Source: Podarcis pityusensis
Lineage: Eukaryota
Direction: 5' to 3' (one strand)
Assembly: GCA_964106645.2 (NCBI GenBank)
Contig: OZ067038.1
Length of the DNA stretch: 64,000 bases
The translations under genes were made by a program, and so were the position numbers. Each line of letters begins with the position of its first letter. Position 1 is the first letter of the stretch. Below, piece by piece: positions 1-64,000 of this stretch. A model generated the notes under the pieces. It saw only the letters and a program-made list of their open reading frames with translations. It had not been told where the DNA came from and made no database searches.

Positions 1-1601
1 CAGCTTCCTCATCAATTAAATAAAAGAGGGAACAAGCATGACCCTGTCACACAAAGCTAGAGGATAAGATGGATAAAAGATCATAAGCAATTCAGTTACC
101 AAGACGACAGAAACCTTAAAAGCTGCAACCGGATTATATTTCCCCCCAGTGTTATTCTGTGCTTTATCTTATAAGTGCTTCTTCTCAGGCTACTCCAGAA
201 ACTAATAGCTTTTCCCAAGAAAATCTTTCCTGATACCGTTCTGCATTTTGTCTCTGAGCATCACCTGACCCCACTATCCTTCACATTTGGCTCTACTTAA
301 AAAAACAAAACAAAAAACCTATGCTACACACACGGTGAGACAAATCAACTCCTATCACTCTCCTCTTATATCAAATCCCAATTGGAATTTAGGTTCCAAC
401 ATCAGGTAATAGCAGTATGGACCTTCAAGATACCTTGGCCCAGTCACTTTGAGCTGATTAGATTCTTACAAGCACAAACTCAGAACAGCAGGTTACCTTC
501 CTAATATCGCTAACTCTATGTGACAAGGCCATTTCCCAAGCACTTCTAACCTGCACAGTTCGTATCATGACCCATACCTGCTGTAAATCCCTCTGGAAAT
601 ATGTCCGTGTCGGGCAGGAAGCACTATTGTGTCATCACAGTCAGGCACCATACTACAGTTGCTACCCACAGTGCAACAAGATCACTTATCCAGGCCTGTG
701 TTTTTCCACAGAGCTCCCTACGTCTTTATCTTGCTTAAGGCAGCAAAGAAAAGGTCATTTCCAGACAAATGGTCCATATTCTGATACATTGTTGCAATGC
801 AAATTAGTGCTGTGCTGGAAATTTATCCCACTTTTTCCTGACCATTTGCCAACAGTTAATGAGAAAAGAAATTGCATTCAAAATTAGGAAAGTGGAAAGA
901 AAATGCTGGTGAAATTCTCCTGGGGGAGGGGAACGGACTGGTTTATTAGTGCTCATTTGATTGCACTGTTTTGCATAAAATCAATTTTAAAAATTTAAAA
1001 AATTAAATGTTGACATTCTCATGGATGCAGGTAGAGAATGGGGAGAGATTTGATTCAGTTCACAAATTTAGGTGAAACTTCCAAAACAATACATGATCCA
1101 AAACACAGCCATCCTTTGAAATTTGCACATCTCTGAATTTTGCAGTGCTGTTCTCCACCAAACGCAGGTATAACCCATTGCTATATATCACTTTCAAAAG
1201 CCTGCAGATCCTCAGTGGGAGAGTTGAAACAGGCAGTGACCACCAATATGGGCAGCTAGCTCATTACTGGGAACAGTTTGGATCACAAACACACAGTAAT
1301 AAGGTTTTCTTAAAGTTTATAATGAGTTATGAATTTCCCCGGCACTATGCATTCTGTGTTTGTTGATGCTTTTATGTTACAAAGGGCTGGAAGTTTTAGT
1401 TCCTGAGTGCCAATCCATTTGAGGGAAGGGCTGCTAAGATGAGGTGAAGAGGTCATTTCCCCTCCAGTCACAGCATTTAAAAAAAATCAAGCTTCATTAG
1501 GGGTTTTGTGGTGACGCAGCCCTAAAGACAGACCTTGGGAGGACAGTGCCGTTTTATTAATGTTATGACACTTGCATAAATTACATCATTTATGTAAAAT
1601 C

Positions 1602-1729
1602 ATTTTTCTAGAAAAAGAGGTGCCGGAACTCACCACAAACACCTCCCTCGTTCTCTTAGAATGGCAATGGTGCCCACCTGAGAGGTGCAGGAACTGAGTT
1701 CTGGTAAGTTTCAGCTGAAAAAAAGACCT
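1602..1729. mobile_element. Short DNA-transposon-derived MITE
   Basis: TTTTTCTAGAAAAAGAGGTGCCGGAACTCAC...GAGTTCTGGTAAGTTTCAGCTGAAAAAAAG, with a related fragment at about 39445-39540. Confidence 0.5.
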
Positions 1730-4700
1730 ATATGAAATCCTTATTTATGTACTGCTGCTTGACGTTTTCTGTAATTTACCCTGGTGCTGTGAGAGGCCCT
1801 TCAGAGAACCTTAATAAAGACTTCTGATAAACTAAAGAACATTCAGAACCATCCAAAATAAATTTTAACAAGTTCACACATATAGCAGAGTTGCAAAACC
1901 ATGCATATATTAGTGAAAATAACATATATTATATTGGGGAAAATTGCTTTGCTAAGTTGTGTATATAAGGGGCAACTGCATACAAAAATGTGTATATTGA
2001 GAGAAATTCACAATAAATACTGATGAATTTTCACGAGGACCAGATATAGATCCAGGTTTCCTTTGTTTATTTATTTTATATTTCTATACCACCCTTTATC
2101 CAAAGATCACAAGGGAGGTTCACAATATAAAAACCACAAAAATCTATAGCATAATAACGAGCAAAAACAATACCCACAAACACCGTGTTGTGCTACCCTT
2201 CTCTGTGATGGCCAAGAGGCCATTTGCAGGTGTTCTTTCTTTCCTTTTACAAATCATCAAATCTGCACTCTACAGCCTTTCCAGATACTCACACTTCAAT
2301 CAAAGCTCAGAGGAAGACATGTTGAGCTAACACACCCCACGAGGCTTTTTCAGATCAGGAAGTAGAGGCAGCCAAGGGGGCTTCACAGGACTGGAGAAAT
2401 GTTTACAAGAAATAAAAACACACCACCTTTGGCCACCTCACAACAACAGTTTAAGCTCAAAACCCCAGACCCATCAACATTTTTTTAAAAACCCCTCAAA
2501 ATTCTCAAGTGCCCTGAGAATGCAGCAAAAAACTGAGCCTCTTTCACAGAATAATAAAAAAAATTAAGACCAATTTCAGAACAGTTGAGCAAACAGGGGG
2601 TTAGGGGCTTAAGTTTTGATTTTTTGTTTGGTGCATTTTTTAATATACTGGCATATAACTAAGCACTATTCAAAATACAATCTGAAATGTAAAACAATAA
2701 AATCAGCTCCATACCAATACAAATCAGCAGAGAAGAAATAATCTGAAAAGCAACGTAATTGCAGCAGCATAAAATGCATTTTAAACCAGCATAAAGCCAG
2801 CAAGAAGAAATCAACTTGGTGGGCAAATTTAAAAACACCCAACAAATATGTTATAATTAATTATCATTCATTATAACTATAAAGGCCTGGGAGGTGTGTT
2901 GTTTTTAATAATTGTCTTCACTTAGCATCAAAAATACCACAACATGGGTGCTAGGCAAGCCCCTCTGGAGAGAGCATTCCATAAATGGGGCACCACCACC
3001 AAGAAGGCCCCCTCACCAGTAATCGTTATGCATGAGAACCTGGAGATGGTCCTCCAATGAAGATCTGAAGGTCAGCTTCCAATTCACTTCCGCTGTTTCT
3101 GTGGCCCATTATATCCATTTGGTATATCCTCTCTGGTCCATTCACAATCTGCTAGGGACAAGGACTGTCTCGTACTACACATAATGCAAAGCTCAGTGGA
3201 GCGGAAAACTTGATGGGTCACAAAGTACAAGTCCAATGGGAAGAATGAAACGAATGCACCCAAAGCACAATCGAAATAAAGAGAAATAGGATGAGGAAGA
3301 GAATATTTGCATCTAGTATCCTTCATGCGTGTCACATCATTCTTCTTGGAACAATAATGGGTGGAGAATAAGTTGACCTTGTCTACATATATTAGATGAG
3401 GAGTGGGAACTTAGAGCCCTCCAGATGTTACTGGACTCCAGCTGGAATCTGAAGGGCCACAAGTTCAGCACTCAAGTATTACACAGCTATATAGACAATG
3501 TGCAGTATTCACATTAAAATGGAGGGGTGATGCCTTAAAGCAGAGTACTCACTTTTTTCTGTGATCTTTTTCTGCTGTATGTGAGATGTGGTTTTGTTTG
3601 TGCATGTGTGGGTATGGTTGTGTATTTACTCCAGGAAAAAATATAAGTTGGAGCTGTTGTTTTTTAAAAAATGGAAGTGCCAGCCGTTTTGTTTTGCCAC
3701 ACTGCTTGAGCAAGAATCTAATAGCAACCAAGTCAGTATGCAACTGCCTCTGCAGTCTTCAAGCAGGGTTCAAAATTAGGCACAACAAGCTCCCTCATCC
3801 CTAGTCGGAATGCTAATCAATAGTTTTATTCAGTGCCGGCAGGAAGAGGCAGGAGGAGAGACATTAGAAAACGCATCCAACTGCATCAACTCTTACAAAG
3901 GTTAACATGAAACTCAAATCCTTTTTAGCTGGGATGCAAATGAGGCCATTGCAAGTGCAAAAACAATGGCACTTCACTGTTGAATGTAAAGAGCCTGCCA
4001 GCCTTATGCTTTCCCTGTATGACAACGGCGCCCTATTTAATAGCCAACCTATTGATCTGAGAATTTCAAAACTTAATTAACACTGAGACTCCCTCTCAGA
4101 TTGTCGGGGCAGGGTGAGGAGAGAAAGAAACTCCAACATTCTGATATGCATCTGCATTTGAACTGCTTCAAAATGTTTTCTACTATCAGAAATTCCAAGC
4201 AGAATTTCTTCCTAGGATATTATTCTTGGTTTGGGGGGGGAGTATTCACATTTTATATTTTCCAAAGCTACAAAACTACTGTGTACAGCCCAGGGAGCTC
4301 TTTCACCCTCTTCAAAGCAGACAAAAAGAATCAGGAGCCAGCACAGGCGTCAAAAGTCCATGTTGGAATGTGAGTGAGATACGGTAATTTCTACTCTCAG
4401 ACCCGAAATCACAGGACAAACAGAATAAAATGTGGGGCAAAGAGAAGTGTGGGTGAGCCCTTATTGAGGTGCCTATATGCTTTACATATTCAAGCACTGT
4501 TGTTCTTTTGTAGACAATATGCAAGCTTTTGTGTATAAAGCTTACAAGTTTTATTAGCTACATGATGAGTACCGGTATTTAAACATAAAATGCACATACA
4601 TAATCACTAAGGTAAACTACAAAGCATTCATGAATAACCCTTCCCAGACTGTTTCATTCTTACAGTATGTTCTATCTGCTGTCAAAGATGAGACATGACA

Positions 4701-7700
4701 GCGAATGATCACTCTTGGAGCTGGAACCTCTCCGTTTCCATCATAAAGTTGGATCTCTCTTTGTGTTGGGATCTTAGTCTACCTATAACAGTGCTCTAGT
4801 CTCTTGTATTTATACTGTTGTGCCTGCGAATACAAAAGACAGCCATGTCTCCATGGTCAGCCAGGGGAAGAACCAATGGCATCATCCCATACCATTGCCA
4901 GGTGCATCAAAGGGTTGGCAAGCCGCCCACCTCACTATCAATGTGAGACTATGAGCTACTGTCATTTTTATGGCTTTGGAACTTCAAAGCCATGAGAGAC
5001 GTGGCAATTAGCCAAGATACCAGACATATTCATCTAATACATCCTTATATAAAGTTAACCCTTTAAGGTCCAACAAATTGTAATAGTTGACTATTAAGCA
5101 GATTCAGGCCCCTACGCAGGCCTTAAATTATTGGATGCCACCTACCTCCTCATGATCAAAAACATTTCCATGGATTTTCAAGACAGGTAAAGTTCCAAGT
5201 AACACAGCAGATTCAAAGAACACACACAAAAACACATAGAAAGGAATCATTGAGGGGGGCGTTCCTAGCTCTTCCACCACCACCACCACGCTCACAACAC
5301 ACACACACACATCCATTCAATGTAAGGAAAGGTGTCAACTGAAGACCTCCCCCATACTTGGTGTACGGCTAACCCACAGATACAGTTATAGAAATATAGC
5401 ATTCACTAAAATTCCGAATTTGTGGCTTCCCCAAAATATTGAGATGAGGCGGAATCTTGAGGACATGCAAATACAATGCCTGGCCAACCAGCAGCCAGAA
5501 AAGAGAAGTCACCATAGCTTCTAACTCAAAAAAATATCTGGAATGTCATATAGATGCCATGTATTTGCAGCTTTCTGTTTGGCTCTCATTTCAGACACCA
5601 GTTACCTTGGAGTGCACAACGTATTGTTATTTCAATGCTTCAGCAATTTAAAATACAATATGTAAAACAAATTATGATTATTACTATTATTAAATTATCC
5701 ACCCTTTGCCCTAAGGTCCCAGTGTGAGTAACTGCAGCATTAAAACATAATAATAAAAATAACTTAAAACAACTTACAATCATAGAAATAAGATGGGTTC
5801 TTATAACCCACAACGGAGTTGCAGAACCACACAAACTTTACTCCAAAAAGCTTCCAGTGGCCTAACAAAGATGATGTCATGCAAAGAGATTTCTGCAAAC
5901 CAGAACCTTCCAGTTCCTATTATCCCAGTTCATGCCCAATGGAAAATAGGTTTATTTACATTAGGAGTGGGGGATGCGGTTCCTGACCATTTTAGAAGAA
6001 ATTATCTTCTTCCCTATGTCAGATAAATGACACTGAATGCCCCTCATTATTCTTTTCTTTGCCACACTCACTCAGCGTGACTTTTATCTTCTGCATAAGT
6101 AGCTAGCTGTGTATTTCATAGCTTCCACCACTTACCCATACTTCAAAAGAGACTTTTCAGGACACAGAAATAATAAGACTGGTGTTAATGATTCTGAACT
6201 GGAATCATTGCAAATGTATGTCTTTCCCTGCTACAAGGACATCATTACAGTACAGACTACACAAAGGCCTTTATGAAGTTTTTGAAACCATGTTGTCATT
6301 TGGTTTTAACAATGGCCAATCTATGCCAAGCAGTGGCCCTGGTGGGAGTTTTCCGTGCAAGCTGTTTGTTTCGGCAGATGAACAGTTTACTGTTTAGCTC
6401 CGTCATGTCACCTGCTGAAGTACTGGAACCGGCACCCTTCTCAATAGAACAGCTTGTATAGGGAACATTTCCAAAGCCATCATCAAACAAAAGGGGAAGC
6501 TAGCTATGAACTACACGGAAGATAAAAGTCACACAGTATGCGTGAGTGAAGAAAATAAGAATGGTAAGCAATAGCTGGCACAGTGACATTTGTCTGGGAT
6601 AGGATAGACAGTAAATCCCATTAAGGAAGCGAACAGAGGAAAATAATGTAACAAAGCATCAAACTGTGAGTCCTTTTTGGCTTATCCTGAAGAGCATCAA
6701 ACAAAGCTCTGTGCACAGTTTGCAAGAACTGTTTTTTTTCTTTTAAATCTCAGCACCTTTCCTGAGGAAATGTATTTTCAATTAATAACTCTCCACCTCA
6801 TTGCCGTGACTTGTGTGAGGTGCTTTTCTGCAGAAAGTGGTTAGATCGCTGGTGTACACTCAAAAACTATTAGCAAAGCTGCCCCAAAGTGCAGGGCACA
6901 GCTTGATCAGCTAATTGGACTTTGAGAACACTTAGGAATTAATGGACAACCAGGGAGATCACAGGGATTGTTGGCATCAAGTGTGGTTTTCTAGGACAAA
7001 GTCTGACCAAGTGGAATCAGGGCCTGTGTACAAACACTTCAGCTCCCTCCAGCAACAGAGAACCTTGTGAATTTTGCTTGAAATTTATTATCAGCTTATG
7101 ATACCCTACCAGTTGGTTGGTGAGGACAAGAAAGAAAGACTTGTCAGTCACCAGCAACTCCTGCAGCCAAGCTGGTGCCAAATGTATCGCTCTGCTTTCC
7201 TTTGGACCCCATCAGCAAGGCCAAGAAAAGGGCTTTGCCATCTAGGCAGCCCAGAACCTCCATACACCCTGAAGCGTAGGTGAGTTCCCATGAGGCAAGA
7301 CACAGTGATAACAGCAAGAAACTTTACTGAACTACAGAACTGGACAACAAGGGCAAAGCAACTGCTTATATACATTTTTAAAGGCCTGGGCCACTCCACT
7401 CCCAACATGATTAGCTGTCTAAACTTCCAAGCTGCAAATCATGACTCGGAGCTTAATGGCCAATAGCAGAGGCCCAAATCCTGAAATATTCTGTGATTGG
7501 ATATCATGTATCGAATCAGAACACAGGGGCTCAGAATCCTTAGTCCAGACTCAAGCTCAGGCAAACATAGGCCACTGAATACATAACACACATTGCCCAG
7601 GGCTTCACTGGTGGAGGAAGAGGAGTGCGGGGGGAGCAAACCGCCCCCGGCAGCGTGATCCCGGTGGGGTGCCATCACGGCTGGCCCCCCCCCACCCACA

Positions 7701-10700
7701 CTGGGCGCCACGCCCCTGCAGGGTGTATGAAAGTGTGATGGGGGAATCTCATTTTTTTCAGGAGGGGTGGAGAATTAAACAAATTTTCAGGACTGGAGGA
7801 ACTTAGCAGTAAAGGTGGGCCCACCATGTTTGATTTCACATTTCTTAATATAAATTTTTCTGGCCTATTGAAACAGATGGAAACAGCAGCTGTCAGTGGT
7901 CAGCCAGTCTGCCATGTCCTCCCATAATGCTACCTTTGAACAACACTACAACATGATGCAGTTGCATGACAGATGCATTATGGGAGAAAAAGATGGAGGC
8001 CTCCACTGGCCTGCCGTTGCAGTCAGAATTATTTCAGTTTTTAAGTGTAAAAGCAGATGCTGCATTCCAGGCTTTACTGATAACATCCTCGCACCCCAAA
8101 AATGTATGCAGTTTCACATGCCCCTCCATGTCACCAAAGAATGTCACCCCACTTTGGTGGCATGGTGCTGTAAAAGTCAAAGAACATTTTTCACCCAACA
8201 CTAATATTTTTATTTGTAAGCTTCCTGAAGCAATGTGATCAAGCAAGGGATGGCTGATTAGTTCCCCAATAGTTACTGACAAGGCCAAGAACCAGCACTA
8301 AGACTCTATAAGCTTTGTGTGGAATTCACCTAATGCACTCCATCAACAGAGGCCATGCACAAGGACTTCGACTGCACAATGAGTCTTTCTTCCATTCTCT
8401 CCTCCCACAGCAGCGTACTTCTTGTTGTTCTACTTACAGGTCAAGAATAATTTGTTTTAAAAGTCTTCTGACTGTTGGTTCACTGAGCCTGCTGCTATTT
8501 TGTAGTCCGATCTTTTTTATTTTTAAAAAAGTTTCATTGACTTAATGCATTTGGATTTAGTTTTACTGTACATCACTTTGCATTGTTCTTTTCTCTTCAG
8601 TGCAACATACAAGTTTAATATATAAACCATACATAGCACTTTGCTAGCAGAAGCAGAAATCAAAGCACCACCCAAACAGCTATCTGAAAAGCTGCCACAT
8701 AATCTCTTAACTAAAGGAGAATTAGCAATTTTTTTTCTTTAACTTTAACCTGTGCATGTGAGAAAGAACATCAGCAGCCCCCAAGGTACAGCCATAATTT
8801 TTATTATTATGAAAGGATTGAATCTCTAAAACCCACGGTTTGAAAAGAATGCATCTAATCCTAAATCATATCCCTTCTATCTTAAGATAAAATGCCTTTC
8901 ATACTAGGTGACTCTTGTATGAAACACATTTTTAAAAAATGTAAGCCTCAAGTACACAATCATTTTTCTTTTAATATCGGATATTAAACACAAATCTTGC
9001 AGCTAAGCTGTCAGAACTTCTGGACACACAGTCAAGGAAACTCGAGCCTAGTCACTGCTTGGGTCATCTATTTCATCTCTACAAGTATAAAACAAGGCAC
9101 TGCTGCTTGCCATGAGATGCATTAATGTCACATCCAAAGTGTTCCAATGTCAAACTATTTTAATATCTCAAGGGTGAGATCTAGCTAAGTCAGGGTTGGG
9201 GAACTAGATCCAGAGGGTGAGCCAGATTCTTCTCTCCACTCCTTCACCCACTGTGTGCCAAATTTGACAGGTAGATCAGAACACCCACTTGTCATAGTCA
9301 CCTGACATCAAAATGACACCGAGCAACCTGTTTTTGCCAGTGCAATTGAATACCAAACTGTGTGGGCAAAAGAACAGCACTGTATAAGCACCAGTGATTG
9401 TTTGCTACGTGAGAGTAAACTCAATCGGAGGAATTTAACATCATGCCCTTCTGATTGTTCCACCAGCACAAGCTAATTGTCCCCCTCTCCTCCCCCAATG
9501 TTCTGGAGATTCTCCTGACCCTTCAGAGCAGACAAGGGGGAGACACAGCAGTGTGTGAGGGGGACAGCCCCATGGCACTAGTGGGAGCCGCCACACAGGC
9601 TCCCACCAGCATGCTGGGTTAGCTGAACCAAGGCCACGGAAACTGAAGCTACTTAAATCAATTTACTTCAATGGGCCCATTCCGAGTAAGCTTAAAATTG
9701 TCTACCACCCCAGTTTCTTGGGGAAACAATAATGGTGTTTTATTTGTAATCTGAGTAACCAAGAACAAAGGATTTGATTTCCTCATCACACCCACAAACC
9801 CAATGCAGCGCTTTCTCCTTTGTCCCATTTTCTTGTATATAATAGTATTGTGAAGTCCTGCCACCCTTTCTGATGTCTGACATGAGTAACAGATTATGCA
9901 TCTCAATAAGGTCACGCTACTGATAGAGTAAGACAAGTTACTTTTCCCCCCCTCTTTCTTTTCTCTTTCCCCCCTTTTGCTCCTTCTAATTAAAATTCCA
10001 GGGTCTGAATAACTTATCACGCCTAGAGACAGAGATAAATGGATGAATAGATGGAAAGATCCATATACCACAGGCTTGGAATAACACTCCACGCTAGCAG
10101 ACAAGAGAAGGTGGAATTAATAACTGTTCTGTGAATGATAACAATTCTAAAATGCCAGTAGTGCTATGCCGCTGTACGCAAGCACTCTCTTTTGTTTGTG
10201 CATCTGTGATTCAGGAGAGAAAAGTTCGTTTTAAATTCTACTCAAGGAGACATTTTTAAAGTTTGTTCAAAAGAGCTTATGGAATGCTAAACAGTTCATC
10301 TTTGTATAGTCAGTCAAAGTCACTGCAGCATTAGGATGGGGACACAGATGCACTCTCCAAGCTAATGTGTCTTTTGCACCACTACAAAAAAACAAGGGTT
10401 ACCTTCCCTTTAAAATGGAGGCTGGTGGTTCACTAGGGCAAAAGGGGCACTGCCCCTCCAAGCTCAGTCTGCCCTGAGCCAACCCCACTCCACTTGCCTC
10501 CTTACTTGCAACCAGTCCTGGGTGTAGCATTAGCTGTTATCTTCCTTCTTAGTCTCAGGGTTGCCTTTGTAGAATTCACTAGAGAAGAGCATGGAGACAG
10601 AGCCCATTAGTTCCGCCTGCCATTGGCTGCGTACATCCAGTAGGTGCACTGTTGGCTCCCTTGCTTCCACCCTACAACAAGCCTCCATTGCCTTCTTCTG

Positions 10701-11866
10701 TTAACTCTGGGCAACAGGTAAGAACCTTTTATTTGCATAAGGCTACATTTCAGCCACACACACACACAAAAAGTCAGAATTTCCACCACCACCCCTCAAT
10801 CTAGGCAACTCAAGGGCATTGTGCTAGTTTTCTACTCTTACAGCTGTAACAAACTGTGTATTTAAATATGTGGGTTTGTTTCAAATTTTGCTGCAAGCCA
10901 CTTTGTGGAGGCTTTCCTCAAAAAGCAGGGCAGAAATCCCTTAAATAAATAAATAAATAACCACAGATCATGGACACGTTTCAGCAAGGCAAAAGCACTC
11001 AGTGAAGTACATGCCAAGGCAGCATCTGAGGACCAGAGAATGAGGCCTGGAGAGCTTCCTTCTGGCCCCCAACCTGAGGTTCTTCACCACTGTGGAACAA
11101 GTTCAGGAGCACTTAAGCCCGCTGAAATCAATAGGCTTAAGCATACCTCTGTTCACTTGTGTACTTTAATGCTCCCTGACGGCAACGTGAGAAGTACAGA
11201 AAGAGCAGAAATACAAGCTTCCAGCAGAAAGAACATGGTGTGCTTGTTGTTTCTTATGGAACGCATCTCAGCAAATATTTTTTCACTGCAACCAGCCTTC
11301 TAACTAAACTGCCTACATGCTTCTGTATTTGACTAAGCACTTCCTTATTCCACAAAATAAACACTCATTTAATGGATGTGTGTACTGGAGCATTCCAAGA
11401 CTTAATGTGGCTTGTGAGTTCAAGCATGCCTTTGTAGCCTTTTTGCCTGCTGCAAAACTTGTACTTCCAACAACAGGAAAGATCATTGGGGAAAATCACT
11501 AGAATTCATTTCCTTCTTTCTTGTGTCATGCCTTCAAGTTTCATTTTTACCAACTTGCCTGGGCAAGATTCTGATGTAAGAAAACACCATAGTGTTATGA
11601 GTTTTGGGGGGATTGGCTGAATGCCAGGGCCCCCCTTCTAACTCTTGGAATAGCCAGGCTAGCTTCCTTGTGAGGTAAGCTCTGTGCGAGATGGCGTGGG
11701 TGGCGCCCTTCCTTCCGCTCCCAACTGCATGCACTATCAAACAATATCAAGCAATATCAAAAAGGCAATGCATAATTTAAACAGAATGGCTCATTGAAAC
11801 CTTTAACCCTTCTGAAAGGCCTGGGGAAATTAAACCTCCCCATCTTTCCTTGGAAACATTTAATAA

Positions 11867-11902
<36 letters not shown>

Positions 11903-12460
11903 TTTTATTTATACCCCGCCCTCCCCAGCCAAGGCCGGGCTCAGGGTGGCTAACAAGCAATAATAAAAATAAGTTGAATGATTACAACTTAAAAACAAAA
12001 TTAAAATACAACATTAAAATATTGAAACATTAAAATATTAAAATGTAGCCTCATCGCAGGAGGAGAAAGGAAAAGAAAAAAGAAATAGAGGGAGGGAATC
12101 AAATTGGCTCCAAGCCAAAGGCCAGGTAGAACAACTCTGTCTTACAGGCCCTGCGGAAAGAAATCAGATCCTGCAGGGCCCTGGTCTCATGAGGCAGAGC
12201 ATTCTACCAGGCCGGAGCCAGAGTTGAAAAGGCCCTGGCTCTGGTTGAAGCCAATCTAACTTCCTTAGGGCCCGGGACCACTAGGGTGTTGCTATTTATG
12301 GACCTTGAGGCTCTCCATGGGGCATACCGGGAGAGGCGATCCCGTAGGTACGAGGCTCCTAGGCCGTGAAGGGCTTTAAAGGTCAAAAGCAGCACCTTAA
12401 ATCTGACCCTGTACTCCACCGGGAGCCAGTGCAGCTGGAAAAGCACTGGGTGAATATGCT
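11867..12460 (-). mobile_element. L2 LINE 3' fragment with (TTA)n tail
   Basis: Minus-strand ORF LHWLPVEYRVRFKVLLLTFKALHGLG...RAFS is the L2 ORF2 C-terminus. Confidence 0.9.
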
Positions 12461-15228
12461 CAATTAAGCATATCTCTTAAATCAATTAAGAGATGCTATT
12501 TAAGAGGTCTCTAGAAAGCTATTCATGACTATTCCCCCAGCCAAAATCAACAGGAAGCAAAGAAATATAAAACATGTAATCAAAGGAGGCAAGAGGGTCT
12601 GTAAAGCCTCACCTGCACTTTACCTGTCCACACTGGGCACTGCATTTAATTGGGAGGGAATTGCCATGAATCAGGTCTAAGAAAGCATAGAGTGGCATCC
12701 AGCTAAATAACTGTACAAGCGGCATGACATCTGCTTGTGTAACAGGAATTTTCTCCTCCACCCGCATGCACTGCTCACCATGCCCACATCTGCTTTGGGA
12801 GTTGGGAGAAGCTCTAGCACAGAATTGCACCAGTTGAAATCACCCTCTTGCCCAAGTTTACTTATTGTTATTTGGGATTGCCAAGTCCTCACCCACAGAT
12901 GGTACCTAAATCCTGACATTGTCTCAGGCACTCAATAAGATTGCAGTGCTTACACCTAATGGTGTATCCTTCTATCTGCCGCCTTGCCTGCTCATCCGTG
13001 CCTTCCCCCAAGCCTTCTATAGCTGGCAAAGGTAGATGAAGGAGGGAGGATCATGTTATATTAAAGTTAAGAACAACCTGGATAGCTCGGTTGGTTAATA
13101 TATTAACTAAAATTAAAGCTAACTCTTAAGTCATTAATGTTCAAACCTGAAGTTGTACCTTTGCTTTAATAAATGGAATTTACTGTATAATAAAAACTGA
13201 GCCCATATAGTTGCAAAAATATATTTGCTGTTCTTTTTTTCTTGTAAGTTTCATAGAAAACCAATGTTCAGCATGCATAACCATTCTGCAAATGGCTCCA
13301 TTGATTTCATTTTGATTTCCACGAATCCCTGCAGAAATGCTCTCTGAATAATTTGAACTCGGTTTCATGTGAGACTTTTAAATTATGCTGGCAACATCCG
13401 ACAGACTGCACAACATGAACCAGCTTACATCACTCTGATGCTTGAAGGATGATTGCACTGTGTATATCTTTGCAATCACTCGGTACAAGACAAAATGTTC
13501 TAAACACCAAGCATATTCTTCCGCAGGATTATCTTTATCCCCAACTCATTTTCTTCCTCCTCCTACGACCCTTGCAGCCCAAGACATCAATTCTGAAGCT
13601 CTGCATTATGCATACACAGAAGTAACATTTCATGGGGAACATCTAAAATTACAGCTTTCCAAATGGCCAATGGGATGTTGCATTCCTCAGGGATGCGGTA
13701 CTCATTCAGAGAAATTGAGGTCTCTTCCAATAAGACACCACCAAAGGCAGGTCAGTACTTATGCAGAGGTTCAGCCTTATTAAACTCCAGTCCATGAACT
13801 GCTGGTAGTCCACAAGCTCCATGCTGGTGGTCCACAGAAAGGTTGAGGAGCAGTGAAGAATATCTATACTCAACTCTGCATCTTGATTTCTACTCCCCCT
13901 AACGATGGGGATCAGGGCCATTTGATTATTGGACAGGCTAATAAGGCCCAGGTTAGGGCCCATAATTTTCATAATACAGCAGATAAAGGGTCTCCTCTCA
14001 ATGGCATAGCCTGGGGACTGCTTTTCATTATCAATAGTTTTAACAATGATGATGGTACCAAATGATTTTATTTTATTTTTTAATGCAAGTTATATATGCT
14101 CAGCTCTATAGAACAAAAAAACAACAATTTTTAAAGTGGTCAGCTGAGATTCCCAGCCATTTCCAAGCAGTTTGCGTTTTTTTAAAAGAAAGTTTCAGAA
14201 ATTCTGGAATAAGTCACTCAAGACTGAACACAGGGATGCCGAGGGCTGCAGTTAGAAATGTGGTATGCAGGGAACTGATTGGCCAGGTGCCTCTTTCTCT
14301 GCCTCTGATGTGCTAGATTTTTATGGACAGGAAATTTCTTTTCCTTGGGAAGGCACAATCCATTGTAGCACCTTAGTCACTTCCTTCTCGTGCATTTGTG
14401 CACCAGACAATAGTTATTCCAAACATATAATGTGTTGAAGTGAACAAAACAAACAACCTTTTCCCAAACATTCTGTAAATTTATACCCAACAGTAGTTTG
14501 AAGGAAAACAGGTATTTTTGCCAATCTTATTTGGTGCAGTCTTCACCCCTGCAGTCCCCACAACCCAGGATGCACTGAATTTTCTGCAGAAAATGATATA
14601 GTGTAATGAGTCTCGTTTTGCAGGCTACATAGATTATGAAAACTGTGATCATGCAAGCTACTCCTCTATAAGACTTTTCACCCTACATTTTACTGTGTGT
14701 AATGATGTCTCATTGTGATACTGCTTGAGGTTTTATTTATTTTTTAATGCATTCTGGAAAAAATCAATTCGGAGAGTTTTCTGTTTCTCCGTGCACCACA
14801 GAATGCACCACTGATCAGCCCATTATGGAAGTAATGTTGCATTTTTATATCAATTAGAAGAAATAAGGAGAAATGAAAATGTGATTGATTCTTTATTATG
14901 GAGAAGAAAACAATTTGCGCTGAAAGCTGCTCGGGGTGTAAGAAGGCATTTTTCATACACAAAGGCTACAAAGATTGATCCTTTGAAGCAGGTTAAGACA
15001 TGGCTGCCTTTTGATACTTGGCATCATTCAAGATGAAGCTCTGGGGGAGAAAAGGCACAAATCTCTCCACTCAGCTGTCCATTCAGGAAATAGCAGCAAA
15101 AATGCTGTGATGCTTGTGGAATATACAGGAATTGTCCTCTACTGACTAGGATTATGCTTTGGATTGTTTTGACAACCCAGTTGAGCCTCTGCTACATTCC
15201 TTGTTTTCTCCCTTATCCACCTAAAATA

Positions 15229-15470
15229 CAGAAGTACCTCGTGTTACGTACCATCTCCCTTATGAATGCTGTGGGTTACGCACTCCGCTAACCCGGAAGT
15301 AGATGCCCCTTGTTGCGACCTTTGCCGTGGGATGCAAGCGGAAGTCGTACTCTGGCGGCGCGGCAGCAGCGGGAGGCGCCATTAGAGAAAGTGCGCCTCA
15401 TGTTACAAGCAGTTTCCTGTTACGAACGGACCTCCGGAATGGATTAAGTACGTTACACGAGGTACCACTG
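15229..15470. mobile_element. Tc1/mariner (Tigger-like) MITE
   Basis: TA|CAGAAGTACCTCGTGTTACG ... CGTTACACGAGGTACCACTG|TG. Confidence 0.85.
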
Positions 15471-15578
15471 TGTATATCTTAAGTTTTGTATGACAACAAT
15501 TACATTATTAAAATTATTATTAAACATTAAGTTACAAGGTTGTATGAAAAGAGTTAACAGGTTACACACTGGGAAAGG

Positions 15579-15960
15579 TAAAAAGTAAGAAGGTAAAGGA
15601 CCCCTGGACAGTTACGTTCAGTCAAAGGTAACTCTGGGGTTGCGGCGCTCATCTCCCTTTCAGGCTGAGGGAGCTGGCGTTTGTCCACAGACAGCTTTCT
15701 GGGTCATGTGGCCAGCATGACACTTCTGGCATAACAGAACACTGTGATGGAAACCAGAGTGCACAGAAATGGCGTTTACCTTCCCGTCACAGCTGTACCT
15801 ATTTATCTACTTGCACTGGTGTGCTTTCGAACTGCTAGGTTGGCAAGGGCTGAGACAGAGCAATGGGAGCTCACTCCATTGTGGGGATTCGAAATGCTGA
15901 CCTTCTGATCAGCAAACCCAAGAGGCTCAGTGGTTTAGACCACAGCGCCACCTGCATCCC
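15579..15960 (-). mobile_element. Sauria SINE
   Basis: (ACCTTT)-type tail on the minus strand, GGGGTTGCGGCGCTCATCTC core, 5' end GGGATGCAGGTGGCGCTGTGG. Degenerate TSD TTACAC...GAAAGG. Confidence 0.92.
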
Positions 15961-16516
15961 TTACACTCAGAAAGGAAACAGTTACAGAAGGATGGTCTCA
16001 TCAGATGAAAACTGTAACTATTAATGTGAAAACTGTGAAGGCCTCCCTCAACACTGATATTGCCTCCAAGGGATACAGACTTTTTATTGCATGATTCATA
16101 TTATAACTATCATTATAAGATTTTCTAAAGACATATTAAGCAAAAGAAATAAAGAATGAAAAACTCAAAGTAGCCACTAGTTCTGATAGCTGAAGGAAGC
16201 CTCCGTGTTCAGAGACAGTGCATATCGAAGAACTCAGTGCTGGGAACCAACAAAGAGGACCGTTACAACCTGCTCAGGATATCTAGCTAATGGTTGCTGG
16301 AGGTAGCTGGTATAGGTGGACCTAGCACAATCCTTAAATCCTCAAATTAAATGAAGAATCTGTAGTTCACAATAAAATGCAAAGCTGAAGCTTCCCTAAA
16401 TCGCAGAATATTTATTTCCATAAATATAAATGTTATGTTTCTTCTGGGTACAGGAAAAAAAGACACCGACCAGCACAGAGAAGTTGGAGCAGCTCACCTA
16501 CCAGCAATGGATTTAG

Positions 16517-16566
16517 AAGGAAGGAAGGAAGGAAGGAAGGAAGGAAGGAAGGAAGGAAGGAAGGAA
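16517..16566. repeat. (GGAA)n microsatellite
   Basis: Seen directly. Confidence 0.98.
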
Positions 16567-16931
16567 GATACCCTTCTTTGGTAAAGGTTTAGGATTTGAT
16601 GGTAGAAAGAGAATGAAGAAAGTGTTTGTGAGTAAAGATTGATGCATCTGTCCATTTCAGTTTCCTCTCAGATTCTCATTGTTCCAGTCTTAGGTTCAAG
16701 TTTGCCACATTTCCATATTAGTTTGTGATTTTAAATAATAATAATATTAATACGCACAGAAATTCACCATTTTATTAAGCATTATCCTAACACTCACATG
16801 TTATGCAGTCTTGCCCAATATATGCATTCCCCAATATAATGCATTTTTATATGTTATTTTCACTAATAAAAGTGTTTCTAAGCACACTTTCTCCTAATAT
16901 ACACATTATTTTTGGTTAGATAGCTGCATCT

Positions 16932-17093
16932 CATAAGAACTGAAGAAGAGCCTGCTGGATCAGACCAAAGACCCATCTAGTCCAAAATCCTGTTCTCACA
17001 CTGGCCAACCAAATGCCTGTGGGAAGCTCAAAAGCAGAACCTGTGTGCAAATTACACTCTGCCCAGCTCCAATTCTTAGCAACTAGTATTCAG
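16932..17093 (-). mobile_element. Older CR1 3'UTR fragment nested in a decayed DNA element
   Basis: CATAAGAAC...CTGCTGGATCAGACCAAAGACCCATCTAGTCC; similar copies at 52440-52525 and 56478-56640. Confidence 0.7.
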
Positions 17094-19010
17094 AGAAGTG
17101 CAAATTTCAAAGGGCGCCTGCGTTTTTATTCCTCTTTTGTTTCATGAAATGAAAATTCAGTAAATGTGAACTGAACTGAATTACTTCACCTTCCCTACTT
17201 GTGATGGCAAATGAACTTAAAGTTTGGGTATCTGGTCTTAGTTATCCCCTTTGTTACCAATTTTCATCAATACCAACTCACATCATACATGTGCACAAGA
17301 AGTATTTATTGTCTGGAAAAGTCAAGCATTCTGTTTTTACGGAAGACTTCAATTTCTTATCTTCTGCAATGTACAAAAGATTCTGTCTTGGGGGGTGCGG
17401 TTAGTCTCCAGGAAAATAAAAGGTTAGCTTATAAATAGCCTATATTAGTTTGCTGCTATGTAATTCAAATATCATAACGTAACCTAAGCGCTTTGCACCA
17501 AAAATGGGCACAGGGGAATGTTCTACAATAACTGGTCTGTGCCAACTAAGACCTTCAGAAACACTCAGCATTCAAAAGTGTCTTTTCCATAACTAAACAA
17601 ATTTAGAATTATCTCCAAGTGTAATCAAAATAGATGTGAGGCTGTATGAAAATTTCAAACTAGATCCAGCCTTTAAAGAATGAAGCCAGTTCAAAAATAG
17701 ATTGAGATTAAGTGAAAAGTATGCCACAGTCTTTGACTTGATCAGTAAACGCTGTCAGTAATGATTTCAGGGTGAAAGCATTGCCAGGATTGACAGCAGA
17801 TATCAGGATTGAGGATGGGGGGGAGAGGGGAGAGAGACATTACACTTCTTGAATGACAACACTGAAGTACAGTACAGAAATCCACTGCAAAAGACAAAGC
17901 GGGAAAAGTGTGCGAAAGATGACAAAGCGCTATGGGTGGAAACCAATTCCTAAGTGCTTTTTCACCTTAGAGCTCACAGTGCCCAACCAACCATGGCAGA
18001 CTCCTCTGTGTAGATTCATCACCTGCTGCCAGAGCATGGGGTTCACACATTCTGCAGCGCATACGTGGAGAGGCCACAGAATTGCCATCGTGGGGCTGCA
18101 TGCAGACTATGCGACAACAGAAAAATGCAATCAGACAAAAGAGCTGCATCTGATTTAGGCCTCCACACAGATGACCTCAGCTATATGTTTAAAAGCTATG
18201 CCCTAACTTTGTGCATAACAAGGCAGCACAGGAATGCACTGTTACACTCTCATCCACATCTGCACATACGAGAAAAGTGCTTTACAACCTCCAGATGTTT
18301 CATGACATTCCACCAGTTGAAAAGCCCTGCTCTACAGTGTCGGCTTGAATTTCTGCCCATGATCATTCCTAAGATTTCAATATGTGCCCTTGGGCCTTCA
18401 AAACATATATATACAGCAATGTTCATCTGAATATGGCATACTTGAAGTTTTAGGGCACTATCAAACTAAGTTGCTCCATCAACACAAGGGTTTCCATTTG
18501 TGCAAAGAAACTCCCACCTCCTTCTCATCCCATGTGTACCCTGTTCCCTCTCCAAATCTGCTCTGGTGTGTTGCATGGAAACCCAGAACAGATTTAGGAG
18601 GCACACATGGGGAAATTCCATAGCACAAGTGTAAATCCTTGCATTAGCTGGATACTGCCCTTAATATGCACTTTTCTCAAATGCTTTTCTCAAAAAGTGC
18701 TAATATGCACTTTTAATTATATATTCTATCTTGCGACTTTAGACCATTGGTCTTAGGAAAAAGTAGCTTGCTCACTGTTTCCTGTCATTAGGTCAGATGA
18801 CCCTGTGATTGACATGGAATAGCAGCGACCCAGCAGAGAGATTCTGTCTGCTTTCCACTCTGCTGAACTGTTATGCGACCCAGTAGGTAGTTGATTAAAA
18901 CTATACCCTGGGAGTAGGGAAAAATAGAATTCATTTTACTCACAACATATTGAGAAAATGTGAAGCCCTTGGGTATCTTGGCCACATGATGAAATGTAAA
19001 CAAGGAGTTT

Positions 19011-19342
19011 TTGTTTTTGTTTTTAAATGATATTTATTAAAGTTTCGCATAAAAAGAGACACATCAATAAGAAGAAGATTTAAAATTAAAAAGAAAAATA
19101 CAGTATACAAAATACAGAAAGAAAAAAAAAAAGAAAAAACAGTTAAAAACACTTCCATCCTTTCATCACTACTTTTGGATTTACTTATTTTCTGGACCTC
19201 CTCATACCTCTCTCTTTTGTATTCCAATTCAGTTTGTTTGTCCAGCAATTCCTTTCCCTCCTTTTTAATCCCAATCCTTGATCTTAATATAATATAACAT
19301 TAAATTTTTACCTATTAATAGCCAATTTTCCATTCTTTTAAC
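19011..19342 (-). mobile_element. L1-like LINE 3' end
   Basis: Perfect 15-bp TSD GTAAACAAGGAGTTT (18996-19010 and 19343-19357); A-rich tail and AATAAA on the minus strand. Confidence 0.8.
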
Positions 19343-19363
19343 GTAAACAAGGAGTTTAGATTG

Positions 19364-19365
<2 letters not shown>

Positions 19366-19402
<37 letters not shown>
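19366..19402. repeat. (GT)n microsatellite
   Basis: Seen directly. Confidence 0.98.
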
Positions 19403-19405
<3 letters not shown>

Positions 19406-19799
19406 AAAATACGCTCAACTTGCAAACATTTTTCTTATGTATTCTAAACCTGAGTGTTATAGAATGTGAAATGTTCAGCCAGCAGTTGAGATAAGGTTTT
19501 GGGGTGAATTTTTATCTGAATTCATGTGTAGGGAAAGGGAAGACAGCAGACTCTAGAAAGAACCAATGCACAGTGCATATCTTGTATTTTGCTTACTGAG
19601 GTTGAACCTATACTCTGCCCTCCAAATTTCTGAGCCTAAAAAAGCTCTGCATTGATGCTTTTTCTTCATAACCATGAGGACTAGAATCATGTCTTTTAAA
19701 ACTGACATTAACATTCTCAGAATCCTGCAACAGGCTATTCCAGGACTACCCTATCTGGAGAATCCCCAAGAATCCTCAAACCAGAAGAGGACAGGCTTC

Positions 19800-21950
19800 A
19801 GGTAAGCATCACGAGGGGGGAAAACTCAGTTGCAGTATGCACACTTACTAGGCAATCTAATTAATAGGCAATGCTTGATTTTGTGAGAAACCTTTGATTG
19901 CTCAGATCTTTTTTCTTTTTTTGGACAAGGGCAACCACCCTGTGATGATATAGCAGGTTCACCGTAGCATAGCCAACCTTATCATTCTGCACAGAACTCT
20001 GCTTGGAATACAAACACGTTTCATCCATCTTTAGGACTACAATGGCTGCCATTAAGAGCAGGAATGGGAAGCCGTATTAAAAAAGAGAGAGAATCATGCT
20101 GATTTGCCCATAAAATGCTCAGCAGGTTCACCAGTACAGACTGATGTAGCAGGAACCATGAAGTCCCAGTGGAACTGATTAAATTGGATGTTTGCAGTGT
20201 GCCTCGGTGCTCAATAGCTTGCCATGGCAGTTTTATTTCACCTCTCCAGGATGTTGTACAAATATAGGAAGCCATTTTCAGACTCCTGCATGACCAAAGA
20301 ATATATATATTATTCTCATAACAGACTCCCCACCACCTGGTAGCAGGTGCGTTAAAGCATAGTTTATCAGGTATATCAGCTGCCTGACAGATTAATAGGC
20401 TTTTAGCATCAGAGGAGGCAGGTCCCGCCAGTGTCAATGAACTCAGGTTTCCATTAGCAACTATAGTAGAGAGTACTGCGTCAAATGATAGCTCTGTGGC
20501 TGCCAAATGCTTTGCGTTCCTCTCCACCACCATCACCCCGATCCAGTGCTTCAGCAATGAGAAGGACAGATGGTCTCTGGATCCTTTTACACAAAATGAT
20601 GCAAAAACCACACACAAAAAAACCCAGCCCCCAAACAAAACCTAGGAAACTGCTGGATGCTAATATGAAGACAGTTTAGATGCCCAGACTGCGACAGCAT
20701 TCATAGGGAGACAAAAGATTCCTCCAGAGAAGGTTCCACTGCAGCTGCCTTTATGGTTGTGGAAACACACTCCTGAGAGACCCTGAGGTTAGGGAAATGA
20801 CAAAAGTAAAGATAAGGATAAGGCAATATTTACCTGGCCCAAGGAAGGGTGGACAAAGAGAAAAAGTCCCTTGAGTATTGTCATGAACTGCTGAATCCAG
20901 GATTTCTCTCCCAGCAAATGAGAAGCAGGTGGCTGGTCCACTCAAATGCATGGACACTGATAAGAGGGTACTCTCTCATCAAGAGATCATCAGGCTCAGG
21001 TGCAGATGGGGTGGCTGTGAAGCCAAGCCTGCTCACCACCCTGGGTTTTAAAAACCTTCACAATCAAGTTTCAAAAATAGAATATGCTTAATTTGGGTTA
21101 ACATTAGCTGGTGCTTCTCATGAGGGTCCTGATTGATCTGGGAGGAAAACCGCAAGCTATCTTCACTTTCTGGAAACAGTTGAAGAGCTTTTTATTCTGA
21201 CAAGCTTTTCCAGCTGGATAATTTGGTCTTTACCATGAGTATCTGCTTGCATTAGACAATGGTAGAGGTTTGGGGGACTTATTAGGCTTGCACTTGCATG
21301 GCCAATTATGCAAATAGATCGTTTCAGGGAAATTTGCCAATGCAGCAGCTACTGCCTGTGGAAAGGTTATTTGGCAGGAGCCACCAGGGTTTCTCCTGAT
21401 GGGAGCATACTTAGTTTGAACTGGTTCCTCTGGTTCCCTACAATAGTACTACAGCCATTGCTCAGAGCAAAGCCAAAATAAGCACACTCCCAAAAGAGAT
21501 ACGAGAGCCTTCTTAATCATGCAGAAGCTGCACCAATAGTGTTGGTAGACACATCTGGGGAAGTTTGTAGCAGCATCCCCTCTATCCACCCTGGTCTCAG
21601 TGATACAGTGTAAACTGAAAAATGTGGGGGGTGACCTTCAGTGGCTCTGATGAGGGGCAGTGGATGTGCTGCTTGAAGAAGTGCTTAAGCTGTCACCACC
21701 AATGCTCAACCTATCCACATATAAACCCAAATGTCACAAAAACTCTGTAAGTCTCCAACAATCTCTTCTTCAGCAGAAAGCTACCCTTGGCAATACTGCT
21801 TACCTTAATTAGTAGTGTGGCGTTGTAGAATGGTCTGCCATGGCAGCTGCAACTTCGGATCATTCAGCTGGTAGGAGATATCCCTCTCCTCCAGCTGGAA
21901 AGTTGAATCTGGCTCACCTGCTGGATTGATCAATGGTAGGCGGGCTCAAG
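19800..21950 (+). pseudogene. Ancient, heavily decayed L1/Tx1-clade ORF2 fossil
   Basis: Collinear remnants across frames: (G)TDGL at ~20565, LLDANMK at ~20650, IH at ~20699, DKEK at ~20852, a GVRQG-like segment at ~21000, WGGDL...QW at ~21625-21663 and WRC at 21818. Boundaries are uncertain. Confidence 0.45.
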
Positions 21951-22240
21951 GGTGGGCTCATTCCAGGGAGCAGAGCTGGTCCACTTCCCAGGGATAAAAG
22001 CAGGGCTGCCTCTCACCCTTTTTTCAGCAGTGTGATTTAAGACTAAGCACCCCTTCCTCCAATACTGTAGACCCACTTTAACATGGTTGCCTTTAATCTT
22101 ATAAAGACAGAAATTATGAAATCTGATCATGGACCTCCTGTGTGACATACTGTATGGTGCTAGCAAATGCACTTTGGCACAAGCTGTCATCATGGACAGG
22201 AGATTGTTTCTTTTGATGCGTGCTTCATGACACATCCATG

Positions 22241-22298
22241 TGATGAAGGAAGATCTTGCCTGTGAATGCTCATGCCAAAATAAATGTGTTAGCCTTAA
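22241..22298 (+). mobile_element. Older Penelope-like pLTR remnant
   Basis: TGATGAAG...GAATGCTCATGCCAAAATAAATGTGTTAGCCTTAA resembles a decayed hammerhead-containing pLTR. Confidence 0.4.
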
Positions 22299-23460
22299 TA
22301 ATAATTTATTATTTATACCCCACCCATCTTGCGGCACTTTTGTTTGTTGTTTTTAGCCATAGCATAGAAGATGTCCAGTTAACCCAAGCAGAGAGACGAA
22401 AGGGCTGCCTTTAAAAGCTGGGCTAACTAAGCCAGAGAAAACAGCTGCTCCCTCTAATCAGTGCAAACAGCTATCAAGACTTGCTGCTTTCTGAAGAGCA
22501 GCCAATAATTGGTCATTTTAGCAAAAGCCAGGACACAAGTCCAATCACGCATCACCTTCTATCACTGGCACACCAACTCAGCCTCAGTGCCAGAGAAGGA
22601 GGTGGAAGGGTCTCCTTCAAGGGATATTAACATTAACTGTACACACAACAAGCTCATGTGTATGAGTGAAAAGGCCATTGAGCAAAGACGTTGCGTTGTA
22701 AGAAAATATCATGCTCAAAGTGTAAGGTCTAAAAACAGAAAATGACTTAGAGGACTCGAGTTCTAGTGTATCTCATATGGCAAAGCAGATCTCTCATTTG
22801 TAAATGTAATAAAATAAAGTAAAAAAAATTATTTCCTTCTAATAGGCCTCTGTATACAATAGAGACTTAATCTACAGTTAAGGAGGGGAGAGAAGGACCC
22901 ATGCTCAATAGTACAAATGTGCTTCACTTTGATTGGATACTGCCCTTAAATGTCAACAGCATAATGTATATAATAAAGCTACCCATTCTTTCTGTTCTGC
23001 TTTGCCAACATCCATTTGAAAAGGAGGAAGAATATTTACAGTAAACAGTCCTAAAGTTATAACAATTTGCGGTGCCTTAAAGGCTAATTGTTCATTGTGG
23101 CATAAGCTTATATAGACCAGAGCCAGCTCTGTCAGATACACAAGTTGCTATCTTGAGTTTGTATATCTATACATCCATGTGTGTAGAGAAAGAAAAAAGC
23201 TGGACCCATTAGCCGCACACAATATCCAAGAGGAACAGTCCATGATAATCCCATGTGAATTCTAAAAGACCAATGGCCAGTACAGCTTCTTCTGATGTCA
23301 CCTTTAACAGTGTGGAAGATGCTGCAGCATGACTCCACCCAGTGCTATTTGAGAAGATGGGAAGTCTGAAGCCACATGATAAGGCAGGAGACCACACTAT
23401 TGTACCCTTTTGCACTAGCTCTGCCCTTGGCGTGGGAAGAAACCAGAGATGTGGCTTAGA

Positions 23461-23770
23461 CAAGGGTCAGCAAACTTTGTCAGCAGGGGGCCGGTCCACT
23501 GTCCCTCAGACCTTGTGGGGGGGCCAGACTATTTTTTGGGGGGGAATGAACGAATTCCTATGCCCCACAAATAACCCAGAGATGCATTTTAAATTAAAGG
23601 ACATGTTCTACTCATGTAAAAACACACTGATTCCCGGACCGTCCGCGGGATGGGTTTAGAAGGCAATTGGGCCAGATTTAGGATTGAAGTTGTTGAGCCA
23701 TTTTTATGGGGGCCAGATTAAATCGACCAACAGGCGGCCAGATTAGGCCCCCAAAACGGACTTTGGACAT
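23461..23770. mobile_element. hAT (Charlie-like) non-autonomous element
   Basis: Begins CAAGGGTCAGCAAACTTT, has GGGCCG/GGGCCAGA subterminal repeats, ends CTTTGGACAT. Flanks GGCTTAGA / GGATTAGA. Confidence 0.65.
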
Positions 23771-24643
23771 GGATTAGATCATCTGATGTCGCTGAACAAG
23801 CTCAGGAAGAGACTAAGATGCCTCTAAAGGTATTGTTAAGAGGTGATTGAGAACAGATCAGGGCATTTCTTTTAATCATTTCACAATCACTACTTCCAAT
23901 AGGGTGTGTCCCCAACTTTTCAGTTAGCATATTTGAAAGATCTTTGAATCTGAAATTAAAGCTATGCTTTCATTTTCAGGCTGATTAAATAGGAATTGTC
24001 TTACGAGTATGAAAATGCATTAGAATATTGCTCTTCCATCTAGAAATACTCTTTGTAGAAGAGTAGAAAAAGTAAACACTCATTATGCAGGGATGTGCGA
24101 AAAGAACAAGGAGGAGGATTGGCTTATCCTAAGGGTTAATTAGTAGACATCAATTAATATTATGAATCTGCCTTTAGAACTGTTATGCTACCTGAAAATC
24201 TAATTATCTTGGAGGTAACACTACACTTTATTTGAATATGTAACAGATGGTATAAGCATATAAATAGGCAAAGTACTTTTATGGCCTTTTAATGTTTGTC
24301 CAGCCATGAATGCTGTTAGCTAATGTGGAACTGCAGAGGACTGCATGTTCTGATGCCTGTCAATCTTCTTTTCTCATTTTACTATAATGAAAGTGACTCA
24401 TGCGCTCATTTTCATAGCAGCATGCCATATTGCTGCTCCAATCCTAAAACAACCCTAAAGTAACATACACACACGTTACCAAATTGTTTAGCAGATTTAG
24501 TATTTCAATGCTTCACCAAAGGCTAAAAACGTTGAGAGCTGAAATGGCAAGACACTGGCGTCACCATTTTTTATACTGCAGACACGTATTTCTTTCATGT
24601 CCATTCTAGACAAATGAGTCTGCAGGTTTTAGAATCACTATAC

Positions 24644-24828
24644 CAGGGGTAGTCAACCTTTTTATACCTACCGCCCACTAATGCATCTTTCTTGATGGTA
24701 AAATTTCCTTGCCACCCACCAGTGCTCGATGGAAGGAGGATTCAGCTTGTGCCATAGAACCCCCTACCACCCACCTAGAACCCTGAAACACCCACTAGTG
24801 GGAAGTAAGGACCAGGTTGACAACTCTG
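24644..24828. mobile_element. hAT-type MITE
   Basis: TIRs CAGGGGTAGTCAACC / GGTTGACAACTCTG and a perfect 8-bp TSD CACTATAC (24636-24643 and 24829-24836). Confidence 0.9.
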
Positions 24829-24841
24829 CACTATACAACCT

Positions 24842-25094
24842 TGAAACAAAATAAAACAAAAATTAAAAAATTAAAAAATCTTTCCAGTAGCACCTTAGAG
24901 ACCAACTCAGTTAGTTATTGGTATGAGCTTTCATGTGCATGCACACTTCTTCAGATATGCACATGAAAGCTCATACCAATAACTAACTTAGTTGGTCTCT
25001 AAGGTGCTACTGGAAGGAATTTTTTAATATATATTTTTATTTATTTTATTTTGTTTCGACTATGGCAGACCAACACGGCTACCTACCTGTAACT
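24842..25094. mobile_element. Penelope-like element pseudo-LTR fragment in inverted (fold-back) arrangement
   Basis: About 100-bp inverted arms (TTCCAGTAGCACCTTAGAGACCAACT...TGAGCTTTCATGTGCAT / ATGCACATGAAAGCTCA...AGTTGGTCTCTAAGGTGCTACTGGAA) and a 3' tail CTATGGCAGACCAACACGGCTACC. Near-TSD ACTATACAA(A)CCTTG at 24830-24843 and 25092-25106. Confidence 0.85.
24921..24958 (-). ncRNA. Minimal hammerhead ribozyme motif of the Penelope-like pLTR
   Basis: The minus strand reads UAU-CUGAAGA-A-GUGUG-CAUG-CACAU-GAAA-GCUC-AUAC: core boxes CUGANGA and GAAA, stem II, a palindromic AGCU stem III and a short stem I. Confidence 0.7.
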
Positions 25095-25866
25095 ATACAA
25101 ACCTTGTTGCTCCAAAATGATAGTGGGATGATTGTGCATACCACAGGTAGCAATGCCTCTTTTATGCCACCTTCAATTCTCTGATATAACACAGCATAAA
25201 ACAGTGGGCAAAAAAAACTGCTTACCCCATTTAGGGTGGGCAACAGTTGCAGCCTGGCACAGTTCCTCAGGAATGGAGGTGGCCCCCTCCTCCTTCCCAA
25301 CTGGCTGCAGGGGGTGACTGGATCACCTGCCAGATTCTAATTCAAACTGTCCCCCACCAAAGCCCTCCCCCCCCACTGGGCTGTAGTCTATTCTGGGAGG
25401 GGGGGGGGAGTGTGAGTTGGTTTACCTTCATGGTGGACCTCTCTCTATTGCTTATCTCCTTTCACCTTCTGTTGCAGCTACCAGGTTGAGATTCCTCATA
25501 GGGTTTGTGCTTCTTGGCCTCTGGTGTTGTTTGTTCAAAAAGTCCCCTTTGTGGTTATTCTTTTGTAACTATTGCCCCTAATCAAGTACTTTGCGCCCGC
25601 TTGCTACTTGTGAATCTACAGTTTCACAGGTCTATGAGCCAAAATGAATAGACTTTTACTATGCAACTTGAAGTTTGAGACACCTGTTGGAACTTGTGGT
25701 TGCTACGATGAGGTATTCATACAGGCATCAGCATCCTCCAGCTTGCCTGTTTGGGTTCCTCTGCGAGGGTGACACTGGCCCATAGTAGTATGTTTGGGTG
25801 TCCCACAGTGTACAAGCGCAAGGGCCAATCACTGATCCTAGGATGGCAGATAGGATACTGAACAGA

Positions 25867-25955
25867 GGTTCAATCCTAACCCCACTTAACTGGGAGTATA
25901 CCCCACTGAATTCAATAGGACTTGCTTCTGAGTAGACATGGTTAGGATTGCACTG
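25867..25955. repeat. Short quasi-palindromic interspersed repeat
   Basis: CAATCCTA...CTGGGAGTA...TGAATTCAAT...CTTCTGAGTAGA...TAGGATTGCA, with related copies at about 9650, 31825, 53117 and 53815. Confidence 0.7.
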
Positions 25956-26982
25956 TAAGCTGGCCACTCCTCTGTCACATGGTCATTCTCCCCCCCCCCC
26001 CGCCCATTGCTTTTGTCTTTGCCCCAGCATAGTACAGCTTTTGGTTCAGTGTGGGAGCACAAGGGTAAAATTCAGTGTGATTCTCCTCACACAGTGCTTA
26101 TCAAAGACTGCATTATTTGAAAAACAACAGCCCTAATATTGAGATGAGACAAATACTTCAGAAACGATTTCTAAAAGCTTCATGACAAATTCCCTGTTAG
26201 AAAGAAATGCTTTAATAACTATCCAGCTATTCTATTTCTAATTTCCATATTTTTACCTGTAAAGGAAGCATTCCCCGCTTCTATCAGCCTAGAAGACATT
26301 TCAGAAAAACTCATTTCCTCCATGCAAATGCATAATTTGTCCTTCTTTCCTAGAAAGCAGGCCATTCTGTGTAGCACACACCTCTCCTTCTTTTGACAAA
26401 TTACTACCGTTATTTAGAAAGATCAAATATTGTTTTCCCAAGGAAGAAACTTTTAAGACCTGCCAAAAAATTGGTTCTGTGGAATATGTCATTTCCTACT
26501 CAGGCTCCTGTCACTGAAAGAACTAACTTTCTGATATCTCATATACCCAACCATTTTTATGATAGCAGTTGCAACTAATGGTATGCCTGCAGTTTTGTTC
26601 TCTTGACAGAAGTGTTGATAGCATCAAGCATCTCAGCAGTTATTAGCAATATTTGTAACTACTGTGATACATGGGTAATGGGCAGGGCGGCGAAATCATG
26701 AGGCTGTAATAAGTATTCCATATTTTTTTACTTAGGTGTGTTGTAAGCAGCAAACTAGCCAGTGAGTTCCAAAATGAGCACTGAAAAGATTAGTGCTCCT
26801 TTTGGATCTAAAGTAAGACAGGGAAATTGAAGAAAAGCTAATGTTTCATGTGTGGTTGTTTTTTGCATCCTTGTTCATGGGGAAATTATTTTACTAATAT
26901 ATGGCAGTAGCTTCAATCAACTGCCAAAATGCAGCTAGCATATCTCTACCTTTGCTTACAGTCTAACTACTGTTGTTTATGC

Positions 26983-27610
26983 TCTGGTAACCTCAACTGC
27001 AATGTGTTATACATAGGGCTGCCTCTGAAGATGGTTTGGAAGCTTCAGCTAGTGCAGAATTTAGTGGCCAGGTTGCTCACCGGAACCAGACAGTTTGAAC
27101 ATATTACACCAATCCTGGTCCAACTGCACTGGCTGCCAATTAGTTTCTGGGCCCAATTAAAAGTGCTGATTTTGACCTATAAAGCCACAAATGGCTCAGA
27201 ACCACAATACCTCAAGGACCACCTCTTTCCACATGAAACTACCCAAACCCTGAGATCATCTTCTGAGGCCCTCCTTTGTGTGCCTCCTCGAGAAGTCCAG
27301 AGGGGGGCAACACGAGAACGGGCCTTCTCTGCAGTGGCTCCCCGTCTGTGGAATGCTCTCCCCAGGGAAGTTTGCCCGGCGCCTTCATTATACACTTAAG
27401 GTGCCAGGCAAAAACGTTCCTTTTTAACCAGGCCTTTGGTTGATTTGATTGACATCCTATGCCCTTTTAAAATGGGGGGGGGGGGATTGGGTTGTTGTTT
27501 TTATTTTGATTATGTGTTTTGTGGTTTTATATTCTGATTTTATTCTGTGAACCGCCCAGAGACCTGTGGGTTTAGGGTGGTATATAAATTCAATAAATAT
27601 TAAAATAATA
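26983..27610 (+). mobile_element. L2 LINE 3' fragment
   Basis: KLQLVQN...HITPILVQLHWLP...RAFSAVAPRLWNALP followed by an L2-type 3'UTR. Confidence 0.9.
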
Positions 27611-29377
27611 CAGTCTTTACATATCCATTCAGGTTTTCGTTAATTATTGAATTTCAAGTTCCAACAGAGCCTAAATTGAACTAGTCTTTAAATTATCATT
27701 TCCTCTTAAGTAGGGTGGCTTAAGCCTAATTAAAATTCATATCCTTCCCCATTTGGGAGAAATGACCTGAATTTGAAAGAATATCAGTTTTTAAATATGA
27801 GGGTGCACCCCCAATGGAAAATAATTGACAGAGTGCCACAGTTGTGCCACTACCTGCATATGCAACCTTGGCTAACAGTCCCAAGCTCAATACTGTATGA
27901 ACAACAAAATCAAAGTGACTCAATTTCTGTTTCTTACAGCAATAGTATTATTTGGGATTTGCCTCAATGCATTCAAAAGACTTTACAAAATCACAGCAAC
28001 AATAAGGTTTTCAAGTCTGCATAAAATAGGTCTCTGCGGAAAACCAGCTGCTGTAATTCTGCTCAGGCAAATGCAATGCAAGTTTACAAGCTCCACTTTT
28101 TCATAGCATTTCTTAAAAGTGACAGTGTCTATCAGGCTTACATGTTTTGCTTTTCCACTGGGAATGAACAAAATCCTTTCACCTGCCATGTGACATGCTG
28201 CCATACTGCAGGGGCGGGCTGACTTCAGACAGGTCCACCCCTGAGTATTCTTTAGCTGTTAATCCACATTTCCCCCTTCAAATGAGACTGGCGTGGTCCA
28301 CATGCATATCTGAATGTTTGTTTCAGGAACAACCTCAGTCCTTATCATTCATACCAGTAGACATCCCTTTCTGCGCTTCCCCCTGCCTTCCAATTTGTTG
28401 ATTCTATCAGGGCTTTTATAGCGTCATACAAGGTACTTAAAAGTGAGTCACCTGACATCATTATGATGGCATGTGATTGACAGATGGGCAGCCTTACCCT
28501 CTCATCAAATTTAGCCTGCAGGGGACAGGGTGAGTAAGGATATGGCCCAGTGACTGCATGCCGTTTCCCACCCCTGCTGTGGATCATGCTTTAGGCTGTT
28601 TACACGATCTTATTACCTCATACCTATGAGTGGTGTTTCTCTGTTCTGAGGTCTGCCAGAGTCAGGCAGAGCAAACAACCTTCTGGATGGTGAGCCGCCA
28701 GCTCTCTCAAGAACTACAAGTCCTGGAGTTCTTGACCTGTTGCTCATATGCCCTGTGCAGAGATAGGAGGAACCAAGAGGGAGTGGCATTTTAGTGGCAG
28801 CAGGAGGAACAACAATCAATGAAATTAGGGGCATTAAGAACACAGGGACAGTTCTACTGATAGGATTTTGTCCATCTGTCCAGGTCAGTAAAGCTGGAGC
28901 CCGGATGACTGTTGTTACTTCAGCAACAAATCAGCTCATACTGGGAGCTGATATAGAAGCTCGAGGCTCCATCACCTGGCTCTTGGGTTAGGCCCTGATC
29001 TGAGCAGGCATTTCCTTGATTTCCCCCCTCCCAAGTAGCCTCACATACAATTAGCTTTGGCAATGACTCTAAAATGCTTACTTGGCTTCTTGTTTCCCTG
29101 GCTGCTGTGGCCCAGGGAGCTGATACAGGAACCAGAAGAGGAGCAGGGATATTCAAACCTGCTGGCTCCCCGAGGTTGTTGTCAATGTGCAGGGCTCCTG
29201 CAGCCTCCTCCTCTACTTGCTGCTCATCTGAAAGAACCTTGGGTCCAAGGTCTGGGCAAGGCTGGACCCTGACAGCTTTACAGAGCCCCAAATATATGGG
29301 AGCATAGTAGTTAGAAGTCTGGTCTTCAGAATGCATGGAATAACTGATGCTAGATCCCAGTCTTTAAGAGATTGCTT

Positions 29378-29379
<2 letters not shown>

Positions 29380-29413
<34 letters not shown>
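29380..29413. repeat. (GT)n microsatellite
   Basis: Seen directly. Confidence 0.98.
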
Positions 29414-29417
<4 letters not shown>

Positions 29418-29593
29418 CACAGATTAGGCAATCAGAAACATAAGTAGAAGTACCTAAAGATCCTAGACGCACTGATAAACTGTTTTGCCAAATGCAAGAG
29501 TTCTTTTGGATCCATTGGCAATAACAACACATGTGGAAGGAAGTTCACTGCTTAATAACACAGCATGAGCGAAATAAAACTACTTTCTCACTC

Positions 29594-30085
29594 TGTTATC
29601 AGAAGCCCAATGACAGAGACCCTCCAGCTAGCCAGCACCCTTCTGATCAGGACCTAAGTCAAAGTTCCAGGGGCCAGGCCCCATCTAAGACATTTATATA
29701 TTCTAGATACTTAGTGACCACCTGCTGGCTGGCCTAATATCTAAATTCCTCCCACCTGTTAAACTAGGGGGCCAGCATAGTTAATCAACTCTGCAACTGT
29801 ATTACTTAGCCTACAGCTGGCCCACATCCTGCTGCTACTTACCCTGGAGCACAAAGAGTAAATCATTAAAGCCAACCAAAATCCCTTGTGGGTCCCAGAG
29901 GTGCCAATAAGCAGGGAAGAAGAATCATACAAACCAGTCAACCTACCTCCTCAAAAGACAAAAGTCTTCCACAGTAGGTTTCCCCTACATTAGCCTTCCA
30001 GTTTTTCCAAATAAACAAGGCCTTTAATGGGTGGTGTTAGAAGAAAGGGGGTCTGCTACCAGTCTATACTGGGCCCAGAGTAACA
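29594..30085 (+). mobile_element. Possible old solo LTR
   Basis: TGTTA...TAACA termini with AATAAA at about 30009. No TSD is recognisable. Confidence 0.35.
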
Positions 30086-30914
30086 ATGCTTGGGCACTGG
30101 GCTGATTTCTATATGGAGAGGGATTATTAATAAAATGTATTTGACTTGTATTTAGGGGGAGGGGGAGTCTGGTTCTGGTTCTACCTTTTGCACTTTGATT
30201 CAGATACCAGAGGGTTAATATTTTGTAGTAGTAAAAAGAGGCTGATTGCACTCCTAAAACTTCTGATATTCCTATATCCAATCAAAGTGAATGGGGAAAA
30301 GGACAAGGATATTGCTAAATCAGAGAATATGGATGCTCATTTGTGTGCACTTCCTCCTTCCTCTGGGATAGGGTGGGTTCTAAGAGATACGAGGTGGCAT
30401 GCATAGCAAGATAGCATTTATATTCAGAGCCTGTGAGTTTAGACTTTGCCACTGTGAGCCTGTGCACCAAAAGAATAGGGAGGGAAATAATGCTTTGGGC
30501 TCCTTGCCATAAAAGCAGTCTCCATTTATCCCCATAACAGGCACATGATAGATAGGAGATAAGATTTTTTTTAAAGGAATCACAATTCTCTACAGCAGCC
30601 TTTAGACACATTTGCAGGCAAATCAAAAACAACATGAGAACATGAAGAAGATTAAGACACCGAAAGGCCAAAGTTTATACAACCCAGACCTTTCTTTCTG
30701 AGGACATTTTAATAGATTGTGTGGGATGGCTGGGAATCTTTATGAGTCACTATTGAATGTGCTCCACCAGATCTGTATTGCAGCCTATCATTGAAAACAC
30801 TTTGTAGTCCCCGGGCAAGTGGGGTGGACATTGGAGATTTGTCTGTGGCTTCCATTTTGTTTGATAGGTAAAACATTTTAGAAGCTGTGATGCAATCACT
30901 TTAACATTTGGCAG

Positions 30915-31286
30915 CAGTAGAGGCGTAGCTCGGGGGCAGGGGGCACTGGGTGCCACACCGCAGGGGGCAGCACTTACCGTGCCTGAGCCATGCATCTCTC
31001 CTGGGAGTGATGTGGTGGCTTGGGCGCCTGCAGGCTCTGCGCTGCCCAAAAGGGCAGTGTGGGGCTTGCGTCTGCCTGCCCCTTCTACAGCTGAAAGGGA
31101 GGCAGCAGACAGACCAGCTGCAGGCTACACACTGCTCAAAAAAGCAATGTAGACCTACAGGGTGCTGGAGCGGAATGGGGCTCAGGCACTGGGATTCTAG
31201 CATGCCCTGCCCCGCAAGTGCACCGCCCCACCCCTGGAGGGGAGCACCCCTCCCCCCGGCACGCTTAAGCGGCCAGCTACGCCGCT
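30915..31286. mobile_element. GC-rich non-autonomous DNA transposon
   Basis: Termini CAGTAGAGGCGTAGCT / AGCTACGCCGCTG; a GC-rich island in AT-rich flanks. Confidence 0.55.
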
Positions 31287-32965
31287 GGACAGCAGCAGGA
31301 GAGCTCAGGTGATGCATCACTTTAACTTAGGGGAGGGTAACTTTTCCAGTCCTTTGTGGGAAACCCTCCAGGGGCTGCATGTTAAGGTAGCAGTAGATAA
31401 GGGAGTTGAGACCGGAGGCAAAGTTGGGCAGTGCAAAGGATTGCAGCTTCTATTTTTGTACAGTAGACTACAATCCAACCAGGCAAAAGTCTGGTTTCTA
31501 CACATACAAACAGACCTTTCCATCCACCATTCTTGGGAGTTGGAAGCTGGGCTGGCAATTGCTGCCATATTTCTCTACCTATCTGCCAAGATGAACCCTT
31601 TTCTCAGCTTGTGTATTGAAGGGAAGGCATGCTTAACAAGATGGATGACCACAGTGATTTGCTGATCTTAAAGTGACAGGCTAGAGTAGATCGGACGTGT
31701 GCCACACCCTCCAGATATTGATGGACTATAACTCCCGTTATCCAAGACTCATGGAGGCAGAGGCTGATGGAAGCTGGAGTTCAAGAAGGTCTGGAGGCCA
31801 CCATTTGCGTATTGCAACTATCTACATTTACCTGGGAGTAAATTGGACACAATGTGACTTACTCCGGAATAAATTGCACTGTGAGTATAGTTATGAAGGT
31901 GACAGTTCATGCCAACAATTACCCATCCTATAACCTGAGGCTTGGTGCTTAATGAAAGACTAAAGGGTGGAAGGGGCTCAAGCGTAGCTGTATATACTAT
32001 TTGAGGTTCATCCTCCACCTAGTAGGCACAGGAGGTATCGGAAATTTGAGCACCAGATACTGTAAGTGAACTTCCTCATTTACCTTAAAGGAATGTTAAT
32101 TTCAGAGCTCTCCTGGGGCCATTAAAATGCTGGTATTGTTGAAGTGTTGAGCCAAAAAGGGGGGGAGGGGAAAAACCTAATGTGTGTCATTGAAAACACA
32201 ATTATAAAGGACAGCTGTGTGCACCTGGGTTTTTGACCCTGAAGAGCTTTGCAAAATGAAATGCCACAAAACCAGAAGCATCCCATGACAGCTTAATGGA
32301 ATGGAGGCAAACAAAGCCCACATATGATGGATTTTGAATTGCTGCTACAAATGGAGCATTACGGGACATCGCTCCAATTAATGAGCAGTTTGGTTCATTG
32401 GCACCAACTAAAACGACTTTCAAGAGGATATTTACTTAGGGTCAAAACTCATCCCGCTAACATGCTGCTTGAGTAAATGGTCTGTGTGATAGGAAGGATG
32501 AGCGATGGGAAGGAAATGCTGTCATTTTGGCCACTCCGTGCAAGCTCCTGTGGAAATAGGGCAGCTGTGGACCATCCCAAAAAAAGGGCCTGATGACTCC
32601 TCAGTGGGTTCTGTAGGACAACTGAATAATGGCTGAAAATAGAACTCATTCGGGCATCATCTAATAATGCAGCACTTGCTCTGAGCTGTGACATGCTAAC
32701 CAAACGTTAGAAGGTGGCTTACAGTCCATCCAAAAGGCATCTGTAGGACAAAACAGAACTTCTGCTCTCCTCTTTAAGCCACTGTTGAATAAGCAGCATG
32801 CATCAGGCCTGGTGTGCCATTTTAATATCTGAAATACACTGTATATTTTGTTTGATATTCTGAGTTGGTAGTCTGGTTTTATTGTTATCCTGCCCACACA
32901 CCCACACACACCCTTTTTATTTCCCTGAGCCATTGTATAGAGGCAGGACAGAAAATGCACTAACT

Positions 32966-33733
32966 ATGGAGCCAGATATATGGAGAAACGTGACTCAAAG
33001 AAGTAGGAGGCCCAGGGTTCGCTCTGATTGTTTAGAAATACAAAATCGCTTTGAGGTCTTCTCCCCTAGCATGGAAGACGAAGAGCAGACTCCATTTGAG
33101 GATCTCTCCCTCATTACAGTCGATCAGGTATATGAAGACCAGCAGCAAAGTCAGTCCTCAGGGAATGTGCAGGCGACCTTGGAACGGACAGCTCACGGAA
33201 GAACCCCGACCAAACCTAAGAGGAGGCGTGTAGTGGTGATAGGGGATTCCCTACTGAGGGGAACAGAAGCAGTGATCTGTGGGCCTGACAAGATGTCTCG
33301 GGAAGTGTGCTGTCTCCCCGGGGCTAAGATCCAAGATGTAACTGAACGACTGCAAGGAATCATAAAACCCACTGACAAATACCCCTTCCTCTTGGTTTAT
33401 GTGGGAACCAATGACAGTGCAAGCAATAGCCTCCAGAAGATCAAAAGAGACTACGAGGCTCTGGGCAGGAAATTGAAGCAATTAAATGCACAAATTGTCA
33501 TCTCATCTGTCCTCCCAGTTGAACGACGTGGCCCAGGGAGAGAGGGGAAAATAGTGGAAGTGAACAGCTGGCTTCGCAAATGGTGTAAACAGGAACGGTT
33601 TGGATTCTTAGATCACGGACTGCAGTTTCTTGAAGATGGACTTCTGGCAAGCGATGGGCTGCACCTCACAACGGTTGGGAGAAATGTTTTTGCCAAAAAT
33701 CTCAGAAACCTCATCAGGAGGGCTTTAAACTGA
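32966..33733 (+). CDS. CR1 ORF1p, C-terminal part with SGNH/GDSL esterase domain (5'-truncated)
   Basis: Motifs [16 protein letters not shown] and DGLHL, ending in the CR1-type RALN*. The start of the tracked ORF (32882) lies in flanking DNA. Confidence 0.92.
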
Positions 33734-33738
33734 CTAAT

Positions 33739-36651
33739 GTGGGGGAGGGAGACAGTGCTCCTGAAGGTAGGAGTCTATCAATTGATGAAGATGATCATCC
33801 AAATGTCATAGACCAAATGGAGCAAACAGCACGCAGACCTAGTGGTGGGAGGAAAAAATCCTTAAATAAGAGACACGGGGGAATGATTAATGGACTTCAA
33901 TGTCTGTACACTAATGCGCAAAGCATGGGAAATAAACAAGATGAGCTTGAGCTCTTGGTACAACAAACAAAATATGACATAATAGGCATCACTGAAACCT
34001 GGTGGGATAAGTCCCACGATTGGAATGTAATAATGGAGGGATACACTCTATTTCAGAGAAACAGACCAGACAAGAAAGGAGGAGGTGTGGCATTATATGT
34101 CAGGGATGTGTATACCTGTGAAGAGATCCAAGATTTAGAACCTCAAAGCCAAAGTGAGAGCATTTGGGTCAAAATTAAGGGAGAGAAGAATAACAGTGAC
34201 CTCATTGTGGGAGTTTACTATAGATCCCCAAGCCAAACGGAGGACATAGATGATGCCTTCCTGGAACAGATGGCCAAGCATGCAAAAGGAAGGGAGATAG
34301 TAGTAATGGGGGACTTCAATTACCCGGATATTTGTTGGATGTCAAACTCAGCCAAGAGCATAAGGTCAAACAGATTCCTCACTGGCCTTGCAGACAACTT
34401 CATTGTCCAGAAAGTGGGAGAAGCAACAAGAGGAACAGCCATTTTAGATCTGGTCCTAACCAATGTTGATGACCTGGTTAGTGGGGTAGAAGTGGGAGGA
34501 TCATTAGGCGCGAGTGATCATGCTCTTCTGAAGTTTACTATACAGCGGAAAGGAGCAGCCAAGCATACTAGGACTCAATTTCTTGACTTTAAGAAAGCCG
34601 ACTTCATAAAACTTAGGGAAGTGCTGGGTGAGATCCCATGGACAGTAATACTAAAAGGAAAGGGAGTTCATGATGGCTGGGAGTTTGTCAAGAGGGAGAT
34701 AGTAAAAGCACAATGTCAGGCAATACCAATGAGACGGAAACATGGAAGGTGCCTAAAGAAGCCAGGGTGGCTATCTAAAGAACTTTTAACTGAGTTAAGA
34801 TTAAAAAAGGATGTGTACAAAAAATGGAAAAGGGGGGAAACCACCAAAGAGGATTTCAAACAAATAGCCAGCACGTGTAGACACAAAGTCAGAAAAGCTA
34901 AAGCACAGAATGAACTCAGGCTTGCTAGAGAGGTTAAAAGCAACAAAAAAGGCTTTTATGGGTATGTTCGTAGCAAAAGGAAGAACAAAGAAACAGTGGG
35001 GTCACTCAGAGGAGAAATGCAAACAGGGGACACAGAAAGGGCTGAACTCCTCAATGCCTTCTTTGCCTCAGTCTTCTCCGATAAAGAAAACAATGCCCGA
35101 CCTGAAGAATTTGGAGCAAATGATTCAGCAGAGGAAACACAGCCCAGAATAACTAAGGAGATAGTACAAGAATACTTGGCTAGTTTAGATGTATTCAAGT
35201 CTCCACGGCCAGATGAACTGCATCCAAGAGTATTAAAAGAACTGGCAGATGTGATCTCAGAACCACTGGCAGTCATCTTTGAGAATTCCTGGAGAACAGG
35301 CGAAGTCCTGGCAGACTGGAGGAGGGCAAATGTTGTCCCTATTTTCAAAAAGGGGAAAAGAGAGGACCCAAATAATTACCGCCCAGTCAGTCTGACATCA
35401 ATACCAGGGAAGATTCTGGAGCAGATCATTAAGCAAACAGTCTGTGAGCACCTAGAAAGGAATGCTGTGATCACCAATAGTCAGCATGGATTTCTGAAAA
35501 ATAAGTCATGTCAAACTAACCTGATCTTGTTTTTTGACGGAATTACAAGCCTGGTAGATGGAGGGAACGCAGTGGATGTAGCCTACCTTGATTTCAGCAA
35601 GGCATTTGACAAGGTGCCCCATGATATTCTTGTAAAGAAGCTGGTAAAATGCGGTCTTGACTATGCTACCACTCAGTGGATTTGTAACTGGCTGACTGAC
35701 CGAACCCAAAGGGTGCTCATCAATGGTTCCTCTTCATCCTGGAGAAGAGTGACTAGTGGGGTGCCACAGGGTTCTGTCTTGGGCCCGGTCTTATTCAACA
35801 TCTTTATCAACGACTTGGATGATGGACTCAAGGGCATCCTGATCAAATTTGCAGATGACACCAAACTGGGAGGGGTGGCTAACACCCCAGAGGACAGGAT
35901 CACACTTCAAAACGACCTTGACAGATTAGAGAACTGGGCAAAAACAAACAAGATGAATTTTAACAGGGAGAAATGTAAAGTATTGCACTTGGGCAAAAAA
36001 AATGAGAGGCACAAATACAAGATGGGTGAGACCTGGCTTGAGAGCAGTACATGTGAAAAGGATCTAGGAGTCTTGGTTGACCACAAACTTGACATGAGCC
36101 AACAGTGTGACGCGGCAGCTAAAAAAGCCAATGCAATTCTGGGCCTCATCAATAGGAGTATAGCATCTAGATCAAGGGAAGTAATAGTGCCACTGTATTC
36201 TGCTCTGGTCAGACCTCACCTGGAGTACTGTGTCCAGTTCTGGGCACCACAGTTCAAGAAGGACACTGACAAACTGGAACGTGTCCAGAGGAGGGCAACC
36301 AAAATGGTCAAAGGCCTGGAAACGATGCCTTATGAGGAACGGCTAAGGGAGCTGGGCATGTTTAGCCTGGAGAAGAGGAGGTTAAGGGGTGATATGATAG
36401 CCATGTTCAAATATATAAAAGGATGTCACATAGAGGAGGGAGAAAGGTTGTTTTCTGCTGCTCCAGAGAAGCGGACACGGAGCAATGGATCCAAACTACA
36501 AGAAAGAAGATTCCACCTAAACATTAGGAAGAACTTCCTGACAGTAAGAGCTGTTCGACAGTGGAATTTGCTGCCAAGGAGTGTGGTGGAGTCTCCTTCT
36601 TTGGAGGTCTTTAAGCAGAGGCTTGACAACCATATGTCAGGAGTGCTCTGA
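33739..36651 (+). CDS. CR1 ORF2p: APE endonuclease plus reverse transcriptase
   Basis: 970 codons without a stop. EN motifs: CLYTNA, GITETW, GVYYRSP, MGDFN, SDH. RT motifs: [32 protein letters not shown] (35848-35859). The frame is already open from 33634; first ATG at 33817. Confidence 0.97.
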
Positions 36652-36780
36652 TGGTGTTTCCTGCTTGGCAGGGGGTTGGACTCGATGGCCCTTGTGGTCT
36701 CTTCCAACTCTATGATTCTATGATTCTATGATTCTATGGCCCTGTTCAAGCATTCAGATGGTGTTCAGTAAACACAGATA

Positions 36781-36961
36781 GGGAAGAGCCATAGCTCAAT
36801 GGAAGAGCATCTGCAGTGCAGGCAGAAGATCCCAGGTTCAATGCCTGACCGCCCTAAAATCCTAGAAAGCTGCTGCTGCTGCTGCTGCTCAGTGCAGACA
36901 ATGCTGAGCTAGATGAACCAATGGTCTGACTCAGTATAAAGCAGCTTCCTATGTTCCTATG
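36781..36961 (+). mobile_element. tRNA-derived SINE with LINE-derived tail
   Basis: A-box-like TAGCTCAATGG, B-box-like GGTTCAATGCC, tail GGTCTGACTCAGTATAAAGCAGCTTCCTATGTTCCTATG. Confidence 0.8.
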
Positions 36962-37045
36962 CCAGGTTCATGAGAACATCTGCAAGGAGACCCCATGCCT
37001 ATAGAAAATATAAGATTCCCAATTATGCATGCGGACAAAGCATTC

Positions 37046-37046
37046 G

Positions 37047-37090
<44 letters not shown>

Positions 37091-37103
37091 TGTTTGTGTT
37101 TGT
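37046..37103. repeat. (GT)n microsatellite with imperfect flanks
   Basis: Seen directly. Confidence 0.97.
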
Positions 37104-37329
37104 TGAACAAGCTGATAAACTGCTTCACAGCCCAAATCCGTCAAAGCGGCACACAATGGGCTGAAAATGAAATAAAATATTAAAAATACAAGAAAGCCAT
37201 TTCTATAAACTCTGAAACAATAAAGCCACTCCTACAAAGTCTAAAATCAATAATACCTTTTCTACAGATGTACAATTAATATATGGCTGGGTTGCCTTCC
37301 TAAACAAAACATCTTCAGTGGGAGGGGGC

Positions 37330-37575
37330 TAAAGGTCCTGCCTTTCTAATTGCAGCTGGTAATTGAGTCCAGAGTGCTGGAGCTGCCAAGTGCCCAATTT
37401 CTAGTACAAGCTAAAGAACACCTCTGGGGCATGTGGCACTCACAACAGGGCCTCATCTGAGGAGTGCAGCTGCTGGGCAGAGATATAGGAATGGCACAGT
37501 CTCTCAGGTAACCTGGTCCCAAGTTCTTTAAGGCTTTAAATGAGAAAAGCAAAACCTTGATCTGTGCCCAGTGGC
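37330..37575 (-). mobile_element. Decayed L2 fragment
   Basis: Minus-strand peptide HWAQIKVLLFSFKALKNLGPGYLRD. Confidence 0.7.
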
Positions 37576-38484
37576 ATACAAATGTACATACAGAAGCTCC
37601 CTGCAAATCTAATGGATGCTACCCACCTATCACTAAGCATCTTCATGGAACACATTTTGTATGCCTGAACAGTACAGTACACAGCTGTGCAGCATAATAG
37701 CTTTTCACACAAAAGGCACGCAACAGGAGATTGACAAAGGGTATTCTAAGCTGTGCCCCTCCAGATGCTGCTGGACTACACTACCCATCATCCCTTGCCA
37801 CTGGCCTCCATTACTGAGGCAAGACAACGGCCCAGCGCATCCACTGCCACATCTGCAGATGTAAAGGAGTAGAGTTGTGTGTCATCAGCATATTGCTAAG
37901 AATGGACTCCAAAACTCCAGATGGCATACAGGTGGTGACACTCCTATAGGATATTGGAACTGTAGGAGCATCCTACAAATAGCATTCTTAGGGAGGAGGG
38001 AAGAAGAGAAGGAGGATCAGTGTGTAGCACTGTTTGCCTCAGGCAGCAAAGTGTCTTGAGCTGACTCTGAATTGCCCCTTGCAAAAGATCCCTATGGGGC
38101 CATTAAAGCAGCTCTAGATCCACTGTGCAAGCACAACACTATTCTCAGGTTTTGCTGCAAGGAAGGAGCATTTTATGGGTTCATGGGAGCAAGCAAGACT
38201 GTGAGAGATTCATTTTATGGCATTATTACACCAGCTCAGTTTGAAGTGTCTGCTCCCCCAGCGACGGGAGTTACAAGCCTAGAGCAGGATGCACTTCATA
38301 GAAGAAGTACCTACTATTTTGTTGGGGTTTGGTGCTGATGTAGCACGTTCTGTGCAACAATTGATGTCTCCTCCCTTCCCACCACTTTCTGTGCTGGTAT
38401 TTTTAATACGTTTGGGCTAATAACAAAATTCAGTTGACATTTTGCTTAGAGGTGTTTGTACACCTGACTGCTGGCATTTCAATA

Positions 38485-38726
38485 CAATGGTACCTAGGGT
38501 TACAGACGCTTCAGGTTACAGACGCTTCAGGTTACAGACTCCACTAACCCAGAAATAGTACCTCGGGTTAAGAACTTTGCTTCAGGATGAGAACAGAAAT
38601 TGTGCGGCAGCGGCGTGGCAGCAGTGGGAGGCCCCATTAGCTAAAGTGGTACCTCAGGTTAAGAACAGTTTCAGGTTAAGAACGGACCTCCAGAACGAAT
38701 TAAGTTCTTAACCCGAGGTACCACTG
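38485..38726. mobile_element. Tc1/mariner (Tigger-like) MITE
   Basis: TA|CAATGGTACCT ... GAGGTACCACTG|TA with internal TCAGGTTA repeats. Confidence 0.92.
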
Positions 38727-41700
38727 TATGCCAGTCACCTGCAAAAGCAGTCAGAAAGCTGACACCTGGAAACACATTTAGCCAGAGTGGCACAAACTCC
38801 TGTTTATGCTGAAGAAAGTAGTTCCAACTGCAAGACTTCTTACTGTACTGTTGTAATACTGTGAGAACTCGAAAGAACTATAGCTTTTTAAATAAGAGAT
38901 TAAAAAACTTAAAAACAGATGTTTTCTTTACATTGTAAGAGACAGATGAGAAACTTTCTAATAATAAACAACCAAAAGGCATAAACTGCACATGCATGGC
39001 GATGTTTTGTTGCTGTTGTTAGATACTTCGAATAATGCAGGTCTGAGCAAAGGGTGACATCCAGTGGATTGTCTCTTATCTTTCCTCTCTTTGATGTTTT
39101 AAGCCTTCAGTCAGAGGCTTAATCATCCAACCCCAACCCCTATAAATTGTGTATACGTAGAAGCTTCAGAATTTAAAAGGTCAATACTCTCCTCACCTCC
39201 CCAATACGGAATTCAGGTAACAGAATCCCTAACTGGAGTTTATTTTCATACAATTGGAGCTGGCTTTCACAGGGTGCTATTTGGACAGGTGTTTATTGTG
39301 GAATCAGCGTTCTTCATACACAGGGGTTTTCTGCATTATCCACATGACATTGTTGGCATTAAAATGCCAACCCTTCCCCCCCCCCCCCTTTGAAGCAGAT
39401 TTAATCTTTGCATGCAAAATCCAGCATGCAAAAACCAGTGCTTTTTTTTTTCTAGATAAAAATGGTGTTGGTACTCACCAAGAAGTGGCTATAGTAAGAG
39501 CTTGTTTTGGCACTGGCCATGGCACCAACCTCTCCAGCCGCCTTGCATGGTGGTCCCTTCCAATTTCACATTTCCTCAAAGCCAAACAGTCTTCCTTGTA
39601 TTACCTGGGGCTCTTGCTGCACTGGGTCTGGAATTGGGAGCGGATTCCAAGTTCTTTCCAGGTATAACTTGCCACTTTTTGAATTTGGTGCCTTTTTCTG
39701 TCACCAGTCTGATTTTCTACATCTTCCTGTTTTGGAGTGTAATACTGAAGTGTCTAACAGAATGAACAGGGCATAGTTTTCCCACTCAGCATCCAACCAT
39801 CAGTCAGTGTCACTGATTATAAATGGGACACAGCATATAGAGTGCTATTCCTTGGGCAGCCTTGGGAACCATTTACTGAAGAGAACCTCAGCATGAAACC
39901 ACAAATGGTGACCAACTCTTCCTTCTAGACATTGATAACAAAGATTTGCCAAGTTTTCAGCAAACTGCAGGGAATTTGGAAGGAAGTGATTGTGAACTTG
40001 ATGCTCAGCCTTTTCAGAAGGCAGAGGCAGCCAGGAAAATTCTCACAGTTCCCCAAGGACAGTGAACAGACTACTTTCCTTCCCATGAGTTCTAATCAAA
40101 TGCCAGACAACTGAACGATGGGGAGATTCAGTAGTGGCCAAAAAATAATGGCTATTTGTTTAATAATCTGAGCCAAAATTTGTGGACAATACTTCCTCAG
40201 GAAAGGAAGATGGTCAGCTGTCCACCTGTTGATTTACAGAACTGATGATAATGAGAACCATTAATAAAGTCTGGAGATGTACGGTAAGTAGCTTTCCCAT
40301 TTATCCCAGCCAAGATACCTGTTGCTCACAAGAGGAGAAATTTCCTTGGAGAGTTTTGAGATTAGGGGATAAGTGAAGGATTAAAAAGAAAGTTGACAAG
40401 ATTCCCAGAGAATCTTATTGGCAAACATCATGTAGTAAAAGGTACAAGAGGATGAATTTAACACAAACATTAAAAAGCATGAAAATTGAAACTGAAAATG
40501 AAAATTATTGTTTTGGAGAAAAAGAAATGCAGTTTTGAAATGCACTTGTTTTGTTTGGTGGAAAGAGCAATGGGATAGCAGAAATAATAGATCATATTGG
40601 AAAATATTTCAGAGATGGATGCATGGGGGAAAATATGTACAGGAATTAATAAGGCTAATGGATTCTTCTAATGTTGTAAAAAAAATATCAAAATGCTGAA
40701 ATGCATTTTTATCGCTCAATTTTGTTACAATACACTGGGACACAAAACTGAAGAGTGACAAGCCCCAAACATAACTGTTTGGATCCTAAATCGATCCTTC
40801 ATTCCTGTGTGGAGAGAGGCCATTCCTGGATTATCTCGGTTTTGTGCAATATTATCTCATAGCACCCAACATTTTTCCAACACAAAACCAGGACACGCAT
40901 CTTCTGGAACACGCTCCTGGGTGAGTCCTGTGGCCCATGCCGTGCTCCTGCCCCCTCCTAATGTGCTTTTTGGGGGCGAGAGCACAACATGAGAGAATCA
41001 CACCCAAAATGGACACCAAGATCTTGTGTAAAAAAAACAGGATGTCCTGTTTTTTTCTGGGGCACCTGGAAGGTATGTTATCTCATTCTTACCATTTCAA
41101 TACATTTCTTTTTAAAAGTGATTTAACATGTTTTTATCATCTTTCTGATCAAGGTGATTAACAATAAATTAAGGCATAAAAACTTTTAGAACAACAAAAT
41201 CAAACAAATCTAATCAGCAACAGGGAAATGTATGTTCTTCGGATATTTTGAAATGAGTTAGAGAATGTACTGTAAGATCAGGCTCAGCCATGGATGACCA
41301 CAGCAAGCAATATAATCTAAATGTTAATACAGTAGTGATGATAAAGCCAAGGTTTCAACCTTTTAATATTCCATTATTTTAGAGGAGAGAATATGTTTAA
41401 GTCTGTCCCATTGAACTAATGGAATTTAAGAAACTAAACCTTGGCTGCATTGTGCCCATATTGAAGCTTACCGGCATAGGAAGAGTGTGGCCTGTGAAAA
41501 ACAGCTGCTTTGAACATCCCTCTATTTTCTAGTATTCTATGCTAGAAATTTGTATTCTACAAGAATCTGCATTCTTGTTTATACAGCAGTAAGACTACCA
41601 AATCCATGGTTCAGTGCAACTGCAAGCAAAATGTGCACATCTGAATCACATCATTGACATTATTGATGGAATGACAATGAAAATGGAACTGGCAAAAATT

Positions 41701-43494
41701 TAATAGGCTGACACATTTTCCATGGAAATCCTCTTGGAAAACATGATTCCTAGAAAAGAGATATATATTTTTAAAGGTTTAAAAATAAAATAAGAGAAGA
41801 AAGCTGTCAGAGAAGTAAAGTAGCAAGATGCCTGACTCAGAAAAAGAAGGGAATTGTGCAGGTCTCAAACAGTCTCTCAGGAAATGCAAAACAGATTCAT
41901 TCTTTTCCACCATGCATTCAGTAGTATAATTAAACGCAGGGTGAAAAACAAGGTAAAATCATCATTGGTACTAAGGAAAACTCATTAGCAACCAAAAAGG
42001 GGCAGCAGTCAGACAAGGACATTATTATTAAACGGGGACAAAACATCCATTCAATTCTCTGAAAAGTATAGCCCTACTACTAGAACGCTTCCCTTCAAAT
42101 AATAACAATGAGTGGATGCTGCTAAAAGGCAAATTTCACCAGAAAGGCCTAGTGAAAAAATAACAATGCCAGTCAAGTAAGCATTCCCCCCTGGAGCACT
42201 TTGAAGAACAGAGAGTGAGTCACATTTTTAATCCTACTCTGAAGAAAACAAAGAAACCTAACAGGCATTTTGCAATTCGCGGGTGAAGTAGGGAATATCA
42301 TGTCTTGTTCTCTATGACTGCAACATTATTATTTTTTAAAAAAACAGTTTTTGTACCCAAAGGCTGGCAAATGAAGGTCAGATTCTTATATAACATTCTT
42401 CCGCCACTTAAAAAAGTATGTTGGGGGTGGGGGGGGGACAGATGTAAATACTGGGTGTGAGATGGGGTGTGGGGCTAGTAACGATTTCACCACAATAAAT
42501 CCAAATTAATTTTGGATTTGGGCATAATTCATTTTTTCAAAGGACTTTTCTATGGAGGAAAAACATATCAGATCAACCCTAAATTATTTTATTTAGAGTC
42601 AGGATGCTACGCAACAGATTTCTTCTTAAAACCACTTGTAGGTTGTTAGGCTGAGAGAGTAACTGACCCAGTAAGCATGATGGCTAAGTGTGTTTTTGAG
42701 CTCAGGTATTCCCAGTCCAAATCTAAAACTCTAACCAAATCCAGCATCGGCTCATAATTGGACCAAAATGCAAGTGAATATAATGAGCAGCAAAACAGAA
42801 AGGCAATAGCATGATGAATCATGCTAATTTCATGTACTCCTTCAGAAACTTGGGTGGAATTGAGCTTGAGCTCAGAGAAGGGCTTTTGATTCAGCGTCAC
42901 CACCACAAACAGAAGAGGGTGAGAGACCATTTTTGCCAATTCACTCTTGTGCCTACGGCCCCACGTACCACCTTCCACCCCGTTCTGGAGCCCCCCTCCA
43001 CCCCACCCCCGTGGCAACCCTATGAGCCAACTTTGGGGAGAGCAATGCTGGGGGCTGAAGAGGAATAGGGAAATGGGAGGAAATGGCCACACCTCTTCTG
43101 CTAGACAAGGCAGCCCCTAGATTAAAAGCCCCAACTGCATGCCAAGCTAAGCCTATACCTAAAACTAATAATTTGTTTGAAGGAGCATCAGGAATCATGT
43201 GATGGCCTCAGAGAACCCCAAAACATCTCTTTGAGAGTGAGAGTGTCTTCTCTAGACCAAGTACCAAAAACCCCTCATGTACCCGAAGCCAAATGGCCAG
43301 GAGGTACAATTCAGCTAGACCTCTCCACGTACATCTTTGGCTGTGAAACACCAGGAGCAGCTCAGAGCCAGGTTGGGGCTACCCAGACATTGGTATGAGG
43401 CTGGCAGAGTTTGGATTTCCACCATCCCATATCAAGTGTTATTATCCCTGCGTTTAGGGTGACAGTTGGACAATGAGTGACAGTCACCAGCTCT

Positions 43495-43757
43495 GTTAGC
43501 TTTAAAAGAGTAAACAAATTCATGGAGGATAAGACTACCTTTGACTACAAGCCATGATGCCTATGTTGAACCGCCATGGTTGGAGGCAGTACACCTCTAT
43601 ATGCTAGTTGCCAAGACTCACATGTTGGAAGAGTGCTGTTGCTCGCATGTTCTGATTGTGGCTTTCCCATAGGAATTTGGTTGGCCCCTATGGAAACTGG
43701 CTATTGGGCTAGATGGGACTTTGGTCCAACATGGGAGTGCTGTTCTTATGTTCTTAA
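43495..43757 (+). mobile_element. Older CR1 3' fragment
   Basis: AACAAATTCATGGAGGATAAG...GGGCTAGATGGGACTTTGGTC...TGTTCTTATGTTCTTA. Confidence 0.75.
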
Positions 43758-43924
43758 CAAGAAATTATTACGCTGCTCATCTTTTAAATTGTTGAAGTTG
43801 CAACCCACATGAAACCCAAGTTCATGTGTCTTTTTCCTGATTCCATGTGCAATTAGGTTTTCCAAATACATCTAGTTATTATGTTTTTCAATGTGAAGAA
43901 GTCTATGATAGTCTGAATCAATTA

Positions 43925-44166
43925 CAGTGGTACCTCGGGTTAAGTACTTAATTCGTTCCGGAGGTCCGTACTTAACCTGAAACTGTTCTTAACCTGAAGC
44001 ACCATTTTAGCTAATGGGGCCTCCTGCTGCTTCCGCCTTGCCGGAGCACAATTTCTGTTCTCATCCTGAAGCAAAGTTCTTAACCTAAAGCACTACTTCT
44101 GGGTTAGCGGAGTCTGTAACCAGAAGCGTATGTAACCTGAAGCTTATGAAACCCGAGGTACCACTG
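43925..44166. mobile_element. Tc1/mariner (Tigger-like) MITE
   Basis: TA|CAGTGGTACCTCGGGTT ... AACCCGAGGTACCACTG|TA, in opposite orientation to the 38485 copy. Confidence 0.93.
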
Positions 44167-45104
44167 TATTTCCTCCCTTTGACCCTCCCTCGAACAATCT
44201 GGAGGTAGTGACTTCATAATTTATGACACCGTGGAAGTGGCTATGATGTCAAAAAATACCTCACTGCTGAATTGATCTGAAAGAAAGGATAGACTGAGGA
44301 GAAAAGATAAATCCCGGCTGTGTGGTTGGCAAGAACAATCAAAGTGAAACATAACTGGGCGGTAAGCTAACCTAACACCCTTAAATCTGAATGGAAGTTT
44401 CTCCCTGTTTTCTGTTTCTGCACCACGATGCTTAATAATTATGTGCTACATGATCAAACTAATAGCTTTCTAGTCATCTAATTATTTTGATAATGACAGC
44501 TACAAAATATAGGGTTGGATCCAGGGCAGCTTCCTCCATTAGAGAGAGAGAGCTCTGGGAGCTAACAGAGATATATTCTCTGCTATTTGATTTTCTATTT
44601 CTAACACTCATCCGGTAGGTATATCAAGGTGCACTTGAGCTAATTAGGAGAAATGCAAATTGGAAAAAAAAAGGCATATGCAGTTTCCAGACATATGCAG
44701 GAAGAATCTGAATTAGAAATATCACAAAACAACTGACAGATCTTTGGACTTTTTGTGCAGTTAGCAGATTGAAATGAAGTACAAATTACCATGTAAAACT
44801 GTATCAGGGCCAGCATGATCAAGCCTTTATTATTTATTATTTTTTGGCAGTTCTCCCCCTCCCCCCCCTTCGCCCTACCTGCCCTACCAAGGACAATGAA
44901 AACTACAGTCTTCTTTTTAATGCTGCCAACTGTGTTCTTTCCCCATCTTTGTCATTCCATCTTTAAAACATACTTGGGAATTATTTACAGAGCCCCATGG
45001 AGATTCGCAGCTGTGCAACTCGCATACCGATATGAGATTTCCTGTACTATCCTATACTGCATTGAGGCATAGCCCTTTAACTTGTTGCACCAAAGTCCAG
45101 AATA

Positions 45105-45420
45105 AAAAGGTAAAGGACCCCTGACAGTTAAGTCCAATCGTGAACATCTCTGGGGTTGCGGCGCTCATCTCGCCGAGGGAGCAGACAGTTTTTCCAGGTC
45201 ATGTGGCCAGCAAACCAGAGCAGCGCACAGAAATGCCATTTACCTTCCTGCCGGAGCGGTACCTATTTATCTGCTTGCACTGCATGCTTTCGAACTGCTA
45301 GGTTGGCAGGAGCTGGGACCAAGCAATGGGTGCTCACCCTGTCGCAGGGATTCAAACTGCCAACCTTCCGATCGGCAAGCCCTAGGCTCAGTGGTTTAGA
45401 CCACAGTGCCACCCGCATCC
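45105..45420 (-). mobile_element. Sauria SINE with internal deletions
   Basis: Same family as 15579; perfect 12-bp TSD AAGTCCAGAATA (45093-45104 and 45421-45432). Confidence 0.93.
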
Positions 45421-48270
45421 AAGTCCAGAATACAGGAGGGTTAATTTAATTTACAAAATCCAATTACCAATACAGCACTTGCTTGGATCAACTTTTGGAA
45501 TGCAAAATGGAACCTCAACTGGGAGATAAGAAACTGCTTTTAGTATCTTTCATGTGCCTTTTCCTAAAAAGGCATATATAAAGCCACTGCCTTGCCTTTG
45601 TTTTTTCTCTCCTTTTGATGGGTTGATTGAAATGCCAGCCTCTTGATTCCAACTGGGATTATGGAATGGGTTCCTGCTGCTGCTTGTGAATTATGGCACA
45701 GCCTCTATAGAATTATCTCAACATGAAAGCGCATTACCTTCTCATTTCTTAAACATAGCTGTGCCAAGCAAAATGCAGCCATTGTGGAAGGTTTCTGATC
45801 TCAGTCTTATCAGCAGGCTCCTACGTGAAATAAAAAGAGCATGCCTTTGGGCAGTGCTATGGTCTGAAAGGTGACATTAACGCACCTTATAGCTTTTGCT
45901 GACAGCTACAATCTAACTGTCCGCATGTAAACTTAGCTAGCAACTGGACCTTCAAAAACAGCCCAGAAATGCGTGTTCCCGTTTCAGAATGGTTTCTAAT
46001 ATTATTAGAAAGGAGAGGAGGACAGTATTGTTAGAAATCACAAAAGAAACGAAAAGGTTTTTAAAGCAAGCGCCGGAACTATTTTTACCATTCGTGTGTG
46101 ATGAGAAAAAAGAAATATATAAACAAGAATATGGTAGATTTTCAAGAAGAATGAAAAACATGGCAATGGAAAGTTAAGAGACAATAGAGAAGTTAGGTTG
46201 GCATTGCTGAAATAATAGAAAAATCGGTTTGGGAGACAATAGGGTGGTAAAACGATGAATAGTAAAGGATGCAAACAGTGTTTGGTGCATGTTATAGGAT
46301 GGGAAAGTGGCATTTTAACCCATATAATGTACTTCCTCCTTCACTTGCAGTTCCAGATGCACATGGTGCTTCTACGCTAGGCCTCAAAACTAACCCCGTT
46401 TGAAATTCTCTGCCCTCTGATATCAGGCCAGCTCCCACTCATTGGGTTTTGGTAGTAGGTTCAAGGCTTCCTTGAGGCTCTTCCCTCAAATGCCTGCTCC
46501 TTTCCACCTTGCTCCTGATGATCAGTTCTCTGGCTCTCACTCCCCTCCTTCCTCCTTAGCCAGCAACTGCCTCACAAATACTGCTGGCTCCAGGAAAGAC
46601 CCTGGTGATGGAGGAAGATTTCTCCTCAGTGGTGGCACAGAACCCCCACTAATCACCGGCCCCTTCCCCCAGACCCTTCTCCTCTTCCTCTGCCCACACT
46701 TCCCCTCCCTCATTGGGCTCCTGCCAGTCCCTGACATCGACTCCCACCGTGTTCAGTGGAGGTTACTTGCAAATATGCATACATAGGATTACAGACTAAC
46801 AGATGATCCTGGCCCAGTTACATCACCCAGCCCTTTCCTCTTACATTTTGTGGGGGGAAACAAAGAGTTTTGCTGATCCAGCTGGTAGTAGTAAGAGCTC
46901 AGGAACTCTGAGAAGCGGGGTGGAAAACATAGCTTATATTACTTGGGTAGACTCAAAAAAGCACCACACGTTCCATGAGATTGTGGGCCCCTCCAGACTG
47001 GTGGGCTTTTTTTGGGCAGGTGTATTCTGTAGCACGTTATTGACACAATAATAGGGTATTAGTGGTGAATTTATACTGGACCATCCACACATCATTCCAT
47101 TTTATGAGTTGTTCTGCAACGCTTCCCGAACATTATTGCTGTCTGGAGGAGCCCTCTTGTGCTGTAATGCAACAAAAGCAGGACCAAAATAAATAAACTG
47201 GAATATTTGTAGTATAAAAGGGTACAGGATTTCAGCAAGAAGCTAAGGGTCATACGCTGACTGGGGGGAAAAAATCATTATGGCCTGAAACTTTTGCCGG
47301 TGCAAACAGTATTGAAAGTGGGTTCATGTATAACCACTGTGATACCAGCATAAGCACAAATCATCATGAATGTCCAATAAAAAGAACATCTGGAGGGGCT
47401 CTTGTGTTCAGGCAGCCTGCTATTTTCTTTCAAATGCCTCTAGCATTTACCATTTATAGCCTTTTCCTTGTTGGCTAGTCCAGGAAATTCATCTCCTGTC
47501 CAGTCTAACAAGCAACTGACAGAAGCAAAATGATGCTGGTAGAGCAAAATAAGGAGAGTGTAGGCATTAATGGTTTTGATTACTTTGGCAGAAGGAGATG
47601 CATTTGTTGTCCAAAGGGACTGTAAAGCTTTTGCACGTTATGCTGCATGACACTCAACTACACAACATGCCAACATGATGAAACATCACATTTCCAGCGA
47701 TTTACAGGACACCAATTGTCATCTTGAGAATCCACAGTATCTCCAATAGCCTAAGACAGCAAATTGGTGTGGCATAAATGGGCAAATATGTCTTCACGCA
47801 TTATATACAACCAGCAGAGAAGTGGATGATGTTTGGCCCAAGGAATGTAGATAAAGTTTCTCTCTCATGCTTTTCCCATCCTTTCTCTACATTTCCTTTA
47901 CAGTAATACTAAGCTCTCTTCTCCTTTCTTTTTACTTCTCATTCCTATCCCCCCACCCACTGTTCCACTTCCTTAACTTTTTACCCTGCTTCATGAACCT
48001 GCAAACTGAATGACAGACCTGCACAACTGGAAACCTGTCAAGCTCGATGACCCCTACTAGGCACATATCCATTGTGGCCTGTTGGTTGCTGGTCAAGCCC
48101 CTTCACGCAGGCACTGACATTCCAGCCATGAGGCAAACACAAGAGATTCATTGGGCTACCATACACAGCTATTAGGGTAGGGTACACTGGTGGTTTCAAG
48201 TTGTACAAGCCTGTTCTACACCCAAGATGGCAGGTCTCCTCATTCACACTTACACACAGTCTGTCTATGT

Positions 48271-48318
<48 letters not shown>

Positions 48319-48319
48319 A
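48271..48319. repeat. Compound (TC)n(AC)n microsatellite
   Basis: Seen directly. Confidence 0.97.
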
Positions 48320-49828
48320 AAATAGATATCAGGGCAGTTCTAGGCCATGGATTTATAGGATGCTAAATGCTATGGAAAACATATAATGGAGCCATTATTG
48401 CTTGTCAGTCTTCATTTCACGAAGAGTAGCACATACAAAAACTGACGCCCTGCATCAGAAATGCACTTTTTGCTCCGTTTCAAAGACCACTGAATTACAC
48501 TAAAAAAAATCTCTAAAAATAAATAAATCTAGAAATAGAACCACAATGAATGCTGATTGCAAAGATGAATTGCAGTGCAATATATTAAATAATTAGAACC
48601 TCTCATCAGCTGCAGCTATAGTGTGGATTTAGAAGTGGGAGAGTCAGGTTCAAACTAGTGAAAAGCAGTCTATTTCCGCACTCTCTACTCTTCATTCAGT
48701 TCCGAATAAGTTTATCAAATGAGCTGGCCCCCAAGGCCGCAAAATTCTGATCCCAATGTGGAGCCTACTGCAGCCCTGATTACATATTTCAGAATTGTAA
48801 TTGCGTCCAAATCCATCCTCCTAACCCGCCTTCCTCCCAAATGCCATTGCCTGGCTGCTGTGGCAGCTCTGCTCTCCATTACTACTGCCTCCTCCTCCCT
48901 CCCCTACCTGGTATTTGAAACATGGCTTCTGCGGCATTACAAGCAGGAATCCTGGGTAGTGGTCCCTACAACAATACTGTAGCAGACTAAGTTGACAGAG
49001 GGAGGGAGTGGCAAGAAGGACCTCTGTGCCTCCCATCACTGTTGCCAGGTAAGTGACGGGGAGACGGAGTTCTTTTTGAACTCTCTGTGCAGTGCTGGTG
49101 TGTCAGCTTCAAAGCCTGCATATATCCAACACTAACTAATGAGGTTTGTCCAGCATCTTGTGTGATGCATCACAGGAGAAAGGCAGCCTTTGTAAGACCA
49201 AGGCAAAGGCAGAGTTAAACTCCTATAGAGGGATTTAGGAAATGCTGGTCTCTTTGATCTAATTATAAGCATAGGACTGTCATTGAGAATTCTCTTGTAT
49301 TAAGCCGGCCATCTTGCATATATATGCGCTCCTTACCATGCAAGCAAGCTCAATGTGATGCTGCTCGTGGGATATGGAAGGAAACAAGGCAAACTACTTA
49401 ATTGGTGTCTTCAAAATTTGCTGCCATATTAATACCTCTGGAAAGCAGTGGTATTATTTTTTACCTGCCCTTCACCCTAAGTTCCAGGGCAGGTTATAAC
49501 AATTAGAACACAACACAAAAAGAACTTGCAGTCACCTATATAACAATAGAATAGTACCACTTTCCACAGAAATAACGCCCCACAGAAGGATGTATTGGTA
49601 CTGGCCTTGAAGTAATTAGGTTATTGGGCTGTGCTTCTCCAGCTCAGTCACATTATTTCAGCAAAATGTGTACAATAATGACATCTCTCTCCCATGAAGT
49701 AATCAGGAAAACTTATTAATAAACTTTCAATCAAGAGTTTTCATGACTCATCACAATAACACCCAGTAAATATATAGGAGAAAATGCAAGTCAAACCTAA
49801 ATCACCTCCAAGGAATTGCAGAATATTC

Positions 49829-49958
49829 TTATCTGAAACTAAGTGTGCTTGCACACGAAAGCTTATACCAAGAACTAACTTAGTTGGTCTTTAAGGTGCT
49901 ACAGGAATGAATTTTTCTATTTCGACTATGGCAGACCAACACGGCTACCCATCTGTAA
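49829..49958 (+). mobile_element. Penelope-like pLTR fragment, second copy, with degenerate hammerhead core
   Basis: GTGTGCTTGCACACGAAAGCTTATACC...TAGTTGGTCTTTAAGGTGCTAC...CGACTATGGCAGACCAACACGGCTACC matches the copy at 24957-25090. Confidence 0.85.
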
Positions 49959-52900
49959 TTAGCACTTGGTTTCTGTAGCCTTCTGGTGCTAGAACTCTGA
50001 TTAGCATTCCTCTGAGGCCAGACCGGTTGGGGGATCTCTTGCTGGCTGCCTCAGCCTCAAAGCAGAAAGAAGAATTTAAATCCCATTAACCATTTACATC
50101 TGGGCACAATGCAGGTCGATTCCTTTCCTTAATCCTTAAAACACGGAAGTAATTAGCTCTTAGGAAACACCTCAGGCATTTTACATTGCTTGGCATATTG
50201 TAACACTTTCTCATTGTTTTTATTATTATCATTTTGCTGGGGAGACTGTGGCACAAAGACCACAGGGTAATTAGAAAAATTTATTATTATGTTTATCATT
50301 CATTCATTCAATGTAGTCCAGCTTTCATGTTCAAAGATAATTCTGAACACATACCAGATTATGGCTATTTATCTCCCAGTGGGATGTAATTGGGCCCTAG
50401 AATTTACTGAACTGCCTAACAAAAAAACTCAGTGAATCCTTTGCTTGTTTGTTTTCCAGACATCAGTTTTCCTAAGTAGAGAAAATATAATTATGTGACT
50501 TTTTAGTTTTGTTTGCCTTTTTTCCAGCCATCAAATTACCTCACTTGATATTTACCCACACGCTTCTAACCTTGTTTTATGGGTGCATATGGTCCCACAA
50601 TAAGCTATCACTGTTTCCCTCAAATCCAAATCCATCGGCTTTATCACTGACATCTTGCCCACTTAGGCCAATTTGAGGGACTCACTAGAGATGTTCTGCC
50701 AAGTCGTCAATAATTCAGTCCGCCATTAACCTGAGTGCTCACTGGTCTAACACAAATTAATGTCAGAACACCACTGTGAAATTATCAGATGAGCAAATGA
50801 AAACACCTCATGTGATGAGCCCATTGATTGTTACACACACTGTCACACTTCTAGCTATTGCCCAGAGTATGACTTACGGCCTAAAATTAAGGCCAACTGC
50901 ATGTGTAAGCTAAAAGGTTTTCCAATGCACTGTAAACGACTTTACAGCAAATCCTGGAAAGTTTATCAAGAACTCTCAAAGCAGAATGACTATTATGCAG
51001 GTAGCCCTGTCCTTCATTCCAAGCCTGAAATAACTCCCAGCTTGCAGTAGAAGAAGGTGACCAATGGCGCTGGGCGATATATCAATATATTGTCCAAAAC
51101 CGGTTTGAAGTCCATATTGTGATATTGGTTTCATAATTTTTGACCTGGCAATATATTGCGAATTATGATGTGTGTGTGCTATGCAAAAATCACAATGTGG
51201 GAAGAACCGTGAAGTCAACTAATGCTTCTCTCGATTTCTGCAACCCCTGTTAACTCTGCCAGCTTAGCTCTCCCCGGCCTCTTGCAGGGGGCAGCGAATC
51301 ACAAGAGCAGCTGCCAGCAAGAATCATAGTGCAAGAAAAACCATGAAGCCAGACAATGCTTCTACATAGCTCCATCCTTATTTCAGATATTGCGATATAT
51401 CAGGAACTATTAGCAAAGTCATACAGCAAACTTTGGCACCAGCTTTGTCCTTTTGCCTGCTATCACCACACTTACCATCATCAGGCATTTCAGCGTCATC
51501 TACCTGCACATTGTTTAAAGCAGGAGCAGTCAAAGGATAGATCAGCATCTCCTGGGAGAACTTTGGGAGAACTGATGCAGATCGGCAAGGATTTCTGCCT
51601 TGTAATGGTTTAAATATAGCAAAAACAAAATGTTTTCCCCTCTTCTTCTTCTTCTTCTTCTTTTCCAAATTGGACTGCTGAAACTAGTAAACCCTGAGAG
51701 AAAACCCAGAGAGGATTTTCATCTGAGAGCACAGAGGGAAAGATCTGTGCTTATGATGGCGTTAGGGCACCTTCAATACTGTTTGCGGCTGCAAAAGTTG
51801 TTTATTTCCAAACAGTGCATGACACATAGTTTCCTACTGAATCCCTGTAACTTTTTATATCACAAATATTCTGGGAGAGAGGGGGTGCTATCCCGTTTCT
51901 GTACTGCTATGGTGCAAGAATGCTCCTCCAGATCGCCATGATGCAGTGACATTGCAGAACATCTAATAAAGCGGAATAACGTGGATGGTCCAGTATATAT
52001 TCACCACTAATACACTATTATTGCACCAATGACATGTTGCATAATACAATTGCAGAAAACAAAACCCACCAGTCTGGAGGGGCCCACAATAGCCTTGACT
52101 CTGTACCACAACATGAGATAGGAAAAATTCAATAGCAGTAAATCCCACATTGTCATTATTTAGGCATCATATTTAGGATTCATAGAAGAAAGTCATGATA
52201 CTCATGCGTTCTTTGTTCATTTTTCCCCTCCCACAAACTATTGTAACTATGTAGATATTAGATGAAGTGTACATATCGCTTGCACATACATGTGCTTCTC
52301 ACAGCAGTTATGCCAGATCCTTCATTTAATCATTTTTTAAAACTCTATTACATCCTAGCTGGAGAAATTCTCAATTTTGCATTTCCATGGTTGTTGAGAT
52401 TCCAATGAAGTCAATAGGACGGCAATAGGATTCAGAGAGATGGGCACTGCACTTCCTCTGGGCATCTGGTTGCCTACTGTGAGAACAGGATTCTGGGCTA
52501 GATGGGCCTGATCCTTATGTTCATGTGTTCCCCATAGAACAGCCCTGTGCAACTTGAAATATATTTGAAGTACACAGAGAGAACAAAATAGACAGGGCCC
52601 CCTCCCAGAGGACTGGAAATCTGGTACAAAACACTCGTGCAATCAGCCTATCCAAGTGGTTCCTTTACCCACACATCTCACAGTGGGGTGGAATTGCACT
52701 ATGGGGAAGTGGCTCTCACACCATACACAAAAACATAAATCTAACGAAAGGAGTTAAAAAAAATATTACAGGAAAGTACTGTACGCCTGTTGCTTAGATT
52801 TCATCAAATTGACACTTTGAAGGTTTAGGTTAGGTTAGGAGGACACCAAGTGGCAGAATAGCGTATAATCAAAAAATTAAATCAACCATCCTTCGCAAAA

Positions 52901-54868
52901 TCTCTCCACACTCCACCATTAGAAAACAAGTAAATACCTAAGGGCTGCAAGAGAGGACTTATCAGAGTGGTTGAACTTGATTATAAAAATATAAATAGCA
53001 CATTAAGTGCCAGCCCTGTATTGCCAAGGCTCTGAATTTAGATGTTAGTCATAACGGAAAAACTACCGTATATCCTGACTTAAAGGATCCTCCTACAATT
53101 TTTATGTGAGTAGCTTAGGCTGCAATCCTACAGACACTTGGAGTAAGTCACGTGGACATTTATATTACAGTACGGTTAATTTTGTGGCCTTCATTGTTAT
53201 TCACAAAACAACAAAGTCTGGATGTATGAGAAAGGAAAGAAAGGAAAAATAGTTTTTATAAACTATGTCTTATCATAATTCTATGGAGAATCATACATGC
53301 ACATGAGGGCTTTCTGGGTCAGTCCTGAGGAACGGCCATAGCTCTTTGGTACAGCAACTGATTTGCATGAGGTTCCCAGGTCCAGTTCCTGGCAGGCCTG
53401 GGGAAGAGTCCTCTCTCAGACTCTGTAGAGCCTCTTCCAGTCAGTACTGTATAGGCAATACTGTTTCCCTTTAGAAAGTATTCCTTGCTGTTAAAGAATT
53501 CTTTTTGCAATTGGAGGATTCTGCTGCATACATTAATCTTTTTGAGCAGAAAGCAGCAGGTCTTCAGGGCAAGATGGTGCAAATGGTGAGAAACAACATC
53601 AAGACAAAATATTCTATCAGCGAGCACAAAGTAACCAAGTCAGCCCCCACCCTGTGCAAGCAAGATAGATGTATCTAGCAATAGTGCCTCTGGCATGACA
53701 TCAGTGTCAGCACAGAAGAGCAAGCTGACAAATCAAGTCAGTCTTCATGAAGGCATCTTAAAGTGCAAATCTTCTAAAATGTCCAGGCCTACTTCATCCC
53801 AGTCATGGACTAATGGTGCAGTTCTAACCACATCTACTCAGACGTAATTCCTATTGAATTCAACAGAACTTACTCCCAGGAAAGTAGCTTTAGGATTTCA
53901 GCTAACTTATATTACAGTATCTTCAAATCCTTGTTTATAGTTATTTCCTCCCTCCCATTTCCTGATGTAAAATTAACATATATGCCTTTTCTATATTTGG
54001 ATGTAACTGTCAATCTCATTTGGATATTTTTTGGCACAGATTGGCTGCCTATATTAATAGATATGTTTAAAGTAGGGTTGATGTATTATGCTCATTGCTA
54101 ATGTGAGCCAATGTTGTTTATTTCTATTTGCAATAAAAATAACATATAGTTTTTATTTTTAAAAAACCATTTTTAGATTTAAAAAAGTTTGTTGAAGTTT
54201 AGAGACTTTATTTACTTTACTCACATAATCTGTGCTAATTGTTCTGAACATGTTAAACCATTCATATTATGTTACTAATGCGGGAGGGGGGTCCAAATGG
54301 CCCTTCTGTGCGTTTGACGCTAGCACAGGCTGAAACCGGCATCCTACAAAATCCACCCTCTCAGAAATAGTCAGAGCAACACTCTACTTAGGTAATGCTC
54401 AGCTGAGGTGAAAGGAGCACCATGTCTTACTAGCTTGCATTGGAAGATGTGTGCATGTTGGTATTATGGAGTTGGCAGTGAGAGGATGGACGTAGTTCTA
54501 TGCCCTCCAGGGTAACAGCCAGCTCTGGTATAGATCTGGACTCTGCTCAGGTAAGAGAGGAGTATTAGATTGTCCAGTGGGTGGGTGGGGAACTATGACT
54601 CCCTGGTGCTTCAGATATTAGGATAGCAATGTATTGCATATGTGTAAGCTTGGCAGTGACCCTTTGTATGTGGGTTGTAATACTGCTTAGTGTGAGTGGT
54701 TCATGTATGCGTGGTTGATAGAGGTAATGTTTGAGGTTGTGAATAGTTATAGTGGCTGTGTGAAATGGATGGTGAGTGAAATTGGCTGAGTGGATGCATC
54801 TATGTTGTGTTTATTGGAATTTTATATTATACTGCCTTGTACTGCTCTCTGACTTTATTGTTTATATA

Positions 54869-55122
54869 CAGTGGTACCTTGGTTTACAAACTTAATCCGT
54901 TCCGGAAGTCTGTTCTTAAACCAAAGTGTTCTTAAACCAAGGCGTGCTTTCCCATAGCAGCGGGGGACTCAATTTACAAATGGAACACACTCAACAGGAA
55001 GCAGAATATGTTCTGGTTCCAAGGCAAAGTTCACAAACCAGGTTTGCAGCATTCTTAATCCAAGTCTTAATCCAGCGTTCTTAATTCATAAACGAAGCTG
55101 TTCTTAAACCAAGGTACCACTG
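54869..55122. mobile_element. Tc1/mariner MITE, different internal subfamily
   Basis: TA|CAGTGGTACCTTGGTTTA ... TAAACCAAGGTACCACTG|TA, inserted in a LINE-type 3' tail. Confidence 0.9.
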
Positions 55123-55264
55123 TATATTGTTATGTGAATCATTTAACATGGTTTTATTGAAGTGTGTGTGCGCAAGCATGCATATGTATTTATTGTAAAC
55201 TGCTTTGAGAGCTTTCAGATAGTAAGTGGTCAACATATGGAAATAATAATATTTTAAACATATA

Positions 55265-55511
55265 CAGTGATACCTCAGGTTAGGAACTTACTGTAATTCG
55301 TTCTGGAGGTCCGTTCTTAACTTGAAACTGTTCTTAACCTGAAGCACCACTTTAGCTAATGGAGCCTCCCGCTGCCGCCACACCGCCGCCACGCAATTTC
55401 TGTTCTCATCCTGAGGTAAAGTTCTTAACCCTAGGTACTATTTCTGGGTTAGCGGAGTCTGTAACCTGAAGCATCTGTAACCTGAAGCATCTGTAACCCA
55501 AGGTACCACTG
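55265..55511. mobile_element. Tc1/mariner (Tigger-like) MITE
   Basis: TA|CAGTGATACCTCAGGTT ... AAGGTACCACTG|TA. Confidence 0.92.
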
Positions 55512-55554
55512 TATATCCTGCTTTTCCTGCAAGCAGCTCAAGATTGCACACATG

Positions 55555-55692
55555 GTTTCTCTTTCATCCTTACAACAACCCTGAGAGGTAGATGAGGCTG
55601 AGAGAAGGTGGCTAACCCAAGGTCAGCCAGTGAATTCATAGCTGAGTGGAGATTTGAACCCTGACCTCCCAGGCTCTGATCCTTACACTACA
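55555..55692 (-). mobile_element. CORE (MIR-like) SINE fragment
   Basis: CCTTACAACAACCCTGAGAGGTAG...CCCAAGGTCAGCCAG...GATTTGAACCC. Confidence 0.7.
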
Positions 55693-56174
55693 CATTATGT
55701 CTTCAGATTTTACTACATACAGCAGACATTTTTCACCATTGCATCTTAAAATAACCTTTGCAAAAAACTAATTTCAGCCAAAGAGTAGGATTTCTGTTAA
55801 AGGCCTTACATTTGCTGATGGGAAATCAATTTTACTGTTAAAAAAAAAATCACCCTTGCCTTCTTTTTCCAATTCATTTCCGGGCCCCAGCTCAAGGAAT
55901 CCTGCATTCCTAAAGTATAATATTCAACAAAGAAACAACAATTCTTAACTGCAGCTGAATACACATACAAACATGGAAATGGAAAGATACAAGAAGTCAG
56001 ACCGGGAGTTGATAAGCCTGCAAAGAACTGCAGGGAATTAATTAATGTTTCCAAACTGAAACTTAAGAGTAGTACAAACAACCTTGTTAAACCTGTTGTT
56101 GCAAAGTGATCAGGCAGTAGTTAGACTGAAAATGTTTAGGCTAAAAGGCCTGATGAATGAAGAGCACAGGAGCA

Positions 56175-56370
56175 CAGAACCATTTAGGAAGCTGCCTTAT
56201 ACCGAGTCAGACTATTGGTTCATCATGCTCAATATTGTCCATAGTGACTGTCACCGGCTCTCCAGGATTCCAGGCAAGAGTCTCTCCCAGCCCTACCTGG
56301 AGAGGCCAGGGATTTGAACATGGGAACTTCTTCAAGCAAGGCAGATCCTCTACCACTGAGCTATAGCCCC
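56175..56370 (-). mobile_element. tRNA-derived SINE, same family as 36781
   Basis: Minus strand GGGGCTATAGCTCAGTGGTAGAG...GTTCAAATCCC and tail CTGACTCGGTATAAGGCAGCTTCCTA. Confidence 0.8.
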
Positions 56371-56643
56371 TCCACTTGCTGTAGAGTTCCAAATATGCTG
56401 ATGAACAGAAAGTATTTAGTACAAAATACCACTGGCTACTAAGAAAGAAAGAAGATATGGCATTCTGTATAGAGATTTAAGAACATAAAAACCATACTGG
56501 ATCAGATAAAAGGCTCGCTTAGCCCAGCATCCTGTTCTCACGGTGGCCAGCTAGATAACTTGATGGCTAAGGGAAGTTCACAAGCAGGATCTGAGCACAA
56601 CAGTTTTCTTCTCACTTGATTGCCAGCAACTGGTACACAAATA

Positions 56644-56885
56644 CATTGGTACCTCAGGTTACATACTCTTCTGGTTACATACGCTTCAGGTTACAGACTC
56701 CGCCAACCCAGAAATAGTGCTTCAGGTTAAGAACTTTGCTTCAGGATGAGAACAGAAATCGGGCTCCGGTGGCACGGCGGCAGCAGGAGGCCCCATTAGC
56801 TAAAGTGCTGCTTCAGGTTAAGTACAGTTTCAGGTTAAGAACAGACCTCTGGAACGAATTAAGTACTTAACCTGAGGTACCACTG
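56644..56885. mobile_element. Tc1/mariner (Tigger-like) MITE nested in a CR1 3' fragment
   Basis: TA|CATTGGTACCTCAGGTT ... TGAGGTACCACTG|TA. Confidence 0.92.
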
Positions 56886-57441
56886 TACATGCTTTTGAGA
56901 CAACCACTGCACATATACAGATGACAGCTTAATGGATAGGAGTTCTAGGGGCACTGCAGGGACAAGGAAACCCGAAAATATAATACACATTAGGTGTAGA
57001 CATTCCCGCCCCCAACTCTTGTGTGAACAACACTGTTCAAATGTGGCTTCAGATGCAACAAAGAGGGAACAACTTCACTGGGTTTTAAGTCACTAATGTG
57101 AACATACAAGAGCCTGCAAGTCTTCCTTTTTCTCTCTGCATCTCTTATCTTATTCTACAACTTCTGTAGAGCTTTCAGCAACTCCACCTCTGCCTGTCCC
57201 CACAACAACTCATCTTAAAATACTCTTCACACCATTTTTGAATGTGTATAGAGCAGAAAGTAGGATCTCTATTACTAGCACCCTCTGGCTCCACACACAC
57301 AGAGCACGTGCTTGGAAAAGAGCCTACATAGGACGTGTGTGACCTAGAAGCCTGCCTGTTCAAGGGTCCCTGGATCTCTACACATGCACTTTGTACATGT
57401 ACATTTTCCCAGGTTAAGCTGACTGCACGTTTGATTGATTT

Positions 57442-57557
57442 ACATGACCCAGAAGCTGTACACCAGCTCCCTCAGCCAGTAAAGTGAGATGAGCGCCACA
57501 ACCCCAGAGTCGGCCACGACTGGACCTAATGGTCAGGGGTCCCTTTACCTTTACCTT
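57442..57557 (+). mobile_element. Sauria SINE 3' fragment
   Basis: GAGATGAGCGCCACAACCCCAGAGTC...GGGGTCCCTTTACCTTTACCTT. Confidence 0.88.
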
Positions 57558-59314
57558 ACTATATTTGGGGAGCTGGAAGTTGGTGGTTTATTTCCGTTAT
57601 TTTATTTTTGTTGTGTTATATGATGCTAAACTTCTGCAAGAGCTTCATCTCATTCAGACTCAACAATCCACACGCAGTTCACATTACTTCCATTTGAAAG
57701 AGACCTTTCTGTCACATTGCAGAGGCTAATGAAAAGAAGACAAACTAGAGTTTTTAATGAAAACTGTGCTACACTTTGTCCTGCTTGCATCTGTCTGAAC
57801 AATTAAAAAATTCTTAAGTCATAATTATATCACTATCTTAATTAATCAGATCCTCCTGTTTTGGATCAGGGTATTATCTGCCCTTGATGTTGCCTATATA
57901 CATCATGCATTGCAGCCTCTGTCTGCTCTAAGTTTTGATTGAAAATGTTTATTGAAGTTAGTTCTGCCGTTCCAGCACAGAGAACATTTCCTTTGATGTT
58001 TAGGAGAGACTATATGGCTGTAACCTCTGCACAAGTGACATTACTATCCCCCATCCTGCAATTATATGCACAGACAGTGGCCTAGGAAGAAAATAGACAC
58101 CCCTTATTTTGCAGCAGCATCTACAACTTAAACTCCTTAATAGGTATAATGCACATAACTTGCCATTTTGAGTTAATGCCGAATTTTCACTCTGCAGAAA
58201 ACAGCTGGAGGTTTTTTGCCAATTCCTTCAGATTGGATCAGTGATGCAAAAAACCTCAGCACAATGTAAACTGAAAAGAGAGGTTTAAGAGTGCAGCTAC
58301 TGTACGCATTAACAGCACAGCATGCCTAAAATAATCCCACAGACCAAAACACACTGCCAACAATGTTTTCATTACTGCTTGGTCTACCCCAACACCTTTG
58401 AAACAGATGTGAGCACAGCCGAGCATCAGGGATTGATTTGTTTTGTCTAAGCTGAACTTGAACACTAGGGGGCAAAGCTGAATTCTACATAATATGTCTG
58501 CATGGGGGCATTTTCAGGGGATCTGAGGCACTCATTCAGTTTACCCAGACACTAATTGTCCCATGCACCTTGAGCTCAGCTGCTATTTACTATTCAGCGC
58601 TGGCAAGAACAGCACTATCTATGTCATCCAAACAATGGTGTTTAGGCACAGTGTGGTGCAATGCCCTAGAATCCCTTTCCCCCTCCTGGAGGAATACTGC
58701 TGTGTTTCTGATTTGGAGCTAAAGCATTCAACAGGAGGTGAGGAGCGTTCCAGTACAGCTGTATGCTATTATTTCTTGTTAGTCAAAGGCAAGATACAGG
58801 ATCAGCATGCATCTCCTGCAGCTAGACTGTACTATTCAGAAGACTGAAACTGTGATCACATGTTTGAATGCTTCCTCATGTAGTAATAATAATAATGAAA
58901 TAATGTGCTTAAGAAAGTAGGTCATCATGGAGGCTAGATGTCTCACTAGATTTGTATTTACAGGAGGGGTGGGTGGGTGTTGGACTACAACTCCCATCAT
59001 CCCTGATTGTTGGCGATGCTGGGTTGGACTGATAGGGAAGTCCAACAACACCTGAGATATATGAACATTCCTAGTTACAGTCTGAATTGTTACACTTCCG
59101 GAACAGATATTTATCAGGTGCTTTGTTTCCTGGTGTTTCCCTATGTAAGTTTAAACTGGCTTTCTGTTAATCGGTTTCTAACATGAATGTAAGACCTATA
59201 TAATAGTCATATTTGTGGAGTTCACATTAAATTTCTGTTGTGAATTCTGTCCATATTCAGACTGGCAGGAAACATGTCTGTACTACTCTAAGCAAAGTAC
59301 AGGCTTGCATCTTT

Positions 59315-59446
59315 GCTCAGTCAGTAGAGCACGAGACCCTTAAGCTCAGGGTCGTTCAAGCCCCACAGTGGGCAAAAGATTTCTGCATTGCAGGCAGTTG
59401 GACTAGATGACCCTTGTGTTCCATTCCAATTCTACAATTCTATGAT
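59315..59446 (+). mobile_element. tRNA(Lys)-like SINE with CR1-derived 3' tail
   Basis: GCTCAGTCAGTAGAGCACGAGACCCTTAA...GTTCAAGCCCC head; the tail TTGGACTAGATGACCCTTGTG...TTCCAATTCTACAATTCTATGAT matches the CR1 3'UTR at 36669-36738. Confidence 0.85.
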
Positions 59447-59672
59447 CTGTTGTAATTTCTTCATTTTGTCCTAACACTTTACATTATTGAATCAAAGTTA
59501 TCCAAGGTTTCAACTAACATTTTTGTGCCCAATATATATCCAGCACACAAAGTGATATGTGCATCCCTATTCTGAATTCTTTTAGTTCCAGATTTTATTT
59601 CTTTTACTATAAACGTTCTACAACATGGTGTACTCCCATCAAAATAACATTGTGACAATGGATAGATCTCAT

Positions 59673-60223
59673 TGTAGCAGGCCAGCCCAATCTCCAAACG
59701 GTGTGAGATTCCAGGGGTTTCAGGCACTTACCCAGGGTTTCGTGTTTCCTTTTGGAAATGAGGCGCAGAAGAGACCGTGGTGTCTTTATGATATATGGTT
59801 TATATACACATACAAACAACCTGAGCCTATGATGGAGGGGCTCACAGCATTAACATCCAAAGAGGGAGGGCATTGCTTTCCCCATAGCCACAGCCTTGGA
59901 TACTAATAGAAATCAAACATCCCTCAGGCTTTCTTTGGCTTCCCAGTCTGCAGCTTTTTCTTCTAGCTTCTAGCTTCTAGCTCACATCACTGAACTCTCA
60001 GCTATCGCCTTTGTCATTTTAACTACCAGCCAGTTGAGGGAGGGGACCGCATCCATTTGTCATCTAGCCCAGAGCCACTTCCTTTGTTCCCCTTAATGGC
60101 CCATTACCTATGCTGTAACCTCACCAGGAAGCTAGCTTGGCTATTCCAGGAATTACAAGGAGACCCAAACATTACAAGGGTCTTGGCATACAGCCCACCC
60201 CACTCCCCCACAAACTCATAACA
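59673..60223 (-). mobile_element. Probable solo LTR (ERV-like)
   Basis: TGT...ACA termini, flanks TCAT/TTAT (4-bp TSD with one mismatch), LTR-like length. Orientation is inferred. Confidence 0.55.
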
Positions 60224-60270
60224 TTATATTTAGTCCCTCTTTTACAGCCATCCAAGTTGGTGGATATCAC

Positions 60271-60360
60271 TATAGCTGTCAACTTTTCCCATTTTTAAAG
60301 GGAAATTCCCTTATTCCGAATAGGATTCCTCTCAAGAAAAGGGAAAAGTTGACAGCTATG
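60271..60360. mobile_element. 90-bp palindromic MITE with 8-bp TSD (hAT/P-like)
   Basis: TIR (T/C)ATAGCTGTCAACTTTTCCC / GGGAAAAGTTGACAGCTATG, TSD GATATCAC at 60263-60270 and 60361-60368. Confidence 0.9.
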
Positions 60361-60429
60361 GATATCACTGCATCCAGTGAGAGTGTGTTTCATAGTTTAA
60401 ATATGTGTTGTGTGACATATATGTATATA

Positions 60430-60636
60430 CAGTCGTACCTCAGCTCCCGAATGATTGAAAACCGGAAAAGAGTGTTCAGGTTTGCGAACTATTTTTGGAA
60501 GTCGAATATCTGACAGGGCTTCTGCGGCTTCTGATTGGCTGCAGGAGCTTCCTGCAGCCAATCAGAACCTGCACGTTGGTTTCCAAACGTTTTGGAAGTC
60601 GAATGGACTTCTGGAACAACTTCTGAGGTACGACTG
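60430..60636. mobile_element. Tc1/mariner MITE, CAGTCGTACC-type TIR
   Basis: TA|CAGTCGTACCTCAG ... CTGAGGTACGACTG|TA, with central palindrome TTCTGATTGGCTGCAGGA...TCCTGCAGCCAATCAGAA. Confidence 0.9.
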
Positions 60637-60968
60637 TATTGTTTTTCAACCCAGATCAAGGCTGTGGACATTTTCCTCTCCTCTCCCTTTTTATATTTGC
60701 AACAGCCCTGCGAGGTAGGCCAGGATACGTTACTACATGCACATAAGCACCAGTTATTGTCAACAGATGGGGGCTGGATGAGGATGCAGGGGGCTCAATC
60801 CACACTCAGTGTACCGGCCCTTGGAATTCTGTTGGCTTCTCTGCTGCCTTGTCCTTTATACAACAGCAAGATCACAACAACCATTTGAAGAAGCCCTTCC
60901 TGACTGCCTCAAAGTTCTCTCATATGCATTTCGTTTCCACAGGAACTAAGCCTGCTAAGATAGAGGTA

Positions 60969-61156
60969 CAGTGGTACCTCGGGTTACAAACACTTTGGGT
61001 TACAGACTCTGCTAATCTGGAAGTAGTACCTCGGGTTAAGAACTTTACCTCAGAATGAGAACAGAAATCGCACGGCGGCGGCGGCAGCAGGAGGCCCCAT
61101 TAGCTAAAGTGGTACCTCAGGTTAAGAATGGTTTCAGGTTAAGAACGGACCTCCGG
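60969..61156. mobile_element. Tc1/mariner (Tigger-like) MITE, one end missing
   Basis: TA|CAGTGGTACCTCGGGTTA; body matches the 38485 copy and stops after AACGGACCTCCGG. Confidence 0.88.
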
Positions 61157-61370
61157 TAATCTGGAACACTGCTCCTGTTGAAAGCAGACAGGCAGCTACA
61201 ATTCTGACATTTTATTGCTTGCCAAGAACAATTTTGCTTTATCAAGCATTTTTAGAAAATGAATTTGATTTGTTGGTCATTTGTTATGTTGTTGTTTTTA
61301 TCTTACAGTTTTATGATGATTGAATTATTTTATTGTACACCACCATTACTTTTCTTAAGGAGTTGGTGGT

Positions 61371-62132
61371 TGTCAGGGGTTCAGGAGCAGAGGCAAGGGC
61401 AAGGGAGGAAACAGAGAGCGAGGGGGAGGAGGCAGAAGAAAAGATGAGTGATGACGACGACCCGAGATCTCCGAGTCTTTCCAGTGAATCAGAAGATTCA
61501 CAGAAAGGAGCACCAGTGGCCAGGGCAAGGGGGAAGCCTAGGGGGACACCCCAGGAAGATAGAGCCAGAGGGGACTCAGAGGGGAGCAGTTGGAAATCGG
61601 GACCAGCGTCACCGCCAGAGAGCAGGGAAGAGGAAGGGCGCCAGGGATCAAGCGCTGGCAGCTCACAACAGGGGGGAGGGCACGAGTCAGGAGTGGCCAC
61701 ACCTCCATCGGGGAGCGAAGAAACGGTCAGACGGAAGGTGGAAGGTTGGGCGCGCGCGACAAGTTCAAATGCACAGGAAGGTGGCGCAGTAGGCAGCCCG
61801 GAAAGGGAGCCAGGTCCTAAAGCCCGCCGAAAGGAGGGAGAAGAGTCAGGGGGGTCAGCGTCAGCGTCAGAGGAATCCCGGAAGGAAGAGACCCCGGGGG
61901 GCAGAGGGACCCAGAGAAGAACAGTCAGGCGGAAAAGGTGGAGCAAGGCTAGGATATTAAGTTGGTGTACAAGGGGCGGAGACTCAGATGGAGCTTCGCC
62001 GATCTAACCATTAGACGTAGGGTTGCACGCAGCAGCTTGAGAATGGAAACTGTAACTCAATAAAGACTTTTATTTAATGATCGCTGGCTAGCGTGATCCT
62101 CTGTGAGCTAGGATCTGGAAGCAACTCTGACA
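61371..62132 (+). mobile_element. Solo LTR (Gypsy/Ty3-like by its 5-bp TSD), 762 bp
   Basis: TGTCAG...CTGACA inverted termini, perfect GTGGT TSD (61366-61370 and 62133-62137), AATAAA at 62059-62064. It interrupts an older LINE-type 3' tail. Confidence 0.9.
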
Positions 62133-64000
62133 GTGGTTTATAAATATTCTTACAAATAAGTAAAGAATAATAAACAGCAGCAGCCACCCCCAATACAGGA
62201 CCTACGAAAATCAGTATGGAGGACAATATTCCTAAACAATTGAGACGTAGTACATTACACACATAGCAGTTCAGAACCCAGAAAGACAATTAAAAACAGT
62301 AACCAGCTGCAATGATCTATAAATGGGGAGTCCATCATATCCTTTATTATTCTAACAACATATCTGAGTGTCCTTTTGAATTGAGGAACTGGAACACATT
62401 GACAAAGAACTCCTTTAGCATACAAAGTAAAATCTAACTGCCAAATAAAATCTAATTGCATTAGTTCTTCTTTCCTTCTTTCAGGGGCAATTGTCCCCTT
62501 CCTGTTGTGTAGCTGCCAAAGGATCTAGCCTAGTAAGAAGTTTGCTACTTTGGTATTTGGCCTGCAGGAAAACAGCACCTATAAAGTTTACTAATCTTGC
62601 CATTAGCTGGCAGCTTGGGTTTTTTTCTTCCATATCTCTCTGTCTCTCTCCAATAATCAAGCTGGGTCACTGTTTTATGACAGCACTTAGCTTAATTTCT
62701 CCCCTTTTTATTATTGTTGCGTATTCTGTTTCAGGGGGAATCTATCAAGTCAGATTACGTGCTTGCCTAAATGTTTAAAGAACGGAAACACATTATGTAT
62801 CTAGGTAACCAATTCCAAGACAGAACGGAAAAGCACAGCGCTGACAAATATAGTATGGCATGATTGCGAAGCTCCTTAAATAGGAAGCAAAGGAAGCCAA
62901 ATGTATTTTGTAAAACAAGCATTTAAAAGGCAGAAGCAGACATTATGAGAGATGCAGAGCTGCTGCCACTGTGTCTCCTTTCCTCCTCTTCTTCATACTG
63001 TCTAATTTCAAGGCAACATATGACATGGCATCATCACACAGCACATTGCTCTGCCCCACCTTACATCCTTGGCTGATGGCAGCAGGGGTGAAATGATTGT
63101 CAGTGGGTTTATTGTGACAGTACTCACTGGCATGGAGTGCTGACACCTCTTCTTCTTATGCTACCCTAGCATTTTTATCAAAATATGAATATTGAAACAT
63201 CCTTTTTTAAAAAACCAGAATACACCTCTGACTATCACAATGCAAGTCCATCCCATGATGTTCTGTGCTGAGCTACATGTTACAAGAGCCCTCTTCAGAC
63301 GTTACAAAGTTCTGATGATCAAGCACATAGGAGGCATCTTGCCCACAAACACCTAATGGACACTCCCAGCAGCTTCATATAGATATTAAATAGAATTGGG
63401 AATAAAATTGGTTGTTGGGCTATTGCAAAAATGCCCATTTGGGATTAAAATTGCAAAGGTGGGGAGGCTTACATTTTCACAATGACAATGTTGTGTGGCC
63501 AGTGCAAAACATTTTGAGGAACACCAATCCCACAATCAACACCCATCTAGAAACAACCTTAGTTTTAACTAATCAGGTCCACAGAATTTCTGTGCATTTG
63601 TTATTGGAGACATGCTGTATTTGATTACTTTAATGAAATCAATCAGCAAGTCAGACTAATTCAATAAATGTTATAAGCAAGGCCCCAAAGGAAGAGAGTG
63701 TTCTCTGTTTAGATCTGTTTATTATACACGGGACTATTTATATCAGGGAATAGATTAGATCCTCATGTGAGCTCTCAGCCAAGAGATTTTAGGTTTGAGT
63801 GTTTCCAGGAGTGGATGACTTAGTAGTACTAACCATTGCTTTTCTGCTTTAAGCTGGAAGAGAAGTAACAACGCTGCTTCCAGACTGCTCAGTAGCCAAC
63901 TGGGTAGTTCCACTTTCTTTAGCCCCAATGGTTGTGGGGGGGGGGGACAATTTTCATTGGGACAATGATGTGAGAGAAAATTGTTAAATATTCCTTCCCC

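Follow-up and report, generated by a model that had tools for sequence, protein, structure and literature searches.

Results

The CR1 element and its ORF1/ORF2 junction

The window analysed here, a stretch of 64,000 nt of Podarcis pityusensis DNA (contig OZ067038.1), carries a 5'-truncated copy of a CR1 LINE, and no further copies of the element were found within it. The features of this copy and of its ORF1/ORF2 junction are the following.

32963..36738, + strand: CR1 LINE copy, 5'-truncated, lacking its 5'UTR and some 104 codons at the start of ORF1
32963..33733, + strand: ORF1 remnant with an SGNH/GDSL esterase domain (Pfam PF13472, E 1.6e-09), ending in ...RRALN and the stop TGA
33724..33730, + strand: slippery heptamer T_TTA_AAC, in the X_XXY_YYZ register of ORF1
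33731..33733, + strand: ORF1 stop TGA, adjoining the heptamer
33741..33752, + strand: G-tract GGGGGAGGGAGA, candidate frameshift stimulator, 10 nt 3' of the heptamer
33724..36651, + strand: ORF2 frame from the shift site to the stop (36649-36651), in the -1 frame, open from 33634
33817..33819, + strand: first ATG in the ORF2 frame, with a second at 33883-33885, both 5' of the endonuclease motif (~33895)
~33913-34521, + strand: ORF2 endonuclease (Pfam PF03372, E 1e-16)
~35350-36000, + strand: ORF2 reverse transcriptase (RT; Pfam PF00078, E 1.3e-33)
36709..36738, + strand: CR1 3' tail, 3.8 copies of the 8-nt unit TCTATGAT (Tandem Repeats Finder and sequence)

The copy has the make-up of a CR1 LINE with an esterase-type ORF1, combining an SGNH esterase in ORF1 with an apurinic-type endonuclease and a reverse transcriptase in ORF2 and ending in 8-nt microsatellite units, with no poly(A). 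Its esterase is homologous to the solved esterase of ZfL2-1 ORF1p (PDB 4c1b), and the ORF1 remnant shares 96% identity with a Podarcis muralis protein. In tblastn comparisons, full-length ORF1 proteins of Podarcis and Zootoca matched from 32963 on only, corresponding to about residue 105 of 360, and the depth of DNA contigs jumps at ~32974. A full-length element would have a 5'UTR and, at the N-terminus of ORF1, a zinc-finger/coiled-coil part, both of which are missing here. Since homology begins at 32963, the ATG at 32966 coincides with the truncation point rather than being the start codon of the family. The copy keeps the junction signal, yet the 5' truncation probably leaves it unable to drive its own expression.

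The layout of the junction agreed with the original prediction in that ORF1 ends GCT TTA AAC TGA, with the heptamer in the X_XXY_YYZ register right before the stop, and in that ORF2 lies in the -1 frame, open from 33634 and overlapping ORF1 by 100 nt. A -1 slip at this site would lead straight into ORF2, with CTG ACT AAT GTG GGG GAG GGA GAC following ...RRALN, as had also been proposed. Both ORF2-frame ATGs named beforehand (33817 and 33883) are present, the nearest being 86 nt beyond the ORF1 stop. RNA-seq reads span the junction, and among the best-supported differences listed from two RNA-seq runs (~40x) none was an insertion, a deletion or a splice joint at this place, which speaks against a joining of the two frames by splicing or transcript slippage. 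The window contains 15 occurrences of TTTAAAC for 15.3 expected (~1.2e-4 per position), and the heptamer in the window on its own would be weak evidence of a shift site; its significance rests on the comparison of lineages.

Conservation of the heptamer across lineages

Eleven lineages selected by protein identifier alone (lacertid, monitor, turtle, crane, electric ray, mormyrid fish and five further contigs), with 30-67% identity among their esterase domains, were compared codon by codon over 41 conserved residue columns. The final Leu was encoded by TTA and the final Asn by AAC in all 11 lineages, in contrast to the other 39 degenerate conserved columns, each of which used 2-6 codons, the catalytic residues of the esterase domain among them with 2-5. 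The codon preceding TTA was GCT in three lineages and GGT, TCT, TAT, ACT, CTT, GAT, TGT or GAG in the remaining ones, so that its final base was T in 10 of the 11, with eight amino acids represented, and the sole exception, GAG, produces G_TTA_AAC. The heptamer kept the X_XXY_YYZ register of ORF1 in 11/11 lineages, and a stop codon (TGA, TAG or TAA) followed it directly in every lineage sampled. Conservation at synonymous positions, which had been put forward as a check on the proposed slippery site, was thus borne out.

TTTAAAC was present in 51 of 69 unfiltered CR1 copies, the remaining copies being mostly decayed. This count and the set of 11 lineages constitute the unbiased evidence, as the metagenome-derived subset of a further set of 23 representatives, used below for the downstream sequence, was filtered on TTAAAC. 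At the protein level, 89 of 120 ORF1 homologues carried a C-terminal LN, and this ending was also found in sharks, rays, a teleost, Xenopus and a second turtle lineage, the amphibian evidence being at the protein level only; in a chimaera ORF1 protein, ALN stands one residue short of the annotated end. The residue before LN was any of at least twelve amino acids, each of which, except Glu, has a U-ending codon. The suggestion that ORF1 ends in ALN because the slippery site is under selection is consistent with this pattern, in which the third-last residue varies and nearly always permits a U-ending codon.

Phase and start codons of ORF2

Two further expectations, an invariant -1 phase and an ORF2 ATG that is not conserved, agreed with the comparison. 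All 11 lineages had ORF2 in the -1 frame, and the endonuclease domain shared this phase wherever a copy had not decayed. Many copies of the bird type have a -1 frame that starts to be open just 10-13 nt 5' of the ORF1 stop, and the overlap between the two ORFs therefore barely exceeds the heptamer itself. No ATG separates the ORF1 stop from the endonuclease domain in lineages L086, L002 and L087 or in many bird copies, and the first ATG of L087 lies inside that domain; in these ATG-less lineages the ORF2 frame is still open from the heptamer on. No restart codon overlaps the stop or lies within a few nt of it in the window, and ATGs close to the junction occurred in a few lineages only: L090 at -10, L089 at +2 (UAAUG-like), and L060 and L021 at +5. 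Initiation or reinitiation may therefore act as a parallel route. A CUG overlaps the stop in UGA elements only, the corresponding triplet being CUA in elements ending in UAG or UAA.

G-tract and RNA structure downstream of the heptamer

A run of at least four G beginning 6-11 nt past the heptamer was found in 19 of the 23 representatives, compared to 5% of shuffled sequences, and the third-codon positions +10 and +13 remain G despite variation of the encoded residue. The original prediction had placed G-rich sequence about 8 nt downstream; its presence was confirmed, and the distance required correction, since in the window the run begins 10 nt after the heptamer, at 33741. A spacer of 10 nt is long for a classical structure-driven signal.

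The two small stems named in the same prediction exist as 5-bp helices, but the data gave no reason to see them as stimulators, as the 85 nt past the heptamer fold at -17.5 kcal/mol (z +0.77), no better than shuffles, and no consensus structure was recovered. Pseudoknot-free folding of the 23 representatives revealed no consistent stability bias 3' of the heptamer (z -2.4 to +1.9), their single folds shared no helix, and RNAalifold on 14 diverse junctions returned 0 pairs. A stem-loop stimulator was consequently rejected. Likewise, pseudoknot-free folding showed no generally stable hairpin 5-9 nt downstream, where a canonical signal would have a hairpin or pseudoknot; that place is taken by the conserved G-tract. 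A clear G7/C6 hairpin with a 6-nt spacer was found in Varanus only, and birds have a lineage-specific hairpin (CCAGGC...GCCTGG) ~27 nt downstream that is not common to the other groups.

Other structural candidates were also discarded. Canonical three-tier G-quadruplex motifs were present in just 2 of the 23 representatives, with two-tier motifs inconsistent, and the best long-range partner of the G-tract within the element, the 3'UTR hairpin included, formed a duplex of -22.5 kcal/mol compared to a mean of -20.1 and a best value of -23.4 for shuffled tracts. Nothing relevant to the junction was found in Rfam.

Discussion

The stop-adjoining heptamer, the -1 phase of ORF2 and the downstream G-tract form a cassette whose anatomy and synonymous-site conservation recur across the lineages compared. 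We consider it likely that the site in the window represents a -1 programmed ribosomal frameshift cassette of ancient origin, conserved among the esterase-type CR1/L2 LINEs of jawed vertebrates, and CR1/L2 elements probably make their reverse transcriptase by way of a -1 ribosome slip. According to this model, ribosomes translating ORF1 would arrive at U_UUA_AAC with the stop codon next, and a fraction of them would slip back by one base, tRNA-Leu re-pairing on UUU and tRNA-Asn on AAA. Slipped ribosomes would then decode CUG in place of the stop and continue into ORF2, yielding an ORF1p-ORF2p fusion whose amount relative to ORF1p would be low and constant, as for Gag-Pol, and the G-tract, typically 10 nt downstream, would be the likely stimulator. 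That ribosomes shift at this site, the rate at which they would do so and the part of the G-tract in it are inferences from the comparative pattern.

Several observations speak against a frameshift, namely the two in-frame ATGs (33817 and 33883) that precede the endonuclease domain in the window element, the ATGs at the junction in a few lineages, the long spacer of 10 nt and the lack, in pseudoknot-free folding, of a conserved or unusually stable RNA structure 3' of the heptamer. Besides, retrotransposition of ZfL2-1 reportedly depends little on ORF1p; if so, ORF2 would be able to work unfused.

ORF2 could alternatively be translated by termination-dependent reinitiation or unconventional initiation, at ATG 33817, ATG 33883 or a non-AUG codon, with the heptamer, stop and G-tract serving as a signal that retains post-termination ribosomes. 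According to reviews, bicistronic LINEs start ORF2 translation in an unconventional way that depends on ORF1 being translated (PMC2881922, PMC3708506), and a stop that always adjoins the heptamer, the junction ATGs of L090, L089, L060 and L021 and the absence of strong downstream structure would all suit such a mechanism. However, it leaves unexplained why the -1 phase is invariant, why the heptamer keeps the X_XXY_YYZ register in ORF1, why U precedes UUA whatever the amino acid and why the sole variant is another known slippery heptamer; moreover, no start codon is conserved and CUG is found at the stop in UGA elements only. We regard this alternative as unlikely.

It is also doubtful, and to our judgement less probable than reinitiation, that the frozen nucleotides serve some other function at the RNA or DNA level, for example by binding, when particles assemble, either proteins encoded by the element or a host protein specific for G-tracts, the likeness to a slippery site being incidental. 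A G-tract kept at synonymous positions without a conserved pairing partner is typical of a linear motif recognised by a protein, but a pure binding site would not need to be locked to the ORF1 frame and stop, nor to have ORF2 open from exactly there in the -1 frame. Finally, a heptamer present by chance in an esterase whose ...ALN terminus is kept by selection on the protein, a reading to which the unexceptional count of TTTAAAC in the window and the invariance of Leu-Asn at the protein level would lend themselves, is highly improbable and already contradicted by the codon test on 11 lineages, because protein selection can fix neither TTA (among six Leu codons) and AAC (among two Asn codons) in 11/11 lineages while other columns vary, nor U as the third base of a variable preceding codon.

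The proposed frameshift has several counterparts in known systems. U_UUA_AAC ranks with the heptamers on which mammalian ribosomes shift most readily, and G_UU(A) corresponds to the form found in equine arteritis virus (PMC5009743). The ORF1a/1b signals of coronaviruses and arteriviruses use the same heptamers as CR1 (U_UUA_AAC in IBV and PRRSV, the rare variant G_UUA_AAC in equine arteritis virus) (PMC9000960, PMC5009743) and likewise have the polymerase ORF in the -1 frame and a fusion made at a fixed ratio, the CR1 fusion being a predicted one. In contrast, the viral sites have a pseudoknot from ~5 nt downstream, whereas in CR1 no conserved structure was found by pseudoknot-free folding, the stop adjoins the heptamer and the G-tract typically lies at 10 nt. 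A closer counterpart of the G-tract is the nsp2 site of PRRSV, where a short, unstructured, homopolymer-rich stimulator, a C-rich motif bound by PCBP and nsp1-beta, lies 10 nt past the slippery sequence (PMC9000960). The CR1 tract matches it in spacing and in absence of structure, a resemblance and not a membership, since the nsp2 motif is C-rich rather than G-rich, its slippery sequence is G_GUU_UUU and both -1 and -2 shifts take place.

Among retroelements, the proposal resembles the Gag-Pol frameshift of retroviruses, LTR retrotransposons and genes derived from them such as PEG10, where a -1 shift fuses a polymerase to an accessory first protein and sets a low polymerase-to-accessory ratio, although CR1 belongs to the non-LTR elements and its ORF1, an esterase, is unrelated. 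SART1, with its UAAUG stop-start, and human L1, with unconventional ORF2 translation, share with CR1 a bicistronic LINE RNA and the coupling of ORF2 to ORF1 translation, but neither depends on a slippery heptamer or a fixed phase, and the product is a separate ORF2p instead of a fusion.

A search of the open-access literature found no earlier description of frameshifting in CR1 or L2. A 2016 review of recoding named only HeT-A and TART among non-LTR elements, and reviews of bicistronic LINEs describe the mechanism of ORF2 translation as unclear or as reinitiation (PMC3708506, PMC2881922). CR1-group elements are the dominant retrotransposons in birds, reptiles and many fishes, and a letter-perfect heptamer from sharks to birds would give the CR1/L2 clade a concrete answer to the long-standing question of how LINE ORF2 is translated. 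The invariant ...LN end of the ORF1 esterase, otherwise puzzling, would be accounted for by the slippery site located there. The predicted ORF1-ORF2 fusion would tether an esterase to the endonuclease/RT and, if true, would alter the picture of CR1 particle assembly and cis-preference, while the known cellular -1 frameshift sites would be joined by a large group whose stimulator would be a G-tract rather than a structure.

A more speculative extension, which we hold with low confidence, is that the G-tract is an unstructured stimulator on which a trans-acting factor works, either ORF1p or a host protein that binds G-tracts, and that the cassette predates the split between cartilaginous and bony fishes. 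If the tract does act in trans via a protein, esterase-type CR1/L2 elements would be the first example outside viruses of -1 frameshifting stimulated by a protein, and with ORF1p in that role the element would itself regulate its ORF1p:ORF2p ratio. Additionally, the succession of TTTAAAC, a stop, ~7 nt and a run of at least five G offers a landmark for annotating the ORF1/ORF2 junction, which would help to keep gene-callers from splitting or mis-fusing CR1/L2 ORFs.

The CR1 copy and its ORF1/ORF2 junction

The element on the + strand of the window is a CR1 LINE with an esterase-type ORF1, defined jointly by its ORF1 domain, its ORF2 domains and its octamer tail. The junction layout agrees with the original prediction, which had placed a slippery heptamer in register directly before the ORF1 stop and an overlapping ORF2 in the -1 frame, with its first ATGs further downstream.

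Features of the CR1 copy in the window
33724-33730, +: slippery heptamer T_TTA_AAC in the X_XXY_YYZ register of ORF1, stop directly 3'
33731-33733, +: ORF1 stop, the last codons being GCT TTA AAC TGA
33634-36651, +: ORF2, open in the -1 frame, overlapping ORF1 by 100 nt
33817 and 33883, +: first ORF2-frame ATGs
ORF1 domain: SGNH/GDSL esterase (PF13472)
ORF2 domains, encoded in the -1 frame: apurinic-type endonuclease and reverse transcriptase
36709-36738: CR1 3' tail, 3.8 copies of the octamer TCTATGAT

Among proteins, this ORF1 is closest to those of Podarcis muralis (96%) and Zootoca vivipara (87%), both lacertid lizards. In full-length relatives the ORF1 protein runs to 346-360 residues and includes, at its N-terminus, a zinc-finger and coiled-coil part. 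The window sequence contains no N, and homology begins only at 32963, about residue 105 of the full-length proteins, where multi-copy DNA depth also begins; the copy is 5'-truncated, and so its ATG at 32966 does not represent the family start codon. Counting both strands, the window has 15 TTTAAAC against 15.3 expected (about 1.2e-4 per position). Judged from the window alone the heptamer is not clearly above chance, and the case rests on comparison across lineages.

Conservation of the heptamer

Leu-Asn forms the C-terminus in 89 of the best 120 ORF1 homologues, from lizards, snakes, turtles, crocodilians, birds, frogs, sharks and rays, and those lacking this end are mostly truncated or mis-predicted models. 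A second search seeded with a shark-type protein recovered xLN-ended proteins from catsharks, stingrays, a mormyrid teleost, Xenopus and a second turtle lineage, and also a chimaera protein ending in ALNY, where ALN lies one residue short of the annotated end. When 29 diverse proteins are aligned, the final Leu and Asn prove no less invariant than the catalytic Gly-Asp-Ser, while the preceding residue varies (A, T, G, S, D, C, Y, F, H, L, Q or E); all of these can be encoded by a U-ending codon except Glu and Gln, the latter found in one case only.

Junction DNA was compared, over the junction segments only, in 11 lineages chosen through protein id with the nucleotides unseen beforehand: the window (lacertid lizard), Chrysemys (turtle), Grus (crane), Varanus (monitor lizard), Narcine (electric ray), Paramormyrops (mormyrid teleost) and five from Logan or ENA contigs. 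Their esterase domains are 30-67% identical (median 41%), and 41 residue columns are kept in at least 10 of the 11. As the original prediction expected of a slippery site under selection, TTTAAAC is fixed at synonymous positions: the last Leu is TTA and the last Asn AAC in 11/11, whereas the other degenerate conserved columns, catalytic residues included, use 2-6 codons. The codon before TTA is GCT in three lineages and otherwise GGT, TCT, TAT, ACT, CTT, GAT, TGT or, once, GAG, so that the base before UUA is U in ten lineages irrespective of the amino acid. The lone exception gives G_UUA_AAC, the G_UU(A) form being that of equine arteritis virus, and U_UUA_AAC is among the shiftiest heptamers on mammalian ribosomes (2016 recoding review, PMC5009743). 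In a second, unfiltered sample of 69 CR1 ORF1 ends from vertebrate host DNA within metagenome contigs, spanning several subfamilies 40-50% identical to the window ORF1, 51 have TTTAAAC followed by a stop and 6 have single-base variants, the remainder being decayed copies with premature stops.

ORF2 phase and start codons

Two further expectations were borne out, namely an invariant -1 phase and the lack of a conserved ORF2 ATG. ORF2 is in the -1 frame in every lineage sampled, as is the endonuclease domain in all copies not visibly broken. In many bird-type copies the overlap barely exceeds the heptamer, because stops close the -1 frame up to 10-13 nt before the ORF1 stop. Reviews of LINE translation describe that of ORF2 as unclear or as reinitiation. 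The first ORF2-frame ATG ranges from 10 nt upstream to 248 nt downstream of the ORF1 stop; in Varanus it lies three codons within the endonuclease domain, and none precedes that domain in L086, the crane locus L002 and many bird copies, despite long open ORF2 frames. In these lineages the frame is still open from the heptamer on, as a fusion would require and as would be unexpected of an untranslated stretch. The few lineages with a junction ATG (teleost L090 at -10, L089 at +2, L060 and L021 at +5) may use initiation there as an additional route. In L090 (2424-2436) the ATG is immediately 5' of TTT AAA (A_ATG_TTT_AAA_C), and in L089 (2446-2450) stop and ATG overlap as TAATG, layouts that could permit stop-start coupling beside frameshifting.

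RNA reads at the junction

Two RNA-seq runs with the same species label cover the junction of the CR1 family about 40x, with reads from many copies, a family-level coverage that is not evidence of expression from this particular locus. No insertion, deletion or splice joint at the junction was found among the best-supported differences listed, which speaks against the frames being joined by transcript slippage or splicing. A splice-donor-like sequence lies about 32 nt past the ORF1 stop in the lizard (AAG|GTAGGA, window 33763-33772) and the turtle (GAG|GTAAGT, L001, about 16570-16580); it is missing in birds and fishes, and no joint there appears among the listed read differences. A 9-nt insertion that keeps the frame, GAAGATGGT, is present after 35013 in one contig and in roughly half of the RNA-seq reads; it falls in the stretch between the endonuclease and reverse transcriptase domains and suggests two expressed subfamilies.

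The downstream element

The stem-loops originally proposed as the stimulatory signal exist but are not significant. Folding of the 85 nt 3' of the heptamer gives -17.5 kcal/mol, compared with -19.8 on average for shuffles (z +0.77), folds of 23 representative junctions share no common helix, shark-type sequences being nearly unstructured, and RNAalifold predicted 0 conserved pairs in 14 junctions. The conserved feature is instead a G-tract, GGGGG-A/U-R-GGG: a run of at least 4 G begins 6-11 nt past the heptamer in 19 of the 23 representatives (mode 10 nt; shuffles 5%). Its third-codon positions remain G although the encoded residue varies, and the constraint thus acts on the RNA. A canonical G-quadruplex is not conserved among the 23, no significant long-range partner of the tract was found within the element, and Rfam holds no matching family. 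The closest precedent is found at the nsp2 site of arteriviruses, where PCBP and a viral protein bind an unstructured C-rich motif situated 10 nt past the slippery sequence (PMC9000960); the resemblance is one of layout only.

The best reading of the junction is a -1 programmed frameshift cassette, made up of the heptamer, the abutting stop and the G-tract typically 10 nt downstream, whose anatomy and conservation are directly observed. It appears to have been inherited with the esterase-type ORF1 of CR1 and L2 since before the split of cartilaginous and bony fishes, and in full-length members it would yield an ORF1p-ORF2p fusion of roughly 1,320-1,335 residues. Frameshifting as such, how efficient it is and the part played by the G-tract are inferred. 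The literature covered, which included LINE-translation reviews, the 2016 recoding review and CR1 surveys of 2014, 2024 and 2026 but not the earlier work on the chicken, turtle and fugu elements or on esterases of the CR1-like kind, does not mention frameshifting for CR1 or L2.

Neighbouring repeats and database entries

Directly 3' of the CR1 tail, a short repeat (36770-36961) with a (GCT)7 run closes with a CR1-like octamer tail, two TTCCTATG units, and has a partial opposite-strand match at 56185-56239. The repeat resembles a SINE that CR1 has mobilised; an ARAGORN search for an intact tRNA within it was negative. Further downstream, at 37046-37103, is a (GT)n microsatellite about 58 nt long.

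Many public gene models (including P0020, P0047, P0054, P0082 and P0118) have a CR1 ORF1 esterase fused to host genes or misnamed, for instance as 'Replicase polyprotein 1a', 'Beta-parvin' or '40S ribosomal protein S24 isoform X2'. The 298-residue 'SGNH/GDSL hydrolase family protein [Klebsiella pneumoniae]' (P0039), 57% identical to the window ORF1 and ending in RRALN, probably reflects vertebrate DNA that contaminated a bacterial assembly. In the 'metagenome' that supplied loci L003-L082 (contigs Ga0065711 and Ga0181612), diverged vertebrate CR1 copies number in the hundreds and sit on contigs as long as 84 kb, so that most of it is host genome.
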